Shown in pieces: positions 1 through 64,000 of a stretch of 64,000 bases of DNA. The stretch comes from Thermoanaerobaculia bacterium (GTDB lineage Bacteria > Acidobacteriota > Thermoanaerobaculia > Multivoradales > UBA5704). The position numbers and the translations under genes were made by a program. Within the stretch, counting starts at the first letter, position 1; the number at the start of each line of letters is the position of its first letter. A model generated the notes under the pieces. That model was not told the origin of the DNA. It made no database searches and saw only the letters and a list, made by a program, of their open reading frames with translations. The stretch spans positions 32,001-96,000 of the forward strand of contig JBGAGQ010000009.1 of assembly GCA_044226625.1 (NCBI GenBank), given 5' to 3'.

Positions 1-360
1 GACCTGCCCGACGCGTCGCTCGCAGGAATCGTCGCCTTCTATTCGGTGATCCACTTCGAACCCGAGGACCTCGGCCGCGCATTCGGCGAGATGCGGCGGA
101 CCTTGGCGCCGGACGGCGTACTGCTGCTCGCATTCCACGTCGGGGCCGAAACGATCCACCTCGACGAGCTGTGGGGACGGTCGGTCTCGCTCGATTTTCG
201 ATTCCTGGACCCGAACGAGGTCATCGCGGCGCTCCGGACCGCCGGCTTTGCGGTCACCGAATCGAGCGAACGCGAGCCGTATGAAGGAGCAGAGTACCCG
301 AGCCGACGCTGCTATCTCTTGGCGCGGCCCGGACATGGTGAGCCGTCGATCCAACCCTGA
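1..360 (+). CDS. Class I SAM-dependent methyltransferase, 5'-partial
   Basis: Frame open from base 1: DLPDASLAGIVAFYSVIH...EMRRTLAPDGVLLLAF, the C-terminal half of a class I methyltransferase. Confidence 0.8.
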   Translation, partial: DLPDASLAGIVAFYSVIHFEPEDLGRAFGEMRRTLAPDGVLLLAFHVGAETIHLDELWGRSVSLDFRFLDPNEVIAALRTAGFAVTESSEREPYEGAEYPSRRCYLLARPGHGEPSIQP

Positions 361-389
361 CAATCTTCCGCTTCAGCCTGAAGAGCGAG

Positions 390-541
390 AGCGGAGAGAA
401 TCTCCCACGGCTCTTATCGGCTGGTTGCGTGGCTACGTCCACATGACATACACGGAACGCGAAGACGAGATCCACGTGATCTCGCTTCGGGAGGCAACTC
501 CCCATGAAGCACGATCGTACTTTGAATCCCTTTCCCACTAG
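390..541 (+). pseudogene. BrnT-family toxin remnant (C-terminal part only)
   Basis: LIGWLRGYVHMTYTEREDEIHVISLREATPHEARSY matches the BrnT C-terminus; N-terminal half and start codon missing. Confidence 0.7.
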
Positions 542-823
542 CTCCGAAGAAATCGAGGCCGCGATCGCAAGGGCTCCGACGCAAGTTGTCGACCCGGACT
601 GCCCCTATGACCGAATGAGCCCGCTGCAGTCGAAGCCTTCTGGAAGAAGGCTACCGTTCGTCGTCCCGGCCAGCGCGGCCCGGGCTTGAAACCCAAGAAA
701 GTCCTGCTATCGGTGAGGTACAGCCCCGAGGTCGTTGAGTTCTTCAAGGCCACCGGCGAAGGCTGGCAAACACGAATGGACGAGGCGCTTAAGGAGTGGA
801 TGGCAGGTCGCAAATCAACCTAA
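504..823 (+). pseudogene. BrnA-family antitoxin, frameshifted near 611
   Basis: Frame from 504 reads ...VDPDCPYD; shifted frame continues EPAAVEAFWKKA...RGPGLKPKKVLLSVRYSPEVVEFFKATGEGWQTRMDEALKEW to TAA 821-823 (BrnA GWQTR motif). Confidence 0.8.
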
Positions 824-880
824 AAGGGAGGTGGCGTACGGCCGCCCCTTCAACGCAGCACCGTGGGTGGAGAGGCGGTC

Positions 881-1225
881 TCAGAGGCCCAGAATGAGCC
901 TTAGGCCGTTCTCGACCCCCATGAGCAATCGCGAAGGCACCTTCCCAGCAACCTCGGTCAGGAGGCTCTTGTCTACCGCGAGTAGTTGGGAGATGTTCGC
1001 CACCGAGTCGGAGGGAAGACCGGTCATGCTCTTCGGAAGGAAGGTGTTTCCGGGCGCTTCCGCAAGTTCCAACTTCGTCGTGAGCGGCACAGCGAGGACT
1101 GTGCGAAGGCGGCTCGCCGTGAACTCCTCCGCCTGGATGACGATCACCGGCCGGCGATAGCCGGGCTCGGAACCGGAAGGCTCGGGGAGCGAGGCCCACC
1201 AAATCTCACCGCGGCGGATCACCAA
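881..1225 (-). CDS. mazF: MazF/PemK-family toxin
   Basis: IRRGEIWWASL...GSEPGYRRPVIVIQ...VLAVPLTT...DSVANISQLLAVDK. Confidence 0.93.
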   Translation of the reverse strand: MVIRRGEIWWASLPEPSGSEPGYRRPVIVIQAEEFTASRLRTVLAVPLTTKLELAEAPGNTFLPKSMTGLPSDSVANISQLLAVDKSLLTEVAGKVPSRLLMGVENGLRLILGL

Positions 1226-1455
1226 GGGTCTCGCTTGAGAGTCGCGAGCTGCAGAGCTTCCAACACGGGATCCGGGGTCTGGTCGACTCTCTCGTAGACC
1301 TGATTCAGTGCCTCGGTGATTCCCTTCCGCTTCTGTCCATGCAGGAACTCTTGGATGGCTGTCGCATAAAGTTGGCTACGAGAAATGCCTAGCTCTGCCG
1401 CCATTTCCTCGGCGGACTCGAAAAGGGGATCAGGTAGTGAGATGGCAGTCTTCAT
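1219..1455 (-). CDS. Ribbon-helix-helix antitoxin (ChpI/MazE-like)
   Basis: MKTAISLPDPLFESAEEMAAELGISRSQLYATAI; overlaps toxin start. Confidence 0.9.
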   Translation of the reverse strand: MKTAISLPDPLFESAEEMAAELGISRSQLYATAIQEFLHGQKRKGITEALNQVYERVDQTPDPVLEALQLATLKRDPW

Positions 1456-1461
1456 AGCCTA

Positions 1462-1479
1462 AGTATAACTCGGTCATAC
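1462..1479 (-). promoter_or_regulatory. -10 box and palindromic operator of the mazEF-like operon
   Basis: Minus-strand TATACT 6 nt before ATG, inside imperfect palindrome GTATAAC-tcg-GTCATAC. Confidence 0.6.
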
Positions 1480-1529
1480 CGCCATGCGCGCCGAGAGCAA
1501 TGCCTCGACGCAGTCCAGTTCCGGCCCTT

Positions 1530-2525
1530 CTAAATCCCCAGCCGGAACCGCCGGCTCCGGAACGCCGGAGAATCCGGGCACAAATCCCCGTCGTCGGAGA
1601 GGACGATCAGCTCGTCGGGGACCGCGGGGTCGAAGAAGATCGCCTCGGGTATGAGGGTACCGAGGTCGATACCGGCGATCGGTTTCGGCTTGTCCTTCGG
1701 CTTGCCCGACCAGCGGAAGAGCTGGAAGGTGCCACCGTCCGCGACCCCTCCTCCACTAATCACGTAGGCTTTCGCGGCCGGCCAGAATTCGAGGCTGCGG
1801 ATTCCCAAGCCTCCGAGGTCGAGCAGGATCGGAGCGCCGAATTTCGGCTTCTTTCCGAACAGCACGTCGCGCGGGTTCTTGAGGGTCGCAATGAGCGCCC
1901 GATTCTGCGGGAGCGGATTGCGGAAGCCGATCAGAAGCTCGCCCTTGGGGGTCGCGGCGAGCCCTTCGAGGTTCAAGCCACCGGACTCGATCGGCTTTCG
2001 CGCCGCAGCTTCCTGAACGTGGAAGGAGGCGTACCGCGAATCTTTGGCGAGATCCTCGATCAACGAGAGGTAGGGCGCTCCGACCGCGGCGAGCGCGTGG
2101 CTTCCGGGGGCCACGGTGACGGCGAACAGTCGGTGGCGGTCGGGGTCTTCCTCACCGCTGTTCTTCCGGCTGTGCGAGCCGACCCAGTAAATCGCGTTGC
2201 CGATCCGCGCGGCTCCTTCGAGGTCCGCTTTCTTCTTGAGGCCGGGCAAGTCGGAGGTCTTGAGGATCTCGGGATCGCCCGGCGAGTCCTTCTTGTAGAT
2301 CCGCAGATCCTTCTGGTCGTCGTCGCCGATGACGAAGAAACCCGGTTCGAGCATCACGACGGCCGAGGGCTCGCAGGTGCCGGGGTATCGGATCTCGATC
2401 TCACCCGGCGGCGCGGGCGCCTGGGCGCGGGCGAGCCCGAACGGGAGCAGGCCGGCCAAAAGGCCGACCATGCCCAGGAGACCCAGGGAACCAGAGGGAA
2501 GGCTCAAGCGGGTTCGAGCGCGCAT
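1530..2525 (-). CDS. Secreted DUF3616-like protein
   Basis: Signal peptide; CEPSAV, ADLEGAAR, YWVGSHSRK, GLNLEGLA, IGFRNPL, LDLGGLGIRSL, LSDDG motifs; GGAGA RBS before ATG 2525. Confidence 0.8.
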   Translation of the reverse strand: MRARTRLSLPSGSLGLLGMVGLLAGLLPFGLARAQAPAPPGEIEIRYPGTCEPSAVVMLEPGFFVIGDDDQKDLRIYKKDSPGDPEILKTSDLPGLKKKADLEGAARIGNAIYWVGSHSRKNSGEEDPDRHRLFAVTVAPGSHALAAVGAPYLSLIEDLAKDSRYASFHVQEAAARKPIESGGLNLEGLAATPKGELLIGFRNPLPQNRALIATLKNPRDVLFGKKPKFGAPILLDLGGLGIRSLEFWPAAKAYVISGGGVADGGTFQLFRWSGKPKDKPKPIAGIDLGTLIPEAIFFDPAVPDELIVLSDDGDLCPDSPAFRSRRFRLGI

Positions 2526-2671
2526 GTTCGTATCTCCGTCCTGTTTCAAGTTTAGACGGACACCTGAGGAACATACGCGATGTCCGGCGGTCCCGATCCG
2601 TACGCCCTCGGTGCAACGTTTCGGCTACGATGACCGCCTAGAAGCGCAGTAACCTCAATGCGGAGCGGCAC

Positions 2672-3298
2672 TTGAGCGAATCCTCCCTCGATTCCGGCAG
2701 GGATGTTCCCGAAGAGATCACCCAGCTTCTCGAGGTCTGGAAGGGAGGGGACGACCAGGCGCTCGAACGGCTGATTCCGGCCGTCTACCTCGAGCTTCGG
2801 CGGCTCGCCGACCGCCAGTTACAGGGTGAGAAGTCGGGGCACACTCTCCAGCCCACCGCCCTGGTGCACGAGGCATTCATGAAGCTGCGCGGACTGCGCG
2901 ACATCCAGTGGCACGATCGGGCGCATTTCTTCGCCTTTTCCTCGCGGATCATGCGACGCATCCTCGTCGACCACGCGCGCGGCAAGATGGCCGCTAAAAG
3001 AGGGGCCGAATCCCCACATGTGTCGCTGCTCGACGGCGACCTCGGCGGAGGTGCGGTCGAATCGACGCTGTCGGCCGCCGAATTGATCGACCTCGACCGC
3101 TCGCTCGACCGCCTGGCGGCCGAAGAACCGCGCCTCGCCCGCCTGATCGAGGTGCGCTTCTTCGGCGGCCTCACGGTCGAGGAGGCGGCCGAGGTGCTCG
3201 AATGCTCGCCGCGGACGGTGAAACGCGATTGGGCGTTCGCCCGCGCCTGGCTGCTCAAGGACCTCGGAGCGGACGGGTCGGACGCGGCTTCGAAATGA
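2672..3298 (+). CDS. ECF RNA polymerase sigma factor, TIGR02999-type (kinase-associated)
   Basis: ITQLL...YLELRRLA...HTLQPTALVHEAF...MRRILVDHAR...EVRFFGGLTVEEAA...RTVKRDWAFARAWL. Confidence 0.95.
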   Translation: MSESSLDSGRDVPEEITQLLEVWKGGDDQALERLIPAVYLELRRLADRQLQGEKSGHTLQPTALVHEAFMKLRGLRDIQWHDRAHFFAFSSRIMRRILVDHARGKMAAKRGAESPHVSLLDGDLGGGAVESTLSAAELIDLDRSLDRLAAEEPRLARLIEVRFFGGLTVEEAAEVLECSPRTVKRDWAFARAWLLKDLGADGSDAASK

Positions 3299-6200
3299 CC
3301 GTCGAGGCGCGGTTCGGCAGGCTCCGCGCGGCCTTCGACGTGGTCCTCGACCTGCCCGAGGCCGAGCGGGACGAGGCGATCCGCCAGCTCGCCGGACCCG
3401 ATCTCGCGTTCGAGGCGGAGCTGCGCGAGCTGCTCGCCGCCGCGGAGCGCTCGACCACCCCGCTCGACACCCCGCCGCTCCGCACCTTCCGCGCCGCGGA
3501 GGACCCGCTCGCGATCGAGTCCGCGACCGTCGGGGCGGCGAGCGGAGAGTCGCGCGAGGAGGTCCCGGGCTATCGCCTGCTCCAACCGATCGGGCGCGGC
3601 GGCAGCTCGACCGTCTACCTCGCCGAGCAGCTCGGCCAAGGGTTCACGCGCAAGGTCGCGCTCAAGATCCTGGGCCGCTGGATGGACGCCGCGCTGCTTC
3701 GGCGGTTCCGGGCCGAGCAGCGGATCCTCGCCGGGCTCGAGCACCCGGGCATTGCCCGCCTCTACGACGCGGGGATCACTCCGACTGGGCGCCCCTATCT
3801 CGCGATGGAATGGGTGCGCGGCACGAACCTGCTGGAGCACTGCGCCGCCTCGGGCGCCTCGACGCGCGAGCGGATCGTCCTCTTCGTCGCGGTGCTCGAG
3901 GCGGTCGCGCACGCCCACGCCTCGTCGGTCGTCCATCGCGATCTCAAGCCGGGCAACATCCTGGTCTCCGAGCGGGGCGAGCCGAAGCTGCTCGACTTCG
4001 GCATCGCGCGGCTGCTCGCGGTCGATCGGGAAGGCGCCGAAGGAGAGCCTGGCGACCCGACCGAGACGCGCCACCGCGCGATGACGCCCGCTTACGCAAG
4101 CCCCGAGCAGGTGCGCGGCGATTCGGTCGACCGCGCCTCGGACATCTATTCGCTCGGCATCGTGCTCTACGAGCTGCTGGTCGGCCGGCGTCCCTACCGA
4201 GCCCCGAGCGGGCGGCTGGACGAGCTCGAGCGGGCGATCCGCGAACAGGATCCGGCCCCGACCGGGCTCGGCCTCGATCTGGACGCGATCCTCCAGAAGG
4301 CGATGCGCAAAGAGCCCGAGCTGCGCTATCTCTCGGCGGCCGATTTCGCGGCCGACCTGCTGCGCCATCTCGACGGCCGGCCGGTGCTCGCGCGGCGCGG
4401 CACCTGGCTCTACCGGCTCGGCCGTGAATTCAAGCGACGACGGGGCTTCTGGGCGAACGCGGCGCTCGCGACCGGCGTCGCCGGCGGGCTCGCGCTCTGG
4501 CTGGCCGGAGGGATCCCCGGATCGCGCGGCGCGGCGACCGATCCCAACGCCTCGCCATGGCTCGCGATGCCCGTCGCGAGCGCCGCCGCCGCGAGCTACG
4601 AAGAGGGCCTTCGCCAGCTCTCGCGGCTGGAGCCCACCCGGGCCGCCGCGAGCTTCCGCCGCGCCGTCGCGGCCGATCCCGAGCAGCCGTTGATCCACGC
4701 GGCGCTCGCGACCGCCGAAGGGCGTGCCGGCCGGGACGGTGAGGCCCGAGCCGAAGGGCAGCGTGCGCTCTCGCTGAGCGGCGGCGCGCCGCGCGAAAGC
4801 CGGCTGCTGGTCGAGGCGGTCTCGCTCCGCGCCGCGGGCCAGCGCACCGAAGAGGCGAAGCTACGGCGGGCGCTCTGGCTGCTCCTCCCGAGGAATTTCG
4901 AGGTCGGGTATCTGTTCGCGCAAAGTCTGGCCGAGGGTGGCGCCCAAGAGGAGGCGCTCGAGGTCGCCGCGAAGCTGCGCGCGCTCCCGGAAGGGGGTCG
5001 GGGGGAGGCGGCCGACCTGCGGATCGGTTTGATCGAGCTCGAGGCGCTGAACCTGCTCGGCAGGCCGCAGGAGGTGGCGGACCGCGCCCGGCGCCTCGCC
5101 GACCAGGCGAACCGGCGGGGGCTTCAGGCGATCGCCGCCGCGGCGCGCCTGGAGGAGAGCCAGGCGGGTGACGGGCTCGGCCGGACCGATCTCACGCGCT
5201 CCGCCGCGAACGAGGCGCGCCGGCTTTCGGCCGCGGCCGGCGAGGCGAACGGAGTCGCCCGCGCGGTGATGTACGAGTGCATGGCCCTGTTTCGCGAATC
5301 GCGCCACGAGCAGGTCGAGGCGACGTGCGCCGAGGCGATCCGCCTCTTCGAGCGGATCGGCAGCTCGAGCGGCGTCGCCCGCTCGCTCGGCATCCTCGGC
5401 GCGAGCCGCCAGCGCCAAGGGCTCATCCACGAGGCGCGCGAAACCTTCGCCCAAGCGCTCGACCTCGAAACGAGAAACCACCTGGGGGACCTGCCGAGCC
5501 AGGTGCGCTACCAGCACAACCTCGCGAACCTCGACAGCGACCTCGGCCGGCTGCCCGAGGCGGAAGAGGGCTTTCGCCGCGCGATCTCTACGCTGCGCGA
5601 GATCGGCAACGAGATCGGGTTGGTGCGGGCGCTCGGCGCGCTCTCGGTGGTGCTGATGAAACGCGGCTCGCTCGACGAGGCGAAGACCCTCCTCGGCGAG
5701 GCGGAGCGGCTGGAGCGGACGATCGGCTCTCCCCGCGAGCTCGGTTACACCCAGTGGCTCTGCGGCGACCTCGCGAACCTGCGCGGGGAGACCGCGGAAG
5801 CCGAGGCCTGGTACGCGCGGGCCGCGACCCATTTCGCGGGCATCCAGGAGGCGGACCTGGTCGCCCGGTTCCAGACCTCCCGAAAGCAGCTCGCGGAGCC
5901 TTCCCCCCGCCTCTGCCGCGACCTCGAACGCTCCGCGGACGAGCTGTCGCGGCTCGGCGATCGCAGCGCCACCGAGCTCGCCGCCGCGATCTCGCGCTGC
6001 TGGAGCGACTCGGGCTCGCCGAAGGAGGCGGCGCGTTGGCTCGATCGCGCCGACGACCAGGCAAATTCGACCGAGCTGCCGGAGGTACGGGTCGATCTCG
6101 AGCTCGCCCGCGCGAGTCTCGCCATGGAAGTGCGGCATTGGGCCGACGCGGAGCGGATCCTCGACCGAGCCGCCGAAGACTGCCGGCGCGGCGCGCTCGG

Positions 6201-6756
6201 CACGCTCCTCCTGGAGATTCGCCTGGAGCAGGCCCGACTCGCGCTCGCCCGCGGCGATCACCCGGAGCGGGTTCGGACGCTCGCCGAAGAGCTGGTCCGC
6301 GACGCCGAGGCGGGGCACTTCGGCAAGATCGCCCGGAAGGCGAAAGAGATCCTCGCCGTACCGCGCTTGGCCCGGTGGGAGCGCCCCCACCTCGATCCTC
6401 CCCCGCAAGCGGGGGAGGACGAAGCCCGTTCGGAGGGTCTACTCTCCGCCCAACGCGCTCGGGCGTCGATTACCCCTCAGCGAAGCGCCCCCCCTTCCGC
6501 GAGCGGAGGAGGTGGCACCTTGCGTCCCTCCCCCCGCTTGCGGGGGGCGGTTAGGAGGGGGGCTGCTGCCACTAGCAGCGCCCTCGCCGCGCCGCAGCGC
6601 CCCTACCTCGATCCTCCCCCGCAAGCGGGGGAGGAGGAAGCCCGTTTGGAGGGTCCACTCTCCGTCCAACGCGCTCGGGAGTCGATTACCCCTCAGCGAA
6701 GCGTCCCTCCCCCCGCGAGCGGGGGGAGGCCAGGAGGGGGGCCGCGATGCTTCTAG
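3295..6756 (+). CDS. Transmembrane Ser/Thr protein kinase with TPR ectodomain (paralogue 1)
   Basis: ATGA overlap with sigma stop; GRGGSSTVY, VALK, HRDLKPGN, DFG, YASPEQ; TM helix; TPR-like repeats; last ~125 aa derived from DNA repeats. Confidence 0.93.
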   Translation: MTVEARFGRLRAAFDVVLDLPEAERDEAIRQLAGPDLAFEAELRELLAAAERSTTPLDTPPLRTFRAAEDPLAIESATVGAASGESREEVPGYRLLQPIGRGGSSTVYLAEQLGQGFTRKVALKILGRWMDAALLRRFRAEQRILAGLEHPGIARLYDAGITPTGRPYLAMEWVRGTNLLEHCAASGASTRERIVLFVAVLEAVAHAHASSVVHRDLKPGNILVSERGEPKLLDFGIARLLAVDREGAEGEPGDPTETRHRAMTPAYASPEQVRGDSVDRASDIYSLGIVLYELLVGRRPYRAPSGRLDELERAIREQDPAPTGLGLDLDAILQKAMRKEPELRYLSAADFAADLLRHLDGRPVLARRGTWLYRLGREFKRRRGFWANAALATGVAGGLALWLAGGIPGSRGAATDPNASPWLAMPVASAAAASYEEGLRQLSRLEPTRAAASFRRAVAADPEQPLIHAALATAEGRAGRDGEARAEGQRALSLSGGAPRESRLLVEAVSLRAAGQRTEEAKLRRALWLLLPRNFEVGYLFAQSLAEGGAQEEALEVAAKLRALPEGGRGEAADLRIGLIELEALNLLGRPQEVADRARRLADQANRRGLQAIAAAARLEESQAGDGLGRTDLTRSAANEARRLSAAAGEANGVARAVMYECMALFRESRHEQVEATCAEAIRLFERIGSSSGVARSLGILGASRQRQGLIHEARETFAQALDLETRNHLGDLPSQVRYQHNLANLDSDLGRLPEAEEGFRRAISTLREIGNEIGLVRALGALSVVLMKRGSLDEAKTLLGEAERLERTIGSPRELGYTQWLCGDLANLRGETAEAEAWYARAATHFAGIQEADLVARFQTSRKQLAEPSPRLCRDLERSADELSRLGDRSATELAAAISRCWSDSGSPKEAARWLDRADDQANSTELPEVRVDLELARASLAMEVRHWADAERILDRAAEDCRRGALGTLLLEIRLEQARLALARGDHPERVRTLAEELVRDAEAGHFGKIARKAKEILAVPRLARWERPHLDPPPQAGEDEARSEGLLSAQRARASITPQRSAPPSASGGGGTLRPSPRLRGAVRRGAAATSSALAAPQRPYLDPPPQAGEEEARLEGPLSVQRARESITPQRSVPPPASGGRPGGGPRCF
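6381..6743. repeat. Two tandem copies (offset 216 bp) of a palindromic REP-like element
   Basis: GCGCCCCYACCTCGATCCTCCCCCGCAAGCGGGGGAGGA at 6381 and 6597 (11-bp perfect stem); each copy ends with an inverted partner hairpin CCCTCCCCCGC..GCGGGGGG..AGGAGGGGGG. Confidence 0.85.
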
Positions 6757-9632
6757 CTTCCCCTCTCGAGCCGCACCCCGAGCCGTCGCTCGAGGAGATC
6801 CCCGGGTACCGTCGGTTCGAGCGGATCGGCCGCGGCGGCAGCGCTACCGTCTACCGCGCCGAGCAGGAGGGAAACGGCTTCCTGCGCCCCGTCGCTCTCA
6901 AGGTGATCGACCTCTTCGCCGACGCCTCCCGACTGCGCCGGTTCGAGGCCGAAAAGCGCATCCTCGCCGCACTCGAGCACCCCGGAATCGCCCGCCTGTA
7001 CGAGGCCGGGGTCACCTCGGCCGGTCGGCCTTACCTGGCGATGGAGCTGGTACGCGGCGACGACCTGCTCGAGCACTGCCGACGGACCAACGCTTCGACG
7101 CGCGATCGGATCGCGCTGTTCCTGCTCGTCCTCGACGCGGTCGAGCACGCCCATCGGGCGTCGATCGTCCATCGGGATCTCAAGCCGGGCAACGTCCTGG
7201 TCTCCGAGCATGGGGCACCGAAGCTGCTCGACTTCGGCATCGCCCGTCTGCTGGCGCCCGACGAGACCGGCGAAGGAACCGCGCCCCCCGACCCGACGGA
7301 GACCCGACGCCTGCCGTTCACCCCCGCCTACGCGAGCCCCGAGCAGGTCGCGGGAGGCCGGGTCGATCGAGCCTCCGACCTCTATTCACTCGGCGTCGTC
7401 CTCTACGAGATGCTCGCGGGAAGGCGCCCCTATCGCCTCGAAGACGATCGCTTGGCGACGCTCGAGCGGGCGATCCTCGAGCAGGTGCCCGAATCGGCAG
7501 CGCTCGGCCGCGACCTCGACGCAATCCTTCGAAAGGCGCTCGAAAAGGAACCGGCCGACCGCTACGCCTCGGCCGCCGAGCTCGCCACCGACCTGCGCCG
7601 CCACCTCGACGGGAAGCCGGTTCTCGCGCGCCGCGTCTCGCCGCTCGGGCGCTGGGCTCGAGAAGTCGCGCGGCGGCCCGCCCGGGCGATCGCGGCGGTT
7701 CTCCTCGCGCTTCTCGCCGGCGCGCTCGTCCGGTTCGGCCTCGGCACCCAGCCCGCGGAGCGAATCGACGCCGGGCGCCCCGACCCCACCGCTTCGCCGT
7801 TTCTTGCTCTGCCGGTCGCCCCCGCGGCGCTCGCCGATTTTCGCGCCGGGCTCGACGCGCTCGCGCGCCTGGAAACGAAAGCGGCGATCGCGCGGCTCCG
7901 CAAGGCGGTCGCCGCCGATCCCTCCCAACCGCTGATCCACGCCGCACTCGCCACCGCTCACGCGCGGGCTGGGCACGATTTCCTGGCGCGTGGCGAGGGG
8001 AGGAGAGCCCTCGAGCTCGCCCCGGCGGAGCCGCGGGAGAGCCGGCTGCTCGCCGAGGCGACGGCGTTCCAGACCTCCGGCGAAAAGGAGCAGGAGATCG
8101 AACGGCGGCGCGCCCTCTGGGTTCTTGCGCCTACGAATTTCGAGGCCGGGTTCCTGCTCGCGAAGAGCCTCAACGAGACCGGCGGAGGGGAGGAGGCGAT
8201 GACGGTGATCGGCCGGCTGCGAACCACTCCCCCCGGCAAGAGACCGCTCGACGACCTGCGCCTCGGCCTGCTCGAAGGGGAGGCGCTCAACCAGCTCGGG
8301 CGGCCGGCCGAGAACGACGCGGTGTCGGAAAAGGTGATGGCCGCCGCGACGCCGCGCAGCCTGCCGATCGTCGCGGCGATGGGACTCCTGAACCGGGCCC
8401 TCGCCCACGATGCCCTCGCCGTGAACAGCAAGACACAGGCGTTCGCGGCGCAAGCCGAGCGGATGTTCCTCACGCACGGGGAAGCATGGGGCGCCGTCCG
8501 AGCGGCGAATGTCCAGTGCGGCGCCGCGATCCACGACGGCCGGCCGCTCGACGCCGAGCGGGCCTGCCATCGAGCGATCCGAGCCGCCGAGAGCATCGGC
8601 AGCGCGACCTCCATGGCGCGCGGGTTCATGAACCTCGCGATTTCCCAGCGCCTGCGCGGCAACGTCCTCGAAGCGAGAAATACGCTGGCTCGCGCGCTCG
8701 AGATCGAGCGCAACGGCCCGCTCAAGGACCGGATCGCCCTCGGCCGCTATCTGTTCAACCTGGCGAGCCTCGACTCCGACCTCGGCCGGCTGCCCGAGGG
8801 GGAAGAAGAATTCCGGCAGGCCATCGAGCTGCTGCGAGAGGGCGGCAACAAGTTCAGCCTGATGCGGAACTTGAGCGCTCTCGGCCAGATCCTGATCTAT
8901 AGGGGCGCGCTCGAGCAGGCGGCTGCCGCCCTCGACGAGGCCCATCTCCTCGCCCAATCCGTCGGCTCGGACACCGAGCGCGGCCAGATCCTTTGGCGCC
9001 AGGCGGACGTCGCCAAGCTCGAAGGGGACCTGCCGCGCGCGCGGCGTCTGTTCGACCAAGCGGCGGTCGAGTTCGCGAACGCCGAGACCCAGGACATCGT
9101 GGGGCCGTTCCGCGTCTCGCGCCTTCAGATCGAAGTCCCGTCCGAGAAAGCTTGCCGTGCCCTGGAAGCGTCGTCTCCGGAGCTCGCGCGGACCGGCATC
9201 GAGGCCCTGAACGAGCTCGCCGTCGCGATCTCGCGCTGCTGGAGCGACGCGGGGTTTCCGAGCCGCGCCCGGCGTTGGCTCGACCGCTCGGGCACCGAGG
9301 CGGCGAATTCCGAAATCCCGGCGATCCGGGTCGACTACCTGCTCGCCCGCGCCTCGGTCGCGCTCGGCGCGAAACGCTGGGACGAAGCGGGCCAGGATCT
9401 TCGGACGGCCGAGGACCTGTGCCGGAAGTCGTCGCTCGGCAGCCAGCTGATGGAGGTCCGCCTCGTGTCCGCGCGCCTCGCGCTCGCCCGCGGCGAGCAT
9501 CCCGAGCGCGTTCGAACGCTCGCCGAGGAGCTGCGCAGCGACGCCTCGGCGGCGCGGTTCGGGACCATCGCGCGCGAGGCGGGCCTTCTCCTCGATGCGC
9601 AGCTGGACGCGCGGCGCCACGGTCGCCGATAG
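6747..9632 (+). CDS. Transmembrane Ser/Thr protein kinase with TPR ectodomain (paralogue 2)
   Basis: GRGGSATVY, VALK, HRDLKPGN, DFG, TPAYASPEQ; TM IAAVLLALLAGALV; TPR region colinear with paralogue 1. Confidence 0.94.
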   Translation: MLLASPLEPHPEPSLEEIPGYRRFERIGRGGSATVYRAEQEGNGFLRPVALKVIDLFADASRLRRFEAEKRILAALEHPGIARLYEAGVTSAGRPYLAMELVRGDDLLEHCRRTNASTRDRIALFLLVLDAVEHAHRASIVHRDLKPGNVLVSEHGAPKLLDFGIARLLAPDETGEGTAPPDPTETRRLPFTPAYASPEQVAGGRVDRASDLYSLGVVLYEMLAGRRPYRLEDDRLATLERAILEQVPESAALGRDLDAILRKALEKEPADRYASAAELATDLRRHLDGKPVLARRVSPLGRWAREVARRPARAIAAVLLALLAGALVRFGLGTQPAERIDAGRPDPTASPFLALPVAPAALADFRAGLDALARLETKAAIARLRKAVAADPSQPLIHAALATAHARAGHDFLARGEGRRALELAPAEPRESRLLAEATAFQTSGEKEQEIERRRALWVLAPTNFEAGFLLAKSLNETGGGEEAMTVIGRLRTTPPGKRPLDDLRLGLLEGEALNQLGRPAENDAVSEKVMAAATPRSLPIVAAMGLLNRALAHDALAVNSKTQAFAAQAERMFLTHGEAWGAVRAANVQCGAAIHDGRPLDAERACHRAIRAAESIGSATSMARGFMNLAISQRLRGNVLEARNTLARALEIERNGPLKDRIALGRYLFNLASLDSDLGRLPEGEEEFRQAIELLREGGNKFSLMRNLSALGQILIYRGALEQAAAALDEAHLLAQSVGSDTERGQILWRQADVAKLEGDLPRARRLFDQAAVEFANAETQDIVGPFRVSRLQIEVPSEKACRALEASSPELARTGIEALNELAVAISRCWSDAGFPSRARRWLDRSGTEAANSEIPAIRVDYLLARASVALGAKRWDEAGQDLRTAEDLCRKSSLGSQLMEVRLVSARLALARGEHPERVRTLAEELRSDASAARFGTIAREAGLLLDAQLDARRHGRR

Positions 9633-9646
9633 CGGGAGGAACTCCG

Positions 9647-12553
9647 ATGCCCGTCGCCTCCATCCCCGAAGAAGTCGCCGACGAGACGCTCGGCACGATT
9701 GCCGGCTACCGCCTGTTCGAGCCGATCGGCCGCGGCGGCAGCGCCACCGTCTACCGCGCCGAGCAGCGGGGCGACGGTTTCCTCCGGCCGGTCGCCTTGA
9801 AGATCATCGACCGCTTCGCCGACGCGCCGCGGCTGCGCCGCTTCGACGCCGAAAAGCGCATCCTCGCCGCGCTCGAGCACCCGGGAATCGCGCGCCTGTA
9901 CGACGCAGGTTTCACCTCGACCGGCCGGCCCTACCTCGCGATGGAGCTCGTGCGCGGCAGCGATCTCCTCGAGCACTGCCGGCGGACGGGCGCCTCGACG
10001 CGCGAGCGGATCGCCCTGTTCCTGCTCGTCCTCGACGCGGTCGAGCACGCTCACCGCGCTTCGGTCGTCCACCGCGATCTGAAACCGGGAAACGTCGTGG
10101 TCTCCGAGCAGTCGACGCCGAAGCTCCTCGACTTCGGCATCGCCCGCCTGCTTTCGAGCGAGGAGACGACCGGCGGCGGCACGATCGACACCACCGACAC
10201 GGCGGCGCCGGAGGCCCATCCGACGGAGACCCGGCTTTCGCCGTGGACCCCTTCCTACGCGAGCCCCGAGCAGGTCGCGGGCGACAAGGTCGACCGCGCC
10301 ACCGACCTCTATTCGCTGGGCGTCGTCATCTACGAGTTGCTCACCGGACGCCGGCCCTACCGCCTGGCCGACGACCGCCTGGAAACCCTCGAACGAGCGA
10401 TCCGCGAACAGCCGCCGGAACCGCCCGGTCTCGGCCGCGAGCTGGATTCGATCCTCGCCAAAGCGCTCGAAAAACGCCCGGCCGACCGCTACCTTTCGGC
10501 CGCCGATTTCGCCGCGGATCTGCGGCGTCATCTCGAAGGGCGGCCGATCTTCGCTCGGCCCGTCTCGCAGTTCGGGCGCCTCGGCGTCGCGCTCCGCCGC
10601 CGTGGAGCCTCGTCCGCCGTCCTCTCGCTGCTCCTGGTCGTGGCGCTCGTCGCGCTCGCCGCGCTGCTCGGCGGCCCCTCGTTCCGCCGCGCTCGCGAGA
10701 CGTCGGGGCCGGCCGATCCGGCGGCCTCTCCGTTCCTCGCCCTGCCCGTCGCCGCACCGGCGCAGGCGGATTTCGCGGCGGGGCTCGACGCGCTCGCGCG
10801 GTTCGAGACCCGGCGGGCGGTCGCGCGCCTCCGTGCGGCGGCCGACGCCGACCCCGACCAGCCGCTGATCCGCGCCGCGCTCGCGACCGCCCACTCCCGC
10901 GCGGGTCACGACTACCTGGCCCGCGCCGAAGGGCGACGGGCGTTGGACCTCGCGCCGGCCGAGCCGCGCGAAAGCCGCCTGCTCGCCGAGGCGACGGCAC
11001 TCCAGACCTCCGGCGACAAGGCGCGGGAGCTCGAACGGCGCCGCTCGCTCTGGGTCCTCTCGCCGACCCGATTCGAGGCCGGCTATCTGCTCGCGAAGAG
11101 CTTGAACGACGGCGGCACGGCGGACGAGGCGCTCGAGGTGGTCGCCCGGCTGCGCGCCCTGCCGGCCGGCCGCGTCTCGCCGAACGACCTGCGGCTCGGC
11201 CTGCTCGAAGCCGAGGCGCTCAACCAGCTGGGGCGCCCCGCCGACGCCGCGCGCGCGGCTTCGACGGTCGCCGGCGAAGCGATGCGACGGCGCCTGTCCG
11301 CGCTCGCCGCGAACGCCCTTCTACTCGAAAGCCTGGCTCAGGACGGCCTGGGAGCCACCGAGGCCATGGACGCGCTCGCCGTACGGGCGCACCGCCTGTT
11401 CGTACCTCTCGGCGAAACCTGGGGCGTCGCCCGGGCGCTCAACCTACGGTGTATCGCCCGCGTGCGCGATTCGCGCGCCGAGGAGGCCGAGAGGATCTGC
11501 GGCGACTGCATCCGTATGGCCGAACGGGCGGGCAGCGCCACGACCGCCGCTCGCGGGCTCGCGAATCTGGGCATGTCGCGGCGCCACGCGGGGCGCATCG
11601 CCGAGGCCCGGGCTCTCTACGTCCGGGCGATCGAGACCGAGGCGCGCGGACCGCTCCGCGACCGGATGAGCCAGGCGCGCTACCTCCACAACCTGGCGAA
11701 TCTCGACTCCGACCTCGGGCACCTACCGCAGGCGGAGGAGGGGTACCGGAAGTCGGCCGTGATCCTGCGCGAGGCGGGCAATCGCCTCAGCCTGCTGCGC
11801 TCGCTGAACGCGCTCGCCGCGGTGCTCATGTACCGCGGATCGCTCGCCGAAGTGGAAAGCGTTCTCGCCGAGGCCTCCGCCCTCGCGGGATCGGCCGGAT
11901 CGGCCCGAGACCGCGGCATCGTCCTCTGGCGCCGGGGGGATCTCGCCAAGCTCGAAGGCGACCTGCCGCTCGCCCGTAGCCTTTACGACCAGGCGGCGGG
12001 CGAGCTGGCGTCGAACGCTCCCGCGGCGATCGCCGCGCCGTTCGAAGCGTCGCGGAAGCAGCTCGCGCCCTCGTCCGAACGGGCTTGCCGCGACCTCGAG
12101 TCGTCGCACGCCGAGTTGGTTCGGCTCGAAGATCGGGCGGAGAACGAGCTCGCGATCGGCATCGCGCGCTGCTACGACGAGGCCGGATTCCCGCGCCGCG
12201 CCCAGGTCTGGCTCGACCGCGCGGCACCCGGCGCCGCGAGCTCCCAGCTCCCCGCGATCCGGACCGAATTCGAGCTCGTCCGCGCCGCGCTCGCCTTGAA
12301 GGGGCGGCGCTTCGACGAGGCGGACCGAGTGCTGACCGCGGCCACCGCCGCTTGCCGCGAGTTCTCCCTCGGCACCCAGCTCATGGAGGTCCGCCTGCTC
12401 TCCGCGCGTTTGGCTCTGCAACGGGGCGAGCATCCCGAGCGGGTCCGGACGCTCGCCGAAGAGCTCCTACGCGACGCCGAGGCGGGGCGCTTCGGCAAGG
12501 CCGCCCGGGGGGCCCGGGAGATCCTCGCCGCGCCCCGCCTCGCGCGGGGGTGA
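9647..12553 (+). CDS. Transmembrane Ser/Thr protein kinase with TPR ectodomain (paralogue 3)
   Basis: GGGAGGA RBS before ATG 9647; same kinase motifs; TM AVLSLLLVVALVALAALL; TPR region. Confidence 0.94.
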   Translation: MPVASIPEEVADETLGTIAGYRLFEPIGRGGSATVYRAEQRGDGFLRPVALKIIDRFADAPRLRRFDAEKRILAALEHPGIARLYDAGFTSTGRPYLAMELVRGSDLLEHCRRTGASTRERIALFLLVLDAVEHAHRASVVHRDLKPGNVVVSEQSTPKLLDFGIARLLSSEETTGGGTIDTTDTAAPEAHPTETRLSPWTPSYASPEQVAGDKVDRATDLYSLGVVIYELLTGRRPYRLADDRLETLERAIREQPPEPPGLGRELDSILAKALEKRPADRYLSAADFAADLRRHLEGRPIFARPVSQFGRLGVALRRRGASSAVLSLLLVVALVALAALLGGPSFRRARETSGPADPAASPFLALPVAAPAQADFAAGLDALARFETRRAVARLRAAADADPDQPLIRAALATAHSRAGHDYLARAEGRRALDLAPAEPRESRLLAEATALQTSGDKARELERRRSLWVLSPTRFEAGYLLAKSLNDGGTADEALEVVARLRALPAGRVSPNDLRLGLLEAEALNQLGRPADAARAASTVAGEAMRRRLSALAANALLLESLAQDGLGATEAMDALAVRAHRLFVPLGETWGVARALNLRCIARVRDSRAEEAERICGDCIRMAERAGSATTAARGLANLGMSRRHAGRIAEARALYVRAIETEARGPLRDRMSQARYLHNLANLDSDLGHLPQAEEGYRKSAVILREAGNRLSLLRSLNALAAVLMYRGSLAEVESVLAEASALAGSAGSARDRGIVLWRRGDLAKLEGDLPLARSLYDQAAGELASNAPAAIAAPFEASRKQLAPSSERACRDLESSHAELVRLEDRAENELAIGIARCYDEAGFPRRAQVWLDRAAPGAASSQLPAIRTEFELVRAALALKGRRFDEADRVLTAATAACREFSLGTQLMEVRLLSARLALQRGEHPERVRTLAEELLRDAEAGRFGKAARGAREILAAPRLARG

Positions 12554-12575
12554 CCGGCGGGAGGGCGGGCCGCCG

Positions 12576-14009
12576 TTAGAGCGGTCCGAAAGCGAACAGG
12601 ATCGACTTGTCGTTGATCTGGGACACCGCGTAGAGGCGCCCGTCGACGGTCAAGGCGGGGTGCGCGTTGTGGAACTCCTGGATCGTGAGCGCGTGCGTCA
12701 GGCTCTGCAGGTCGTGCTCGAAGATTCCCAGCTCGTCGAGGTTCGGCACGACCACCTCGTTCGCGCTCGCCGCCAGGCCGGCCGCGAGACCGAGCACGGG
12801 ATAGGGCTGGGGACGAAGCGTCGACGTGAGCTCCTTGGTCCCCGGCTTGAGGAAATGCACCGCGTGATCCGCCGGCACGATCCAGGCGTCCCCGGCGAGC
12901 GCGGGCGGGTTCATCACCGGCTCGCCCGCGTCGTAAGTCGCCTTGAGCGAGAACGAGGCGAGATCGTAGATCCGGACCCGGTGGCAGCTCGCGCCGAAGA
13001 CGACCAGGCCTTCCGGCGTGACCGTCGGGCTCGAGAGCCGCACGCCGTCGGCCTCCGCGCGATCGCCCCAGCGCTTGACTAGGCGACCCGGAACCGTCGC
13101 GGCCGCCGGGTCGAACTGGAGCACCTCGAGACGCGACCGGCAGTGATGATCGGTCAAGGCGACCAGCGGCGCGGTCGGGGTCGAAAAACCGTGGAGCGGC
13201 GTGTCGAGGATCGCCGGCGTCGACTCCGTCGGCCAGCCGTAGGTCTCGAACAGGGGCCCGCTTGCCATGGCCTCGAGCCCGCCCGCGTCCTTCGCCCGGC
13301 TCGCGCTCTTCCGGAAGGCGCCGCCGCCGTGGAGGTCGATGCACCCCTCGCCCACCGGGTGGCGGGCGAAGATCTGGCCCGCCCCGTCGAACACCACCAG
13401 CTCATGGAAGGAGTACGGCGCGAAGGAGAGGTCCCAGTTGGAGAACGCCACGTGGACGAAGACGAACGACTGACCGTCGAGCGTCCAGACCTTCGGCGAG
13501 CCGGACGACTTGCTCGGATTCCTGAACATGGTCGGCAGGTCGACCTGCCACACCGTCGTGCAGTTCGGGGCGACCCGGACGAGAGCGGTCTGATCGTGGG
13601 TATCGGTCGGCCGCGTCACCAGAAGCGCCACGTCGCCGTTCGGAAACATTGCGGGGACCGAGAGGATATGGGCCGATTTGAAGTTCCGGCTGCACTGCAC
13701 GTCGCCGTTCGGCCGGAACGCCCAGAGCGTGCCGGTTTCCGTCCCGACGTAGATCGTGCCCGCGACCGGGTCGACGATCGGGCCTCCCGCGCCGACGTTG
13801 CCGTCGAGTTGGTACGCCCAGTTGGCGACCACCGGAACCTTGGTGAACGAGTTGACGAAGCTCGTGTTCGAGAGATTTCCGTACGCCTGGTCCCACCCGG
13901 CCGCGGCGCGGGACGGCACGGCGCCCCCCATCCAAGCGACGACGCCCGCCAGAACGGCGTGGACCAACGCCCCGCGAAGCCCGCGGTTCCCACTCCCACG
14001 TGGACTCAT
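12576..14009 (-). CDS. Secreted PQQ-like beta-propeller protein
   Basis: AAGGAGAG RBS; signal peptide; WDQAYGN..NTS, IYVGTETGTLWAF, SSPTVTPEGLVVFG repeats. Confidence 0.75.
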   Translation of the reverse strand: MSPRGSGNRGLRGALVHAVLAGVVAWMGGAVPSRAAAGWDQAYGNLSNTSFVNSFTKVPVVANWAYQLDGNVGAGGPIVDPVAGTIYVGTETGTLWAFRPNGDVQCSRNFKSAHILSVPAMFPNGDVALLVTRPTDTHDQTALVRVAPNCTTVWQVDLPTMFRNPSKSSGSPKVWTLDGQSFVFVHVAFSNWDLSFAPYSFHELVVFDGAGQIFARHPVGEGCIDLHGGGAFRKSASRAKDAGGLEAMASGPLFETYGWPTESTPAILDTPLHGFSTPTAPLVALTDHHCRSRLEVLQFDPAAATVPGRLVKRWGDRAEADGVRLSSPTVTPEGLVVFGASCHRVRIYDLASFSLKATYDAGEPVMNPPALAGDAWIVPADHAVHFLKPGTKELTSTLRPQPYPVLGLAAGLAASANEVVVPNLDELGIFEHDLQSLTHALTIQEFHNAHPALTVDGRLYAVSQINDKSILFAFGPL

Positions 14010-14094
14010 GACCCTCTCCTTTCGGATTCGTACCGTGACGACGGGAGAGGCGGAAAAACCCGGAGTCCGGGGCCAGGCGGGGGCGCCCCGAGCC

Positions 14095-14592
14095 CTACTT
14101 GCCCGATCTCTTCTTGAACGACCAGGTGAACGCGAACCGCGCGGCGACCGTGCCGTCCGGCAGGCGTCCGATCGTCTCCGCACGCACGGTCTGCGGCTCG
14201 CCGGTCTCGATCGCCTGGGCGACCGCGGTGGCGATTTGCGGACCGGCGTCGCAGGTGAAGGTCAACCGGGCGCTCGCCTTCTTTTCGAACGCCGCTTCGA
14301 GACCGACGATCAGAAGGGCGACCGGCGCTTTCGATACCTCGATCGCCGCCATCGCGAGCGCGCCGGTCGAGAGCTCCGCCGCCATCGCCTGGGCCGCGAA
14401 GTAGATTGAGCGGAACGGGTTGGTCGACCGCCAGCCGTACGGGAGCGAGACGACGCATCGCTCGGTCGAGATCTCGTCGATCCGCAACCCCGCGAACAGG
14501 GCGAGCGGCAGCTTCGAGAGGAAATAGAGCCGCATCAGGAACCGCGAGCGGGCCTGGCGGAGGAACTTCGAATCGTTCGTCGTCGGAGGCAT
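14095..14592 (-). CDS. Hotdog-fold thioesterase-like protein (DUF4442/PaaI-like)
   Basis: LPLALFAGLRI...LPYGWRSTNPFRSIYFAAQAMAAELSTG...FEKKA. Confidence 0.8.
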   Translation of the reverse strand: MPPTTNDSKFLRQARSRFLMRLYFLSKLPLALFAGLRIDEISTERCVVSLPYGWRSTNPFRSIYFAAQAMAAELSTGALAMAAIEVSKAPVALLIVGLEAAFEKKASARLTFTCDAGPQIATAVAQAIETGEPQTVRAETIGRLPDGTVAARFAFTWSFKKRSGK

Positions 14593-14640
14593 GAGGCGAT
14601 GGATCTTACCGGACGCCGCGGCCCGCACCGCGCGACCGCC

Positions 14641-14792
14641 GACCGCTCGGCGCCGTCACTTCGAGAGAGCGGTCACCGCTCCTCATCCTCCTCACGCCAG
14701 TTACGAGACCGACGGAAGCGACCCGACGGTCTCGCGTATCGACGCCTGGGACGCGGTTCCCTCCGCGCTCGACCGCGGAGGGAATCCCCAGG
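14641..14792. other. Cluster of three GC-rich hairpins in non-coding DNA
   Basis: GACCGCTC/GAGCGGTC (14641-14674); CGAGACCG/CGGTCTCG (14704-14734); TTCCCTCCGCG/CGCGGAGGGAA (14757-14784) enclosed by CCTGGG/CCCAGG. Confidence 0.6.
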
Positions 14793-14837
14793 TCTCGCGA
14801 CGCGCCGCGAAGCTACCGCGCACGAAGACCCCGGCGC

Positions 14838-15298
14838 CGCGCTCCGGTGCCGCGCGACGGCGCCCTCCTCCTTCAACGTGACGCTTCCCTTCCGCAACAC
14901 GAGGTACGAATCACGGGACAAGACGAATTATCGACGAGACACGATGCACCAGTTCGTAGACACGATGCACCGCTTCCGCAACACGAGGCAGCGGTGCTGC
15001 ATCGGAACGTTTCGCGACAAAGCCGAGGAGAAGGCCTTCCGGGCGTCGGCGGAATCGTTCTGGGAGCCATTAAAGAGGTGCGCGAGCTCTCGGCAGCGAA
15101 TCCTCGCGTTCCGTCATCGGTCCCTTGCGGTGCGTTCCGAACGTTGTGATCCATGGGACCTCTCATCTGCGTTGCGAGACCGGTGCGTAGCGTGATTGCA
15201 CCGGTGCGCAGCGTCTCGTCGCCGGTAACCGACTCGGTCGCGCCTCTCCCCAACATTGCGTTAGGAGCGTCCGCACCGACCGATTTGCTCGCGCGGCT
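14838..15298. repeat. Degenerate 21-bp tandem array, about 22 units
   Basis: AGACACGATGCACC at 14937 and 14958 (21 apart); CTTCCGCAACACGAGG at 14889 and 14973 (84 apart); ACCGGTGCGYAGCGT at 15179 and 15200 (21 apart); register appears to be kept across the tract. Confidence 0.75.
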
Positions 15299-15762
15299 CA
15301 ATCCGGAGATGCCGAGCTCGCGACGGCCGGATTCCGGTAGCGCGTCGGCGCACGCCCCTCCCCGCGCACCTCGACCTGCAATCGTCCGGCGTCCGCCATC
15401 TCCTGGAGCACCCGGAACAGCGAGCTGCGCTCCGGTTCCCAGGGGAGCACGGCCAGTAAGTCGTTTCGGCTGAACCGTTCCGGAAGCCGCTCGAGCGCAG
15501 CCTCCACTTCGGCCTGCAGCTGTCCCGGCTGCCGCCGCACGCGCTTCGCCGGAACCGGAGGTACCTCCCGCTCGAGGCCCAAAGCGGCGGCCGGTGCGGC
15601 TGGAACCGCGCCCCCCGGGCCGGCCTCCCCCTCCGCCGTGGTCATCCAGACGAGGTCCAGCGCCCGCCGCTGCTGCCGGTGCGCTGCTTCCAGAAGCTCG
15701 ATTCCGGCTCGGAGCTGCTCGTCGAGCTGGCGTTTGCGGGTCTCATATTCATGTTGCGTCAT
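15298..15762 (-). CDS. Hypothetical protein: N-terminal coiled coil, C-terminal probable winged helix
   Basis: MTQHEYETRKRQLDEQLRAGIELLEAAHRQQRRALDLVW; low-complexity linker; LPERFSRNDLLAVL...RSSLFRVLQEMADAGRLQVEVRGEGRAPTRYR. Confidence 0.75.
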   Translation of the reverse strand: MTQHEYETRKRQLDEQLRAGIELLEAAHRQQRRALDLVWMTTAEGEAGPGGAVPAAPAAALGLEREVPPVPAKRVRRQPGQLQAEVEAALERLPERFSRNDLLAVLPWEPERSSLFRVLQEMADAGRLQVEVRGEGRAPTRYRNPAVASSASPD

Positions 15763-15797
15763 GCGATGCATTGCAACACGGAGAGCGTTCGCAACAC
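15752..15797 (-). promoter_or_regulatory. Putative operator repeats over the promoter/start of the wHTH gene
   Basis: GCAACAC at 15773 and 15791 plus inverted TGTTGC at 15752. Confidence 0.45.
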
Positions 15798-15931
15798 AAG
15801 ACGTCGATCCCCGGGATCCGCTCCTTCAGGGTCGGCCTCGCTCCCCCTTCTTAGCCTCCCTTCCGAGCGGGGGGATGAACGACCGGGAACGCGAGATCCT
15901 CGCCAAGGCGGGAAAGTGGTACTCTCCCACC

Positions 15932-16258
15932 ATGGCAGAGCCAGTCCGACAGCCGAAAACTCGTACCTCGTTTCTGACGCTGGATCCGAAGGGGCGCGCG
16001 ACGTTTCCCGAGGACGTTCGAAGGGCGTTGTCCGTCGGCCCAGGCGACCTCATCCTGCTGGAGCGCACGGAGCGAGGAACCTTCGAGCTGGTGCCCGCGA
16101 CCTTAGTGCCTACCGACCAGCTCTGGTTCCATCATCCGGAAATGCAGGAACGGATCGCTCGAGCGGAGAAGGACTTCGCGGAGGGCCGGTCGACGCGTAC
16201 GCGTACCCCCGAGGAAGCACAGGACTTTCTCGACGGTCTGAAGAAGCTTCGTCGATAG
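15932..16258 (+). CDS. AbrB/MazE/SpoVT-family antitoxin
   Basis: LTLDPKGRATFPEDVRRALSVGPGDLILL...DQLWFHHPEMQERIARAEKDFAEGR; TGGTACTCT extended -10 6 nt upstream. Confidence 0.85.
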   Translation: MAEPVRQPKTRTSFLTLDPKGRATFPEDVRRALSVGPGDLILLERTERGTFELVPATLVPTDQLWFHHPEMQERIARAEKDFAEGRSTRTRTPEEAQDFLDGLKKLRR

Positions 16259-16259
16259 C

Positions 16260-16562
16260 GTGGCGCGAAAGCAGGTGTTCCTCGCGGCCGAATGGTCGGA
16301 GCCATGGAAGGAGAGCTACGCAAACCTGAGCTCCGATCGGCAGGCCGGCTGCGACAAAGCCGTCATCGCCCTCATCAAGCGTGTGGACTCGCCGGGGCTT
16401 CGGATCAAGCCCATCCATCCCGACAAATATTTCGTCGAAGCCCGAATCAATAGTGGCGACCGCATCGTGTTCCGTATCGAGGGAGACACGATCCTGTTCG
16501 TGGACGTCGTAAAGCACGACGACATCTCTCGCTACGGATCGAGGCCTGGAAAGCGCGGCTGA
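16260..16562 (+). CDS. RelE/ParE-fold toxin-like protein
   Basis: SPGLRIKPI...FVEARINSGDRIVFRIEGDTILFVDVVKHD; directly follows the antitoxin. Confidence 0.75.
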   Translation: MARKQVFLAAEWSEPWKESYANLSSDRQAGCDKAVIALIKRVDSPGLRIKPIHPDKYFVEARINSGDRIVFRIEGDTILFVDVVKHDDISRYGSRPGKRG

Positions 16563-16580
16563 GCAAATGAAACGCAGGAA

Positions 16581-16609
16581 CGCCCCGGGCCTCACCAAGG
16601 CCCGGGGCG
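16581..16609. terminator. Hairpin terminator between convergent genes
   Basis: CGCCCCGGGCCT-cacca-AGGCCCGGGGCG 12-bp stem; T-rich tail on minus strand. Confidence 0.65.
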
Positions 16610-16643
16610 CGCACGATTCGTCCTCTCGGTTCGCGGGCCTTTC

Positions 16644-18581
16644 CTACCGCTTACTCACCAGGTAAGGAATCGCCGCCTTGATCGCGTCGCCGATGATCGC
16701 CCCGGCCTTCGAGTCGCCGGTCGTGTCGTCGGTGGTCCAGTCCTCGGTGAACATCGCGACGCTGAATTGGTGCGAGAGCGAGGTGTAGTCGCCCGAGCCG
16801 AAGTCCCAGTTCCAGGCGACGCCGATCCAGCTCTTCACTTTGTATTTGCCGCCGTCCTTGCCGCCCCAGGCCTGGAAGGCGCCGTTCGCGGGGGGCGCGT
16901 AGGAGTTGTTCTTGTCGAGCTCGCGGACGAGGTCCCCTTCGTCGAACACGGTAAGCAGGTCGTGGTCGGCGAGGCCGCGGAAGAAGCGCCCGACCTCGGC
17001 CGGGGTCACGGAGTTCGCGAGGGTGTTGTAGTAGAGGTCGTAGCGCGCGTCGTTCGAGACGCCCGAGTTGTTGACCTTCGTGAAGCAGGCCTTGTCGGCC
17101 GCGGTCGAGTAGGTCAGGTCGCCCGCGCGGAACCAGCTTTCGAAGCTGTGGCACGGCACCGAATAGACGCAGGCGTCGGCGTTGCCCTGGATCCGCTTGT
17201 CCACCGTGCAGATGCTGGTGATCTCTCCGACGTTCTGCATCGAGGCCTGCGAGGCGAGGAATTCGTTCACCGCGAGGCCACCATCGAAGTGCTCGATCAA
17301 ACCGAACAGTCGATCCGTCGAGCAACTGTCGCTGTTGTCGATCATGTGGTCCAGGTACGTCGCGATCGTTTGATTGTCGCCGATGTCCGCCTTGGTGAAT
17401 CCGCGGGTCGTCTCGCCGCGCCAGTCGCCGGTGCGCAGCTGATAAAGGTCGCCCGCCGCGAGCTCGGGCATCGTGACCTCCTTGGCGGCGATGAACGTCT
17501 TCGCGGCCGAGGCGAGATAGAACGGCTCGTTCGGATTGAACGCGATCCAGTGGCCGGTGGTGAGGTCCTCGATGTAGAAGCCGACGGAGCCTTTTCGCCC
17601 GTCGCTTCCGTTCGTCGTGTATTCGACGAGCTTCGATTTCAGTTGATCGATCGCGGCGCCGCTCAAGGCCACGTTACCGGTGAGGACGTTCCTCGCCTGA
17701 CGCCGGATCCAGATCCCCGAGAAACGCAGCTCCGAGCCGACATAGTAGGCGTCGAGGTCCACCTCGAGGTAGTTGGCTTTCTTCTGCTCGATGATCGCGC
17801 CCTGCATCTGCGCGGCGGTCCGATCGCGCAAAGAGATCCAGCCGTCGATGCCGCTCTCGCGTACCCAAAGGCCGGCGTAGCGCAGACCCGCGGAGGTCGG
17901 ATAGGCGGCGATGTCGACCGGCCGATAGCCAGCGTTCTTATAGAAGGTCCACCAGGAGCTGTAGTCCGCCGAGGTGAGATCGCGCTTGTAGCCGAAATCG
18001 GTCAAGCCGTCCTGGACCCAGACCGCGGCGTAATAGGTCGTGCTTCCCACGCGATAGCCGTTCACCCGGATCGGGCGGAAGCGCTGCCCGGCGTACTCGG
18101 CCATTTTCGCGTCCAATTGCGCGAGGGTGAGGATGCGGTGCGACTTGAACGGCTTCGTGCCCCCCTGCTCCTTGATCCAGATCGCGTTGTAATAGGGCGT
18201 CCCGGAGACGACGTGGGCATCGAGGTCGAGCACCCGGAAGCCCTGGCCGATCAGCTGATCCCACAGCGACTGATAGGCGGCAGCGGTCAGACCGCGCTTC
18301 GAGGTCCAGGCGGTGATACTCGAATCCTTGTGCCAGAGACCGCTGTAGCGCGTCGCGGCGCCCGATCGCTCGACGCCCGAAAGATTCACCGGCGCGTAAC
18401 CGAGATCCCGCCAATGCGTCCAGGCCGCGCTGTAGGAAGAATCGGCCACCCCGCCGACCTCCTGGCCAAAGACGACCGGATTGCCGGCCCAAGGTCCAAC
18501 GGCGAGCGCGGGCGAAGCCGCGAGAACTAGCGCCGCCGCGACAGCTCCTCGACGGCAACGGGAAAGAATGTTCTGGAACAT
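16644..18581 (-). CDS. Secreted serine hydrolase: about five tandem BTRD1/polyglycine-hydrolase-like repeats plus class A beta-lactamase-like domain
   Basis: Signal peptide; repeats of G[YF]R..D...Y......RY[AS][GA].W; YLASAAK (SxxK), NSDS, GKDGG. Confidence 0.85.
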   Translation of the reverse strand: MFQNILSRCRRGAVAAALVLAASPALAVGPWAGNPVVFGQEVGGVADSSYSAAWTHWRDLGYAPVNLSGVERSGAATRYSGLWHKDSSITAWTSKRGLTAAAYQSLWDQLIGQGFRVLDLDAHVVSGTPYYNAIWIKEQGGTKPFKSHRILTLAQLDAKMAEYAGQRFRPIRVNGYRVGSTTYYAAVWVQDGLTDFGYKRDLTSADYSSWWTFYKNAGYRPVDIAAYPTSAGLRYAGLWVRESGIDGWISLRDRTAAQMQGAIIEQKKANYLEVDLDAYYVGSELRFSGIWIRRQARNVLTGNVALSGAAIDQLKSKLVEYTTNGSDGRKGSVGFYIEDLTTGHWIAFNPNEPFYLASAAKTFIAAKEVTMPELAAGDLYQLRTGDWRGETTRGFTKADIGDNQTIATYLDHMIDNSDSCSTDRLFGLIEHFDGGLAVNEFLASQASMQNVGEITSICTVDKRIQGNADACVYSVPCHSFESWFRAGDLTYSTAADKACFTKVNNSGVSNDARYDLYYNTLANSVTPAEVGRFFRGLADHDLLTVFDEGDLVRELDKNNSYAPPANGAFQAWGGKDGGKYKVKSWIGVAWNWDFGSGDYTSLSHQFSVAMFTEDWTTDDTTGDSKAGAIIGDAIKAAIPYLVSKR

Positions 18582-18826
18582 GGCGTCCTCCTGATTTCGT
18601 CGAGGCCCGGTGCGGGTCTCGTTGCGTTCAGGAGGAGGAACGGACGCCAACGGGCGATTCCCTCACCCAATGGCCAAAATTCCCAAAGCCCCGTTGATTC
18701 CCTTGGGCTTCCTGGCCGGCGCGACGCTTGACCAATGGTAATTCGAGGGTACAGGCAAAATTTGACTCGAAACAATAACTTAATAAAGAATCCGAAGAGA
18801 AGCCGAGATCCGATCGCCTGCAAGAC

Positions 18827-19129
18827 TCAACGCCCGCGCCAGTACTCCGGACGCCTCTTCTGATGAGCGACGGCGACAACCTGGATTCTCCCGCGGGGAT
18901 CCAGTCGGTAGATCAGGTCGAAGGGGTAGCGATTTGGAAAAACATAGTGCCGGCAGCCCTTACGGCGAACGGGCCATCGCTCGGGAGCTTCCATGACCGC
19001 GGCGACCGCCTGATCGACCGCCAATACGAAGCCGTGCGCCGCGAGCGGACTCCGCTCCGCGTACCAAGCCTTTGCTTCGTTGGCATCCGCGATCGCATCG
19101 GGATGCCAATCGGGCTCACTCGAAGCCAT
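18827..19129 (-). CDS. ParE/RelE-family toxin
   Basis: WHPDAIADANEAKAWYAERSPLAA...RYPFDLIYR...VVAVAHQKRRPEYWRGR. Confidence 0.9.
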   Translation of the reverse strand: MASSEPDWHPDAIADANEAKAWYAERSPLAAHGFVLAVDQAVAAVMEAPERWPVRRKGCRHYVFPNRYPFDLIYRLDPRGRIQVVAVAHQKRRPEYWRGR

Positions 19130-19340
19130 CGAAAAGGCGCTTGCGGACCTCGGACCAGGGCGTCATCTCGACGGCTCCTTCGTCGATCTGGCGAACTCGG
19201 CGATCGATCTCTGGGTCCCATGCCGCTTGAGCGTCCGGATCGGCCCTTGGCTCGAGGCTCTCGATCAGCGCGCCGGCGATGGCGGCACGGGCCTTCTCGT
19301 CCAGCATCAGCGCTTGTTCCAGAAGCAGCTCAACGGTCAT
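19116..19340 (-). CDS. Addiction-module antitoxin (TIGR02574-like)
   Basis: LLEQALML...RAAIAGALIESL...AWDPEIDRRVRQIDEGAVEMTPWSEVRKRL. Confidence 0.88.
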   Translation of the reverse strand: MTVELLLEQALMLDEKARAAIAGALIESLEPRADPDAQAAWDPEIDRRVRQIDEGAVEMTPWSEVRKRLFDGFE

Positions 19341-19442
19341 GACGACATCATACGCCTCCCGGCGCCCCCGGACCTCCCCCGGAAACCCCTGTGCTACGCT
19401 CCCGGCCGGTCGCTTCCGCCGTCCCATCCGAGAGGGTGATTC

Positions 19443-20018
19443 GTGCCAGATCGTTCTTCCGCCGACCCGGCCCTACCCCCCGACGAGCGCCCTGTCGGCG
19501 AGCCGGATTACGCCCGGCTGCGTAACGATTTGGCGAAGGCCGTCGCCAAGGTCTGTCCGGGATGGCTTGCGGATCGACGCGACGATCTGGTCCAAGCTTC
19601 CCTGATCAAAGTGATGGAACTTTCCCGGCGTCGCGCAGGACGTGAGGGAATGCCCGAGCTTTCTTCGTCATACCTGTACCGGGTGGCGCACAGCGCTCTC
19701 GTGGACGAGATCCGCGCCCGGAGGAGGAGGCACGAGGTGAGTCTCGAGGACGACGAAAGCCAGCACGCGGCAACTCCCGCCCACACCCCCGATCCCGCGG
19801 CCACATCGGCCGCCGCCGAGGTCGGGCGCGCGATCCGAGACTGCCTGGGCCAGATGGTCCGCGACCGGCGGCTCGCCGTCGCGCTCTATCTTCAAGGACA
19901 CGGCGTGCCCGACGCCTCGCATCTCCTTTCCTGGTCGGCGAAGCGCACCGAGAACCTGGTCTATCGAGGCCTGTCCGACCTGCGCCGATGCCTGTCCGAC
20001 AAGGGGCTCGCGCCATGA
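19443..20018 (+). CDS. ECF RNA polymerase sigma factor
   Basis: DDLVQASLIKV...SYLYRVAHSALVDEIR...KRTENLVYRGLSDLRRCL. Confidence 0.92.
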   Translation: MPDRSSADPALPPDERPVGEPDYARLRNDLAKAVAKVCPGWLADRRDDLVQASLIKVMELSRRRAGREGMPELSSSYLYRVAHSALVDEIRARRRRHEVSLEDDESQHAATPAHTPDPAATSAAAEVGRAIRDCLGQMVRDRRLAVALYLQGHGVPDASHLLSWSAKRTENLVYRGLSDLRRCLSDKGLAP

Positions 20019-20758
20019 TCGAGAACGCCCCGGGCATCGAGCGCCTACGCCGCGCCTTTTCGACCTACGAGGGACCGGGCGCCACGGAGCCGATCGGCGA
20101 CGTGCCGATCGACGCCGAGCGGATCTACCTCGCCGCCGCGGGCGAGCTGCCGGAGGAGGAGCGCCGGGCGGTGATCGACCAGGTCGCGACGAACGCCGAG
20201 GCCGCCGAGGTCTGGCGCCTCGCGGTCGAGCTGCAGCGGCTCGAAGCGAAGAGCGCACTCGAACCGATGGAAGAGGACGAGCGGCAAGCCGAGCGCGCGC
20301 CGGGGCCGCTACCGCCCGCCGAGGTGCTCCCCTTCCGCCGCCCCGCCCCCGCGGCCCCGTCGCGCCGACGGCTCTATTCGGCGCTCGCCGCGCTGCTCGC
20401 CGCGACGATCGGTTTGGGGCTCTGGATGCAGATGCACGCTCCGGCCCCCACGCTCCGCGGAGGCGAATCCGCGCTCTCGGCGACGGTGGCCGACGGTTCG
20501 CGCCTGCCGCGCGAGGCGTTTCGCCTTTCGTGGAAGGCGGCCCCGGGCTCCCGCGTGCGCTATACCGTGCGGGTGACCACCGAGGCCTTGGATCCCGTCG
20601 CGACGGGTCGGGATCTGGAGCGGACGACCTATCAGGTACCGGCCGCGGCGCTCGCGGAGTTCCCCGCCGGCACCCGCCTGCTCTGGCAGGTGGAATCGCG
20701 CAACGACGAGGGAGCGACCGCGAGCTCGCCTACCTATTCCGTCGAAATCTCCCCCTGA
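20015..20758 (+). CDS. Putative membrane-spanning anti-sigma factor
   Basis: ATGA coupling to sigma; degenerate anti-sigma-like N-domain (GELPEEERRAVIDQV); TM LAALLAATIGLGLW; TLRGG then FN3-like beta domain. Confidence 0.75.
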   Translation: MIENAPGIERLRRAFSTYEGPGATEPIGDVPIDAERIYLAAAGELPEEERRAVIDQVATNAEAAEVWRLAVELQRLEAKSALEPMEEDERQAERAPGPLPPAEVLPFRRPAPAAPSRRRLYSALAALLAATIGLGLWMQMHAPAPTLRGGESALSATVADGSRLPREAFRLSWKAAPGSRVRYTVRVTTEALDPVATGRDLERTTYQVPAAALAEFPAGTRLLWQVESRNDEGATASSPTYSVEISP

Positions 20759-20844
20759 CCGCGGGCGCGCCCGCTTGGAGTGAGGGAAACGCCTTCGACC
20801 GAACGTTGGAAGCGAAGAACGTGCAATTCTTGGGAGATCGAAAG

Positions 20845-21396
20845 ATGACCACCTGCTCGCCTGCTTCGCACCCGTTCCGTCACCTCGGCCGTGTTCTCGC
20901 GCTCGCCGGTTTCGCCTTCGCCCTTCCGGCCCTAGCGGCCGCTCAGGTCCACCTCCGTTCGACCGCGACGAGCGGGCTCTTCACGCTCCTGCCCAAGCAG
21001 ACGCTGCGCCTCCATCTGGTCGACGTCGGCAAGCTGTCGCCGACGGCCACCTCCGCACGGATCGAGCTTCGCGACGAGAGGGGCACCCTCCTCGGCTTTC
21101 GGTCGACGACCAACTTGAGGCCCGGGGCGGCGATCCATCTCGTGCTCCGGTCCACGAGCCTGCTCGGCAGCCGGCCGTCCCTGTACGTCCGAGCGATCGC
21201 GATCACGGAGACCGAGGCCGACAACCTCGCGAGCTCGCCGATCTTCTCCCTCGACGCCCAGCCCGAAGGTCCGGACAACCTGACCATCCCGGTTTCGCCT
21301 CCCTGCCCGATGTTCACCATGACGGACCCGCCGACGCCGCAGGGTTCGCAACGCGACTGCGGAGGCGGACTGCTGGTCCAAATCCTGGTTCCCTGA
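20845..21396 (+). CDS. Hypothetical secreted protein
   Basis: GGGAGA RBS; signal peptide ending ALAAA-Q; beta-rich body; C-terminal Cys pair. Confidence 0.7.
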   Translation: MTTCSPASHPFRHLGRVLALAGFAFALPALAAAQVHLRSTATSGLFTLLPKQTLRLHLVDVGKLSPTATSARIELRDERGTLLGFRSTTNLRPGAAIHLVLRSTSLLGSRPSLYVRAIAITETEADNLASSPIFSLDAQPEGPDNLTIPVSPPCPMFTMTDPPTPQGSQRDCGGGLLVQILVP

Positions 21397-21450
21397 CTCG
21401 CATAAAGGCTCAAGGGCCGGGGCGAGCTCTGGGATCCGCGAGATCCACGG

Positions 21451-24174
21451 ATGACCGAGCACTTCGGAGAGAACCGGCCCGGCGCCTCGAGGGACGCCGG
21501 GCCGTTCGCTTGGAACCCCAGGGCCGGCCGATGCGCGGGCCCGATCTCCGTCTCGATCTTTCTCTGGGCCTCACAGGCCGCGTTCGCGACGGTCACGCCC
21601 CCCGATCCATTCGCCCCCTGCCGCGAGCAGATCCGGAAGGCGCCGGAAGCGGACACCTCGTATCTCTGCTTCTACGACGCGGCGAGCGCCGCGAACCGAT
21701 TCGCCGACGCCGATGCTCAACTCGAACGAATCGCTCGAGGCGAGCACGGCGGGCCGGGACCGGTCGGCGCCGCCTGGGCGCTGCTGGTGCGCGGCTACAT
21801 CGCGCTCGACGCTCTCGGCCGGGACGAGGACCGCGCGCTCCCTATCCTGCGTGAGGCGGCGGCCCGCTTCTCCCGCCTCGCGGTGCCGGCAGGCGAGGTC
21901 AAGGCGCGCGCCAACTTGAGGAACGTCCTCGCCCGGCGCGGTGAGACCGCAGCGGCGGCCAAGGAAACCGCCCGCGCGCTCGCCGCCGCCGAGCGGTCGA
22001 AGGACCCCGATCTGCTCGCCTTCGCCCTGATCCTCGAAGCCCATCAGCTGATGGAGGCCGGGGGCGACCTCACGCACGCGACCCAAAGCTTGAATCGCGC
22101 GGAGGCGTTGGTCTTCCCCGACGGCAACCCGAGGCGCCAACAGAGCTGCCTCGAAGCGCTCGCGGGGTTGAGCTTCCGTCTCGGCCGCTACGATCGGGCG
22201 GGCGACTACTACCGTCGTCTCGCGGCCATTTACGAGGGCGTGAAGAACGGCCTCGGCCAGGCGACCGCGACCTACAGCCTGGCGTTGACCCGACAGCGGG
22301 AGCTCGAAGAGCTCCCCGAACCGGGGGGCCTCGAAGAGGTCGAGACGCTCGCTCTCCAGGCGCTCGCCCTCTCGCGCGCGGCGGGAGCGAAGGAGATCGA
22401 GCAGCGCAGCCTGCAACTCGTCGGCGAGAACGAGCGGGCGCGCGGCCGCCCCGAGCGGGCGCGCGAGGTGCTGCTCGAAAGCCTCGCCCTCGCGAGAGAC
22501 CTCGGCCAGCCGGAGAGGATTTCGGACACCCTCTGGTCGCTCGCGCACCTCTCCAAAGGCGAGGAAGCCGCGAGCTACGCCAGGCAGGCGACCGCGGCGA
22601 TCCAGGCGATCGGCGATCCGCGATCGCTCGCGATCTCTTGGCAAGGGAAGATGCGGGTCGACTGGCGTACCCTGCCGCGCGAGGTCGCGATCGCCCATTG
22701 CTTCGAGGCGCTCGCGGCGATCGAGGCGCTACGCCGGTTCCAGCCCGAGGAGGAGAGCCGGGTCGGGCTCTTCTCCGCCTGGACCCAGAACTACCGCTGG
22801 CTCGCCGGCCGCCTGCTCGAAGGAGCCTCCCCCGACCTGCCGCGCGCGTTCGCGGTCATGGAGCGGATGCGCGGTCGCTTCCTTTTGGAGAGCCTGGTGA
22901 CCTCGGCCGCGGCACCGAACGGGGCGGAAAAACCCCGCGGGGCCGCGGCCGCGCTGTCGGGCGAGGCGGCGTCTCTCGACGCGGTGCGCAGGACGCTCGC
23001 CGACGACGAGGCCCTGCTCCTGTTCCAGCTCGGGTCGTGGCGCGATCTCTACGGCGATTTCGCCGGAGGCTCCTGGGCGATCGTCCTCACCCGACGGGAG
23101 ATTCAGGTCGAGCGACTGCCGGGCCGAGCCGAGATCGAGGCGCTTCTGCCGCTCTTTCTCGGCCTGATCGAGCGGCGGGATGGGCGGGAAGGTCCCGCGG
23201 CGGCGCGGCTCGGCAAGATGCTGCTCGGTCGATCGCTCCGCTCCCTCCCCTCGACGGTTCGCCGGTTGATCCTGGTCCCTGACGGCGCGCTCTACAACCT
23301 GCCGTGGGACGCCCTGCGCGAGACGGCGGAGGGAACGCCGCTCGGCCTGCGCTACGAGCTCGCCCTCGCCCCCTCGGCGACCTTGTTCGCGCACTGGCGC
23401 TCGCTCCCCCGGAAAGCGGCGAGCCGCGGCGCGCTGGTGCTCGCAAATCCCGACCTTCCACCGTCCCGGAAAGAGTCCGATCCCGCCTACGGCCCTCTCC
23501 CCTACGCCCGAAAAGAAGGGGAGAACGTGGCGCGCCTCCTCCCCGGCAGCTCGCTTCGGACCGGCAAGGAGGCGACGCGCGGGGGGCTCTCGCGAACCGA
23601 TCTCTCGCCGTTCGCCGCGCTCCACCTTGCGGCGCACGCGATCGCCGACGGCGCGCATCCCGATCGATCGGCGGTCCTTCTCGCCGACGGATCGCTCGGA
23701 CCTCGGGACATCGTGGCGCTCCCCCTGGCGGGAAAGCTCGCGGTCCTCTCCGCCTGCCGGACGGCGGGGGGCGCCGTGATCTCCGGCGAGGGGACGATGA
23801 GCTTGGCGCGTGCGTTCTTCCAGGCCGGGGCGCGGACCGTCGTCGGCAGCCGCTGGATGCTCGCCGACGACGAGGCGGAACGGTTGTCCGCGAGCTTCTA
23901 TCGAGCCCTGAGCCGCGGCGCGACGGTAGGCAGCGCGCTCGCCGCTGCCCGGCGAGAGGCGGCGGACGACGGACTCCCCCCCGCCGCTTGGGCCGGCCTC
24001 GTCTTGATGGGCGATCCGGACCTCACCCTGCCGGCGGCCCTGCGACACCCCTCGCGGACACCGGTTCCCTGGCTACTCATCGGCTCGGGCCTGCTACTCG
24101 GCGTCGGCGCGGGCTTCCTCACGTCGCGAGCGCTCGAGCGGCGCGCCAGGGCACGCCAGAGCGCCGCGCACTGA
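21451..24174 (+). CDS. TPR-CHAT (caspase HetF-associated) protease with C-terminal TM anchor
   Basis: TPR-like repeats; LILVPDGALYNLPW, LHLAAHA (His), VLSACRT (Cys), SLARAFFQAGA, WAGLVLMG; C-terminal WLLIGSGLLLGVGAGFL; start uncertain. Confidence 0.92.
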   Translation: MTEHFGENRPGASRDAGPFAWNPRAGRCAGPISVSIFLWASQAAFATVTPPDPFAPCREQIRKAPEADTSYLCFYDAASAANRFADADAQLERIARGEHGGPGPVGAAWALLVRGYIALDALGRDEDRALPILREAAARFSRLAVPAGEVKARANLRNVLARRGETAAAAKETARALAAAERSKDPDLLAFALILEAHQLMEAGGDLTHATQSLNRAEALVFPDGNPRRQQSCLEALAGLSFRLGRYDRAGDYYRRLAAIYEGVKNGLGQATATYSLALTRQRELEELPEPGGLEEVETLALQALALSRAAGAKEIEQRSLQLVGENERARGRPERAREVLLESLALARDLGQPERISDTLWSLAHLSKGEEAASYARQATAAIQAIGDPRSLAISWQGKMRVDWRTLPREVAIAHCFEALAAIEALRRFQPEEESRVGLFSAWTQNYRWLAGRLLEGASPDLPRAFAVMERMRGRFLLESLVTSAAAPNGAEKPRGAAAALSGEAASLDAVRRTLADDEALLLFQLGSWRDLYGDFAGGSWAIVLTRREIQVERLPGRAEIEALLPLFLGLIERRDGREGPAAARLGKMLLGRSLRSLPSTVRRLILVPDGALYNLPWDALRETAEGTPLGLRYELALAPSATLFAHWRSLPRKAASRGALVLANPDLPPSRKESDPAYGPLPYARKEGENVARLLPGSSLRTGKEATRGGLSRTDLSPFAALHLAAHAIADGAHPDRSAVLLADGSLGPRDIVALPLAGKLAVLSACRTAGGAVISGEGTMSLARAFFQAGARTVVGSRWMLADDEAERLSASFYRALSRGATVGSALAAARREAADDGLPPAAWAGLVLMGDPDLTLPAALRHPSRTPVPWLLIGSGLLLGVGAGFLTSRALERRARARQSAAH

Positions 24175-24262
24175 AGGGCCCATCTTGCCCGCCTACCCGC
24201 CCGGATGGGTTCGGGTAACATGTGCGCCCTTTACGATTTCATTTTCCGAGGAGCCGCCTCCA

Positions 24263-24733
24263 ATGTCCCACCCTCAGCCCCTCCGCGGGTCGCTGCTTCG
24301 TCTCGCCCTCTTGCTGTCGACGGTGTGCGCCGTCCTGGCGTGCAGCCGTCAGGAAGAGTTCGATCGGATGTTCCATGAGCGGCTCGCCAAGCGCGCGCTC
24401 GCCTGCTTCCATCCCCTCGGCGACATCAAATCGGCCGGTCCGATCGAAATCGCGGCCGGCGACACGTTCCGAGGCACGATCTACTGGCAGGGCGGATTCT
24501 CCGGCAACGACTACCAGACGAGGATCGAGGCGAGGATCGGCTCGGAGGTCGCGACGATCCACCTGATCGAAGACACATCGCCGATCGCGGCCGCCGAAAC
24601 GACCTGTCTGATGCCCCTCGAAGAGGCCGCCGTCCCAGTTCACGCGGAGGATGATGGCGAGACGAGCGAGACGTCCGGCGAGGTGCCGGCCGAAACGTCG
24701 GGTCTCCCGGACGACGCGCCCCCTCCTCCGTAG
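24263..24733 (+). CDS. Hypothetical lipoprotein
   Basis: GAGGAG RBS; lipobox VLA-C; acidic tail. Confidence 0.7.
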   Translation: MSHPQPLRGSLLRLALLLSTVCAVLACSRQEEFDRMFHERLAKRALACFHPLGDIKSAGPIEIAAGDTFRGTIYWQGGFSGNDYQTRIEARIGSEVATIHLIEDTSPIAAAETTCLMPLEEAAVPVHAEDDGETSETSGEVPAETSGLPDDAPPPP

Positions 24734-24739
24734 CGGGTC

Positions 24740-25666
24740 TCAGGGCTCGATCGGGGGCGCCGTCGCCACTTCTTTCTTCTTGCCGAGCACCTTGCGCAGC
24801 CAGGCTCCGATCGCCGCGATCCCGAGGATCACGAACTTCTTCGCCGCGAGTAGCCCGGCGAGCAGCGCTTTGAACAATCCGGTCTTCGCCGCGAGCGTGC
24901 CGAGCACCAACGCGCCCATGCCGTACTCGGCGACTTTGTCCTTGCCCGGGACGAAGTCGGCGTACCGATGGCCCGGATTGAACTCGACCGCCGGCAGGAG
25001 CTGCTGCATCGAGGTTCGGATCGACCCGAGCTGGTCGACCGAGGCGACCGCGTTCAGCACCAGGACGCCGCGCCGGCCGAGCACGCGGATGTTGTAGTTC
25101 AGCGTGTCGACGGGCGAGTCGCCGAATTTGATGTCTTTGGCCCAGTAGAGCTTGTTGCTCGTCTTGTCATAGTGCGGCGGCTCGGCCCAGCCGATCAGGT
25201 GGACCTCCTCGTAGCCGGCCTTGGTCCGCTCTTTGTTTTCCTCGGTCACGTCCTTCTTCATCTGGTCGAGCAGCTCGCCGTAGTTGATCTTCTCGGCGTC
25301 CTTGTCGTCCACGTAACCGTCCTCTTCGTACGTGATCACGACGCCCCAACCTTCGGGCGTGAGCGGGCTCGGCTCGGCGGGGAGGATCATGCCGAGGGTC
25401 TTCTCGCCCGGAGGGTTGCCCCATCCTTCGCTGAGCAGGCGGGCCGACTGGTCCGGGTCGAGATAGCGGAACCCGGGGCCGAGCTTGAACTTCGCCTTGC
25501 CGCCGGCGACCTCGACCGTTCCGGTCTGGTAGCGCAGCTCGGATTCGAGCTTCGCCGGATCGGGCTGCACGGCCGGCGGTTCCTGCGCCCAGGCGATCGC
25601 CGAGCCGGCCCCCATCGCCACGGCGAGACCTACAAAAGACAAACCTCGGGCAAACGTCCGTTTCAT
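24740..25666 (-). CDS. DUF2167 membrane-anchored protein
   Basis: WGNPP, GYVDDKDA, IGWAEPPHYD, LNYNIRVLGRRGVLVLNAV, DKVAEYG. Confidence 0.92.
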   Translation of the reverse strand: MKRTFARGLSFVGLAVAMGAGSAIAWAQEPPAVQPDPAKLESELRYQTGTVEVAGGKAKFKLGPGFRYLDPDQSARLLSEGWGNPPGEKTLGMILPAEPSPLTPEGWGVVITYEEDGYVDDKDAEKINYGELLDQMKKDVTEENKERTKAGYEEVHLIGWAEPPHYDKTSNKLYWAKDIKFGDSPVDTLNYNIRVLGRRGVLVLNAVASVDQLGSIRTSMQQLLPAVEFNPGHRYADFVPGKDKVAEYGMGALVLGTLAAKTGLFKALLAGLLAAKKFVILGIAAIGAWLRKVLGKKKEVATAPPIEP

Positions 25667-25742
25667 CGGCGCCTCCAATCGCTCCCTCGGATGATTCAAC
25701 CTGAAGACTGGACCCGAAAGTATCCGCGGCGTTGAGAGCCCG

Positions 25743-27569
25743 TCAAGGCGAGCCGCTCGCGTCGTGGCGAAGACTCGAGGAGGGGATCTCCAACCGGCTC
25801 GGATGCTCCCGGTCGTGGAGCAGCGTGACGTGGACCGTCCGCGCGTCCTTACCCGACTCGTCGGCCACCACCCCGCCGCCGTTCCAGTTCCGTTCGAGGA
25901 AGATCGAATTCGGAGAACGAACGATCAGCCGAAGGCGGCTCCCGGTGGGGAGAACCCGCGCGACGAACGGCAGCTCGAAGGAGTATTCGAGCGGCAAGCC
26001 CGAGGGCACCAACGTCTCCCTCCGAAGATTTGTGCGATAGCGGGCGCGCATCCAATCCTCGCCGAGGAGGATCGGCGCGCCGTCCGGCCCGACCATCTCC
26101 AGCCGAGCCATCAGATCGGCGTCCGGGGCGTCGAGCGCGATCCACAGGAAGAGCTTTGGAAAACCGGAGATCTCCGTCGGCTCGGCGAACGGATCGGTCG
26201 CGTAGGCGAGCCCGGAGCCCCAGAGATCGTCCGGACCGGCGATCCCTTTCGCCCACTCGACGACCTCCTCGGTCTCGGCGAGCCCCGGGCGCAGGTCGAG
26301 CGGATCGTAGGTCCAGCGGCCGGAGCCGCCCGCGGGGGGAGCCGAGGAAAGCGCCCCAGGCCGCGAGAGCGTGCCTCCCTCTTTGACCGAGCCGAGAAAC
26401 CAAGTCCGCGATCGAGGAGCCTCCACCCTCTTTCCGTTCGAATCGAGCGGCTCGAGCGGTTCGAGATTCGCGGCGGAGCGCCACTCCTCCGTGCCGATCG
26501 CGTAGTAACGGACGGGCACCGCGAGCATCGCGGGGAGCGGCCCGCCGCCCATCGAGTAATCAAACCAATCGGCGAGCAGCTTCTTCATGTCGACATCCGC
26601 CGCAGGACCGAACGTCAGCCCTCCCGCCTCGCGGGCGGGTCTTCGCGCGCCGTGGTGATCCCACGGGCCGATCAGGACTCGATGCTTCGTGAACGCGGCG
26701 GGCGATGCGTATTTCTTGTGCTCTCGGTAGAACCAGAGCGGGCCGACGTGGTTCGATTCATATTGCGCCGTGACGGTCAGGATCGGCAGGTCGAACCGCG
26801 CGAAGTCAGCGGGCGTGGGTGTCGGGTCGTCCCAAAACGCGTCGAGCGTCGGATGGTCGAGAAAGCGCTGGAAGAGCGGCGACGGAGAGCCGATGATCCG
26901 ATCGAAATCGCGCAGCGGCCGCGTCGACAGGTAGAGCTCGCGGAACTTCGCGACCCAGAACTCCGAATCGCCGAGGATCTGTGTGTTCGACGTCGCGCCG
27001 GCCGTGAGCAGAAACCACTGCATGATGTCCGGGGTCAGGATGTCGTGCCAGCCGTACATGGGATAGCTGGCCGAGATCGGCGCGATCGCCGTCAAGTGAG
27101 GAGGTCGCTCCTTGAGCGTGCTCCACACCGCTCGCCCACCGTACGAATGGCCGATCATCCCGACCTTGCCGTTCGACCACGGCTGCTTCGCGAGCCACTC
27201 CGCGACGTCGTAGCCGTCCCGACCGTCGTTCCGCCACGGCTCGAACTCACCACCTGAAGTCCCCCGCCCGCGCACGTCGACCGCCGCGAACACATAGCCC
27301 CGAGAAGCGAAATACCGCCCCTCCGCGTGGAACCCGTCGGACGTGTACGGCGTCATGTTGAACACGACCGGAGCCGGAGCGGCGAGCCCGTGCGGCCGGT
27401 AGAGGCTCGCATGAAGACGAACCCCGTCGCGCATGGGGATGCGCACGTCCCAGGTGAGGTCGTAGGTGTTGGCGGGGGCGGGGGGTGGCGGAGTTTGACC
27501 GATGCCGAGCCGGGGACCGAGGGCGAAAACGAGAACGAACGATAGGAGACTTCGAAGCGGATTGCGCAT
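25743..27569 (-). CDS. CocE/NonD-family hydrolase (peptidase S15)
   Basis: IPMRDGVRL, TPY, DVRGRGTSGG, QPWSNGKVGMIGHSYGG, IGPWDH; signal peptide. Confidence 0.93.
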   Translation of the reverse strand: MRNPLRSLLSFVLVFALGPRLGIGQTPPPPAPANTYDLTWDVRIPMRDGVRLHASLYRPHGLAAPAPVVFNMTPYTSDGFHAEGRYFASRGYVFAAVDVRGRGTSGGEFEPWRNDGRDGYDVAEWLAKQPWSNGKVGMIGHSYGGRAVWSTLKERPPHLTAIAPISASYPMYGWHDILTPDIMQWFLLTAGATSNTQILGDSEFWVAKFRELYLSTRPLRDFDRIIGSPSPLFQRFLDHPTLDAFWDDPTPTPADFARFDLPILTVTAQYESNHVGPLWFYREHKKYASPAAFTKHRVLIGPWDHHGARRPAREAGGLTFGPAADVDMKKLLADWFDYSMGGGPLPAMLAVPVRYYAIGTEEWRSAANLEPLEPLDSNGKRVEAPRSRTWFLGSVKEGGTLSRPGALSSAPPAGGSGRWTYDPLDLRPGLAETEEVVEWAKGIAGPDDLWGSGLAYATDPFAEPTEISGFPKLFLWIALDAPDADLMARLEMVGPDGAPILLGEDWMRARYRTNLRRETLVPSGLPLEYSFELPFVARVLPTGSRLRLIVRSPNSIFLERNWNGGGVVADESGKDARTVHVTLLHDREHPSRLEIPSSSLRHDASGSP

Positions 27570-27645
27570 CGCTCCCCCAAGAGAAGGGTGGTTGGAGGAG
27601 ACTACCGCGAGCGGCGGGCTGGCTCTCGGGCGCGCCGAGCGCCGG

Positions 27646-27798
27646 CTCGTCGAGGGCGTAGGGCACCGGAAGGATTCGCCCGTCCTCGAAGCTCGAAACG
27701 CCGATGAACAGGCCCGCGCTCCCCGAGGGGTCGAAGAGGTCCGATCCTGAATCTCGGGCTCTCTCCCTCCGCTCGGCACGCTCTCCGCCGCCACGCAA
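27646..27798 (-). pseudogene. Probable N-terminal remnant of a caspase-family (peptidase C14) gene
   Basis: FDPSGSAGLFIGVSSFEDGRILPVPYALD resembles the first strand and loop of metacaspase domains; similarity then stops; AGAGGAG RBS upstream. Confidence 0.5.
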
Positions 27799-27906
27799 CT
27801 CCTCTAGACCTAGGTTCTCGAAAACGAGGCTCTATTGTATCGGCATACATAGAAGCTGAAGGTAAGGCGTACGACGGAAGGCGGAGGAGCCCTCCGGATG
27901 GTACGT

Positions 27907-28272
27907 TCAGAAGCTTCGACGTAGCCGAATACGACCTGGTTCCACAGTGATGAGATTCCCCCGGATCTCTTCCTCGGAGAGACTTTCGATGGCGGCTACC
28001 AGAGCCTCGGTCACCTCAAGGCTGGGCGACTCGTTTCCGAAACGTCCGACGATAATTCCAAAGTGAGACCCGAGCGGGAACGTCAGGGTGTTTGCAAAGC
28101 CAATGTCCCCGCTGACGAGAGTCCAGCCTTGGTCGAGTGCCCTTTGCCAAACCTTCTTGTCCGTCGCTCCGCGGAGTCCGACATCTCGAACATCCGCCGC
28201 GTCGAGGCCGCGCCAACGAAGTTCGACCGCCAGGGAGCGAGGGAGATCTTCGTCGACCAGGAACTTAGGCAA
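27907..28272 (-). CDS. DUF5615-family PIN-like toxin
   Basis: KFLVDEDLPRSLA...GLRGATDKKVW...TLVSGDIGF...HFGII. Confidence 0.88.
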   Translation of the reverse strand: MPKFLVDEDLPRSLAVELRWRGLDAADVRDVGLRGATDKKVWQRALDQGWTLVSGDIGFANTLTFPLGSHFGIIVGRFGNESPSLEVTEALVAAIESLSEEEIRGNLITVEPGRIRLRRSF

Positions 28273-28492
28273 TAGCGCGAATCTGCTCGCCGGCAACCGT
28301 TTGCGCAGCGTAAGCCAACGCGGCAAGGATTTCGTCCCGGGTCAGCTCGTACTCGCCAGCAACTTCTTCGAGGGTCATTCCACCAGCGAGCTTGCCGAGC
28401 ACCAGATCCACCGGAACTCGAGTCCCCTGGATCACCGGCCGGCCGAAGCGGACGCTCTCGTCAACGCTGATTCTCGGGGCGATCTGGATCAT
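28265..28492 (-). CDS. DUF433-family antitoxin
   Basis: RISVD..VRFGRPVIQGTRVPVDLVLGKLAGGMTLEEVAGEYELTRDEILAALAYA. Confidence 0.92.
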   Translation of the reverse strand: MIQIAPRISVDESVRFGRPVIQGTRVPVDLVLGKLAGGMTLEEVAGEYELTRDEILAALAYAAQTVAGEQIRAIA

Positions 28493-28552
28493 GATTCCAA
28501 GTATACGCCTCAAGCGCGGCTCACCCGGCGGGGGTGGATGTCGGGGCTCCCT

Positions 28553-30319
28553 TTACCTCGACTCGTGCAGCTTCGAGCGTTTCCTCGCTGTCGCCAGCGA
28601 GCTCTCATACGAGCGGCAGACGGCGAGCTTTTCGGTGCGGCGGGGGAAGCCCGCTTTGCCGAGGACTTCGAGCGGCTGGTGTTGGACGCCCGCCAGGACG
28701 ACGTAGACGTTCATCTGGAACAGGCGGTCGACCGCCGCCTCGAGCGCGACGAGGCCGGTTGCGTCGATCGCCGGAACGGTCGACAGGTCGAGCACCACCA
28801 CGGCGACGCCGCGGGCGACGCGCTGGAGAGCACCCATCGCCTTCTGCGCGGCTCCGAAGAAGAGGGGGCCCGCGATCTCGTAGACCACGACGTCGGCCGG
28901 CAGCCCTTCGGCGACCAACGGATGGGTCGACTCGGCAAGGTCGGCTCCGGAGACCTCGGCCATGCGGCGCATGAAGAGAAGCGCCGCGAGCAGCACGCCG
29001 AAGGTGATGGCGACCACCATGTCGAACAGCACCGTGAGCAGGAAGCAGGAGACGAGCAGGAACGTGTCGCTCTTCGGCGCCTGGCGGAAGGTGCGGGCGA
29101 AGTTGTGGACCTCGCTCATGTTCCAGGCGACGAGCAGCAGGAGCGCCGCCAGCGAGGCCATCGGTAGGTAGCCGAGCCAAGGGGCCGCGACCAGGACGGC
29201 GAGCAGCACCACAAGCGCGTGGGCCATCGCGGCGACCGGCGAGCGGGCGCCGGAGCGGACGTTGGTAGCCGTTCGCGCGAGCGCGCCTGTCGCGGCGATT
29301 CCGCCGAAGAACGGGGCGACCAGATTGCCGATCCCCTGGGCGAGCAGCTCGCTATCGGGATCGTGGGTCTTTCCCGTCAGGCCGTCGGCGACCACCGCCG
29401 AGAGGAGCGATTCGATCGCGCCGAGCATGGCGATCGCGAAGGCGACCGGCAGGAGCTGGCGGAAGAGGTCGAACGAGAGGGCGAGTGGCGCGCCGTCCGC
29501 GCCGGGGAGGTTCCACGGCAGGAGGGGCACCGGCGGCAGCCGCGGGATCCCGTCGCGAACGACGCCGTCCACCGTGTAATGGAATCGGCTCGCGATCGTC
29601 TCGACGGCGAATCCCGGGACGAACCGTGAAAGCGCCAAGGCGAGCAGCGCTCCGAGCGAGAGAGCCACGAGCGGCGCGGGGATCTTCTTCGTGAGCCGCG
29701 GCCAGAGCAGCAGCACGGCGAGGGTGAACGCACCGATCGCGATCTCCGGCCAGCGCGCGGAGGGGATCGCCCGAGCGAGCGCAACGGCTCGCTCGGCGAA
29801 ATGCTCCGGCATCTTCTCGACCGAAAGCCCGAGGAAATCCTTGAGCTGGAGCGTCGCGATCACGACCGCGATACCGGTCGTGAATCCCGTCGTCACCGGG
29901 TACGGCACGAACTGAATCAACCGCCCGAGGCGCCCGACGCCCATCGCGATCAGGATCACCCCGGCCATCGCGGTCGCGAGGAGGAGCCCACCCAGGCCAT
30001 GCGCCGCGGCGATCGGCGCCAGGACGACCACGAACGCCGCGGTCGGCCCGGAGACCTGGACCTTCGACCCGCCGAGCGCCGCGATCAGGAACCCGGCAAT
30101 GATCGCGGTGTAGAGACCATGCTGCGGCGGCACGCCGGAGGCGACCGCGAGCGCCATGGAAAGCGGCAGGGCGACGACGCCGACGACCGCCCCGGCAAGC
30201 AGATCCGCGCGAAGCTCGGCTTTGCCGTACCCCTGGGCGAACGTCCGCCGAAGGGCCTCGGCGAGCTTCAAGGGAAATTGAGGCGACGGGGTGGTCGAGA
30301 CCGTTGAAGGGGAATGCAT
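28553..30319 (-). CDS. dauA: SulP-family C4-dicarboxylate transporter DauA
   Basis: DLLAGAVVGVVALPLSMALA, VSGPTAAFVV, AMLGAIESLL, ATGALART, C-terminal STAS (GPLFFGAA). Confidence 0.9.
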   Translation of the reverse strand: MHSPSTVSTTPSPQFPLKLAEALRRTFAQGYGKAELRADLLAGAVVGVVALPLSMALAVASGVPPQHGLYTAIIAGFLIAALGGSKVQVSGPTAAFVVVLAPIAAAHGLGGLLLATAMAGVILIAMGVGRLGRLIQFVPYPVTTGFTTGIAVVIATLQLKDFLGLSVEKMPEHFAERAVALARAIPSARWPEIAIGAFTLAVLLLWPRLTKKIPAPLVALSLGALLALALSRFVPGFAVETIASRFHYTVDGVVRDGIPRLPPVPLLPWNLPGADGAPLALSFDLFRQLLPVAFAIAMLGAIESLLSAVVADGLTGKTHDPDSELLAQGIGNLVAPFFGGIAATGALARTATNVRSGARSPVAAMAHALVVLLAVLVAAPWLGYLPMASLAALLLLVAWNMSEVHNFARTFRQAPKSDTFLLVSCFLLTVLFDMVVAITFGVLLAALLFMRRMAEVSGADLAESTHPLVAEGLPADVVVYEIAGPLFFGAAQKAMGALQRVARGVAVVVLDLSTVPAIDATGLVALEAAVDRLFQMNVYVVLAGVQHQPLEVLGKAGFPRRTEKLAVCRSYESSLATARKRSKLHESR

Positions 30320-30364
30320 GGTCGTGCGAAATCAGCGATCAGTATACGCGCCTCGATTCGGCGA

Positions 30365-31588
30365 TCAGGTCGCTTTTCGCACCATCTGCACGACCGCCTC
30401 CATATGGCCGGTCTGGGGGAAGAGATCCACCAGCGCCAGGCTTTCGATCGTGAACGCTTGGGACAGCTGGCGCAGGTCGCGGGCGAGCGTCGCCGGGTGG
30501 CAGGAGACGTAGGTGAGTCGCGCCGGAGGGCGCTCGGTCAGGATCGCGCGGACGCGGTGCGAAAGGCCTCCGCGCGGTGGATCAACGACGACCCTATCGG
30601 TCTCGTAGGGAAGCTTGCCGATCCAGGTTTCGAGCGCGCTCGGGAACGATTCGACGTTCGCGAGCCGGTTGCGCCGCGCGTTGTTCCGCGCGTAGCGGAC
30701 CGCGATCCGGTCGGCTTCCACCGCGACGACGCGGTCGTAGCGTTTGGCGAGCGGCAGCGCGAAGAGCCCGACACCCGCGTAGAGATCGTAGGCGGATTTG
30801 CCGGTCCAAGGTCCGACCGCCGCTTCGACCAGCTTCGGCAGCAGACCTCGATGCCCTTGGAAAAAGCAGCGCGCGTCGTAGGCATAGGTGATCTCGCCCG
30901 CCGAGGTCGCAACCGTCGTGGTCACCTCGCCGTGCGGCAATCCCTCGATCACCGGTGCCACGGTCACCTCGCCGGCGTCGCCCGCGGCGAGGTCGATCCG
31001 ACGCGGCGAATCTTCCCCGAGCAGCCGAGGTAGGACGGAGAGCAGCGCCTCCAGCTCCGGCACCAACAGGGCGCACTCCTGAACCGGGATCAGCCGGTTG
31101 CTGCCGCGCGCTTGGTAGCCGACGAAGACGTCTCCCCGCTCGTTCCGCTCCGTGGTGAGCTCCGTGCGCAGCCGATAGTGCCAGGGCTCGCCGGTGATGA
31201 CCTGAAGGTCGGCCGGGAGGGTGATCCCGCCCATCCGTACCAGCGTCTCGCAAACCGCCTGGGCGCGCGACCGCGATTGGAGGTCGTCGTCGAGATGCTG
31301 GAGATCGCAGAGGCCGGTCGCCGCGAGCGCCGGATACGGATCGGGGCGGCGCCCCGGGCCGGGCTCGAGGATCTCGACGATCTCGGCGCGCGCGTAGTCG
31401 GGCTTCCGCTCGGTCAATCGGACGCGGAGCCGATCGCCCGGCGCCGCGCGCGGAACGAAGATCGGGATGCCCTCCCAACGACCGATCCCTTCGCCGCCCG
31501 CGACGAGCTTGTCGATCGCGATCTCCAATTCGTCGATCTGGGCGAGCCGGATGCTCGCGGGAGGCGCCGCCTCGGGTCTTCGGCTCAT
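30365..31588 (-). CDS. TRAM-domain RNA (uracil-5)-methyltransferase, RlmD-like
   Basis: TRAM N-terminus; FFQ, DLYAGVGLF, VDPPRGG, YVSCHPATLARDL, DLFPQTGHME. Confidence 0.9.
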   Translation of the reverse strand: MSRRPEAAPPASIRLAQIDELEIAIDKLVAGGEGIGRWEGIPIFVPRAAPGDRLRVRLTERKPDYARAEIVEILEPGPGRRPDPYPALAATGLCDLQHLDDDLQSRSRAQAVCETLVRMGGITLPADLQVITGEPWHYRLRTELTTERNERGDVFVGYQARGSNRLIPVQECALLVPELEALLSVLPRLLGEDSPRRIDLAAGDAGEVTVAPVIEGLPHGEVTTTVATSAGEITYAYDARCFFQGHRGLLPKLVEAAVGPWTGKSAYDLYAGVGLFALPLAKRYDRVVAVEADRIAVRYARNNARRNRLANVESFPSALETWIGKLPYETDRVVVDPPRGGLSHRVRAILTERPPARLTYVSCHPATLARDLRQLSQAFTIESLALVDLFPQTGHMEAVVQMVRKAT

Positions 31589-32430
31589 AAGGCCCTCAAG
31601 ATCTGGACCCGCGAGGCGAGGCCGGGAAGGCGCTCCTCGACCGCGCGCTCGAGCTCGGCGAAGGTGTGCCGGTGGGACAAGTGCTGGAGCACGATCGCCT
31701 GGTTCGCAAACCGTTCGGAGCGCGCCGCAATCTCGTCGATGTGCATGTGCCGGTAGAGAACCGCGCGCTCGCGCAGCTCGGGAGAAAGAAAGGTGCACTC
31801 GAGGATCAAGACCGCGCTCGAGAACACCCGGGGCTCCAGCTCGAAGACGCCCGGGCCGGTGTCGGCGCAGTAGGAGACCCAGAGCTCCTCGACCGTCTCC
31901 TCGATGGAGACTCCAGCGGCCCGCAACGCGGCGAGCTCGCTGCCGTCTTTTCCCTGGTGCTCCGCCATCAAGTGATGCTTTTTCCGCAGGAGGTGAAAGC
32001 CGAGGCTCGGCACGCCATGGTCGACCGGAAACGCCTCGACCACGAGGTCGCGCGCCACTTCGACCCGGGAGCCGACGTCGAGGGGTATGAGCTCCCAACG
32101 ATAGGTGACCCTCTCCAACCGCTCGGCCGCCTCGACGAATGCGCGCAGGTCGCCCGCGATCTCGGCCGAACAGAAAACCCTCGTCGCCGCCGATTCGTGG
32201 AGCGTCCGCTGCGAGATGGCGAACGGCAGACCGAGCGCGTGGTCGAGATGGCCGTGGGAGACGAACAGGTCGCGCGAGCCGCCGAGCTGGAGCGCCCCCC
32301 TGCCGACGTCGAACGCAAGGCCGGGGGGGTGGAGCTTCAACCAGGTCGAATCGCCCGCGCGGGACGACCCTTCGATGCGGAGCGCACCCGGTCCCGATTC
32401 GATGCGAACTTCGACCCGGCCGCCGCTCAT
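31585..32430 (-). CDS. MBL-fold hydrolase, RNase Z-like
   Basis: SHGHLDH, VDHGVPSLG, YCADT, ILECTF, HMH, QHLSHRH. Confidence 0.85.
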   Translation of the reverse strand: MSGGRVEVRIESGPGALRIEGSSRAGDSTWLKLHPPGLAFDVGRGALQLGGSRDLFVSHGHLDHALGLPFAISQRTLHESAATRVFCSAEIAGDLRAFVEAAERLERVTYRWELIPLDVGSRVEVARDLVVEAFPVDHGVPSLGFHLLRKKHHLMAEHQGKDGSELAALRAAGVSIEETVEELWVSYCADTGPGVFELEPRVFSSAVLILECTFLSPELRERAVLYRHMHIDEIAARSERFANQAIVLQHLSHRHTFAELERAVEERLPGLASRVQILRAL

Positions 32431-32455
32431 GATCGGTGCGATTCGGCCTCCCCGC

Positions 32456-33520
32456 TCAGATCTCGCGGAACACGAACCGGCGGATCGGCGCAAGCCGCTC
32501 GGCCACGCTGTTCGGATCCGGATCGATCAGCCAAAGCGCCGCGGCGATCGAGGAGACGAGCGAGTTGCCGTCCTGCGGGGTGAAGCAGAAGCCGTAGATC
32601 TCGCGGTTCTTACGCACCGTGAGCGTCGGCGAGACGACCACGGTCTGCGACAGAATGCGGCCGTAATAGCCGTGATCGCGGCCGAAGCTGAAGATCAGGT
32701 TCGAGGAGCGCTTGTCGGTCATCGCGACGCGCGGGTTCTCCTTGAGCCGCCGCTTCACCTCGTCCAGGGCGATGTCGCGGTTGAGCTCCAAGTTGAACCA
32801 GATCGAGTGCATGTATTGGGTGTTGAGCTTGACCGCGCTCGAGAAGAGATTCAGGTCGAGGCCGAGCGTCTCGAACACGTGGTGCGCGTCGTGGGCATGG
32901 TGGGTGCCGAAGACGTCGTCATCGTGCTTGCCCACGGAGGGAGCCGGCACGAACCCTCCGTCCTGGGAGATGTCGTTCGCGCGCCGCATGCAGACGAAGT
33001 TGCCGCGGGTGAGCGAATAGCCCGCGTCGCCTTCGTCGCACAGCGTCTTGATCAGGGTCGTGATGTTGTGGGTGTTGCAGGAGACGACCTGCACGTAGCG
33101 ATCTTCGCCGTGAACCAAGGTCTCGTCGTTGATCCCTCGAGCGTAGGGCTTGCCGAAGCCGAACTCGCTCCCCTGGGCGATGAAACCCTTGGGGCCGGAG
33201 AGGTGCTGGTAGATCTTTTCCTTGTTCTCGTTGCCGGCGGGGGTACAGTCGATCACCACGGTCGCCCGGTCGAGCGCGTCGGCCGTGTCAAAGCTCACCT
33301 TGTGGCCGAGATTCTCGAAGCTCTCGCGCACGTCCGGATCCGCCGCGAGCTTGGCCCCGCGCGCCATCAGGTGGTTGATCTTCGCGCGGTCCGCGGGCAG
33401 CGCCGTCCGCTTGTGAAAGGTCACTTCGTCGATTCCGAGCTTCTCGCGGAAATCGGTGAACAGGCCGATCAGAGGCTCCCCGATCGTGCCCGTGCCCACG
33501 AGGTGGACGATCTTGGCCAT
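32456..33520 (-). CDS. Archaeal-type (class II) glyceraldehyde-3-phosphate dehydrogenase homologue
   Basis: GTGTIG, VVIDCTP, AQGSE, VVSCNT, RRANDI, THHAHDA, MH motifs; GGAGAAGG RBS. Confidence 0.8.
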   Translation of the reverse strand: MAKIVHLVGTGTIGEPLIGLFTDFREKLGIDEVTFHKRTALPADRAKINHLMARGAKLAADPDVRESFENLGHKVSFDTADALDRATVVIDCTPAGNENKEKIYQHLSGPKGFIAQGSEFGFGKPYARGINDETLVHGEDRYVQVVSCNTHNITTLIKTLCDEGDAGYSLTRGNFVCMRRANDISQDGGFVPAPSVGKHDDDVFGTHHAHDAHHVFETLGLDLNLFSSAVKLNTQYMHSIWFNLELNRDIALDEVKRRLKENPRVAMTDKRSSNLIFSFGRDHGYYGRILSQTVVVSPTLTVRKNREIYGFCFTPQDGNSLVSSIAAALWLIDPDPNSVAERLAPIRRFVFREI

Positions 33521-33680
33521 GGCTACCTTCTCCTGGGTAGGAAATTGCGACAGACGTACGTGGCGATGATTAGGAAGGCGGGGCGGACCCGCTTGGCGCG
33601 AAGGGTAGCACACCGCCCCGCCGGGACCCGAGAGCAACGAGGCAGGCCGCCGCTCGCCGCGAGTCCCCCGGAGATTCGAA

Positions 33681-33938
33681 TCACTCCGTCGGCGAGCCCT
33701 CGCCCCATGCGCCATGTTTGCCTCCGCCGCGCCAATTTGGGTCCCGCCGGGCGAAAGCGTCCAGGTCCCGCGGAATCTCGAGGTAGGTACGGGTGACTTT
33801 CGGATCGCAAACGTCGTTCTCACACTCGTAGGTATAGACGTTCCACTCGTCACGGCGGGAAAACGCCGCTAAGGTCTGATACGTATTGCAGTTGCCGCAT
33901 TTGATCGAGAACTGCCGAAGGTCGACGGATTCGCTCAT
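33681..33938 (-). CDS. Small zinc-ribbon-like protein
   Basis: KCGNCNT...YECENDVC; GGAGA RBS. Confidence 0.7.
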   Translation of the reverse strand: MSESVDLRQFSIKCGNCNTYQTLAAFSRRDEWNVYTYECENDVCDPKVTRTYLEIPRDLDAFARRDPNWRGGGKHGAWGEGSPTE

Positions 33939-34036
33939 GAGGGTTCTCCCGGCTCGGCAAAGACTCTATCTTCCCGCGCTCGTTGACCGGCAACCCATAG
34001 ACGATGGCGCATCCTTTGCTATCGTCCGCTTCCCGT

Positions 34037-34989
34037 ATGGCGAACTTCCTCTCCCCCCGCGGCGTTTTTCCCCGGCTGTCCAGGGCCAGACTCCTCCGGC
34101 GAGCCCCCCTGGCTCCGCGGACCCAACGGCAGAATTTGCCGACACCTTTTCGGTCGGCTATGTGCTGGTTCCGGTCGTCGTGCGCGATGGGGCTCGCTAC
34201 GTCCAGGGTCTCGACCGCAAGGACTTCAAACTCAAGGTGGACGGCCGGCCGGCAGCGTTCGAGAGCTTCGAGAGCCGAGCCGATGCTCCGGCGAGCCTGG
34301 TGTTCCTCCAGGATCTCTCCGGCAGCATGGAAGCGGGCCAGCGAATGGTCTGGAGCCGGGCGGCCACGCGCTATTTTCTCGATCAGGCCGCCTCGGGCGA
34401 CGAGTTTGCGATCGGCACTTTTTCCGATGGCGAGCAGCGCATCGACGTTCCGTTCACCGACAATCTGGGCGCCGTCCGCGAGGCGATCGAAACCTGGAAG
34501 CCCTGGGGGAAGACCGCTCTGCACGATGCGGTCGCCCACATGCCCGAGATTTCCGGCGCCGGCCACAACCCGAAACGCTTCGCCCTGCTGATCACCGACG
34601 GCGTCGACAATGCGAGCACGATCCCTCCCGATCAGGCCCGGGAGCTGGTGCGCGCCGCCCAGGTGCCCGTCTATGTCCTAGGTCTGGATTCGGGCAACCC
34701 GTACGCCCTGAACGAGCAGGGTCGGAAGGTCTACCGATACGCCGATGTCCTCTCCCTGCTCGCCGCGACCTCGGGCGGGCGCTATTTCCCGATCTCTTCG
34801 ACCGAAGAGCTGAACCTCGCCCTCGCCGCGATCCGCGACGATTTGCGGCATCAGTACGTCTTAGGCTTCGCGACCGGCGACGGTACCGACCGTTTCCGCC
34901 GTCTGGAGATTCAGGTGGCGGGAAAACGGGCGGTGGTGTTCCGGCGCGGATATACCGGACCTCCTCCCGCGACGTCCCGGGGGAGATGA
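34037..34989 (+). CDS. Acidobacterial VWA-domain protein (start uncertain, possible 5' frameshift)
   Basis: VLVPVVVRDG..YVQGLDRKDF, QDLSGSM (MIDAS), TALHDAV, LITDGVDNAS, SGGRYF, LRHQYVLGF. Confidence 0.85.
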
Positions 34990-35062
34990 ACCGGGGTCGG
35001 CCGGAGAGCTCCGCCACGGCGCCCCCCGGACCGCGATCCCGTATCCTTAGGAGGATCACCTC

Positions 35063-35695
35063 ATGTTGAAGTCCGTCAAGGTTTCCGCCCTCGCCGTCGT
35101 GCTCGCGGGAGGGCTGCTCGCCTCCGGTTGCGCCACCAAGAAATACGTCCGCCAAGAAGACGCCAAGGTCAACGACCGGGTGAGCGGCGTCCAGGGCCAG
35201 GTGGAGGACGTCCAGAGCCAGAACAAGCGACAGGACGAGGAGCTCCAGACGCACGGCCAGCAGATCGGTGAAGCGTCGCGCACCGCGCAGGAAGCCCTCG
35301 CTCGCGCCCAGGAGGCGGGTAAGCTCGCCGAGGGCAAGCTCCTCTACGAAACCGTCCTGACCGACGACCGCGTGCATTTCGGCTTCAACAAGCACGAGCT
35401 GTCGGCCGAAGCCAAGGCGGCCCTGGACGAGTTCGCCGAGAAGCTGAAGGCCGAGGGCAAGGGCGTCTACATCGAGATCCAGGGCCATACGGACGCGGTC
35501 GGATCGAGCGACTACAACGAGGAGCTCGGCCAAACCCGGGCGATGGCCGTGCGCAACTACCTCTCCCGGCAGCACCAGCTGCCGCTCCACCGGATGAACG
35601 TCATCTCCTACGGCGAGCTCGCCCCGATCGCCGACAACAAGACGCCCGACGGCCGTTCCCAGAACCGCCGCGTGGCGCTCGTCGTCCTGCGGTAA
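35063..35695 (+). CDS. OmpA-family lipoprotein
   Basis: Lipobox ASG-C, CATKKYV; IQGHTDAVG..YNEELGQTRA; GRSQNRRV. Confidence 0.93.
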   Translation: MLKSVKVSALAVVLAGGLLASGCATKKYVRQEDAKVNDRVSGVQGQVEDVQSQNKRQDEELQTHGQQIGEASRTAQEALARAQEAGKLAEGKLLYETVLTDDRVHFGFNKHELSAEAKAALDEFAEKLKAEGKGVYIEIQGHTDAVGSSDYNEELGQTRAMAVRNYLSRQHQLPLHRMNVISYGELAPIADNKTPDGRSQNRRVALVVLR

Positions 35696-35751
35696 CGCCT
35701 CTCAAGAAGCGGGCTTCCTGGCCGCTTCATCCAATCCAAGGAAACGATTCG

Positions 35752-35778
35752 GCGGCCCTTCGGGGCCGCTCTGTTTTT
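35752..35778 (+). terminator. Rho-independent terminator
   Basis: GCGGCCC-TTCG-GGGCCGC then TCTGTTTTT. Confidence 0.7.
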
Positions 35779-35832
35779 AGGCCGGTCTGTTTTTGGGCGG
35801 GCTCAAGCGCCCGGTGATAACGTCGTCGGACC

Positions 35833-36750
35833 GTGAGCAATCTGATCCTGCTCGGCGTCTGTCTGCTCGCCGGGATCCTCCTCCGCGCGAGCGGTAAGGT
35901 CGGGCCGGAGGGCTCGAAGCCCCTCAACCTCGCCGTCCTCTACGTCGCGCTCCCCGCGATGGTCTTGGAGCACGTCCACTCCCTCCGGTTCGAACGCAGC
36001 CTACTCTTCCCCGCGCTCATGCCCTGGCTGGTTTTCTCGGTCGGTGCGGGCTTGATCCTGCTGCTCCACCGGTTCGGAGTCCTCGATCGGCAAGCAGCGG
36101 GCGCTCTCTGTCTGACCGCGGCGCTCGGCAATACCTCGTTCGTCGGCCTTCCGATGATCGAGGCGTATTACGGCCGGGGTCTGCTTGGCGTGGGCGTGAT
36201 GGCGGACCAGCTCGGGACGTTCCTCTGCCTGAACCTCCCTGGAATCCTCCTCGCGGCGCGCCTCGCGGCCCGGGACGGCGACAGGGTCTCCCTCGCGGAG
36301 ATCGGCCGCAAGGTCTTGCTCTTTCCCCCGTTTCTGGTCCTGCTCCTCGCCGTCGCCCTCCGCCCGTTCGAATACCCGGATTGGGCCCATTCGCTACTCG
36401 CCCGTTTGGGCGACACGCTCACCCCGCTCGCCCTGCTCTCGGTGGGGATCCAGCTCCAGTTCAGCGGTATCAAGAGCCGAACGCGAGAGCTTTCGATCGG
36501 GCTCGCCTACAAACTGCTCGCGGCGCCGCTCCTCGCCCTAGCCGTCTTCGGCTTGTTGCTGGGCGCGCGCGGCCCCGTCTTCCAAGTTACCGTCTTCGAA
36601 GCCGCGATGGCCCCGATGATCACCGGTTCGATCGTGGCTCAGGAATACGACCTCGCCGGAGACCTCGCGGCGCTGATGGTTGGGGTCGGAATCCCGGTTT
36701 CGTTTCTGACGCTATGGGGATGGTTCCAGGTGTTGGCGCGGTTTGGATGA
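35833..36750 (+). CDS. AEC (auxin efflux carrier) family transporter
   Basis: About 10 TM; YVALPA, GNTSFVGLP, TLTPLALLSVG, EAAMAPMI. Confidence 0.9.
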   Translation: MSNLILLGVCLLAGILLRASGKVGPEGSKPLNLAVLYVALPAMVLEHVHSLRFERSLLFPALMPWLVFSVGAGLILLLHRFGVLDRQAAGALCLTAALGNTSFVGLPMIEAYYGRGLLGVGVMADQLGTFLCLNLPGILLAARLAARDGDRVSLAEIGRKVLLFPPFLVLLLAVALRPFEYPDWAHSLLARLGDTLTPLALLSVGIQLQFSGIKSRTRELSIGLAYKLLAAPLLALAVFGLLLGARGPVFQVTVFEAAMAPMITGSIVAQEYDLAGDLAALMVGVGIPVSFLTLWGWFQVLARFG

Positions 36751-36801
36751 GATTCGGCGCCACGCTCGAGCATTGGCTTGTGGATCACATCCCGCCACAG
36801 C

Positions 36802-36831
36802 AAAACGCCGGCGCGAGCGCCGGCGCTTTTT
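36802..36831. terminator. Bidirectional terminator
   Basis: AAAA-CGCCGGCGC-ga-GCGCCGGCG-c-TTTTT between convergent genes. Confidence 0.8.
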
Positions 36832-36850
36832 GGAATCTCTCGGGGATCTG

Positions 36851-38329
36851 CTACTTGCCGACGAAGATCGTCTTGTTCTCGGTGTAGTAGCCGATCGCGT
36901 CCTTGCCCAGCTCGCGGCCGAAGCCGCTCTGTTTGAATCCGCCGAACGGCGCGGCCGGGTCGTACCAGTTGTACTGGTTGATCCAGACCGTTCCGGATTG
37001 GATCTCGTGCGCGACGCGGTGGGCGCGGCCGACGTCTCGCGTCCAGACCCCGGCGGCGAGGCCGTAGATCGAGTCGTTCGCCATGGCGATCGCCTCTTTC
37101 TCGTCCTCGAACGGAATCACCACGAGAACCGGGCCGAAGATCTCTTCCTGGGCGACGCGCATCGAGTTCGAAACGCCGTCGAGCACGGTCGGTTGCATGA
37201 AGGCACCCTTGCCGTTCACGCTCGTGGCCTCTCCTCCCGTCGCCAGGCGCGCGCCTTCTTCGAGGCCGATCTTTACGTAGCCAAGGACGCTTTCGCGCTG
37301 GGACATCGAGACCAGTGCGCCGAGCCGAGTCTTCGGATCGAGCGGATCGGCGGGGGCGAGCTTCTTCGTTCGCTCGACCAGCCGCTCGACCAACTCGCCA
37401 TGGACCGATCGCTCGACGAACAGACGCGATCCGGCGGCGCAGACCTCTCCCTTTCCATAGAAGATGCCGGTATATGCACCTTTGACCGCTGCGTCCAGAT
37501 CGGCATCCGCAAAGACGATGTTCGGCGACTTGCCGCCCAACTCGAGCGTCAACCGCTTGGTCAACGCCGCCGCGCTGCGCATCAGGTCACGGCCGACCTC
37601 GGTCGATCCGGTGAAAGTGATCTTCGCCACGTCCGGATGGGCGACCAGAGCGTTGCCCACCGTAGCGCCGCCGCCGGGGACCACGTTCAGCACCCCCGGA
37701 GGAAGCCCGACCTCGACCGCGAGCTCGGCGAATTTGAGCGCGGTGATCGGGGTGTTCGAGGCCGGCTTCAAGACCACGGTATTGCCGAACGCGAGCGCCG
37801 GGGCCATCTTCCACATCGCTTGGATGATCGGGAAGTTCCAGGGAGTGATCGCGGCGATCACCCCGACCGGCTCGCGCAGGGTGTAGCCGAAGGAGAACGG
37901 CCCCTGCACCTGGATCGTGTCGCCCGAGACCTTGTCGGCCCAACCGGCGAAGTAGCGCAGCGCCTCGATCGCGGTGGGAAGGTCGACGTAGCGCGATTCG
38001 AAAATCGGCTTGCCGTTGTCGAGCGTCTCGAGCAGGGCGAACTCGTCGATCCGGCGTTCGAGCTCGTCGGCGATCTTCCAAAGCAGCAGACCGCGCTGAC
38101 GGGCGCCGGTCTTCTTGGCCCACACCGGCAGGGCGGCTTTCGCCGCCGCGACCGCCCGGTTGACGTCCTCGGCGCTCGCCGAGGCGACGGCGCAGATCGT
38201 CTCCTCGGTCGCCGGATTCACGGTCGAAAAGGTCTTGCCGCCCTCCGCCTCGACCCACTCCCCTCCCACGAACAGTCGAGAGGGAGGCAGCTTCGGCTCG
38301 GCGGAGAGCGTCTGGGCGACGTCGGCCAT
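36851..38329 (-). CDS. Aldehyde dehydrogenase
   Basis: PWNFP, FTGSTEVG, LELGGKSP, GEVCAAG, EEIFGPV, PFGGFKQSG. Confidence 0.96.
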   Translation of the reverse strand: MADVAQTLSAEPKLPPSRLFVGGEWVEAEGGKTFSTVNPATEETICAVASASAEDVNRAVAAAKAALPVWAKKTGARQRGLLLWKIADELERRIDEFALLETLDNGKPIFESRYVDLPTAIEALRYFAGWADKVSGDTIQVQGPFSFGYTLREPVGVIAAITPWNFPIIQAMWKMAPALAFGNTVVLKPASNTPITALKFAELAVEVGLPPGVLNVVPGGGATVGNALVAHPDVAKITFTGSTEVGRDLMRSAAALTKRLTLELGGKSPNIVFADADLDAAVKGAYTGIFYGKGEVCAAGSRLFVERSVHGELVERLVERTKKLAPADPLDPKTRLGALVSMSQRESVLGYVKIGLEEGARLATGGEATSVNGKGAFMQPTVLDGVSNSMRVAQEEIFGPVLVVIPFEDEKEAIAMANDSIYGLAAGVWTRDVGRAHRVAHEIQSGTVWINQYNWYDPAAPFGGFKQSGFGRELGKDAIGYYTENKTIFVGK

Positions 38330-38331
38330 GG

Positions 38332-39135
38332 TCACTTCCCCTGGAATTGCGGCGTCCGCTTCTCGATGTAGGCCGCCAGCCCTTCCTTGGCGTCCTCACC
38401 CTGGAAGAGGAGCTGCTGAAGCTCGCGCTCGATCGCGAGCGCGCTCTCGAACGGGATCTCGGCTCCCGACTGGACCGAACGCTTGATCCGGCCGACTACC
38501 TTGGACGACTTGTTCGGCGGGCAGAACTGCCGGGCGTAGGCGTGGACCTGCTCCATGAAGTCGTCGCCATCGAAGATCCGGTCGATGATGCCCAGCCCCT
38601 GCGCCTCCTCGAACGAGATCAGGTTGCCGATCGTCATCATCTCGATCGCCTTGCTCTTACCGACGATCCGCGCGAAGCGCTGCGTGCCGCCGGTGCCCGG
38701 CAGGACGCCCAGGTTCACCTCGGGAAGCCCGACCTTCGCCTTCTCGTCCCGCTTGGCGATACGGATGTCGGCCGCCATCGCGATCTCCAGACCGCCGCCG
38801 ACGGTATGGCCGTCGAGCGCCGCGATCACCAGCTTCGGCGTCTGCTCGAGGCGGCTGAGCGTCTCGTTCGCGTGCAGGCAGAAGTAGTACTTGAACGTCG
38901 GGTCGGACGCCTTCAGCATGTTGATGTTGGCGCCCGCGCAGAAGAACTTCGGCCCCTCGCCCGCGAGGACGATCACGTGGACCGCCGGGTCGAACCGCGC
39001 GGCGAGGATGCCCGCGTCGAGGTCCTTCATCATCTCGTGGGTGTAGCCGTTGAACGGCGGATCGTCCAACGTCAAGTAGGCCACCCCTTCGCGGACTTCG
39101 TAACGAACCAGCTTGCGCTCTGCGCTATCGGACAT
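38332..39135 (-). CDS. Enoyl-CoA hydratase/isomerase family protein
   Basis: FFCAGANI, GGGLEIAMAADIR, GLPEVNLGVLPGTGGTQR. Confidence 0.95.
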   Translation of the reverse strand: MSDSAERKLVRYEVREGVAYLTLDDPPFNGYTHEMMKDLDAGILAARFDPAVHVIVLAGEGPKFFCAGANINMLKASDPTFKYYFCLHANETLSRLEQTPKLVIAALDGHTVGGGLEIAMAADIRIAKRDEKAKVGLPEVNLGVLPGTGGTQRFARIVGKSKAIEMMTIGNLISFEEAQGLGIIDRIFDGDDFMEQVHAYARQFCPPNKSSKVVGRIKRSVQSGAEIPFESALAIERELQQLLFQGEDAKEGLAAYIEKRTPQFQGK

Positions 39136-39373
39136 TGGTGGAGCCTCCCGGATTGGGTTCGGTCAGGAAAGGTCTGAAAAAGGTGAGAAGGTTCGAGGGC
39201 GGAAGCCCGCCCTCGCGGAAAAACAGCTCGCGCCTATTCTGGCATGGCGGGCGCGCGGCCGGGAAGCCTGCCTCCCAGGGTCTCCGCGACGGGACCAACG
39301 GCGAAAGGGAGCCGACAGGCCGCCCCCCTTCGGGCCGGGAGGACCGGCCGGTCTCGGCTAGAATCGAGCGGTC

Positions 39374-39730
39374 GTGCGCAAGCCGCTCGCTCTCCTCTGC
39401 CTCGCCGCGGTGCTGCTCGCGGCGTTCGCCGCTCCGGTTGCGGTCTCGGCGCTCCTGGCCCTGCCGCCCTGGGAGCGACCGGTCGGGGTCCTCCCTCCGA
39501 GCCCGAGCGTCTGGTTCGAAGCCGCCTTCACGGTCGTCTTTCGGGAGCCCGAGCGCTTCGCACGCCTCGCCTTCCGCGGTCCCCCTTCCCTCTCTCCGTG
39601 TTCCACCGCCTCATCGGAAACCGGAAAGAGGAGGTACCGTGGCGAAGAAGAAGAGAAACCTTCTGGCCAAGATATTGCTCTACGCAATGATCGAGGCCGG
39701 AGCGTTGATGGGCGCTCCGATCCGACCTGA
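39374..39730 (+). CDS. Putative secretion-monitoring leader peptide with RGPP motif
   Basis: TAGAAT 9 nt upstream; MRK plus long hydrophobic segment; LAFRGPP with RGPP at 39575-39586. Confidence 0.55.
   Translation: MRKPLALLCLAAVLLAAFAAPVAVSALLALPPWERPVGVLPPSPSVWFEAAFTVVFREPERFARLAFRGPPSLSPCSTASSETGKRRYRGEEEEKPSGQDIALRNDRGRSVDGRSDPT
39584..39634 (+). promoter_or_regulatory. Anti-Shine-Dalgarno hairpin
   Basis: CCTTCCCTCTCTCCGTGTTCC pairs imperfectly with GGAAACCGGAAAGAGGAGG, which contains the SD of the 39639 gene. Confidence 0.6.
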
Positions 39731-39824
39731 CGACATCGAAAACCTCACCCGCCTGATGAACGGCACGCAGGTCGTCCAAGTGGCGCGGAAAGAGAACGAC
39801 GGCGACGGCGATCCGCCGGAGTGA
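39639..39824 (+). CDS. Small hypothetical protein (61 aa)
   Basis: GAGGAGG SD, GTG start; MAKKKRNLLAKILLYAMIEAGALMGAPIRPDDIENLTRLMN; hairpin 39833-39868 downstream. Confidence 0.7.
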   Translation: MAKKKRNLLAKILLYAMIEAGALMGAPIRPDDIENLTRLMNGTQVVQVARKENDGDGDPPE

Positions 39825-39869
39825 AGCGAAGGCGAGGAGGGTTCTCGTCCGCGAGAGAACCCGCCTCGA

Positions 39870-40865
39870 TCAGAGCCCGCGGACGATGCGTCGCGCCAGG
39901 CCCGGCCCTTCAAAGACCATCGCCGAGTACAGCTGGACCAGATCGGCCCCGGCGTCCAGGCGACGCCGGGCTTCCTCCGCGGAGTCGATGCCCCCTACTG
40001 AGATCAAGACCCCGCGGTCACGGAGGCGGGGGGCGATGGCGAGCAGGGTGGTAAAGCTCCGATCCTTCAAGACCCGGCCGGAGAGGCCGCCGCGGGGCTC
40101 GCAGCCCGGGAGCAGGTCGTAATCGATCGTGGTGTTCGTGGCGATCAGACCCGACGCGCCCCGGTCGAGAGCGGCCGAGGCCAGCTCGGCGGCCGCGGCG
40201 GGCGGAAGGTCGGGGGCGATCTTCACCAGGATCGGCTTCTTCGTGAGGGTCTCCGCGCGCCGAAACAGCTCGGCGAGGAAGCTCTCGTTCTGGAGGTCGC
40301 GAAGGCCCGGCGTGTTCGGCGAGGAGAGGTTGATCACCAGGTAGTCGGCGAAGCGCTCGAGCCCGGAGAGGAGCGTCTCGTAATCGTCGATCGCACGCTC
40401 GGGCGGGGTCGCCTTGTTCTTCCCCAGGTTGATGCCGAGGGGAACCGGTGGCGGACCGAGGCGGGTGAGGACGGCCGCCATCGCCGCCATCCCCCGGTTG
40501 TTGAAACCGAGAGCGTTCTGCAGCGTTCCCGCCTTAGGGTGCCGGAACATCCGAGGGCGCGGATTGCCGGGCTGGCCGAGCGGCGTCACCGTGCCGATCT
40601 CGACGAATCCGAAGCCGAGCGCAGCGAGTCCCCGGACCGCACGGCCATCCTTGTCGAAGCCGGCCGCGAGGCCGACGGGGTTGAGAAACGTCGTCCCTAG
40701 CAGGTGCCGTGCGAGCCGCGCGTCGGCCGCCCGGGCGCGCCGAACCCCGAGCTCCGCCCAGCCCGGCAACGCCTGCGCGGATCGAAGGGCCAAAAGACCG
40801 AGGGCGTGGCCGGTTTCCGCATCGAAACGGAAAAGGAGCGGCCGGAGGAGCGAATAGAGTCCCAT
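39870..40865 (-). CDS. pyrD: Quinone-dependent dihydroorotate dehydrogenase
   Basis: NPVGLAAGFDK, GTVTP..QPGNPRPR, NLSSPNTPGLRDLQ, VKIAPD, GGLSG. Confidence 0.96.
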   Translation of the reverse strand: MGLYSLLRPLLFRFDAETGHALGLLALRSAQALPGWAELGVRRARAADARLARHLLGTTFLNPVGLAAGFDKDGRAVRGLAALGFGFVEIGTVTPLGQPGNPRPRMFRHPKAGTLQNALGFNNRGMAAMAAVLTRLGPPPVPLGINLGKNKATPPERAIDDYETLLSGLERFADYLVINLSSPNTPGLRDLQNESFLAELFRRAETLTKKPILVKIAPDLPPAAAAELASAALDRGASGLIATNTTIDYDLLPGCEPRGGLSGRVLKDRSFTTLLAIAPRLRDRGVLISVGGIDSAEEARRRLDAGADLVQLYSAMVFEGPGLARRIVRGL

Positions 40866-40939
40866 CCGGACGGCATTCTAGGGGATCCGGGCTGCCCCGG
40901 CAGACCGATCCGGGGTTGCCGGGGCACCCCGGGCACCTG

Positions 40940-40948
40940 TGCTATAGT
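40940..40948 (+). promoter_or_regulatory. Extended -10 promoter for zapA-ssrS-rny
   Basis: TG-C-TATAGT upstream of zapA. Confidence 0.55.
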
Positions 40949-41011
40949 GCGCGTCCAAGTCTATGGGTTCAAACCACTTGCCGGCCCATAGACCATGCGG
41001 GGGACGAACGC

Positions 41012-41341
41012 TTGAGCACGGGAATCGACACCACCGAGGTGCGGATCTTCGGCGCCGCGTACAACGTCCGCGGCAGCGATGGGAGCGGCCACGTCCAGGC
41101 GCTCGCGGATCTCGTCGATGGCAAGATGCGAGAGATCGCGAGCCGGGTGCGAACGCAGGATACCGCGCGGATCGCGATCCTCGCCGCGCTCAACCTGGCC
41201 GACGAGCTCTATCAGCTGCAACGACGGCAAGAAGGGGAACGGGGCGAAGTTCGAGAAAGGCTTGACGAGCTGGTGAAGGAGTTGGACGAGGTCCTGGTCG
41301 AGGATGCGGCGGGACGGAAGGCGACTCCTTCTGAGATATGA
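41012..41341 (+). CDS. zapA: Cell division protein ZapA
   Basis: VRIFGAAYNVRG...LADLVDGKMREI...RIAILAALNLADEL; synteny with 6S and rny. Confidence 0.9.
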   Translation: MSTGIDTTEVRIFGAAYNVRGSDGSGHVQALADLVDGKMREIASRVRTQDTARIAILAALNLADELYQLQRRQEGERGEVRERLDELVKELDEVLVEDAAGRKATPSEI

Positions 41342-41345
41342 TTTT

Positions 41346-41547
41346 GCGTGCGCATCCCCTGGATGGTGCGAGATGGGCTTAACGATCGTAGAACCAACGT
41401 TATACCCCCGGGAGCTCGGATTCCGCGGCGCCTGTGCCAGCCTCGCTCGTACGAGGACGCTAACGGCTCGAGGAGAGGGCACCCACCTGTTTGCGTTACA
41501 GGTTCTAAAACGCACAGCCCGCTCGTATCCGCGGGGGATGCGCACGC
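41346..41547 (+). ncRNA. ssrS: 6S RNA
   Basis: 14-bp terminal stem GCGTGCGCATCCCC/GGGGATGCGCACGC; GAACC...GGTTC inner stem around a central bubble; about 200 nt; directly downstream of zapA. Confidence 0.88.
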
Positions 41548-41610
41548 TAAATCGACCGCTCGCCTTCTCGAGGCAACGCCCCCGACCCCCCCTTTGACGG
41601 GGAGGTCGCA

Positions 41611-43176
41611 TTGAGCACGAATCTCTTTCTGATCGCGGCGCTCGTCCTGGTCGCGGCTGCCATCTCCTATTTCCTGCTCCGTTGGGGCAAGCGGGAATCC
41701 CTGCGTCTTCGCCTCGAAGCCGAGCAGCGCGCCAAACAAATCCTGGAAGACGCCGAACGCCTCGGAGAAACTAAGGTCCGGGAAGCGGAGCTGGCCGCGA
41801 AGGAAAAACTGCTCCAGGCCCGCAGCGAGTTCGAGAGCGCGTCGCGGAAGCGCCGTTCCGAGCTGGAGCAGGTCGAACGCCGGCTTACCCAGAAGGAAGA
41901 CACCCTCGATAAGCGAACCGAAGACCTGACCACCCGCGATCGCGAGGTGGCGTCTCGGGAAAAGTCGCTCCAGGGGCGCGAGCACACGGTCGCGGCGCAA
42001 GAGGCCGAGGTCACGCGGATGCTCGCCGAGGAGCGCCAGAAGCTCGAGCACATCGCCGGCCTGACGGCCCAGCAGGCTCGCGAAGAGCTGGTCCGTTCGC
42101 TCGAGCAGGACGCCCGGATGGAGGCGGCCAACATCGTCAAGCGCCTGGAAGACGAGGCACGGGAAACGGCTCACCGTCAGGCGCAGAGGATCATCGGGAT
42201 GGCGGTGCAGCGCGCCGCATCCGACTACGTGTCCGAGGCGACGGTCTCGGTGGTCATGCTGCCGAACGACGAGATGAAGGGTCGGATCATCGGCCGCGAG
42301 GGCCGGAACATCCGGGCGCTCGAAACCGCGACGGGGGTCGACCTGATCGTCGACGACACGCCCGAGGCGGTGATCCTTTCCGGCTTCGATCCGTTCCGCC
42401 GCGAGGTGGCGCGCGTGGCGCTCGAGCGCTTGATCACCGACGGGCGCATCCACCCGGCCCGAATCGAAGAGGTGGTCGAGAAGGTCAAAGCGGAGTTCGA
42501 GCAGAAGATCTTCACCGAAGGTGAAGCGGCACTGCTCGAGCTCGGGATTCCCGACCTCCACCCGGAGCTGACCAAGCTGCTCGGACGCTTGCGTTACCGC
42601 ACCTCGTACGGCCAGAACGTCCTGCATCACAGCCGCGAAGTCGCATTCCTCGCAGGAGCGATGGCCGCCGAGCTCAAGGCGAACGTCCACGTCGCGCGGC
42701 GCGCCGGCATCCTCCACGACATCGGCAAGGCGATCGACCGCGAAATGGAGGGAACCCACCTCCAACTGGGCATCGAGCTACTCCGGAAGTACGGCGAGTC
42801 CGAAGAGGTAGTCCACGGCATGGCTTGCCACCACGGCGACTACGATCCGCAAACGGTCGAGGCGGTCCTGGTGACCGCGGCGGACGCCCTGTCGGCCGCC
42901 CGGCCCGGCGCGCGGCGCGAGGTGCTCGAGACCTACGTCAAGCGGCTCGAGAAGCTCGAGGAGATCGCCTCGGGCTTCAAGGGAGTGCAGAAGACATTCG
43001 CGATCCAGGCCGGCCGCGAGGTGCGGATCATCGTCGACAGCGGCAAGCTCTCCGACGATCAGGCGCTCTGGCTGTCGAAGGACATCGCCCGAAAGGTCGA
43101 GGCCGAGCTCACCTATCCCGGCCAGATCAAGATCACCGTCATCCGCGAGACCCGGTCGATCGAGTACGCCCGCTGA
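41611..43176 (+). CDS. rny: Ribonuclease Y
   Basis: N-terminal TM and coiled coil; KH ([14 protein letters not shown]); [29 protein letters not shown]. Confidence 0.97.
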
Positions 43177-43211
43177 CGGCAGGGACGAAGACAAACCTCC
43201 TCAACACCCCA

Positions 43212-43255
43212 GGCCCTTCTCCCTCCCCTCCGGGAGGGCCAGGGAGGGGGATGGG
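43212..43255. repeat. Single palindromic element resembling the right half of the 6381-6743 repeats
   Basis: CCCTCCCCTCCGGGAGGGCCAGGGAGGGGG versus CCCTCCCCCCGCGAGCGGGGGGAGGCCAGGAGGGGGG. Confidence 0.45.
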
Positions 43256-43261
43256 ATCGAA

Positions 43262-44053
43262 ATGAAGCTACTGTTCGTTGGCGACGTGATCGGCAAGCCC
43301 GGCCGCCGAGCGGTCAAGACGCTCGTTCCCCGGCTGATCGACCAGCACAAGATCGATTACACGGTGGTCAACGTCGAGAACTCCTCGGGAGGATTCGGCG
43401 TCACCCCCGACGTGTTGGCCGAATTCGAGGGGCTCGGGATCGACTGCTACACGACGGGCAACCACGTCTGGGACAAGAAGGAAGGGGTCGAGCTGCTCTC
43501 GCGCGAGCCACGCCTCCTCCGCCCCGCGAACTACCCCGAGGGAAACCCCGGCAAGGGTCTTTTCGTGGGCGAGACCGCGGCGGGTATCCCGGTCGCCGTG
43601 ATCAACCTCGAGGGACGGGTCTTCATGAGCCACCTCGATTCGCCTTTTCACGCCGCCGACCGGCTGATCGCCTCGCTCGGCCGGGAGGTCAAAGTGATCC
43701 TCGTCGATTTTCACGCCGACGCGACGAGCGAGAAGCAGGCTCTCGGCTTCTACCTCGACGGCAAGGCGAGCGCTGTGCTCGGCACCCACACCCACGTGCC
43801 CACCGCCGACGAGCGGGTTCTTCCGGGCGGAACCGCGCTGCTCACCGACGTCGGGATGACCGGGCCCTACGAGTCGATCATCGGCATGAAAGTCGACAAA
43901 GTCCTGCGCCGTTTCCTGCTCCAAACCTCGGCGCCGCTCGAGGTCGCCAAGCGCGACGTCCGGCTCGCCGGGGCGGTCGTCGACATCGACGAGGCGACCG
44001 GCAAGGCTCGCGCCATCGAGCGGCTGCTCGTCCCCGTGGGCGACGAGGCCTGA
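43262..44053 (+). CDS. ymdB: YmdB-family metallophosphoesterase (TIGR00282)
   Basis: LFVGDVIGKPGR, NVEN, TGNHVWDK, DFHADATSEK, GTHTHVPTAD, TDVGMTG. Confidence 0.95.
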   Translation: MKLLFVGDVIGKPGRRAVKTLVPRLIDQHKIDYTVVNVENSSGGFGVTPDVLAEFEGLGIDCYTTGNHVWDKKEGVELLSREPRLLRPANYPEGNPGKGLFVGETAAGIPVAVINLEGRVFMSHLDSPFHAADRLIASLGREVKVILVDFHADATSEKQALGFYLDGKASAVLGTHTHVPTADERVLPGGTALLTDVGMTGPYESIIGMKVDKVLRRFLLQTSAPLEVAKRDVRLAGAVVDIDEATGKARAIERLLVPVGDEA

Positions 44054-44130
44054 ACCGACGGCATTCGTTTTGCTTTCTCCGACAGAAGTCCAAGCCAAAG
44101 GGTCCCCTCGACCCGCTTCGGGCCTCTTCC

Positions 44131-45252
44131 ATGAGCAGCAACGATGACCTCGCGACGCTCCGTCCCCTCGACGAATTCCTCGATTCGCTCGGTAAACCTC
44201 TGTATCAAGAGGGTTTCGGGGCGGTCGCCCTGCTCGACGACGGCGCGGTTTTACGCCAGGCCAACCATGCCTTCTGCCGCCTTCTTCAATTCGAACAGGC
44301 TGCGCTGATCGGTCAAACCCTATCCTCCTTCCTCCTGCCGAGCGCAAAAACCCTGGGCGATGCGGCCCTCGCCGGCTTGCAATCTCGACACGGTTTTGAA
44401 GGGGAGTTTCCAATTCTTGCAGCCGACGGCTCGCTCGTCGAGGTCGAATGGCGCTTCCGGCCACGCGTCGCTCCCGGGCTCCATTTGGCGTTCGCCCGCG
44501 ATCTGCGGACCGAAAAGCAGCTGCTTCGGTTGCGCCGGGAGCTCGAGCAGGCCCGGCTCTACGCGATCGACGCGGTCGACGCGAAGGACCGCTTCTTCGC
44601 GGCGCTCTCCCATGAGCTGCGCACGCCCTTAGCCCCCGTCATGCTCACGCTCTCCGCGATGCAGGCGGCCGACGATCTGCCGGAGCGTTTCGCGCCGATG
44701 CTCGAGCGGATCCGGCGCAATCTGGAGCTCGAAGTCCGGCTGATCGACGATCTGCTGTCCAAGGGCACCAGCGCGGCGGTCGCCCAATCGGTCCAGCAGG
44801 CGAAACGGCCGTCGGTTTCCGGCCGTGTCCTGGGGATCGCGCCTCACCTGCTCTTGGTCGAAGACCACGACGACACCGCCGAGGCGCTTTCGGTCCTGCT
44901 CCAGGATTCCGGGTTCCGCGTCACCCGGGCCGCCTCGGTCGCCGATGCGCTCGCCGCGGCGTTCCAAGCGCACGCCGATCATCACGAGAGCTTCCAGCTC
45001 GTCCTTTCCGATCTCGGCCTTCCCGACGGCGACGGCTGCGACTTGATGCGGGTGCTGTCGAAGCGACATGGCCTCAAAGGAATCGCGTTGTCGGGATATG
45101 GAATGGACGAGGACATTCAGCGGGCCCTCGCGGCCGGCTTCGCCCGGCACCTTACGAAGCCGGTCGATCTCCGGCGGCTCATCGACGTGATTCGCGAAGA
45201 GCTCGCCGTAGGGACCGATTCCGCGCCGCAGATCGAATCGGTTCGGGCCTGA
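44131..45252 (+). CDS. PAS-HisKA-receiver protein lacking the HATPase domain
   Basis: PAS-like N-terminus; ALSHELRTPL...RLIDDLL; short linker; LLVEDH, LSDLGLPDGDG, ALSGYG, LTKPVD. Confidence 0.85.
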   Translation: MSSNDDLATLRPLDEFLDSLGKPLYQEGFGAVALLDDGAVLRQANHAFCRLLQFEQAALIGQTLSSFLLPSAKTLGDAALAGLQSRHGFEGEFPILAADGSLVEVEWRFRPRVAPGLHLAFARDLRTEKQLLRLRRELEQARLYAIDAVDAKDRFFAALSHELRTPLAPVMLTLSAMQAADDLPERFAPMLERIRRNLELEVRLIDDLLSKGTSAAVAQSVQQAKRPSVSGRVLGIAPHLLLVEDHDDTAEALSVLLQDSGFRVTRAASVADALAAAFQAHADHHESFQLVLSDLGLPDGDGCDLMRVLSKRHGLKGIALSGYGMDEDIQRALAAGFARHLTKPVDLRRLIDVIREELAVGTDSAPQIESVRA

Positions 45253-45267
45253 GCCGTTCGACGAGGT

Positions 45268-46131
45268 TCAACCGCGCGGGTCGATCACCTCGTAGAGAGC
45301 CGAGTAGTCGGCGCCTCCCATCCCGCCTTCGACGGTCCGCGCCAACACGCCCCGGAGTGCGTCGGCCACCGTCGTATCGAGCCCGAGAGAGCGGCATTCG
45401 GCGCGGATCAGATCCACGTCTTTGAGCATCAGCTCGGCCGGAAAGCTCGGCTCCGCGAAATCCCGCGCCCGGATCTTCGGCAGCTTACCGTCGTAGCTGG
45501 GGGCGTAGAGCGCGCTCTTGCGCAAGATTCCGAGGAACACCTCGAGGTCGACTCCCGACCGGCGGACCATCCCGACGGACAGCGAGAACGCCGCGATCAG
45601 GTTCGGAATCAGCTGGTTGAGAGCGAGCTTGAGCGCCGCCGCCTGACCGACCGGGCCGACATGGGTAGTGGGCCCGAGCAGCGCAAGCGTCTCCTCGATG
45701 CGAGCGAGCTCGGCCGCATCGCCCCCCACAAGAACCTGCAACGTGCCGCTTCGAGATTGCGGTGTGCTGCCCAGAACCGGCGCCTCGAGATACCTCGCCC
45801 CCGCGCCCTCGATCTGGTCGGCGAGCGCTCGGCTCTCCGCCGGAGCGATCGTGCTCATCTGGACGAAGGTCTTACCCGCGAGTGCCGGAAGCGCACCGTC
45901 GAGGGCGGCGTGGATTGCCGGGCCGTCGCGCAGCATCGCGAGAACCAGCCCTCCCGGCCCCACCCCTTCGATCGCCTCGCTTGCGGAACCCGCGACCTCG
46001 GCGCCGAGGCCGCGAAGCGGCTCGGCCTTCGCCGCCGTGCGATTCCAAACCGAAAGCTCCGCCTCCCTTTCGAGCAGGCGCTCGGCCATCGCGAATCCCA
46101 TCAGCCCGGTGCCTAACAGTGCGATGCGCAT
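45268..46131 (-). CDS. NAD(P)-dependent oxidoreductase, 3-hydroxyisobutyrate dehydrogenase family
   Basis: GTGLMG, WNRT, MSTIAP, EAPVLGS, LKLALN, MLKD. Confidence 0.93.
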   Translation of the reverse strand: MRIALLGTGLMGFAMAERLLEREAELSVWNRTAAKAEPLRGLGAEVAGSASEAIEGVGPGGLVLAMLRDGPAIHAALDGALPALAGKTFVQMSTIAPAESRALADQIEGAGARYLEAPVLGSTPQSRSGTLQVLVGGDAAELARIEETLALLGPTTHVGPVGQAAALKLALNQLIPNLIAAFSLSVGMVRRSGVDLEVFLGILRKSALYAPSYDGKLPKIRARDFAEPSFPAELMLKDVDLIRAECRSLGLDTTVADALRGVLARTVEGGMGGADYSALYEVIDPRG

Positions 46132-46155
46132 GGTGATTTCCTCCAAACGGCAAAA

Positions 46156-46524
46156 TCAAGGGCGGAACGACGCCGAGCAGTCGGGTCCTTCCCAGACCTC
46201 CACCTCGGCCAAGGGAGCCGCCGGCAGCCGCTGTTTCATGCGCTCGAAGAACCATGCGGCGACGTGCTCGGTGGTCGGGCTCGAAACGTCGAAGGGCGGA
46301 ATCGTGTTCAGGTCTCGATGGTCGAGCTCGGCACAGAGCGCCCCGAGCGCGTTCTTCACTTCGACGAAATCCCAGGCCATGCCGTCGCCGTCCAGGGTTC
46401 CGGTTTTGAGATAGACCTCGACCTTCCAGGAATGGCCGTGAGAGCATTCCACGCCGCCTCGGTAGGAGAGCAGGTGGTGGGCGGCCTCGAAGCGGCCTCG
46501 GACGCGCAGTCGATAGCTCGGCAT
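46156..46524 (-). CDS. queD: 6-carboxytetrahydropterin synthase
   Basis: FEAAHHL, HGHSW, DF, LDHRDLN, PTTEHVA, VWEG. Confidence 0.88.
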   Translation of the reverse strand: MPSYRLRVRGRFEAAHHLLSYRGGVECSHGHSWKVEVYLKTGTLDGDGMAWDFVEVKNALGALCAELDHRDLNTIPPFDVSSPTTEHVAAWFFERMKQRLPAAPLAEVEVWEGPDCSASFRP

Positions 46525-46646
46525 GGCGTCCATCATAAGCGGCCGGCGCCTGGTTTGCCCTCCGCGCTCGGCTGGGCGACAATCCCCCGATCCGGTCGAG
46601 ACAATCCGTCCCGAAGGATCTCCGGTCAGCCTGGGAGGACTTTTCG

Positions 46647-48203
46647 TTGCGTCGAGTCGGAATCTTTGGTTGGGGGATCGTGGCCCCCCGGTCGCCCAAC
46701 GTCGCCGCGTTCGCGGCCAACCTCGAATCGTCCGAGAGCTGGCTCACGCCGTTCCACGGTTTCGGCCCGGACACCTTTCTGGTCGGCCGACCGGAGTTCT
46801 CGTTCGAGGCGTATCGCTCGTGGATCGTCGAACGGTTTCCGCCGAGCCGCTTCCACACGCTGGAAGCCAAGATGGATCTGCCCACGCAATTCGCGATCGG
46901 CGGCTTCCTCCAAGCACTCGAGCAGAACCCCGGCATCGAGCAGGAGCTCTCGCGCCTCGGCACGCGGACCCGGGTCTACGTCGGCACGGGACTCGGCAAC
47001 CTGGCGACGATCTCCGACGCGACGCTCGCGCTGCGAAGGGGCCAAAGACGGTGGGATCGGTTCTGGGCGGAACGGCATCCGGACTACCCGTCGGCGGGCT
47101 CCTCGGATCTCGAAGCCGACGCGAGCCGCCCTCCCCATCCCGATTCGGTCGGGATCGACGATCGGGACGAGGCGCAGGGAGCTTGGTGGCACTGGTGGGC
47201 GGAACGATCGCCCGAGCTGCCGCTCTACTTGGCCGAGCTCGCCGAGATCGAAGGGCACGGCATTCACGGCGACGTCGAGAAGGCGAAAATGTCCGTGATG
47301 AAGGAAAAGCAGCGCGGCCACGCGAAGCTTCAAGAAAAATGGCGCTGCCCCGAGCCGCCCTGGCGCGCGGTCTCCGCGAACCTGCTCTGGAACATCCAGA
47401 ACACTCCCGCTTCGCAGATCTCGATCCTGGGAAAGATCACCGGTCTGGCTTTCGCCCCGGTCGCCGCCTGCTCGACGTTCGGCGTCACGCTGAAGCTCGC
47501 GATGGACGCGATCCAAGGAGGGGAGGCCGAAGCGGTGGTGATCGGCGCGACCGACCCGCCGCCGCTGCCGATCACCGTCGGGGCGTTCTACTCCGGGCGA
47601 GTCATCTCCGCCGACGCCGCCGTTTCCAAGCCGCTCACCACCCTGCGCGGTACTCACGTCGCGGGAGGCGCGGCGATCTGGATCGTCGGGGACTACGAGC
47701 ACATGACGTCTCGAGGCTTCAAGCCGCTCGGCATGGAGCCGGTCGGCGTAGGCGTTTCGTCGGACGCCGACCACATCATCACCCCTTCGCTCGAGGGACC
47801 GCGGACGGCGATTCGCGAGGCGCTCTCCGCATCGGGGATCGATCCCGCGGCGATCGGCTCGTGGGACCTCCACGCGACGGCGACGCCGGGCGATTTCAAA
47901 GAGGTCGAGACGCTGCGCAGCGTGGTCCCCGACCAAGTGGTGGTCACCGCGCGAAAGGGCACTTTCGGCCACGGCATGTCGGCCGGAGGTGGCTGGGAGC
48001 TTACGGCCCAATACCTCGGCTTCGAGCGGGGACGGCTCTTCCCCACTCCGCTCTCTCACGCGGAGCTCAACGAGGAAATCGGCCGCCTCCACCCGCTCTA
48101 CGTCTTCGACGCCCCCTGTACCGCGCCGACAGGCCCGGTTGGGAAGCTCTCGATGGGCATCGGCGGCATCAACGCCTGTGTGATCTCGCGCCCCTGGAGC
48201 TGA
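46647..48203 (+). CDS. Stand-alone beta-ketoacyl synthase (FabF-like)
   Basis: AACSTFG (Cys), DLHATATPGD (His), KGTFGHG (His), MGIGGINA. Confidence 0.88.
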   Translation: MRRVGIFGWGIVAPRSPNVAAFAANLESSESWLTPFHGFGPDTFLVGRPEFSFEAYRSWIVERFPPSRFHTLEAKMDLPTQFAIGGFLQALEQNPGIEQELSRLGTRTRVYVGTGLGNLATISDATLALRRGQRRWDRFWAERHPDYPSAGSSDLEADASRPPHPDSVGIDDRDEAQGAWWHWWAERSPELPLYLAELAEIEGHGIHGDVEKAKMSVMKEKQRGHAKLQEKWRCPEPPWRAVSANLLWNIQNTPASQISILGKITGLAFAPVAACSTFGVTLKLAMDAIQGGEAEAVVIGATDPPPLPITVGAFYSGRVISADAAVSKPLTTLRGTHVAGGAAIWIVGDYEHMTSRGFKPLGMEPVGVGVSSDADHIITPSLEGPRTAIREALSASGIDPAAIGSWDLHATATPGDFKEVETLRSVVPDQVVVTARKGTFGHGMSAGGGWELTAQYLGFERGRLFPTPLSHAELNEEIGRLHPLYVFDAPCTAPTGPVGKLSMGIGGINACVISRPWS

Positions 48204-48212
48204 AGCGAGGAC

Positions 48213-49517
48213 CTAGGGCTCGCCAAAACGCCAACGCGCCGAGGCCGACCAGACCGTCGCCCGGGAGGTGTAGCTGCCCGACGCGGCTCGGTTCCGCTCG
48301 TGCTCGTGGAGCGAATAGCCCAGGTCGAAGGAGATCTGCGGGAAGTTGTACGAGGCGCCGACGGCGTAGACCATGGCCTCGCCTCGCGGAAAACCGGGCG
48401 AAACGGCGGCGCCGGAAACCGGCGACTCTTCCCGCGAGACTCCGCCGAACAGACTCACCTGATCGCTCAGATCCCCTTCGACCCCCAAACGGATCGACAG
48501 GGTGTCGTCCCAATCGCCGAAGCGGACGGTTTCGTTCACCTCGGGAAAGAGGCCGCCCGGGCCGAACCGCACCGTCGAGGCCTCGGCGTCCGACCATTTC
48601 TGCCACGCCGCGTCGAGCTCGATTCGCAGCTCGGGATACGGGGCGAACCAGATTCCGGTCCGCAGCTCCGCCGGCAGCTCGAAGGACTGAGACACCGAGC
48701 CGCTCGGCGTGAAGCGAGCCTGATCGGGGGCGGGGAGCTGGATGTCGCGGATGCTGAATCGCGCGTCGCCCGAGCCGTCAACCTTTACCGCGCTCCGGAG
48801 CACGCCTCCCCATCCCCAGCGGTCGGTCGCGTAATGGAAGGCGACGTCCCAGCCAAGGCCGTCGACGTCCGATTTCGCCCGGCGCTCCTCTTCGGCAAAC
48901 CGGGTGAGGCCCGCGAAGAAGACCGGCGTGATCGCGAACAGCCGGCTGTCGTCCTGTTCGAGGTTGCCTTTCAGGTAACGTACGCCGCCGCCCACGCTCC
49001 AGCGATCGCTCAGCCGGAACGCCACGGTCGGGTGGACCTCGAACAGAGTGAGCTCGAATTTCTTCTGGGCGAACCTCTCCGGAAAGAGGGCCGGTTTCCA
49101 ATCGAGGGTGGTCCAGAACGGCGTGTCGATCCCAAGACCAACCGCCCAACGCGCGTCTCCGGCCGGGCGCCAGGTCGCGTAGACGGCCGGGGGAAACTCG
49201 ATGACGTGTCCCGCGTCGAACGAACCGCCGAGCGACGAATCGAAAGAATCGGTGTCGTTGGCGAAGTCGAGCCCCGCCTGGAGCTGAAAGCCATCCAACC
49301 GCGCAATCGCCGCGGGGTTGAAGGCAACCGCCGAAGGGTCGGAAGCCCGAGCGGTGAAGGCCCCGACCTGACCGGTGGTCCTACCCCCGTGCTGGAACAG
49401 CCCGAAGCCCGCCGCTCCGGCGGGAACGGGAGCCCCGAGGAACGCCAGGGCCAGCAGGAGAGAGAGGGGCACGAGAACGACCCGGACGGGTCGAAAACAA
49501 GGCGACGATCGGCGCAC
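48213..49517 (-). CDS. OmpP1/FadL-family outer membrane protein
   Basis: Signal peptide then AGFGLFQHG..GQVGAFTARASDPSAVAFNPA; terminal aromatic beta-strand. Confidence 0.88.
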   Translation of the reverse strand: MRRSSPCFRPVRVVLVPLSLLLALAFLGAPVPAGAAGFGLFQHGGRTTGQVGAFTARASDPSAVAFNPAAIARLDGFQLQAGLDFANDTDSFDSSLGGSFDAGHVIEFPPAVYATWRPAGDARWAVGLGIDTPFWTTLDWKPALFPERFAQKKFELTLFEVHPTVAFRLSDRWSVGGGVRYLKGNLEQDDSRLFAITPVFFAGLTRFAEEERRAKSDVDGLGWDVAFHYATDRWGWGGVLRSAVKVDGSGDARFSIRDIQLPAPDQARFTPSGSVSQSFELPAELRTGIWFAPYPELRIELDAAWQKWSDAEASTVRFGPGGLFPEVNETVRFGDWDDTLSIRLGVEGDLSDQVSLFGGVSREESPVSGAAVSPGFPRGEAMVYAVGASYNFPQISFDLGYSLHEHERNRAASGSYTSRATVWSASARWRFGEP

Positions 49518-49545
49518 GTGATCCTCCTTGAGCTAAGTCGGCCGC

Positions 49546-50004
49546 CTATTCGACGGCAAAGATTTCCGGCACGATCCGCCCTTCGTCCAAGGTCAGGAGG
49601 GCGAGCGTAAGGGGCAGACGAAAGCGCCGCGCACCGCAAGCGCCCGGGTTGATCCAAAGCGCCTCGCTCCGCCACTCGATCTCCGGCCGGTGGGAGTGGC
49701 CGAACGCGACCACCCGCATCGACCGTTGCCAGCGAGCGGGAACGTCCTCCCGCCGGTGGATCAGGCCGAGCGCCATCCCTTCGATTTCGAAGGTGGCCGA
49801 GTCGGGCAGATCTGCAAGCTCGCCGCCATCGGTATTACCCCGGACCGCGGCCACCGGAACGCCCGGGGTGAGCATCTCGAGTCGCGCGAGGATCTCCCGC
49901 GAGCCGACGTCCCCGGCGTGGAAAATCCGGTCGCACCCGGCGAGCAGCTCCAGGACCCGAGGTCGAAGCAATCCGTGGGTGTCGGAGAGGAGGCCGATGC
50001 GCAT
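49546..50004 (-). CDS. YfcE-like metallophosphoesterase
   Basis: LSDTHG, HAGDVG, VRGNTD, FGHSHRP, INPG. Confidence 0.92.
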   Translation of the reverse strand: MRIGLLSDTHGLLRPRVLELLAGCDRIFHAGDVGSREILARLEMLTPGVPVAAVRGNTDGGELADLPDSATFEIEGMALGLIHRREDVPARWQRSMRVVAFGHSHRPEIEWRSEALWINPGACGARRFRLPLTLALLTLDEGRIVPEIFAVE

Positions 50005-50081
50005 CGCCCGGGAATTGTAGCGTTCCACGCTCCACGCCCCCTCTCTCCGCGGCGTGCTACCGTCCCCGACCGAAAGAAACC

Positions 50082-50612
50082 ATGACCGCAGAAAGCCCCG
50101 CCCTGCACGTCGCGCTCGTCCACCCGGAGATCCACTGGAACACCGGGGCGGTCGGCCGGACCTGCCTCGCGACCGGTGCGCGGCTGCATCTGGTCCGGCC
50201 GCTCGGCTTCTCGCTCGACGCCGCCCAGGTGCGGCGGGCCGGCCTCGACTATTGGCCGCGCGTGAATCCGACAGTCTGGGAGAGCTGGCCCGATTTCGAA
50301 GCCGAGATGCCGACGCTCGGGGCGGTGTTCTTCTTTTCGGCCGAGGCCGAGAGGACGCTCTGGGAAATCGAGTTCCCCGACCGCACCGTGCTCGTCTTCG
50401 GCCGCGAGAGCGTCGGGCTGGCGCCCGAGATTCGCGCCCGCTACCGGGAGCGCCTGGTGAAGATCCCCATGGCCGATCCCCAGCTGCGCTCGCTCAACCT
50501 GTCGAACTCGGTCGCGATCTCATCGTACGAAGCGCTACGCCAGCGGGGGGTCAGGGCGCAGACGGACCGGAAGGACCCGTTCGATCCGGAGGGACATCCC
50601 GCTGCACCTTGA
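50082..50612 (+). CDS. trmL: tRNA (cytidine/uridine-34-2'-O)-methyltransferase
   Basis: PEIHWNTG, RRAGLDYW, FGRESVGL, IPM, RSLNLSNS. Confidence 0.93.
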   Translation: MTAESPALHVALVHPEIHWNTGAVGRTCLATGARLHLVRPLGFSLDAAQVRRAGLDYWPRVNPTVWESWPDFEAEMPTLGAVFFFSAEAERTLWEIEFPDRTVLVFGRESVGLAPEIRARYRERLVKIPMADPQLRSLNLSNSVAISSYEALRQRGVRAQTDRKDPFDPEGHPAAP

Positions 50613-51390
50613 CCCGCGTGTAGGCCACCTGGAAGCCGGCGCGCTCGAAGTTGCGCTGTGAACCGCTTCCGGGAAGCGTCATCGCTGCCGCGAGGTCCGC
50701 TCCGCAATCCCGGGCGTATTCGAGGCCCTCGCGGATCAGCGCGGCCTGGATTCCTCGACCCCGAAACGCGGGGAGGGTGCTCTGGCCGGCGAACAGCGCC
50801 ACCCCCTCCGACCTTTGCACCGTGCCGCCGCCGGCCGGGTTTCCGCCGCAACGGACGAGCCAGCAAGTCGTGAGTTCTGCGCTCGCCACTCCCGCCATGA
50901 TCCGAACCAGATCGGCCGGCGGTTCCTCACCCTCGAAGAACCCGCGCGCGACGATTTCAGACCAGAGCATCGCCTCGTCCGGGTGCACGCGAAGGACTTC
51001 GAGCCCCGTCGATCCCGGCCCCGGCACGAAGTCGTTGAGGGGTCGGAAGAGCACCTGGGAAAGCTCCGTCATGCGATAGCCGTGATCGGCAAGCAATGGG
51101 AGCAGGGAGGGGTCGCAGTACGGACAGACCTCGTAAATCGCGGGCTGGCCGCGAGCGAAGAAGAAGTCTTCCAGGGCCGCGAAAGCATCCGCCGCGACGG
51201 GGCCCTCGAGGCCGATTCCTAGCGCTTGATTGACCGGCGAGCCCGCCCCCGAATAGAGCGCCCACCCGCCGCAATGGGGCTCGGCCGTAGCACCGCCCTC
51301 CGGGTTCGCCCTTTGAGCCACCTCGGCGAACGCGCGCCCCGCAAGCGCCTCCGCCCTCTCGATTCGGTGCGCGAGCGCGTGATCGATCAA
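50551..51390 (-). CDS. GNAT-family N-acetyltransferase
   Basis: STLPAFRGRGIQAALI...PGSGSQRNFERAGFQVAYTR. Confidence 0.9.
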   Translation of the reverse strand: MIDHALAHRIERAEALAGRAFAEVAQRANPEGGATAEPHCGGWALYSGAGSPVNQALGIGLEGPVAADAFAALEDFFFARGQPAIYEVCPYCDPSLLPLLADHGYRMTELSQVLFRPLNDFVPGPGSTGLEVLRVHPDEAMLWSEIVARGFFEGEEPPADLVRIMAGVASAELTTCWLVRCGGNPAGGGTVQRSEGVALFAGQSTLPAFRGRGIQAALIREGLEYARDCGADLAAAMTLPGSGSQRNFERAGFQVAYTRVKVQRDVPPDRTGPSGPSAP

Positions 51391-53006
51391 TCCGAGATCT
51401 CCTCTGTTGCGTTCGTTTCCTCAGGCAACAAGGGGCCATAGCCACCGCCGCCCGGCGTTTCGAGCAGCAGGCGATCGCCCGGGGCGACCTCGCGCGCGGC
51501 CGACGAAGGGAGGATCTCGCGCGAGCCGTCGGCGCGGATCAGCGTTTGCCGTCCCCGCTGTCCAGGCTCTCCCCCCGCGAGGCCGTACGGCGCTTCGACG
51601 CGATGCTGGGTGAGGAGCGAGAGCGAAACAGGCGCCAGGAATTCGATCTCGCGCACCGCACCGTCGCCGCCTCGGCAACGGCCGGCGCCCCCCGACCCGC
51701 GGCGGATCGCGAAGCGATGCAGGCGCACGGGATATCGGTGCTCGAGGACCTCCGGATCGGTGATGCGCGTGTTGGTCATGTGGGTGTGGACGGCGCTCGC
51801 GCCGGGTCGGTCCGCCGTTGCGCCAGCACCGCCGCAGACCGTCTCGTAGTACCCGAAGCTCGGGTTGCCGAAAAGCGTATTGTTCATCGTCCCCTGCCCT
51901 CCCGCGACCCGGCCGAGGGCACGGAGCAGGGCGTCGACCAGGCGCTGGCTGGTCTCGACGTTGCCGCCGACGACCGCCGGGGCGTCTTCCTCCGCCGAGT
52001 CGCCCGAGGAAACGGCGAGAAACGGCGGATCGAGCAGGGAACCTTGCGGCACGCGGATCTCTACCGCGCGCAGGAGCCCTTCGTTCAACGGCATCGACTC
52101 GGCCACCAGCAGGCGCAGCACGTAGAGAATCGCGCTTCGCACCACCGCTGGCGGAGCGTTGAGATTCCCCGGATGGGCGGCCGCCGTGCCGGTGAAGTCG
52201 ATCGTCGCGCGCCCGCCTTCCACGTCGATCCGGACCGCGATCGGCGAGCCGTCGTCCAGACGCTCTACCGCCGTGTAGGTCCCCGCCGGTAGACGGGCGA
52301 GCGCCTCGCGCACGCGGGTCTCCGCGCGGTCGGCGAGCGCCGCCATGTAGCGATGAACCACGGCGCGACCATGGCGGGCGGCGAGCGCGCGGAGCGCCTT
52401 CTCGCCGAAGACGTTGGCCGCGAGCGCCGCTTCGAGATCGGCGAGGTTTTCGCACACCGAACGGCTGGGAAACCGGCCCGAGGTGAGCCGCCGCTCGATC
52501 TCACCCCAGCGCGGCACCCCTCGTTCGACCAGGAACGTCGGAGGGATCACGACGCCCTCCTCGACCAGCCGGGTCGCGTCCGGCGGCATCGATCCCGGCC
52601 GGCTGCCGCCGATCTCGGCGTGGTGAGCCCGGTTGGCCACGTAACCCAGGATCTCGCCGTCGTCGTCGAACACCGCCGAGACCAGCGTCACGTCGGGAAG
52701 ATGCGAGCCGCCGAAGGCGGGATGGTTAGTGACCACCGCATCTCCCGGCGAGAACTTGACCGCCTTCTGGAGCTCTCGGACGCAGAGCCCGAGCGCGCCC
52801 AGATGGACCGGGATGTGGGGCGCGTTGGCCACCAGGCTCCCGTCCGGATCGAGCAGCGCGCAGGAAAAATCCAGGCGCTCCTTGACGTTGGTCGAGACCG
52901 CCGTGCGCCGGAGTTGCTCGCCCATGTCGCGGGCGACCGCCGCGAACCGCTGGGTGAACAGCTCCAGCTCGACCGCCTCCGGACGGGAGGGAACCGCGCT
53001 CTCCAT
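51387..53006 (-). CDS. Hydantoinase B / 5-oxoprolinase C-terminal subunit
   Basis: STNVKERLDFSCAL, PHIPVHLG, GGSHLPD, HHAEIGG, QGTMNN, HMTNTRITDPE, TPGGGGYG. Confidence 0.93.
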   Translation of the reverse strand: MESAVPSRPEAVELELFTQRFAAVARDMGEQLRRTAVSTNVKERLDFSCALLDPDGSLVANAPHIPVHLGALGLCVRELQKAVKFSPGDAVVTNHPAFGGSHLPDVTLVSAVFDDDGEILGYVANRAHHAEIGGSRPGSMPPDATRLVEEGVVIPPTFLVERGVPRWGEIERRLTSGRFPSRSVCENLADLEAALAANVFGEKALRALAARHGRAVVHRYMAALADRAETRVREALARLPAGTYTAVERLDDGSPIAVRIDVEGGRATIDFTGTAAAHPGNLNAPPAVVRSAILYVLRLLVAESMPLNEGLLRAVEIRVPQGSLLDPPFLAVSSGDSAEEDAPAVVGGNVETSQRLVDALLRALGRVAGGQGTMNNTLFGNPSFGYYETVCGGAGATADRPGASAVHTHMTNTRITDPEVLEHRYPVRLHRFAIRRGSGGAGRCRGGDGAVREIEFLAPVSLSLLTQHRVEAPYGLAGGEPGQRGRQTLIRADGSREILPSSAAREVAPGDRLLLETPGGGGYGPLLPEETNATEEISD

Positions 53007-53016
53007 ACCTCCCGGC

Positions 53017-55089
53017 CTACTTCGCCGTGAGCTCCGTCACCAGGCGATCGGCGCCGTAGACCGTGCGCAGCGCCTCGAGCATGCCACCCGAGTCGACCGC
53101 CACGGTCCGGTTCTTCGCCGGGTCGAACCAGAAGCTGCCGCCGATCGAGTGGATGTTGCCGTCGAAGCAGAGACCGACGAGGCGGCCGTCCCGGTCGACC
53201 ACCGGGCTTCCCGAGTTGCCCCCGGTGATGTCGGTCGTCGCGACGAAGTTGAACGTCGTGCCGGGGTTGAGCTTCGGCTTCGCGGCGAGCCAGCTCGGCG
53301 GCAGGGCGAACGGATCCTTGCCCGTGACCCGCGGATAGAGCGCGCCGAACGTGGTGAACGGACCGACCTTCCGGCCCCCCTCGTCCCATGCGGCGACGGC
53401 GCCATAGGTCATGCGCAGGGTAAACGTGGCATCCGGATAGACGCTCGAGCCTTCGAGCAGGAAGCGCGCGCGGGAAATCCGTTCGGTCGAGCTGGTCTCC
53501 ACCGCCTCGACCTCGTTCTTGTAGCGCGACAGGACGGCACGCGCATCCGGCTCGACGAGTCGCGCAAGCCGGATCATCGGATCGTTCGATGCCTCGATCG
53601 CCTTCTTGCCGCCGGCCCAGAGCGCTTTGCGGAACTCGGGATCGGCGAGCTTCGTTCCGGAAACGGCCTCATGCGCGAGGTCGTCGGGCGAGCGATCGCC
53701 GAGCAGCTTTTTGACCAGTGCGTCGTCCGGACCGAGCCACTCCCGCAGTTTTTCGAGCGCGAAACCGAGCTCCATCTCCTCGAGGTCGAGCGCGACCGGC
53801 GCGCGGGACGAGATCTCCAGCTCGAGCGAAGGCAGCTGGGCGTCGGTGTAATCGCGCAGCCGTTCGGTGTTCGGAAGCAACCGCTCGTCGCCCGCGCGCA
53901 CCAGGGTCCGAGCGTAGTCGAACAGATCGCCCAGAAAGCCCTGGCGCCCCTCGACCAGGACGTAGCGCGGGTAGATCGTCCGATAGACCTGATGGGCGCG
54001 GGCGATGTCGTCCCAGGCACCCGCCGCGGCCTTGACCTCCGGGTCGCTCGAGGCGGCCACGCGCGCGCGGAACGCCGCTTCCTGCTCGGCCTTCCTCCGG
54101 ATGAAATCGGCGTCGTCGAGCGCGGCGAGCTGCCCGCGACCAACCTTCAGGCCGTTTTCGATCCGCAGGAGGTCGTCGAGCATCACCCGATAGGGCTCGG
54201 TCCCGAGCTTGCCGAACTGGATCAACCGTCCGCGGAGCTCGGACGCCATGTAGAGGCGCAAGGGTAGGATCGCCGTTCGCCGCGTCTGGAGCTGCTCGAC
54301 CGTGAGAAGCCGGTTGGTCGAGCCCGGGTGGCCGGTGACGAAGACCGGCTCTCCCTCTTTCGCTCCCGCGGGATCCCAGGCGAGATGCTGCTCGGGGCGG
54401 AACGGCTTGCCCTGGTCGTAGACGCGCACGATCGCCATGTCGAGGTCGTAGCGCGGAAAGTTGAAGTTGTCGGGATCGCCGCCGAAATTCGCGATCGCGA
54501 TCTCGGGCGCGAACACCAGCCGGACGTCCTGATACCGGCGATAGGTGTAGAGCCAGTTCTGGCCGCCGTTGTAGAGGTCGACGATCTCGCAGCGGATGTC
54601 TTTGTTCCCCGAGGCCTTTTCGCACTCGGCTTCGAGCCGGGTCTTCTCCGCCTCGCGCACCGGGTAGGCCGCCGCACTGTCGAGCCCACGGATCGCGGCG
54701 GCGATCTTCGCGCTCACGTTCTCGAGCTTGATCAGGCTCGACGCCTCGAAGGCCTCGCACCGCCGCTCCTCCGCCGCGGTCTTGGCGTAGAACCCGTCCG
54801 CGACGAGATCGTGCCCCGCCGTCGAGAGCTCCTGCAGACAGGAGTCGACGCAGTGATGGTTGGTGAGCACGAGGCCGTCGGCCGAAACGAAGGAGCCGGA
54901 GCATCCCCCTTCGAGCCGCACCGAGGCGAGGCGCAGGTGATCGAGCCAAGCGTCGGTCACCTGGACGCCGTATTTCTCCTGGATCGCCGCGCGCGGCACG
55001 TTGTCGAAGGTCCACATCCCTTCGTCGGCATGAGCCGGCAGGTAAGCCAAAGCGAGGAGGATGAGCGGTAGAAGGTTTCGGCGGGGCAT
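53017..55089 (-). CDS. S46-family dipeptidyl peptidase (DPP7-like)
   Basis: ADEGMW, LTNHHC, FGGDPDNF, DITGGNSGSPV, FDGN. Confidence 0.95.
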   Translation of the reverse strand: MPRRNLLPLILLALAYLPAHADEGMWTFDNVPRAAIQEKYGVQVTDAWLDHLRLASVRLEGGCSGSFVSADGLVLTNHHCVDSCLQELSTAGHDLVADGFYAKTAAEERRCEAFEASSLIKLENVSAKIAAAIRGLDSAAAYPVREAEKTRLEAECEKASGNKDIRCEIVDLYNGGQNWLYTYRRYQDVRLVFAPEIAIANFGGDPDNFNFPRYDLDMAIVRVYDQGKPFRPEQHLAWDPAGAKEGEPVFVTGHPGSTNRLLTVEQLQTRRTAILPLRLYMASELRGRLIQFGKLGTEPYRVMLDDLLRIENGLKVGRGQLAALDDADFIRRKAEQEAAFRARVAASSDPEVKAAAGAWDDIARAHQVYRTIYPRYVLVEGRQGFLGDLFDYARTLVRAGDERLLPNTERLRDYTDAQLPSLELEISSRAPVALDLEEMELGFALEKLREWLGPDDALVKKLLGDRSPDDLAHEAVSGTKLADPEFRKALWAGGKKAIEASNDPMIRLARLVEPDARAVLSRYKNEVEAVETSSTERISRARFLLEGSSVYPDATFTLRMTYGAVAAWDEGGRKVGPFTTFGALYPRVTGKDPFALPPSWLAAKPKLNPGTTFNFVATTDITGGNSGSPVVDRDGRLVGLCFDGNIHSIGGSFWFDPAKNRTVAVDSGGMLEALRTVYGADRLVTELTAK

Positions 55090-55186
55090 GGTGTCCTCCG
55101 TGGGCGAAGGTTGGGCTGGGATTCTTCGACTGGGTCGGTTGAAATCGGTAGGGCTCGAATCCTACGGTCGGATCGTCGTACGCGGG

Positions 55187-55678
55187 TTAGCGTGCGAGCC
55201 GCTCCAGCTCCGCGCGTCGCGGCCAGCGCACGGCGATGCCGAGGACGCCCGCGACGATCATCACCAGGGCGTAGCGGACCGAGCCGGTCGTGGGTACCAT
55301 CGCGACGCCCAACCAGGCGACCGATTCGAGCAGGAAGAGGTCGACCGCGACTGCGCGCAGATAGGCCGGGACGAGATCGGGAGGTGCGGGCCCGAGGCGC
55401 GCCTGGCGCTGCGCGGCGCGCAGCAACGTACCGCGAAGGCGCGACGCCGCGAGAATCAAGATCATGCCGAGAAACGGGATCGCCGTACCCGCGGCGCGCA
55501 GCGCCTCCGGGCGTTTTGCATCCGCCGCGTCAGGGAAGGCGAACAGCGCCACGCCGGTCGCGACCGCGCACCCCACGAGCGCAGCGAGCGCCAAACGCTC
55601 GAGGCCGACGATCGCGCGCGCCGAGGGGTTCCCTAGCGTACCGGCGTCGCTGCCTCCGTCCTCCGGAATTTTCGCCAT
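55187..55678 (-). CDS. Hypothetical 4-TM membrane protein
   Basis: Four hydrophobic segments; TATGAT 9 nt before ATG. Confidence 0.7.
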   Translation of the reverse strand: MAKIPEDGGSDAGTLGNPSARAIVGLERLALAALVGCAVATGVALFAFPDAADAKRPEALRAAGTAIPFLGMILILAASRLRGTLLRAAQRQARLGPAPPDLVPAYLRAVAVDLFLLESVAWLGVAMVPTTGSVRYALVMIVAGVLGIAVRWPRRAELERLAR

Positions 55679-55705
55679 GGCCGGGGGATCATAGGGCAAA
55701 CGAAG

Positions 55706-58000
55706 CTACCCTCGCTTCCCGGCTCGTTCGAGGACCAGCGCCGCCGCGCCGTCCTTCCACCCTTCCCAGCCGGGCTCGACGACGGTCGCGGACAGAGGCT
55801 CCAGGACCAGGCAAGGCCCGACAAAGCGGTCGCCGGGAACGAGCCCGCTCCGTTCGAACACGGAAACCTCCCTCCAGGCCCCGGCGAAGCGCGCGCGCCG
55901 GCGGCCCTCGGGGATCGCCGGGCCTCCGCCCACGATCGCCTCGGCCGGCGCTTCGTCCCCCCCTCCCCCCACCGCGACGACGACACGGAGCGCCACGACC
56001 TCGATCGTCCGGCCTTCGGGGACATAGCCGTAGAGCTCGCGATACGCGGCGAAAAACCGTTCCGAGAGCTCGGCGACCAGCGCCCCTCCTCGAGCCTTCG
56101 GCTCGACCGCAAGCGAGGTCTCCTGACCGGCGAAGCGGAGCTCGACGATGCGCCGGCTCACGCTGCACTCTTCGCCCTCCCCGTCTCCCTCCGCCTTCAG
56201 GGCCGCGGCCGTCTCCCGGGCGAGCTGTTCGAGGCGCGCCGGCAGCTCCCCCGCGACCTCGTCGAGAGCGGCGAGCCACTGCGCGACGCCGTGGCGTTCG
56301 ACCGCCGCGCTTCCCAGGCCGCGCGCTGACAGGAGGCTCGCGTCCTCCGGCACCAGCACGGTCGAGATGCCGAGCAGCTCGGCCACGGCGCAAGCGTGCT
56401 GTGCTCCGGCGCCGCCGAAAGCGACCAGCGCGTACTCGGCGGGGTCGTACCCTCGACCGATCGAAATCCGCCGGATCGCGTCGGCCATTCGCTCGTTGGC
56501 GATCTCCAGGAATCCTTCGAGCAGCGGCTCCGTCGCCGCGGCGCTTTCTTCCAATCGCGCGGCGATCTCACGAATTCGCCGCTCGGCGGCCGCCGGCTCG
56601 ATCGGAATGCCGAATCTGTCGCCGTCGAGCCGGCCGAGCAGCAGGTTCACGTCGGTGATCGTGAGCGGACCGCCCGCGCCGTAGGCCGCCGGACCCGGCG
56701 AGGCTCCCGCGCTCTCCGGTCCGACCGTCAATTGACCGCGGCCACCGCCTTCGAGGCCGCAAATCGAACCGCCGCCCGCCGCCACGGTCTCGACCGCCAG
56801 CGCCGGGGCGACCAGATGGGCGTCTCCCACCCGATGCTCGAAACGAAGCTCGAATTCGCCGTCATAGCGGGCGACATCCGTCGACGTCCCCCCCATGTCG
56901 AACGTCAGGATGCGCGAGAAGCCCGACCTTCGGGCCGCCGCGGCGGCCCCCAGCACGCCGCCCGCCGGTCCCGACAGCAGGCCGTCCTTGGCTCGAAAGG
57001 TCGCGGCCCGGGCGAGGCCCGCGGCGCTCGACATCACCCGCAGCGAGCCGTCGGAAGGAAGAGCGCCACCCACCCGCTCGAGGTAGGCGCTGAAGATCGG
57101 CGCCAGATACGCCTCGACCACCGCGGTCGCCGCCCGGGCGACGAAGCCGATCTCGGGCGCGAGGTTCGAGGAGCATCCAACGCGCGCGAAGCCCTCCTCG
57201 AGGAGGATCTCGCAAAGCTCTCGCTCGTGCCGGGCGTCGCGATAGGCGTGAAGCAACGCGACCGCCGCCGAGGAGGCACCGGCCGCGAGTGCCGCCCGAG
57301 CTCCGCGGCGCGCGGCTTCGCGATCGAGCGGTTGGATCACCGAGCCGTCGGCCGCCAAACGCTCTTCCACCTCGACCACCGTGAGATAGAGAGGCGCGGG
57401 CTTTTCGATCGCGAGCGCGAACAGATCGGGGCGCTGCTGGGTGCCGATCGCGAGCAGGTCGGCGAAACCCTCGGTGACGAAGAAGGCGACCGGAGCGCCT
57501 TTACGTTCGAGCAGCGCGTTCGTCCCGCGGGTTGTCGCGAGCCGCATCGCGAGCGGCGGGAGCGGCCGATCGGGGGGAGTCGCCGTGGCGATCCTCGCCG
57601 CGAGAATCGGCGCCTCCTCCGCGCAGGAGAGCTCGCAGGGCGCGCCGACGGCAAGCCCCGCCAGCGCTTCGATCTGAGATCGTTCGACCGAGAGATCGAG
57701 CCGCCGCTCTTCGGGGTGCCAATCGGCCACCGCGAACCCGGGCGCGGCCGAGAGGTCTTCCGGCCGCCCGTCTCCGCCCAGGAGAGGCCGAAAGACGAAG
57801 CCGCGAAAGAAGCCGGCCGGCAGGTCCGGCAGCCCTTCGATCCGCAATCCGTTCCTTCCGGCCGGACCGGCATAACGGCCGCGGAGCGCGCTCGTCGACA
57901 GCACCTTCACCCGCCGGACCTCGCCCGACGGCGCGGTCGCGAGACAGTCGGTGAAGGTCCCGCCGGTGTCGACCCGCACCTGCCAAAGAGGCGAGGTCAT
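55706..58000 (-). CDS. Hydantoinase A / 5-oxoprolinase N-terminal subunit
   Basis: DTGGTFTDC, TTRGTNALLERKG, LSGPAGG, FDMGGTSTDV, AAGGGS, GPESAGA.PGP, FGGAGAQHAC. Confidence 0.93.
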   Translation of the reverse strand: MTSPLWQVRVDTGGTFTDCLATAPSGEVRRVKVLSTSALRGRYAGPAGRNGLRIEGLPDLPAGFFRGFVFRPLLGGDGRPEDLSAAPGFAVADWHPEERRLDLSVERSQIEALAGLAVGAPCELSCAEEAPILAARIATATPPDRPLPPLAMRLATTRGTNALLERKGAPVAFFVTEGFADLLAIGTQQRPDLFALAIEKPAPLYLTVVEVEERLAADGSVIQPLDREAARRGARAALAAGASSAAVALLHAYRDARHERELCEILLEEGFARVGCSSNLAPEIGFVARAATAVVEAYLAPIFSAYLERVGGALPSDGSLRVMSSAAGLARAATFRAKDGLLSGPAGGVLGAAAAARRSGFSRILTFDMGGTSTDVARYDGEFELRFEHRVGDAHLVAPALAVETVAAGGGSICGLEGGGRGQLTVGPESAGASPGPAAYGAGGPLTITDVNLLLGRLDGDRFGIPIEPAAAERRIREIAARLEESAAATEPLLEGFLEIANERMADAIRRISIGRGYDPAEYALVAFGGAGAQHACAVAELLGISTVLVPEDASLLSARGLGSAAVERHGVAQWLAALDEVAGELPARLEQLARETAAALKAEGDGEGEECSVSRRIVELRFAGQETSLAVEPKARGGALVAELSERFFAAYRELYGYVPEGRTIEVVALRVVVAVGGGGDEAPAEAIVGGGPAIPEGRRRARFAGAWREVSVFERSGLVPGDRFVGPCLVLEPLSATVVEPGWEGWKDGAAALVLERAGKRG

Positions 58001-58034
58001 GAGGCTCGCTCTGTCGCGCTAAGGCCCGGAAGCG

Positions 58035-59213
58035 TCATCGTGCGACGGGGGGCTCGAGCCGCGCGGAGAGCCGCTGGTCGAGGCGTCGAACACGGTCGTT
58101 CTCGGGGGCGATCGCGCGCGCCTTCTTGAGCCACTTCTTCGCTTCGGAGAGGTTCCCCTTGGCGATCGCCCACTGCCCCATCGCGGCGTACGGCTCGGCA
58201 TCTTCGCGGTAGAGCCCGAGCGCCCGGCGGTAGAAGCGCCGCGCCTCCTCGAGCCGGCCGCGCGACAGGGCGAGATCGCCGAGCGAAAGGTAGCTGTAGG
58301 GATTCTTCGTCCCTTGGCGCTCGGCGATGCGCAGCAGCTCCTCCGCCTCGGCCGAATCGCCGCGCTGGCGCAACAGAGCCGCCAGGTTCTGGTACGCGGA
58401 CGAGGCCTGCGGATCCACCTCGAGCGCCGACCGATATTGCGCCTCGGCGCCCGGGAGATCGCCGCGGCGGCGCAGGGCAACGCCCAGGTTGACCCGAGCG
58501 CCCGCGATGTCCGGAGAGAGCGTCACCGAGGTTTTCAGGAGATCGATCGCGCCTTCGACGTCCCCGGCGCGCAGCTTCTCCGCGCCGAGATTGGAGTAGT
58601 AGAGCCCCACCGCCGAGAGGTCGTCGAGCGCGCGAGCGTCGCGATAGCTCGCGACCGGCGCGACCGTGAAATCGAGCACCCGCGTCTGCGCCCCCGTGTC
58701 GAACGCCGCGGAGACGTGGTTTGAGATGACCACAAGGTCCCCATCGCGCGAGAAGCGCTCGATGTCGTCGATCGCCAGGTAATAGGTCGGGATGCCGACC
58801 GACCTCGCGAGGCCGACCAGCAGGCTGGTGAAACCGAGGCAGTTGGCTTGCCGCTCGGCGAACACCACCGGCGCCGTGGTCGTCCTCCCCGCGAGGTAAT
58901 TCGGTTTCAGGTCGAGCAGCACCGCGTCGAACAGCTTGTCGAGTCGGACTTCGAGCGGCAGACCCTGGGGCGCGGCCTTCTGCGCCCAGACCTTCATCTC
59001 GGGCGTAACCTCGAACGGCACCACGACCCGAGACGGATCGAGGCCGCGATCGCGGATCTTCTTTTCGAGGTCGCCCCGGTCGAGCCCTCCCGAGGAGGCG
59101 CACCCGCCCCCCACGAAAAAGGCACCGAGGAGACCGGCCCAGGCGAGAACGGCGCGCAGGAGAAGCCCTCCCCCGCGCCCGGTCTCCGACCGGCCGATCT
59201 CGAGGGGGGCCAT
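58035..59213 (-). CDS. Lipoprotein with transglutaminase-like domain and C-terminal TPRs
   Basis: Lipobox-like GGG-C; ANCLGFT..LARSVG (Cys), NHVSA (His), VLDF (Asp); TPR repeats. Confidence 0.8.
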   Translation of the reverse strand: MAPLEIGRSETGRGGGLLLRAVLAWAGLLGAFFVGGGCASSGGLDRGDLEKKIRDRGLDPSRVVVPFEVTPEMKVWAQKAAPQGLPLEVRLDKLFDAVLLDLKPNYLAGRTTTAPVVFAERQANCLGFTSLLVGLARSVGIPTYYLAIDDIERFSRDGDLVVISNHVSAAFDTGAQTRVLDFTVAPVASYRDARALDDLSAVGLYYSNLGAEKLRAGDVEGAIDLLKTSVTLSPDIAGARVNLGVALRRRGDLPGAEAQYRSALEVDPQASSAYQNLAALLRQRGDSAEAEELLRIAERQGTKNPYSYLSLGDLALSRGRLEEARRFYRRALGLYREDAEPYAAMGQWAIAKGNLSEAKKWLKKARAIAPENDRVRRLDQRLSARLEPPVAR

Positions 59214-59243
59214 CGCTTCGCCTCGTCGCCCGAGCTCTAAGGG

Positions 59244-59810
59244 TCAGGCCCGCGCGGGCGCGCGGCGGAACAGAAGGCGACGCGACACGAAGATCAGGAG
59301 CGCCAGGATCGCGCCGACGGCGATCACCGGCAGGACGATCGCGACCACGGAGAGGAGGGCCGAGCCCCCCGCTTCCACCGTCGCCACCAGGGGATTGCCC
59401 AACCCTCCGGTGGTCACCGTCGAAACGCCCCGCACCGAAGCGGTCACCCCCTGGAAGATCGCGGCGGTTCCCCCGCCCGCGACGAAGGCGAGCGTCCAAC
59501 GGAGGAACGGATCCATCCCTTGGTTGAGGGCGCCGGCCGTGAGGATCACTCCGGCGACCACCGCGGCGGGCGTGGCGATCGCGTCGAGCAGGTGGTCGAC
59601 CCACGGAATGTAATACCCGGCGATCTCGAGCGTCGTCGCGACCGCAAAGGCGATCAAAGCCGGGGTCGAGCCGATCCAGTCGAGGCCCGACCAGATCTGC
59701 AGATGGCCGCTTCGTGCCGCCAGGCTCGCGACGAGCAGCGGGACGAAGACGCGAAACCCGCACGCGGCGGAGAGTCCGAGACCGACCAGGACGCTGAGCA
59801 AGGTTTCCAT
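59244..59810 (-). CDS. DUF4126 membrane protein
   Basis: GLGLSAACGFRVFVPLL, EIAGYYIPWVDHLLD, TTGGLGNPLVATVE. Confidence 0.9.
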   Translation of the reverse strand: METLLSVLVGLGLSAACGFRVFVPLLVASLAARSGHLQIWSGLDWIGSTPALIAFAVATTLEIAGYYIPWVDHLLDAIATPAAVVAGVILTAGALNQGMDPFLRWTLAFVAGGGTAAIFQGVTASVRGVSTVTTGGLGNPLVATVEAGGSALLSVVAIVLPVIAVGAILALLIFVSRRLLFRRAPARA

Positions 59811-59918
59811 GGCGAGAGCTTACACCTCCTCGGAGCGACTCTACGACCCCAGGGCAGGACAAGTTTCCGCACCGCGGCAAAAACCGACCGATCGCTCAGC
59901 AGTCCTCGCGGCTCGCGC

Positions 59919-62336
59919 TTACTCCCAGGCGGCCTCGCCGCTCCTCTCCGGCACCCAAACCAGGGTCACCAGGCGGACGTCCACGTCGGACTTTTTCGGC
60001 TTGACCGGCGCGCTCGCGAGCTGCTCGGTCGCGGGATCGAATCGCGCCGCGAGCGCGGCCACTTCCGCGTCGAGCTGCTCGGAGATTCCCCTCAGGCGGG
60101 CCTGGAGCTGCTCGAGGCTCTCCTCGGCGACGTCCACGTCCTTTCCTTCCTTGTAGATCCTGCTCGCGCTCCTTGCCGCCGTCGTCACCTTGGAAACCGA
60201 AAGCTTGCGCCCGCCGAACAGCGCTCCGAGCAGGGTCCCGCCGACCGATAGACCCGCTTGCAGCCACTGACCGTGCGATTGCGCCGCCTCCTTCTCCTTC
60301 CGCTCGGTGGCGCGCCGGATCTGATCCTGGACGCGCGCAAGTTGGATCGAATACTTCTGCTGGAGCTTCGCCTTCTCGTCGTCGCGGCGCTCGCGCGCGA
60401 GATCGCCCAGGCGGATGCGGAAGTCGCGCTCGCTCTCGCCCGGCTTCGAGACCTCGCCGAGCGCGCTTTGCCAGAGATTCACCTGTCGGGTGCGGAACAG
60501 GCAGTCGGCGAGGTCCTTCTCCCAAGCGCTATAGCTCTTCGCCTTCGCGGCGTCAGGCGGCAGGCTGCCGAAGCTCGCGCCGCCGACCGGCTCGTGCTCC
60601 AACTCGTCGGCGCCGATCGCGACGTCTCGTCCCGCGTACCAGTCGAGCCAAGGAGCTTGCGCCGCGAACGACGCGAGCCACCGGACCTCCTCGGACGATT
60701 GAACACCCCGCTTGACGTCGGAATAGTGGATCTGCGCGAGACCGTACATCGCGGGCCGATAGGAGATCCCGTCCGGCTTGCCGCGCGCCGGAAGAAAGGC
60801 CACCGGTACGCCGTCCGGCAGGATCGGCGCGGTGCCCCCTTCTGCGGCGACCGCTCCGAGGGACGGCGCGGTCGCCGCTCCGGCGGCACCTCCCGCCGAG
60901 GCTTTCGTCGGATCCGCGCCGCTCTTGACCGGATCCATCAGGCGCTTGATCTCTTGACGGGTGAGCGGGCCGCGAAGATAGGACATCGCCCAGCGCGTCT
61001 CGAACACCTCCGGCTGGCCGTGATGAACGTCGTGGAGGAGGAAGTTCCGCTTCTCTAGCCCTGACAGCAGCTTGTCGAAGTGGGCGCGGTCGAACGAGCC
61101 GCCAAGCGCCCCCTCGAGCCCGTCCAGCACCCGCTGCTTGTCCTGGTCGGTCTGCAACCGGCCGAGAAACCAGGTCCCGATGTTGCCGAGTCCGCGATAG
61201 TCGAGGTCGACCGGGTTCTGGGTCGCGAGCACCACGCCGAGGCCGAACGCGCGCGCCTGCTTGAGCAGTGTGAGCAGAGGCTTCTTGGAAGGGGGGGCCG
61301 CAACCGGCGGAAAGAAGCCGAAAATCTCGTCCATGTAGATCAGCGCTCGCAGCGACGACGTTCCGGGGCGCGTACGCATCCAGGAGAGCGTCTGCGACAG
61401 GAGGAGCGAGACGAAGAACATCCGCTCCGCGTCGCCGAGATGGGCGATCGACAGGATCGCGACCCGCGGCTTGCCCAACTCGCCGTATAGCATCTTGCCC
61501 ACGTCGAGCGGTTCGCCGGTGAGCCAACCGGAAAACCCCGGCGAGGCGAGCAGGTTGTTGACCGCCATGGCGAGCTCGAACCGCTCCTTGGCGGGGAAGA
61601 ACGACTCGAGCTCGAGGACGCCGATCTTCTCGAACGGCGGCTTCTGGATCTTCTGGATTAGACCCGCCAGATCGAGGCCCTCGCCCGCGCGCCAGGTCCG
61701 GTCGAGCAGGTTCGAGAGCAGGATGTGCTCGCGGCTCTTGACCGGATCGGCGTCGATCCCGAGCAGGCCGAGCAGGCTCGCGGCGAGCGTCGCCACCCGG
61801 TCGCGCATGAGGTCACCGTCGTCCAGGACCTCGGTGGGCGGGGCGGCCAGGGTCGCCAGGACCGAGAGCGGAATCCCCGCTTCGCTCCCCGGGGTGTAGA
61901 TTCGAAAGTCCGCGGCCTGCTTGAGCCGCGCGATTCGCTCGCCGGTCTCCCCCCACTTGGCGAGACCGTTCTTCCAGCTCTCCGCCTCGTTTGCCGCGAG
62001 CTGCTCGACCAAGATCCCCTCCCGCGCCGCCCGGTCGGGATCGACCCACGGCGCGAAATCCGCGGGCGCCAGGCTCGGGAAGGTCAACATCAGGTTCGCG
62101 AGGTCGCCTTTCGGGTCGATCACCAGGGCCGGCACGCCATCGATCGCCGCCTCTTCGAGCAGCGAGATGCACAGACCGGTCTTGCCCGACCCGGTCATTC
62201 CGACGCAGAGCGCGTGGGTCAGGAGATCCTGGGAGTCGTAAAGCAGCGGCTCCTCGCTCGGCTTGCCCGGCGCGTCCCGCCGTCGCCCGAGATAAAACGC
62301 CCCTAACTTTTCATACGTCGCGGCATCCAACGGCAT
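59919..62336 (-). CDS. HerA/FtsK-like P-loop ATPase (DUF87/DUF853-type)
   Basis: GMTGSGKT, IDPKGD, YMDEIFG, KQARAFG, LATQNPVDLDY; coiled-coil C-terminus. Confidence 0.9.
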   Translation of the reverse strand: MPLDAATYEKLGAFYLGRRRDAPGKPSEEPLLYDSQDLLTHALCVGMTGSGKTGLCISLLEEAAIDGVPALVIDPKGDLANLMLTFPSLAPADFAPWVDPDRAAREGILVEQLAANEAESWKNGLAKWGETGERIARLKQAADFRIYTPGSEAGIPLSVLATLAAPPTEVLDDGDLMRDRVATLAASLLGLLGIDADPVKSREHILLSNLLDRTWRAGEGLDLAGLIQKIQKPPFEKIGVLELESFFPAKERFELAMAVNNLLASPGFSGWLTGEPLDVGKMLYGELGKPRVAILSIAHLGDAERMFFVSLLLSQTLSWMRTRPGTSSLRALIYMDEIFGFFPPVAAPPSKKPLLTLLKQARAFGLGVVLATQNPVDLDYRGLGNIGTWFLGRLQTDQDKQRVLDGLEGALGGSFDRAHFDKLLSGLEKRNFLLHDVHHGQPEVFETRWAMSYLRGPLTRQEIKRLMDPVKSGADPTKASAGGAAGAATAPSLGAVAAEGGTAPILPDGVPVAFLPARGKPDGISYRPAMYGLAQIHYSDVKRGVQSSEEVRWLASFAAQAPWLDWYAGRDVAIGADELEHEPVGGASFGSLPPDAAKAKSYSAWEKDLADCLFRTRQVNLWQSALGEVSKPGESERDFRIRLGDLARERRDDEKAKLQQKYSIQLARVQDQIRRATERKEKEAAQSHGQWLQAGLSVGGTLLGALFGGRKLSVSKVTTAARSASRIYKEGKDVDVAEESLEQLQARLRGISEQLDAEVAALAARFDPATEQLASAPVKPKKSDVDVRLVTLVWVPERSGEAAWE

Positions 62337-62424
62337 GCGAGGGTCCTCCGGAGATGAGCGAAAAAAGCTCGAGTCTTAGCCCAGCGAAAGGCTCGGTTTA
62401 ACCTGCTCTTCAGCTGGCAGGCCT

Positions 62425-62772
62425 TCAGGCTGCACGCAACAAAAACTCCACCTTCACCGCTTCGTACGGAAACACGACACCTCCGTCATCCGATCGATCG
62501 AGAACCCCGGCTCGAAGCAGAGCGGTCACGTCCCCATGGACCGCTTTGACGTCTCGTCCGACCCGTCGGGCGGCCTCCCGAATCGATATCGGGCCGGCAC
62601 CGCAAAGCGCCTTCAATAGGTCCCACCGCTTAGCGGTCAGAACCCGCCAGAGCAGATCCGGAGACGCAAAGCTGATTCGAGCCGAACCGGCCGGCTTTCC
62701 GGTCTCCCAGGCGTGTACGAAGTCTTTCATCGACTCGGCCGGCGAGCGCACGTCAAGAGTTACGGTTTTCAT
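62425..62772 (-). CDS. HVO_A0114-like HTH antitoxin/regulator
   Basis: ISFAS..LLWRVLTAKRWDLL...SIREAARRVGRDVKAVHGDVTALL. Confidence 0.88.
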   Translation of the reverse strand: MKTVTLDVRSPAESMKDFVHAWETGKPAGSARISFASPDLLWRVLTAKRWDLLKALCGAGPISIREAARRVGRDVKAVHGDVTALLRAGVLDRSDDGGVVFPYEAVKVEFLLRAA

Positions 62773-63049
62773 GGTCCCACCTCGCAATGTCCCGTTGGAA
62801 ATCGGCGATCAGTTGGTCCGGAGACATGAAGTCATAAGGAAACTCCCGGTCGCCGAAATGTCGGTGATCCCCTTTCCCTCGCTCATTGTCATAGCGAAGG
62901 ACGCAAACGCCATCCACGACATAAGCCAGGCGATACTTGAAAAAGTGTTGCGAACCGCCGACCTGCTCAGGAACCCGCCATAAAACGAGCTCGGCGAAAG
63001 CTCGGTCCGAAAAGACGACCCGCTCGCGGACCAGCTCGACGGCCTTCAC
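62753..63049 (-). CDS. DUF6516 (TumE-like) toxin
   Basis: LVLWRVP...GSQHFFKYRLAY...LRYDNERGKGDHRH...QLIADF. Confidence 0.88.
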   Translation of the reverse strand: MKAVELVRERVVFSDRAFAELVLWRVPEQVGGSQHFFKYRLAYVVDGVCVLRYDNERGKGDHRHFGDREFPYDFMSPDQLIADFQRDIARWDHENRNS

Positions 63050-63117
63050 GTTGGAGACAATAACAACAGCCATGAGATCGCGGCAAGGATTCCTGGCCCC
63101 TCTTCTCTCCTCGCCGC

Positions 63118-64000
63118 CTACCAGGCCCGAGGATCGAGGTCGTAGGGGAGCGGCGTCAGGTTTTCCAGGCCGTCGTCGTGCAGGACGACCAGATCCTCGA
63201 GGCGAACCGCCCAGCGCTCGTCCACTTGGTAGAGGCCCGGCTCGAGGGTGAAGACGTCACCCGGGCGAAGGACCGCTTCGGCTCCCGCGTGTTTCCGGAA
63301 GCTGGGGAACTCGTGCAACTCGTAGCCCACACCGTGGCCCAGGCCGTGGACGTAGCCCTCGGTGGTGCCGGGGTGGCTGAGGGGGGTGCGGTAGCCGCGG
63401 GCGGCGAGGAGCGCGCAGGTCTGCTCCTGGAGGGTCCATCCCCGGACGCCCGGGCGGGCCGCGCCATGCGCCGCGCGGAGCGCTTCGAGCACCGCCGCCT
63501 GACCGGCGGCGAGCGCCGGCGGCGGGGTGCCGACGCAGAACGTGCGGGTGCAATCGGCGTAGAGACGACCCTTGGGAAAGAGGTCGACGACCAGCGACTC
63601 GCCGCTCCGGAGCGCCCGCTCCGGCGTGCCGGTCGAGTGGGGCATCGCCCCCTCCTCGCCCGGCGCGATCAGGTTTCCGTCCGGCTGTTCGAGGCCCCGC
63701 TCGGCGAGGGTCTTCGCGACCTCTCGCCGCAAGCGGGCGACGGTCACCGGCTCGCCCTCAAGAATCAGCAGGCCGTCTGCGTCGGGAACCGCTCGGGCGA
63801 GCAGCTCCGCCACGCGGCGGAACGCGGCTCCCGTGCCCTCCGCGGCGCGGCGAACCTCGGCGATCTCCTCGCCGCCTTTCTGCTGGCGGAGACGCCGCGC
63901 GAGGTCGTTGCCGGAAACGAAGCGCCAACCGCGCCGGGATAGCTCTTCGGCCGCCGCGTGGATTTCGCCTACCGGGGAATGGCCCGCTAGCGCGAGGCGA
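63118..64000 (-). CDS. M24-family Xaa-Pro aminopeptidase, 5'-partial
   Basis: PH, VDLFP, YADCTRTF, HGLGHGVGYELHEFP, TLEPGLY, VRLEDLV; runs off the window end. Confidence 0.92.
   Translation of the reverse strand, partial: RLALAGHSPVGEIHAAAEELSRRGWRFVSGNDLARRLRQQKGGEEIAEVRRAAEGTGAAFRRVAELLARAVPDADGLLILEGEPVTVARLRREVAKTLAERGLEQPDGNLIAPGEEGAMPHSTGTPERALRSGESLVVDLFPKGRLYADCTRTFCVGTPPPALAAGQAAVLEALRAAHGAARPGVRGWTLQEQTCALLAARGYRTPLSHPGTTEGYVHGLGHGVGYELHEFPSFRKHAGAEAVLRPGDVFTLEPGLYQVDERWAVRLEDLVVLHDDGLENLTPLPYDLDPRAW

What the first reader, a model, noticed from the sequence alone, without database searches (positions are those of the whole stretch)
14641..15797. Unexplained module: coiled-coil/winged-helix gene followed by about 22 degenerate 21-bp units and a hairpin cluster
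Seen: directly after the stop of the 154-aa gene (minus strand) lies ~460 bp with 21-nt periodicity. Exact repeats recur at 21 and 84 bp, and the register appears unbroken although units are heavily substituted. In + frame the units read RAPVPRD/DASLPQH/DAPVRRH/DAPLPQH/ARPVRSV/IAPVRSV/VAPLPNI, but a TGA at 15147 breaks that frame and its reverse-complement frame also has stops. Conserved length with free substitution is not what simple slippage repeats or CRISPR arrays look like. Inference: 21 bp is two helical turns, so this may be a phased binding array for an oligomeric wHTH protein, a processed RNA array, or a diversified sequence reservoir. I know no described system with this layout.
Basis: partly seen in the sequence, partly recalled or inferred. 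Interest (0 to 1): 0.8.

Follow-up and report, generated by a model that had tools for sequence, protein, structure and literature searches.

The report
Winged-helix gene with phased 21-bp array
A small gene for a DNA-binding-type protein is followed by about 25 head-to-tail 21-letter repeats laid out in two opposed blocks, and this gene-plus-array unit recurs at almost every copy of the gene in one family of Acidobacteria yet fits no described system.

Summary
Window 14790-15300 has a lag-21 autocorrelation of z=7.75, with peaks at all multiples up to 126. The repeat is non-coding.

The 154-aa gene (15298-15762, minus strand) encodes a long N-terminal helix, a disordered Pro/Ala linker and a C-terminal winged helix. 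It has no Pfam or NCBIfam family.

- **Linkage:** in 27 of 30 loci of this family, from 8 genomes, a 21-bp array starts 0-230 bp after the stop codon. None lies upstream.
- **Partner:** no other gene is shared between loci.
- **Layout:** every linked array has two blocks of opposite unit orientation.
- **Register:** 293 of 312 unit spacings are exact multiples of 21. Indels between orthologous arrays are whole units.

My best reading (0.55) is a cognate, helically phased binding array coated by the dimeric winged-helix protein. Binding is inferred, not shown.

The same genome also holds about 56 non-coding 21-bp arrays, and only 3 adjoin this family. The arrays are therefore a lineage-wide element class. 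I found no published description. An earlier scan note reports a parallel case on other DNA.

The parts
15298..15762 (-). Gene for a 154-aa protein: N-terminal long helix (about residues 3-44), Pro/Ala-rich disordered linker, C-terminal winged helix-turn-helix. Stop codon at 15298-15300.
   Evidence: ORF list. Start fixed by a 28-sequence family alignment. AlphaFold2 model with mean pLDDT 79, helix 6-47 and wHTH 84-153 in the 157-aa numbering. Best Foldseek matches are Zur, RTP, PadR, MarR and ArsR winged helices, all weak at E about 1e-2. No Pfam or NCBIfam hit.
15763..15800 (-). Family-conserved promoter-like region: -35-like TTGTGT/TTGCGA around 15789-15797 and an extended -10-like TGTGTTGCAAT (15770-15780), about 8 nt before the ATG. 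It holds two copies of GTGTTGCRA, a word that also occurs in the array.
   Evidence: Alignment of 27 upstream regions: consensus CTTGCG..N17..TGTGnTGCAAT, then 8-14 nt to the ATG in most rows. GTGTTGCRR occurs 6 times in the 64-kb window against 1.08 expected. Four of the six lie in this module: 15771, 15789, 14892 and 14976.
15095..15250 (.). Gene-proximal arm of the array: units of type GCACCGGTGC + AATCACGCTACG (gene sense), in the orientation opposite to the distal arm.
   Evidence: Stacked rows. A PWM scan gives two minus-oriented units at window 15200-15220 and 15095-15115 (L012). Long-range inverted pairs 14835-14850/15198-15213 and 14791-14803/15169-15181.
15000..15094 (.). Most decayed middle stretch of the array, holding the orientation switch. 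The register is kept but unit identity is low.
   Evidence: Lag-21 local identity 0.31-0.45. Rows in register.
14868..14999 (.). Distal arm, the best-preserved units (gene sense GGTGCATCGTGTCTACG / CCTCGTGTTGCGGAAG). Five consecutive PWM units at 14891-14995.
   Evidence: (TRF 14937-14990). The word GTGTTGCGG is conserved in both orthologous arrays.
14700..14867 (.). Decayed distal tail of the array, with weaker lag-21 signal in the same register. It overlaps the local hairpins.
   Evidence: Lag-21 local identity 0.33-0.45. GGTCTCGCG recurs 63 bp apart (rows 14721 and 14784).
14634..14784 (.). Specific to this genome and not a conserved part of the module.
   Evidence: the repeat finder I4, I6 and I3. 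Absent as 14-27-bp gaps in the orthologues L016 and L018. No other copy in the genome.

Best explanation
This is a self-contained gene-plus-site module. The 154-aa protein most likely dimerises through its long N-terminal helix. Its C-terminal winged helices read a short core in each 21-bp unit; in this locus the core is the palindrome GCACCGGTGC plus a GTGTTGCGG-type flank.

Because 21 bp is exactly two turns of B-DNA, all 20-30 sites face the same side of the helix. Many copies can then bind side by side and cooperatively, coating 0.3-0.7 kb just downstream of their own gene. The two blocks of opposite unit orientation give the complex a two-fold layout, with two antiparallel arms meeting at one switch point.

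Shown: the periodicity, its non-coding nature, the gene-array linkage, the opposed arms, whole-unit indels and the fold class.

Inferred: that this protein binds this array, that it dimerises, and what the coated array does. My preferred functional guess is a high-capacity cis-linked sink or roadblock, or a chromosomal landmark that may also be matched in trans by the other arrays of the same unit type in the genome.
For: 1. Linkage. 27 of 30 loci of the family, from 8 genomes, have a downstream lag-21 signal of z=5.7-17.2. The same test on the 700 bp upstream gives lag-21 z of at most 4.4, and below 3 in 29 of 30 loci. Arrays start 0-230 bp after the stop and hold 8-33 units.

2. No other gene is shared. 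In 21 loci of +-7 kb, only the gene itself clusters across all loci.

3. Fold. A winged helix with weak sequence and structure matches to Zur, RTP, PadR, MarR and ArsR DNA-binding domains, plus a 42-residue N-terminal helix.

4. Units look like protein sites on duplex DNA. The palindromic core has no loop (GCACC|GGTGC), and conservation is limited to spaced positions.

5. The period is under constraint.
- 293 of 312 same-orientation spacings in the 27 linked arrays are exact multiples of 21.
- 642 of 658 are in the genome's other arrays.
- In three syntenic orthologues the arrays are only 43-71% identical, against 82-86% at the neighbouring gene's start.
- Yet the in-array indels are exactly 21 bp, twice.

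6. Opposed arms. All 27 linked arrays show at least one orientation switch, and 22 show exactly one. This is visible by eye in L034, L029, L021, L008 and C84. In the eight arrays of the GAAATTCGCTGAAGTC type the polarity relative to the gene is always the same.

7. Clade-level match. All nine proteins whose recognition helix reads DRGxxRRNL lie in one clade; eight of them carry GCTGAAG-type arrays, and L024's unit shares only part of that motif. None of the proteins with the DR(G/S)SL(Y/F)R helix carries this type.

8. Weak lead. Array units resemble the gene's own -10-region word. The mean of own-locus promoter-to-array match scores is 6.44, against 6.28 +-0.067 when promoters are permuted among arrays (p=0.013). 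The own promoter ranks first in 5 of 25 arrays, with ties.
Against: - No binding experiment or protein-DNA model exists.
- In this genome only 3 of about 56 non-coding 21-bp arrays adjoin a family member. Arrays can therefore exist without an adjacent gene of this family.
- Several arrays share unit types, for example about 8 of the GCACCGGTGC type. The sites are therefore not private.
- A PWM test for array-type sites in each gene's own upstream region was mostly negative: 4 of 27 loci at p<0.05 and 1 at p<0.01.
- The promoter-array resemblance could reflect shared A+T-rich words, and related loci are not independent.
- A site array at the 3' end of the gene is unusual for autoregulation.
- The clade-motif match can be explained by co-inheritance alone.
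- Three loci lack an array. Two are the identical C93 copies, where a DDE transposase gene lies directly downstream. The third is the distant G070 homologue.
Confidence: 0.55

Rival explanations
1. The 21-bp arrays are an autonomous, lineage-wide class of intergenic repeat, a REP/BIME-like or minisatellite-like element read or made by some other, common factor. On this view the winged-helix gene merely travels with, regulates or exploits one subclass, without coating its array.
For: - The genome holds 66 lag-21 arrays of at least 300 bp, about 56 of them non-coding, in roughly 8-10 unit types.
- Only 3 adjoin this family.
- Arrays favour gene 3' ends: 17 convergent, 24 tandem and 5 divergent intergenic contexts among the 46 that could be typed.
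- One unit type has a conserved palindromic flank of about 150 bp. Its terminal word occurs in 23 groups, 11 of them within about 80 bp of an array.
- A second, unrelated small-protein family also sits beside arrays: at least 7 of its 19 members lie within 100 bp of one, and 11 within 700 bp.
Against: - With about 56 arrays among roughly 6000 genes, chance adjacency is near 1%. The observed rate is 27 of 30, always at the 3' side and with fixed arm polarity.
- The unit type follows the protein clade.
- Two-armed layout is universal in linked arrays (27 of 27), but 17 of the 56 other arrays have no switch.
- No common candidate factor was identified.
Confidence: 0.2
2. The array acts as RNA: a structured 3' UTR, a long imperfect hairpin formed by the two arms, or a precursor cut into about 21-nt units. 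The protein would act as an RNA binder or regulator.
For: - The array lies on the gene's sense side directly after the stop, and no terminator-like site lies between them.
- The minimum-energy fold of 14640-15300 (minus strand) pairs the proximal arm with the distal arm, with z=-2.24 on 20 shuffles.
Against: - No Rfam match at E<=1.
- Many unit palindromes have zero loop and cannot fold within a unit.
- Stem mismatches are mostly non-wobble: 567 other, 253 G:T, 223 A:C.
- Mirror units of the two arms are no more complementary than any other pair, in the 15 arrays with at least 3 units per arm.
- An exact 21 period in every array, whatever its sequence, fits the B-DNA helical repeat and has no RNA rationale.
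- No RNA data were available.
Confidence: 0.1
3. The array is a decayed protein-coding heptad-repeat gene (a pseudogene), or a short overlapping ORF such as 14873-15301 (minus strand, 142 aa, TTG start overlapping the stop).
For: - 21 bp equals 7 codons.
- A 142-aa ORF starts at the gene's stop codon.
- About 10 other lag-21 arrays in the genome are true coding heptad repeats, with G+C at one codon phase of 0.9 or more.
Against: - In the 27 linked arrays no frame or strand is consistently open.
- G+C is flat over the three phases, at most about 0.8, whereas coding arrays in the same genome reach 0.96-0.99.
- C84 and others carry 19/20/22/23-bp units that break any frame.
- Unit orientation flips within each array.
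- Pfam finds nothing in either long ORF.
Confidence: 0.03

Closest known systems
F-plasmid SopB (ParB_F) with its centromere sopC/parS_F
   Same: A DNA-binding protein is paired with an array of head-to-tail repeats that carry its binding sites. Twelve 43-bp tandem repeats hold the ParB_F sites (PMC8465637, figure legend, read by 'find'). That sopC lies directly downstream of sopB is my recollection.
   Different: - Here no ParA-type ATPase or any other partner gene is conserved.
- The protein is a single winged helix of 154 aa with no ParB family hit.
- Units are 21 bp, 8-33 per array, in two opposed arms.
- The module is chromosomal, with 1-10 copies per genome.
- It has no relative in plasmid or phage records.
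Iteron replicons with a control array after the initiator gene (P1 RepA-incA, F RepE-incC; recalled, not checked in a paper here)
   Same: Tandem sites of about 19-22 bp lie downstream of the gene of the winged-helix protein that binds them. The sites are helically phased and act as a titrating or handcuffing sink.
   Different: - The protein is half the size of Rep initiators, has one winged helix rather than two, and gives no Rep family hit.
- There is no origin-side iteron set upstream.
- The arrays are several-fold longer and two-armed.
- The context is not a plasmid.
BldC of Streptomyces
   Same: A small wHTH-type protein forms cooperative multimers on variable numbers of tandem direct repeats, making a protein-DNA filament (PMC5859096, abstract and passages read by 'find').
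   Different: - BldC is a MerR-like protein of 68 residues without a coiled coil.
- It binds 9-bp head-to-tail repeats, with a stoichiometry of 2 or 4 subunits per duplex on the sites measured, at target promoters.
- It is not linked to a 0.5-kb array after its own gene.
Replication terminator protein RTP with opposed Ter sites (Bacillus subtilis; biology recalled)
   Same: A winged-helix dimer with a long dimerising helix. The RTP/B-site complex 1f4k is the third Foldseek hit (E=1.8e-2). The sites occur in two groups of opposite polarity.
   Different: - The fold match is generic and weak.
- Ter sites are few and spread over a large terminus region, not 20-30 contiguous 21-bp units.
- Here there are several modules per genome with different unit types.
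REP/BIME elements of enterobacteria and pseudomonads (recalled)
   Same: Short imperfect palindromes occur in many copies, mostly in intergenic regions at gene 3' ends, sometimes clustered, and in several sequence types per genome.
   Different: - Here units are strictly head-to-tail at exactly 21 bp, for 8-37 units.
- No alternating-orientation linkers are present.
- No RAYT transposase link was examined.
- There is a specific adjacent protein family.
Earlier scan note e1-5245283: HU-wHTH paralogues with private 21-bp palindromic repeat arrays in another order
   Same: A small winged-helix-type paralogue family where each copy sits beside its own array of 21-bp palindromic repeats (an AI note, unchecked).
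   Different: - The protein family is different (an HU-like fusion).
- Its arrays hold about four units and lie ahead of the gene.
- I did not examine that DNA.

Membership tests
Plasmid/chromosome partition locus (ParB/SopB-type centromere module) | Centromere made of repeated binding sites next to the binding-protein gene | tested here: met
   An array directly follows the gene in 27 of 30 loci.
Plasmid/chromosome partition locus (ParB/SopB-type centromere module) | Partner NTPase gene (ParA, ParM or TubZ type) in the same operon | tested here: not met
   No gene other than the wHTH gene is shared across 21 loci of +-7 kb.
Plasmid/chromosome partition locus (ParB/SopB-type centromere module) | Centromere-binding protein of ParB-HTH, RHH (ParR/ParG) or TubR type | tested here: inconclusive
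   No Pfam or NCBIfam hit. The fold is a generic winged helix, and TubR-like proteins are also winged helices. No specific match appears in the listed Foldseek rows.
Plasmid/chromosome partition locus (ParB/SopB-type centromere module) | Carried on a plasmid or prophage, or present as one chromosomal origin-proximal locus | tested here: not met
   No tblastn match in 72,556 plasmid or 50,697 phage records. There are 1-10 copies per genome, and synteny is conserved in three species of the genus.
Iteron-type replicon (Rep initiator + iterons) | Initiator with two winged-helix domains and Rep family signatures | tested here: not met
   154 aa with one winged helix. No family hit.
Iteron-type replicon (Rep initiator + iterons) | Tandem 17-22-bp iterons | tested here: met
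   21-bp units; 293 of 312 spacings are exact multiples of 21.
Iteron-type replicon (Rep initiator + iterons) | Origin-side iterons with an A+T-rich unwinding element and DnaA boxes | tested here: not met
   No lag-21 signal upstream of the gene. G+C stays at 0.61 or above across 14550-15900. DnaA boxes were not searched.
CRISPR array | Repeats separated by unique spacers of similar length | tested here: not met
   Units abut head to tail with no spacers.
REP/BIME-type dispersed palindromes | Many intergenic copies of short imperfect palindromes, biased to gene 3' ends | tested here: met
   About 56 non-coding arrays. Context is 17 convergent, 24 tandem and 5 divergent among 46 typed.
REP/BIME-type dispersed palindromes | Association with a RAYT (IS200/IS605-like) transposase; single or alternately inverted units with linkers | not tested
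   RAYT genes were not searched.
Heptad-repeat protein gene or pseudogene | A reading frame with coding-type codon-position G+C through the repeat | tested here: not met
   Flat G+C by phase and stops in the frames across the 27 arrays. True coding arrays in the same genome reach 0.96-0.99 at one phase.
Rfam RNA families | Covariance-model match | tested here: not met
   0 matches at E<=1 in window 13500-17000.
RTP/Tus-type replication fork trap | Polar terminator protein with sites in two opposed groups flanking the terminus | tested here: inconclusive
   Opposed groups are present. The fold match to RTP is weak (E=1.8e-2). The position relative to the replication terminus cannot be told from 133 contigs.

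The most novel reading that the evidence does not exclude
This Acidobacteria lineage may carry a previously unseen kind of bacterial chromatin element. Dozens of exactly two-turn-phased operator arrays per genome would act as natural counterparts of engineered lacO/tetO arrays. Each unit type would be read by a small dedicated DNA-binding protein. The winged-helix family described here, with its two-armed arrays, would be the first identifiable reader-site pair. The resulting 0.3-0.9-kb nucleoprotein filaments would serve as chromosomal landmarks, insulators or polar barriers between genes, or as bridges between loci that share a unit type.
Probability: 0.25. Interest if true: 0.9.

Novelty: new variant of a known kind. 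Interest (0 to 1): 0.8.

Why it matters
If the protein does coat its array, this is a compact, partner-less reader-plus-site module that recurs up to ten times per genome with different specificities. The site geometry is exactly 21 bp, in two opposed arms, and it survives heavy sequence decay.

That gives a clean natural system for three questions:
- how helical phasing, rather than sequence, is selected;
- how paralogous DNA readers diverge together with their sites;
- what long protein-coated tracts do in a bacterial chromosome.

The wider finding also points to an unannotated layer of genome architecture. About 56 such arrays occur in one 6.6-Mb genome, and most are invisible to standard repeat finders once they have decayed. 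This is a poorly studied phylum.

The protein family has 762 clusters at 50% identity in public data, and no member carries a functional name.

Tried and rejected
- **Dimer prediction**: no verdict. The score was 0.44 and one control scored 0.52, so this counts neither for nor against.
- **Expression:** no RNA holder is listed among the public runs.
- **Reads laid from four DNA runs**: only short, low-depth contigs. One near-identical strain fragment covers 15063-15338. One contig from the likely source sample has a 1-bp insertion at 15085. Nothing could be learned about unit-number variation.
- **The search for related loci:** With the single protein on metagenome contigs it gave one truncated locus, which I did not use.
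- **Array-type operators upstream of each gene**: 4 of 27 loci at p<0.05. The cross-locus control is invalid because the promoters share a conserved -10 word.
- **Promoter-word versus array matrix**: a weak signal, p=0.013.
- **Wobble asymmetry test for RNA stems**: the apparent asymmetry is confounded by mismatches fixed in unit consensuses, so it is inconclusive on strand. Only the excess of non-pairing mismatches is informative.
- **Mirror-unit test between arms**: negative.
- **Exact double-palindrome pattern across 301 genomes**: 3 genomes matched. The pattern is too strict for decayed arrays and was uninformative.
- **Genome scan with three array PWMs**: it found one further array of the C84 type, on C74, but no scattered single sites above the median unit score beyond a few.
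- **ESM Atlas**: only unnamed Acidobacteriota clusters, plus a weak AbiEi_4 lead at 0.86 that I did not follow.
- **Serine/threonine kinase genes** lie near 7 of 21 loci. I judged this a likely chance effect of an abundant family, but did not test it.
- **Literature:** five full-text searches found no description of such arrays or of this family. Supplementary files were not consulted.
Full report
**1. What is in the window**

The minus-strand ORF 15298-15771 belongs to a conserved family.

Directly after its stop codon the sequence is periodic. In 14790-15300 the lag-21 identity is 0.424, z=7.75 against 500 dinucleotide-preserving shuffles. Every multiple up to 126 is also raised, with z between 3.3 and 6.5. 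The 95th percentile of the best lag in the shuffles is 3.4.

A sliding measure places the signal at about 14700-15250. Stacked in 21-bp rows, one register holds for 29 rows. Only a few columns are conserved: T 19/29, C 21/29, G 20/29, G 21/29 and A 17/29. These are the outer positions of the palindrome GCACCGGTGC, which straddles unit junctions.

Tandem Repeats Finder sees only 2.6 copies.

**2. The array is not coding and is not a known RNA**

In this array and in 26 related ones, no strand or frame is consistently open. G+C is flat over the three codon phases. Genuine coding heptad repeats in the same genome reach 0.96-0.99 at one phase.

Several arrays hold single 19, 20, 22 or 23-bp units, which would break any frame. 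Pfam finds nothing in the two long ORFs over the array. Rfam finds nothing at E<=1.

**3. The protein**

AlphaFold2 on the family alignment gives mean pLDDT 79. It shows one long helix (residues 6-47 of the 157-aa form), a disordered Pro/Ala-rich linker and a C-terminal winged helix at 84-153.

Profile search of PDB sequences and Foldseek both return winged-helix DNA binders: Zur, RTP, PadR, MarR and ArsR. All are weak, at E about 1e-2. There is no Pfam or NCBIfam family.

The family has 92 close clusters, and the few that carry an organism name are from Acidobacteriota or Thermoanaerobaculia assemblies. In 1.84 billion representatives it has 762 clusters at E<=1e-3. It has no relative in plasmid or phage records. 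A homodimer prediction gave no verdict.

**4. The module recurs**

The window's genome has five members. A sample of 301 genomes of the class has the family in 8. These are 6 of the 7 other genomes of the window's own taxonomic family, the window's genome itself, and one genome elsewhere. Copy numbers run from 1 to 10 matches per genome.

I tested the 30 loci that were returned. Thirteen weaker or partial matches had no locus and were not examined.
- 27 loci have a strong lag-21 signal in the 700 bp after the stop (z=5.7-17.2).
- The 700 bp before the gene give a lag-21 z of at most 4.4.
- Arrays begin 0-230 bp after the stop and hold 8-33 units.

The three exceptions are as follows. Two are the identical copies on contig C93. 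They sit in a 1952-bp direct duplication, with a DDE transposase gene (rve plus Mu-transposase C-terminal domain) directly downstream. The third is a distant homologue in another family of the class.

In 21 loci extended to +-7 kb, the only gene shared by all is the winged-helix gene itself. The module is therefore gene plus array, with no partner.

**5. Anatomy and evolution of the arrays**

A PWM built from each array and scanned on both strands shows two blocks of opposite unit orientation in every linked array: exactly one switch in 22 arrays, two in 4 and three in 1. The flip is plain to the eye in L034, L029, L021, L008 and C84.

In the eight arrays with GAAATTCGCTGAAGTC-type units, the gene-proximal block always has that word on the sense strand and the distal block has its complement. 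Block sizes vary from 2:15 to 13:9.

In the window, the proximal arm lies around 15095-15250 and the best-kept distal arm at 14868-14999. Long-range inverted matches between the two arms fit this layout.

The period is kept strictly. 293 of 312 same-orientation spacings are multiples of 21.

The window's locus has syntenic orthologues in two other species of the genus. There the arrays are only 43-71% identical, against 82-86% at the start of the neighbouring DUF4442 gene. Yet the in-array indels are two insertions of exactly 21 bp.

For an array this decayed, neutral evolution should have scrambled the register many times over. That is my estimate from usual indel-to-substitution ratios, not a computed result. 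The period is therefore selected while most of the sequence is free.

Since 21 bp is two turns of B-DNA, this points to a function on duplex DNA that needs all units on one face.

**6. RNA and hairpin readings**

- Many unit palindromes have no loop (GCACC|GGTGC, CGAA|TTCG).
- In the best intra-unit 'stems' of 52 arrays, non-pairing mismatches (567) outnumber G:T (253) and A:C (223).
- Units at mirror positions of the two arms are no more complementary than any other pair, in the 15 arrays with at least 3 units in each arm.
- The minimum-energy fold of the window's array does pair the two arms, but with only z=-2.24 on 20 shuffles.
- No RNA data exist for this organism among the listed runs.

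**7.

Three observations favour this:
- the linkage, with fixed side and fixed polarity;
- the fold;
- a clade-level correspondence: the nine proteins with the recognition helix DRGxxRRNL form one clade, eight of them carry GCTGAAG-type units (L024's unit shares only part of that motif), and none of the DR(G/S)SL(Y/F)R proteins does.

The upstream regions of 27 genes share a promoter-like CTTGCG-N17-TGTGnTGCAAT that, in most rows, ends 8-14 nt before the ATG.

In the window, the word GTGTTGCRR occurs six times in 64 kb against 1.08 expected. Two copies lie in this promoter and two in the array, 84 bp apart.

Across loci, arrays resemble their own gene's -10 word slightly more than other genes' words. 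The mean of own-locus match scores is 6.44, against 6.28 +-0.067 when promoters are permuted among arrays (p=0.013). The own promoter ranks first in 5 of 25 arrays. This is a lead only, because loci are related and the words are A+T-rich.

A direct PWM test for array-type sites upstream of each gene was largely negative, with 4 of 27 loci at p<0.05. Binding therefore remains an inference.

**8. The wider picture**

A lag-21 scan of the whole 6.6-Mb assembly finds 66 arrays of at least 300 bp. About 10 are coding heptad repeats. About 56 are non-coding arrays of 6-37 units, some nearly perfect, with lag identity up to 0.94.

By eye, their units fall into some 8-10 types. Examples are about 13 arrays of the CCAGTGGTGATCTGGTCCAGA type, about 8 of the GCACCGGTGC type (including the window's), and 5 of the GATCCCGCGCGAAGGA type.

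They sit in intergenic DNA, preferentially at gene 3' ends: 17 convergent, 24 tandem, 5 divergent and 10 untypable. 642 of 658 spacings are multiples of 21.

Only three adjoin the winged-helix family.

A second unnamed family of about 125-aa coiled-coil proteins has 19 members. At least 7 lie within 100 bp of an array and 11 within 700 bp, in those cases with the array on the 5' side. None lies near the winged-helix loci.

One unit type has a conserved palindromic flank of about 150 bp.

The window's module is thus one well-defined member of a lineage-wide class of two-turn-phased arrays. This both strengthens the case that the period matters and weakens the idea that each array is private to an adjacent gene.

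**9. Comparison with known systems**

The nearest analogues are centromere and iteron modules.
- sopB-sopC of F has twelve 43-bp repeats carrying the ParB_F sites (PMC8465637, figure legend).
- P1 RepA-incA (recalled, not checked in a paper here).
- Filament-forming small regulators such as BldC (PMC5859096, abstract and passages).

The module fails the defining tests of each. It has no NTPase partner, no Rep-type initiator, no plasmid context, no MerR-like fold, and a different unit size and number.

RTP with opposed Ter sites shares the winged-helix dimer idea and the opposed polarity, but nothing else testable here.

That is a parallel case, not the same family.

Five full-text searches found no description of this family or of such arrays.

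**10. Verdict**

- The RNA and pseudogene readings are unlikely.
- I file it as a new variant of the 'DNA-binding protein with adjacent array of its sites' kind.
- There remains a real chance (0.25) that the genome-wide arrays represent a new class of chromosomal element.

Noticed in passing
Whole assembly G000 (e.g. C33:47947-48324, C58:228149-228421, C81:127878-128277, C124:7592-8608); none other inside this window: About 56 non-coding arrays of exactly 21-bp units, 6-37 units each and some nearly perfect. They fall into some 8-10 unit types and lie mostly at gene 3' ends. Many sit near contig ends, so more may be unassembled.
   Followed up: partly
G000: C41:41677-42069, C123:4573-4953, C109:48824-49216, C11:10810-11175, C93:113834-114205 and others: A second unnamed family of about 125-aa coiled-coil proteins with a basic tail. 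It has 19 members in the genome and no Pfam hit. At least 7 lie within 100 bp of a 21-bp array and 11 within 700 bp, in those cases with the array on the 5' side. None lies near the winged-helix loci.
   Followed up: partly
G000: C86:184474-184579, C60:31854-31951, C17:57431-57533, C46:41513-41602, C105:12723-12830, C58:206024-206123: A conserved palindromic element of about 150 bp (inverted GAGAAAACGATAGTTTT words) abuts arrays of one unit type. 11 of 23 occurrences in the genome lie within about 80 bp of an array. Other pairs of the word lie 390-550 bp apart. It could be a MITE-like element or a leader.
   Followed up: partly
window 15763-15800 and the matching upstream regions of 26 other loci: A family-wide conserved promoter-like sequence, CTTGCG-N17-TGTGnTGCAAT, that in most of the 27 rows ends 8-14 nt before the ATG. 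This suggests leaderless or very short-leader transcripts.
   Followed up: partly
G000:C93:4031-9270: The two array-less copies of the gene are identical and lie in a 1952-bp direct duplication (99.8% identical). A DDE transposase gene (rve plus Mu-transposase C-terminal domain) lies directly downstream of the first copy. A strong 21-bp array lies 4.6 kb away at C93:370-914.
   Followed up: partly
window 15880-16562 (+) and 18827-19427 (-): Two putative toxin-antitoxin pairs flank the module. One is a weak MazE/AbrB-like plus ParE-like pair. The other is a RelE/ParE-like ORF overlapping a small antitoxin-like ORF. A ParE-like gene also follows the C84 array.
   Followed up: no
G000: C109:47807-48241, C46:21717-22097, C76:30578-31024: Pterin-4a-carbinolamine dehydratase-like genes (Pfam PF01329 for the C109 copy) sit beside three arrays, next to members of the 125-aa family. 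In C46 and C76 they may lie in one open frame with it.
   Followed up: no
G000: C13:33355-36343, C7:3718-4024, C16:25885-26194, C109:37331-37702, C37:25225-25706: About ten lag-21 arrays are true coding heptad repeats inside large genes, with G+C of 0.9 or more at one codon phase. They must be separated from the non-coding class in any genome-wide scan.
   Followed up: no
window 8993-12553 (+) and 6 other loci: A serine/threonine kinase with TPR repeats lies within 7 kb of the winged-helix gene in 7 of 21 loci. Three of these are the same syntenic locus. It is probably an abundant family, but this was not tested.
   Followed up: no
window 15085: One contig from a run of the likely source sample carries an extra G inside the array. 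Depth is about 5, so it may be an error or a minor variant.
   Followed up: no
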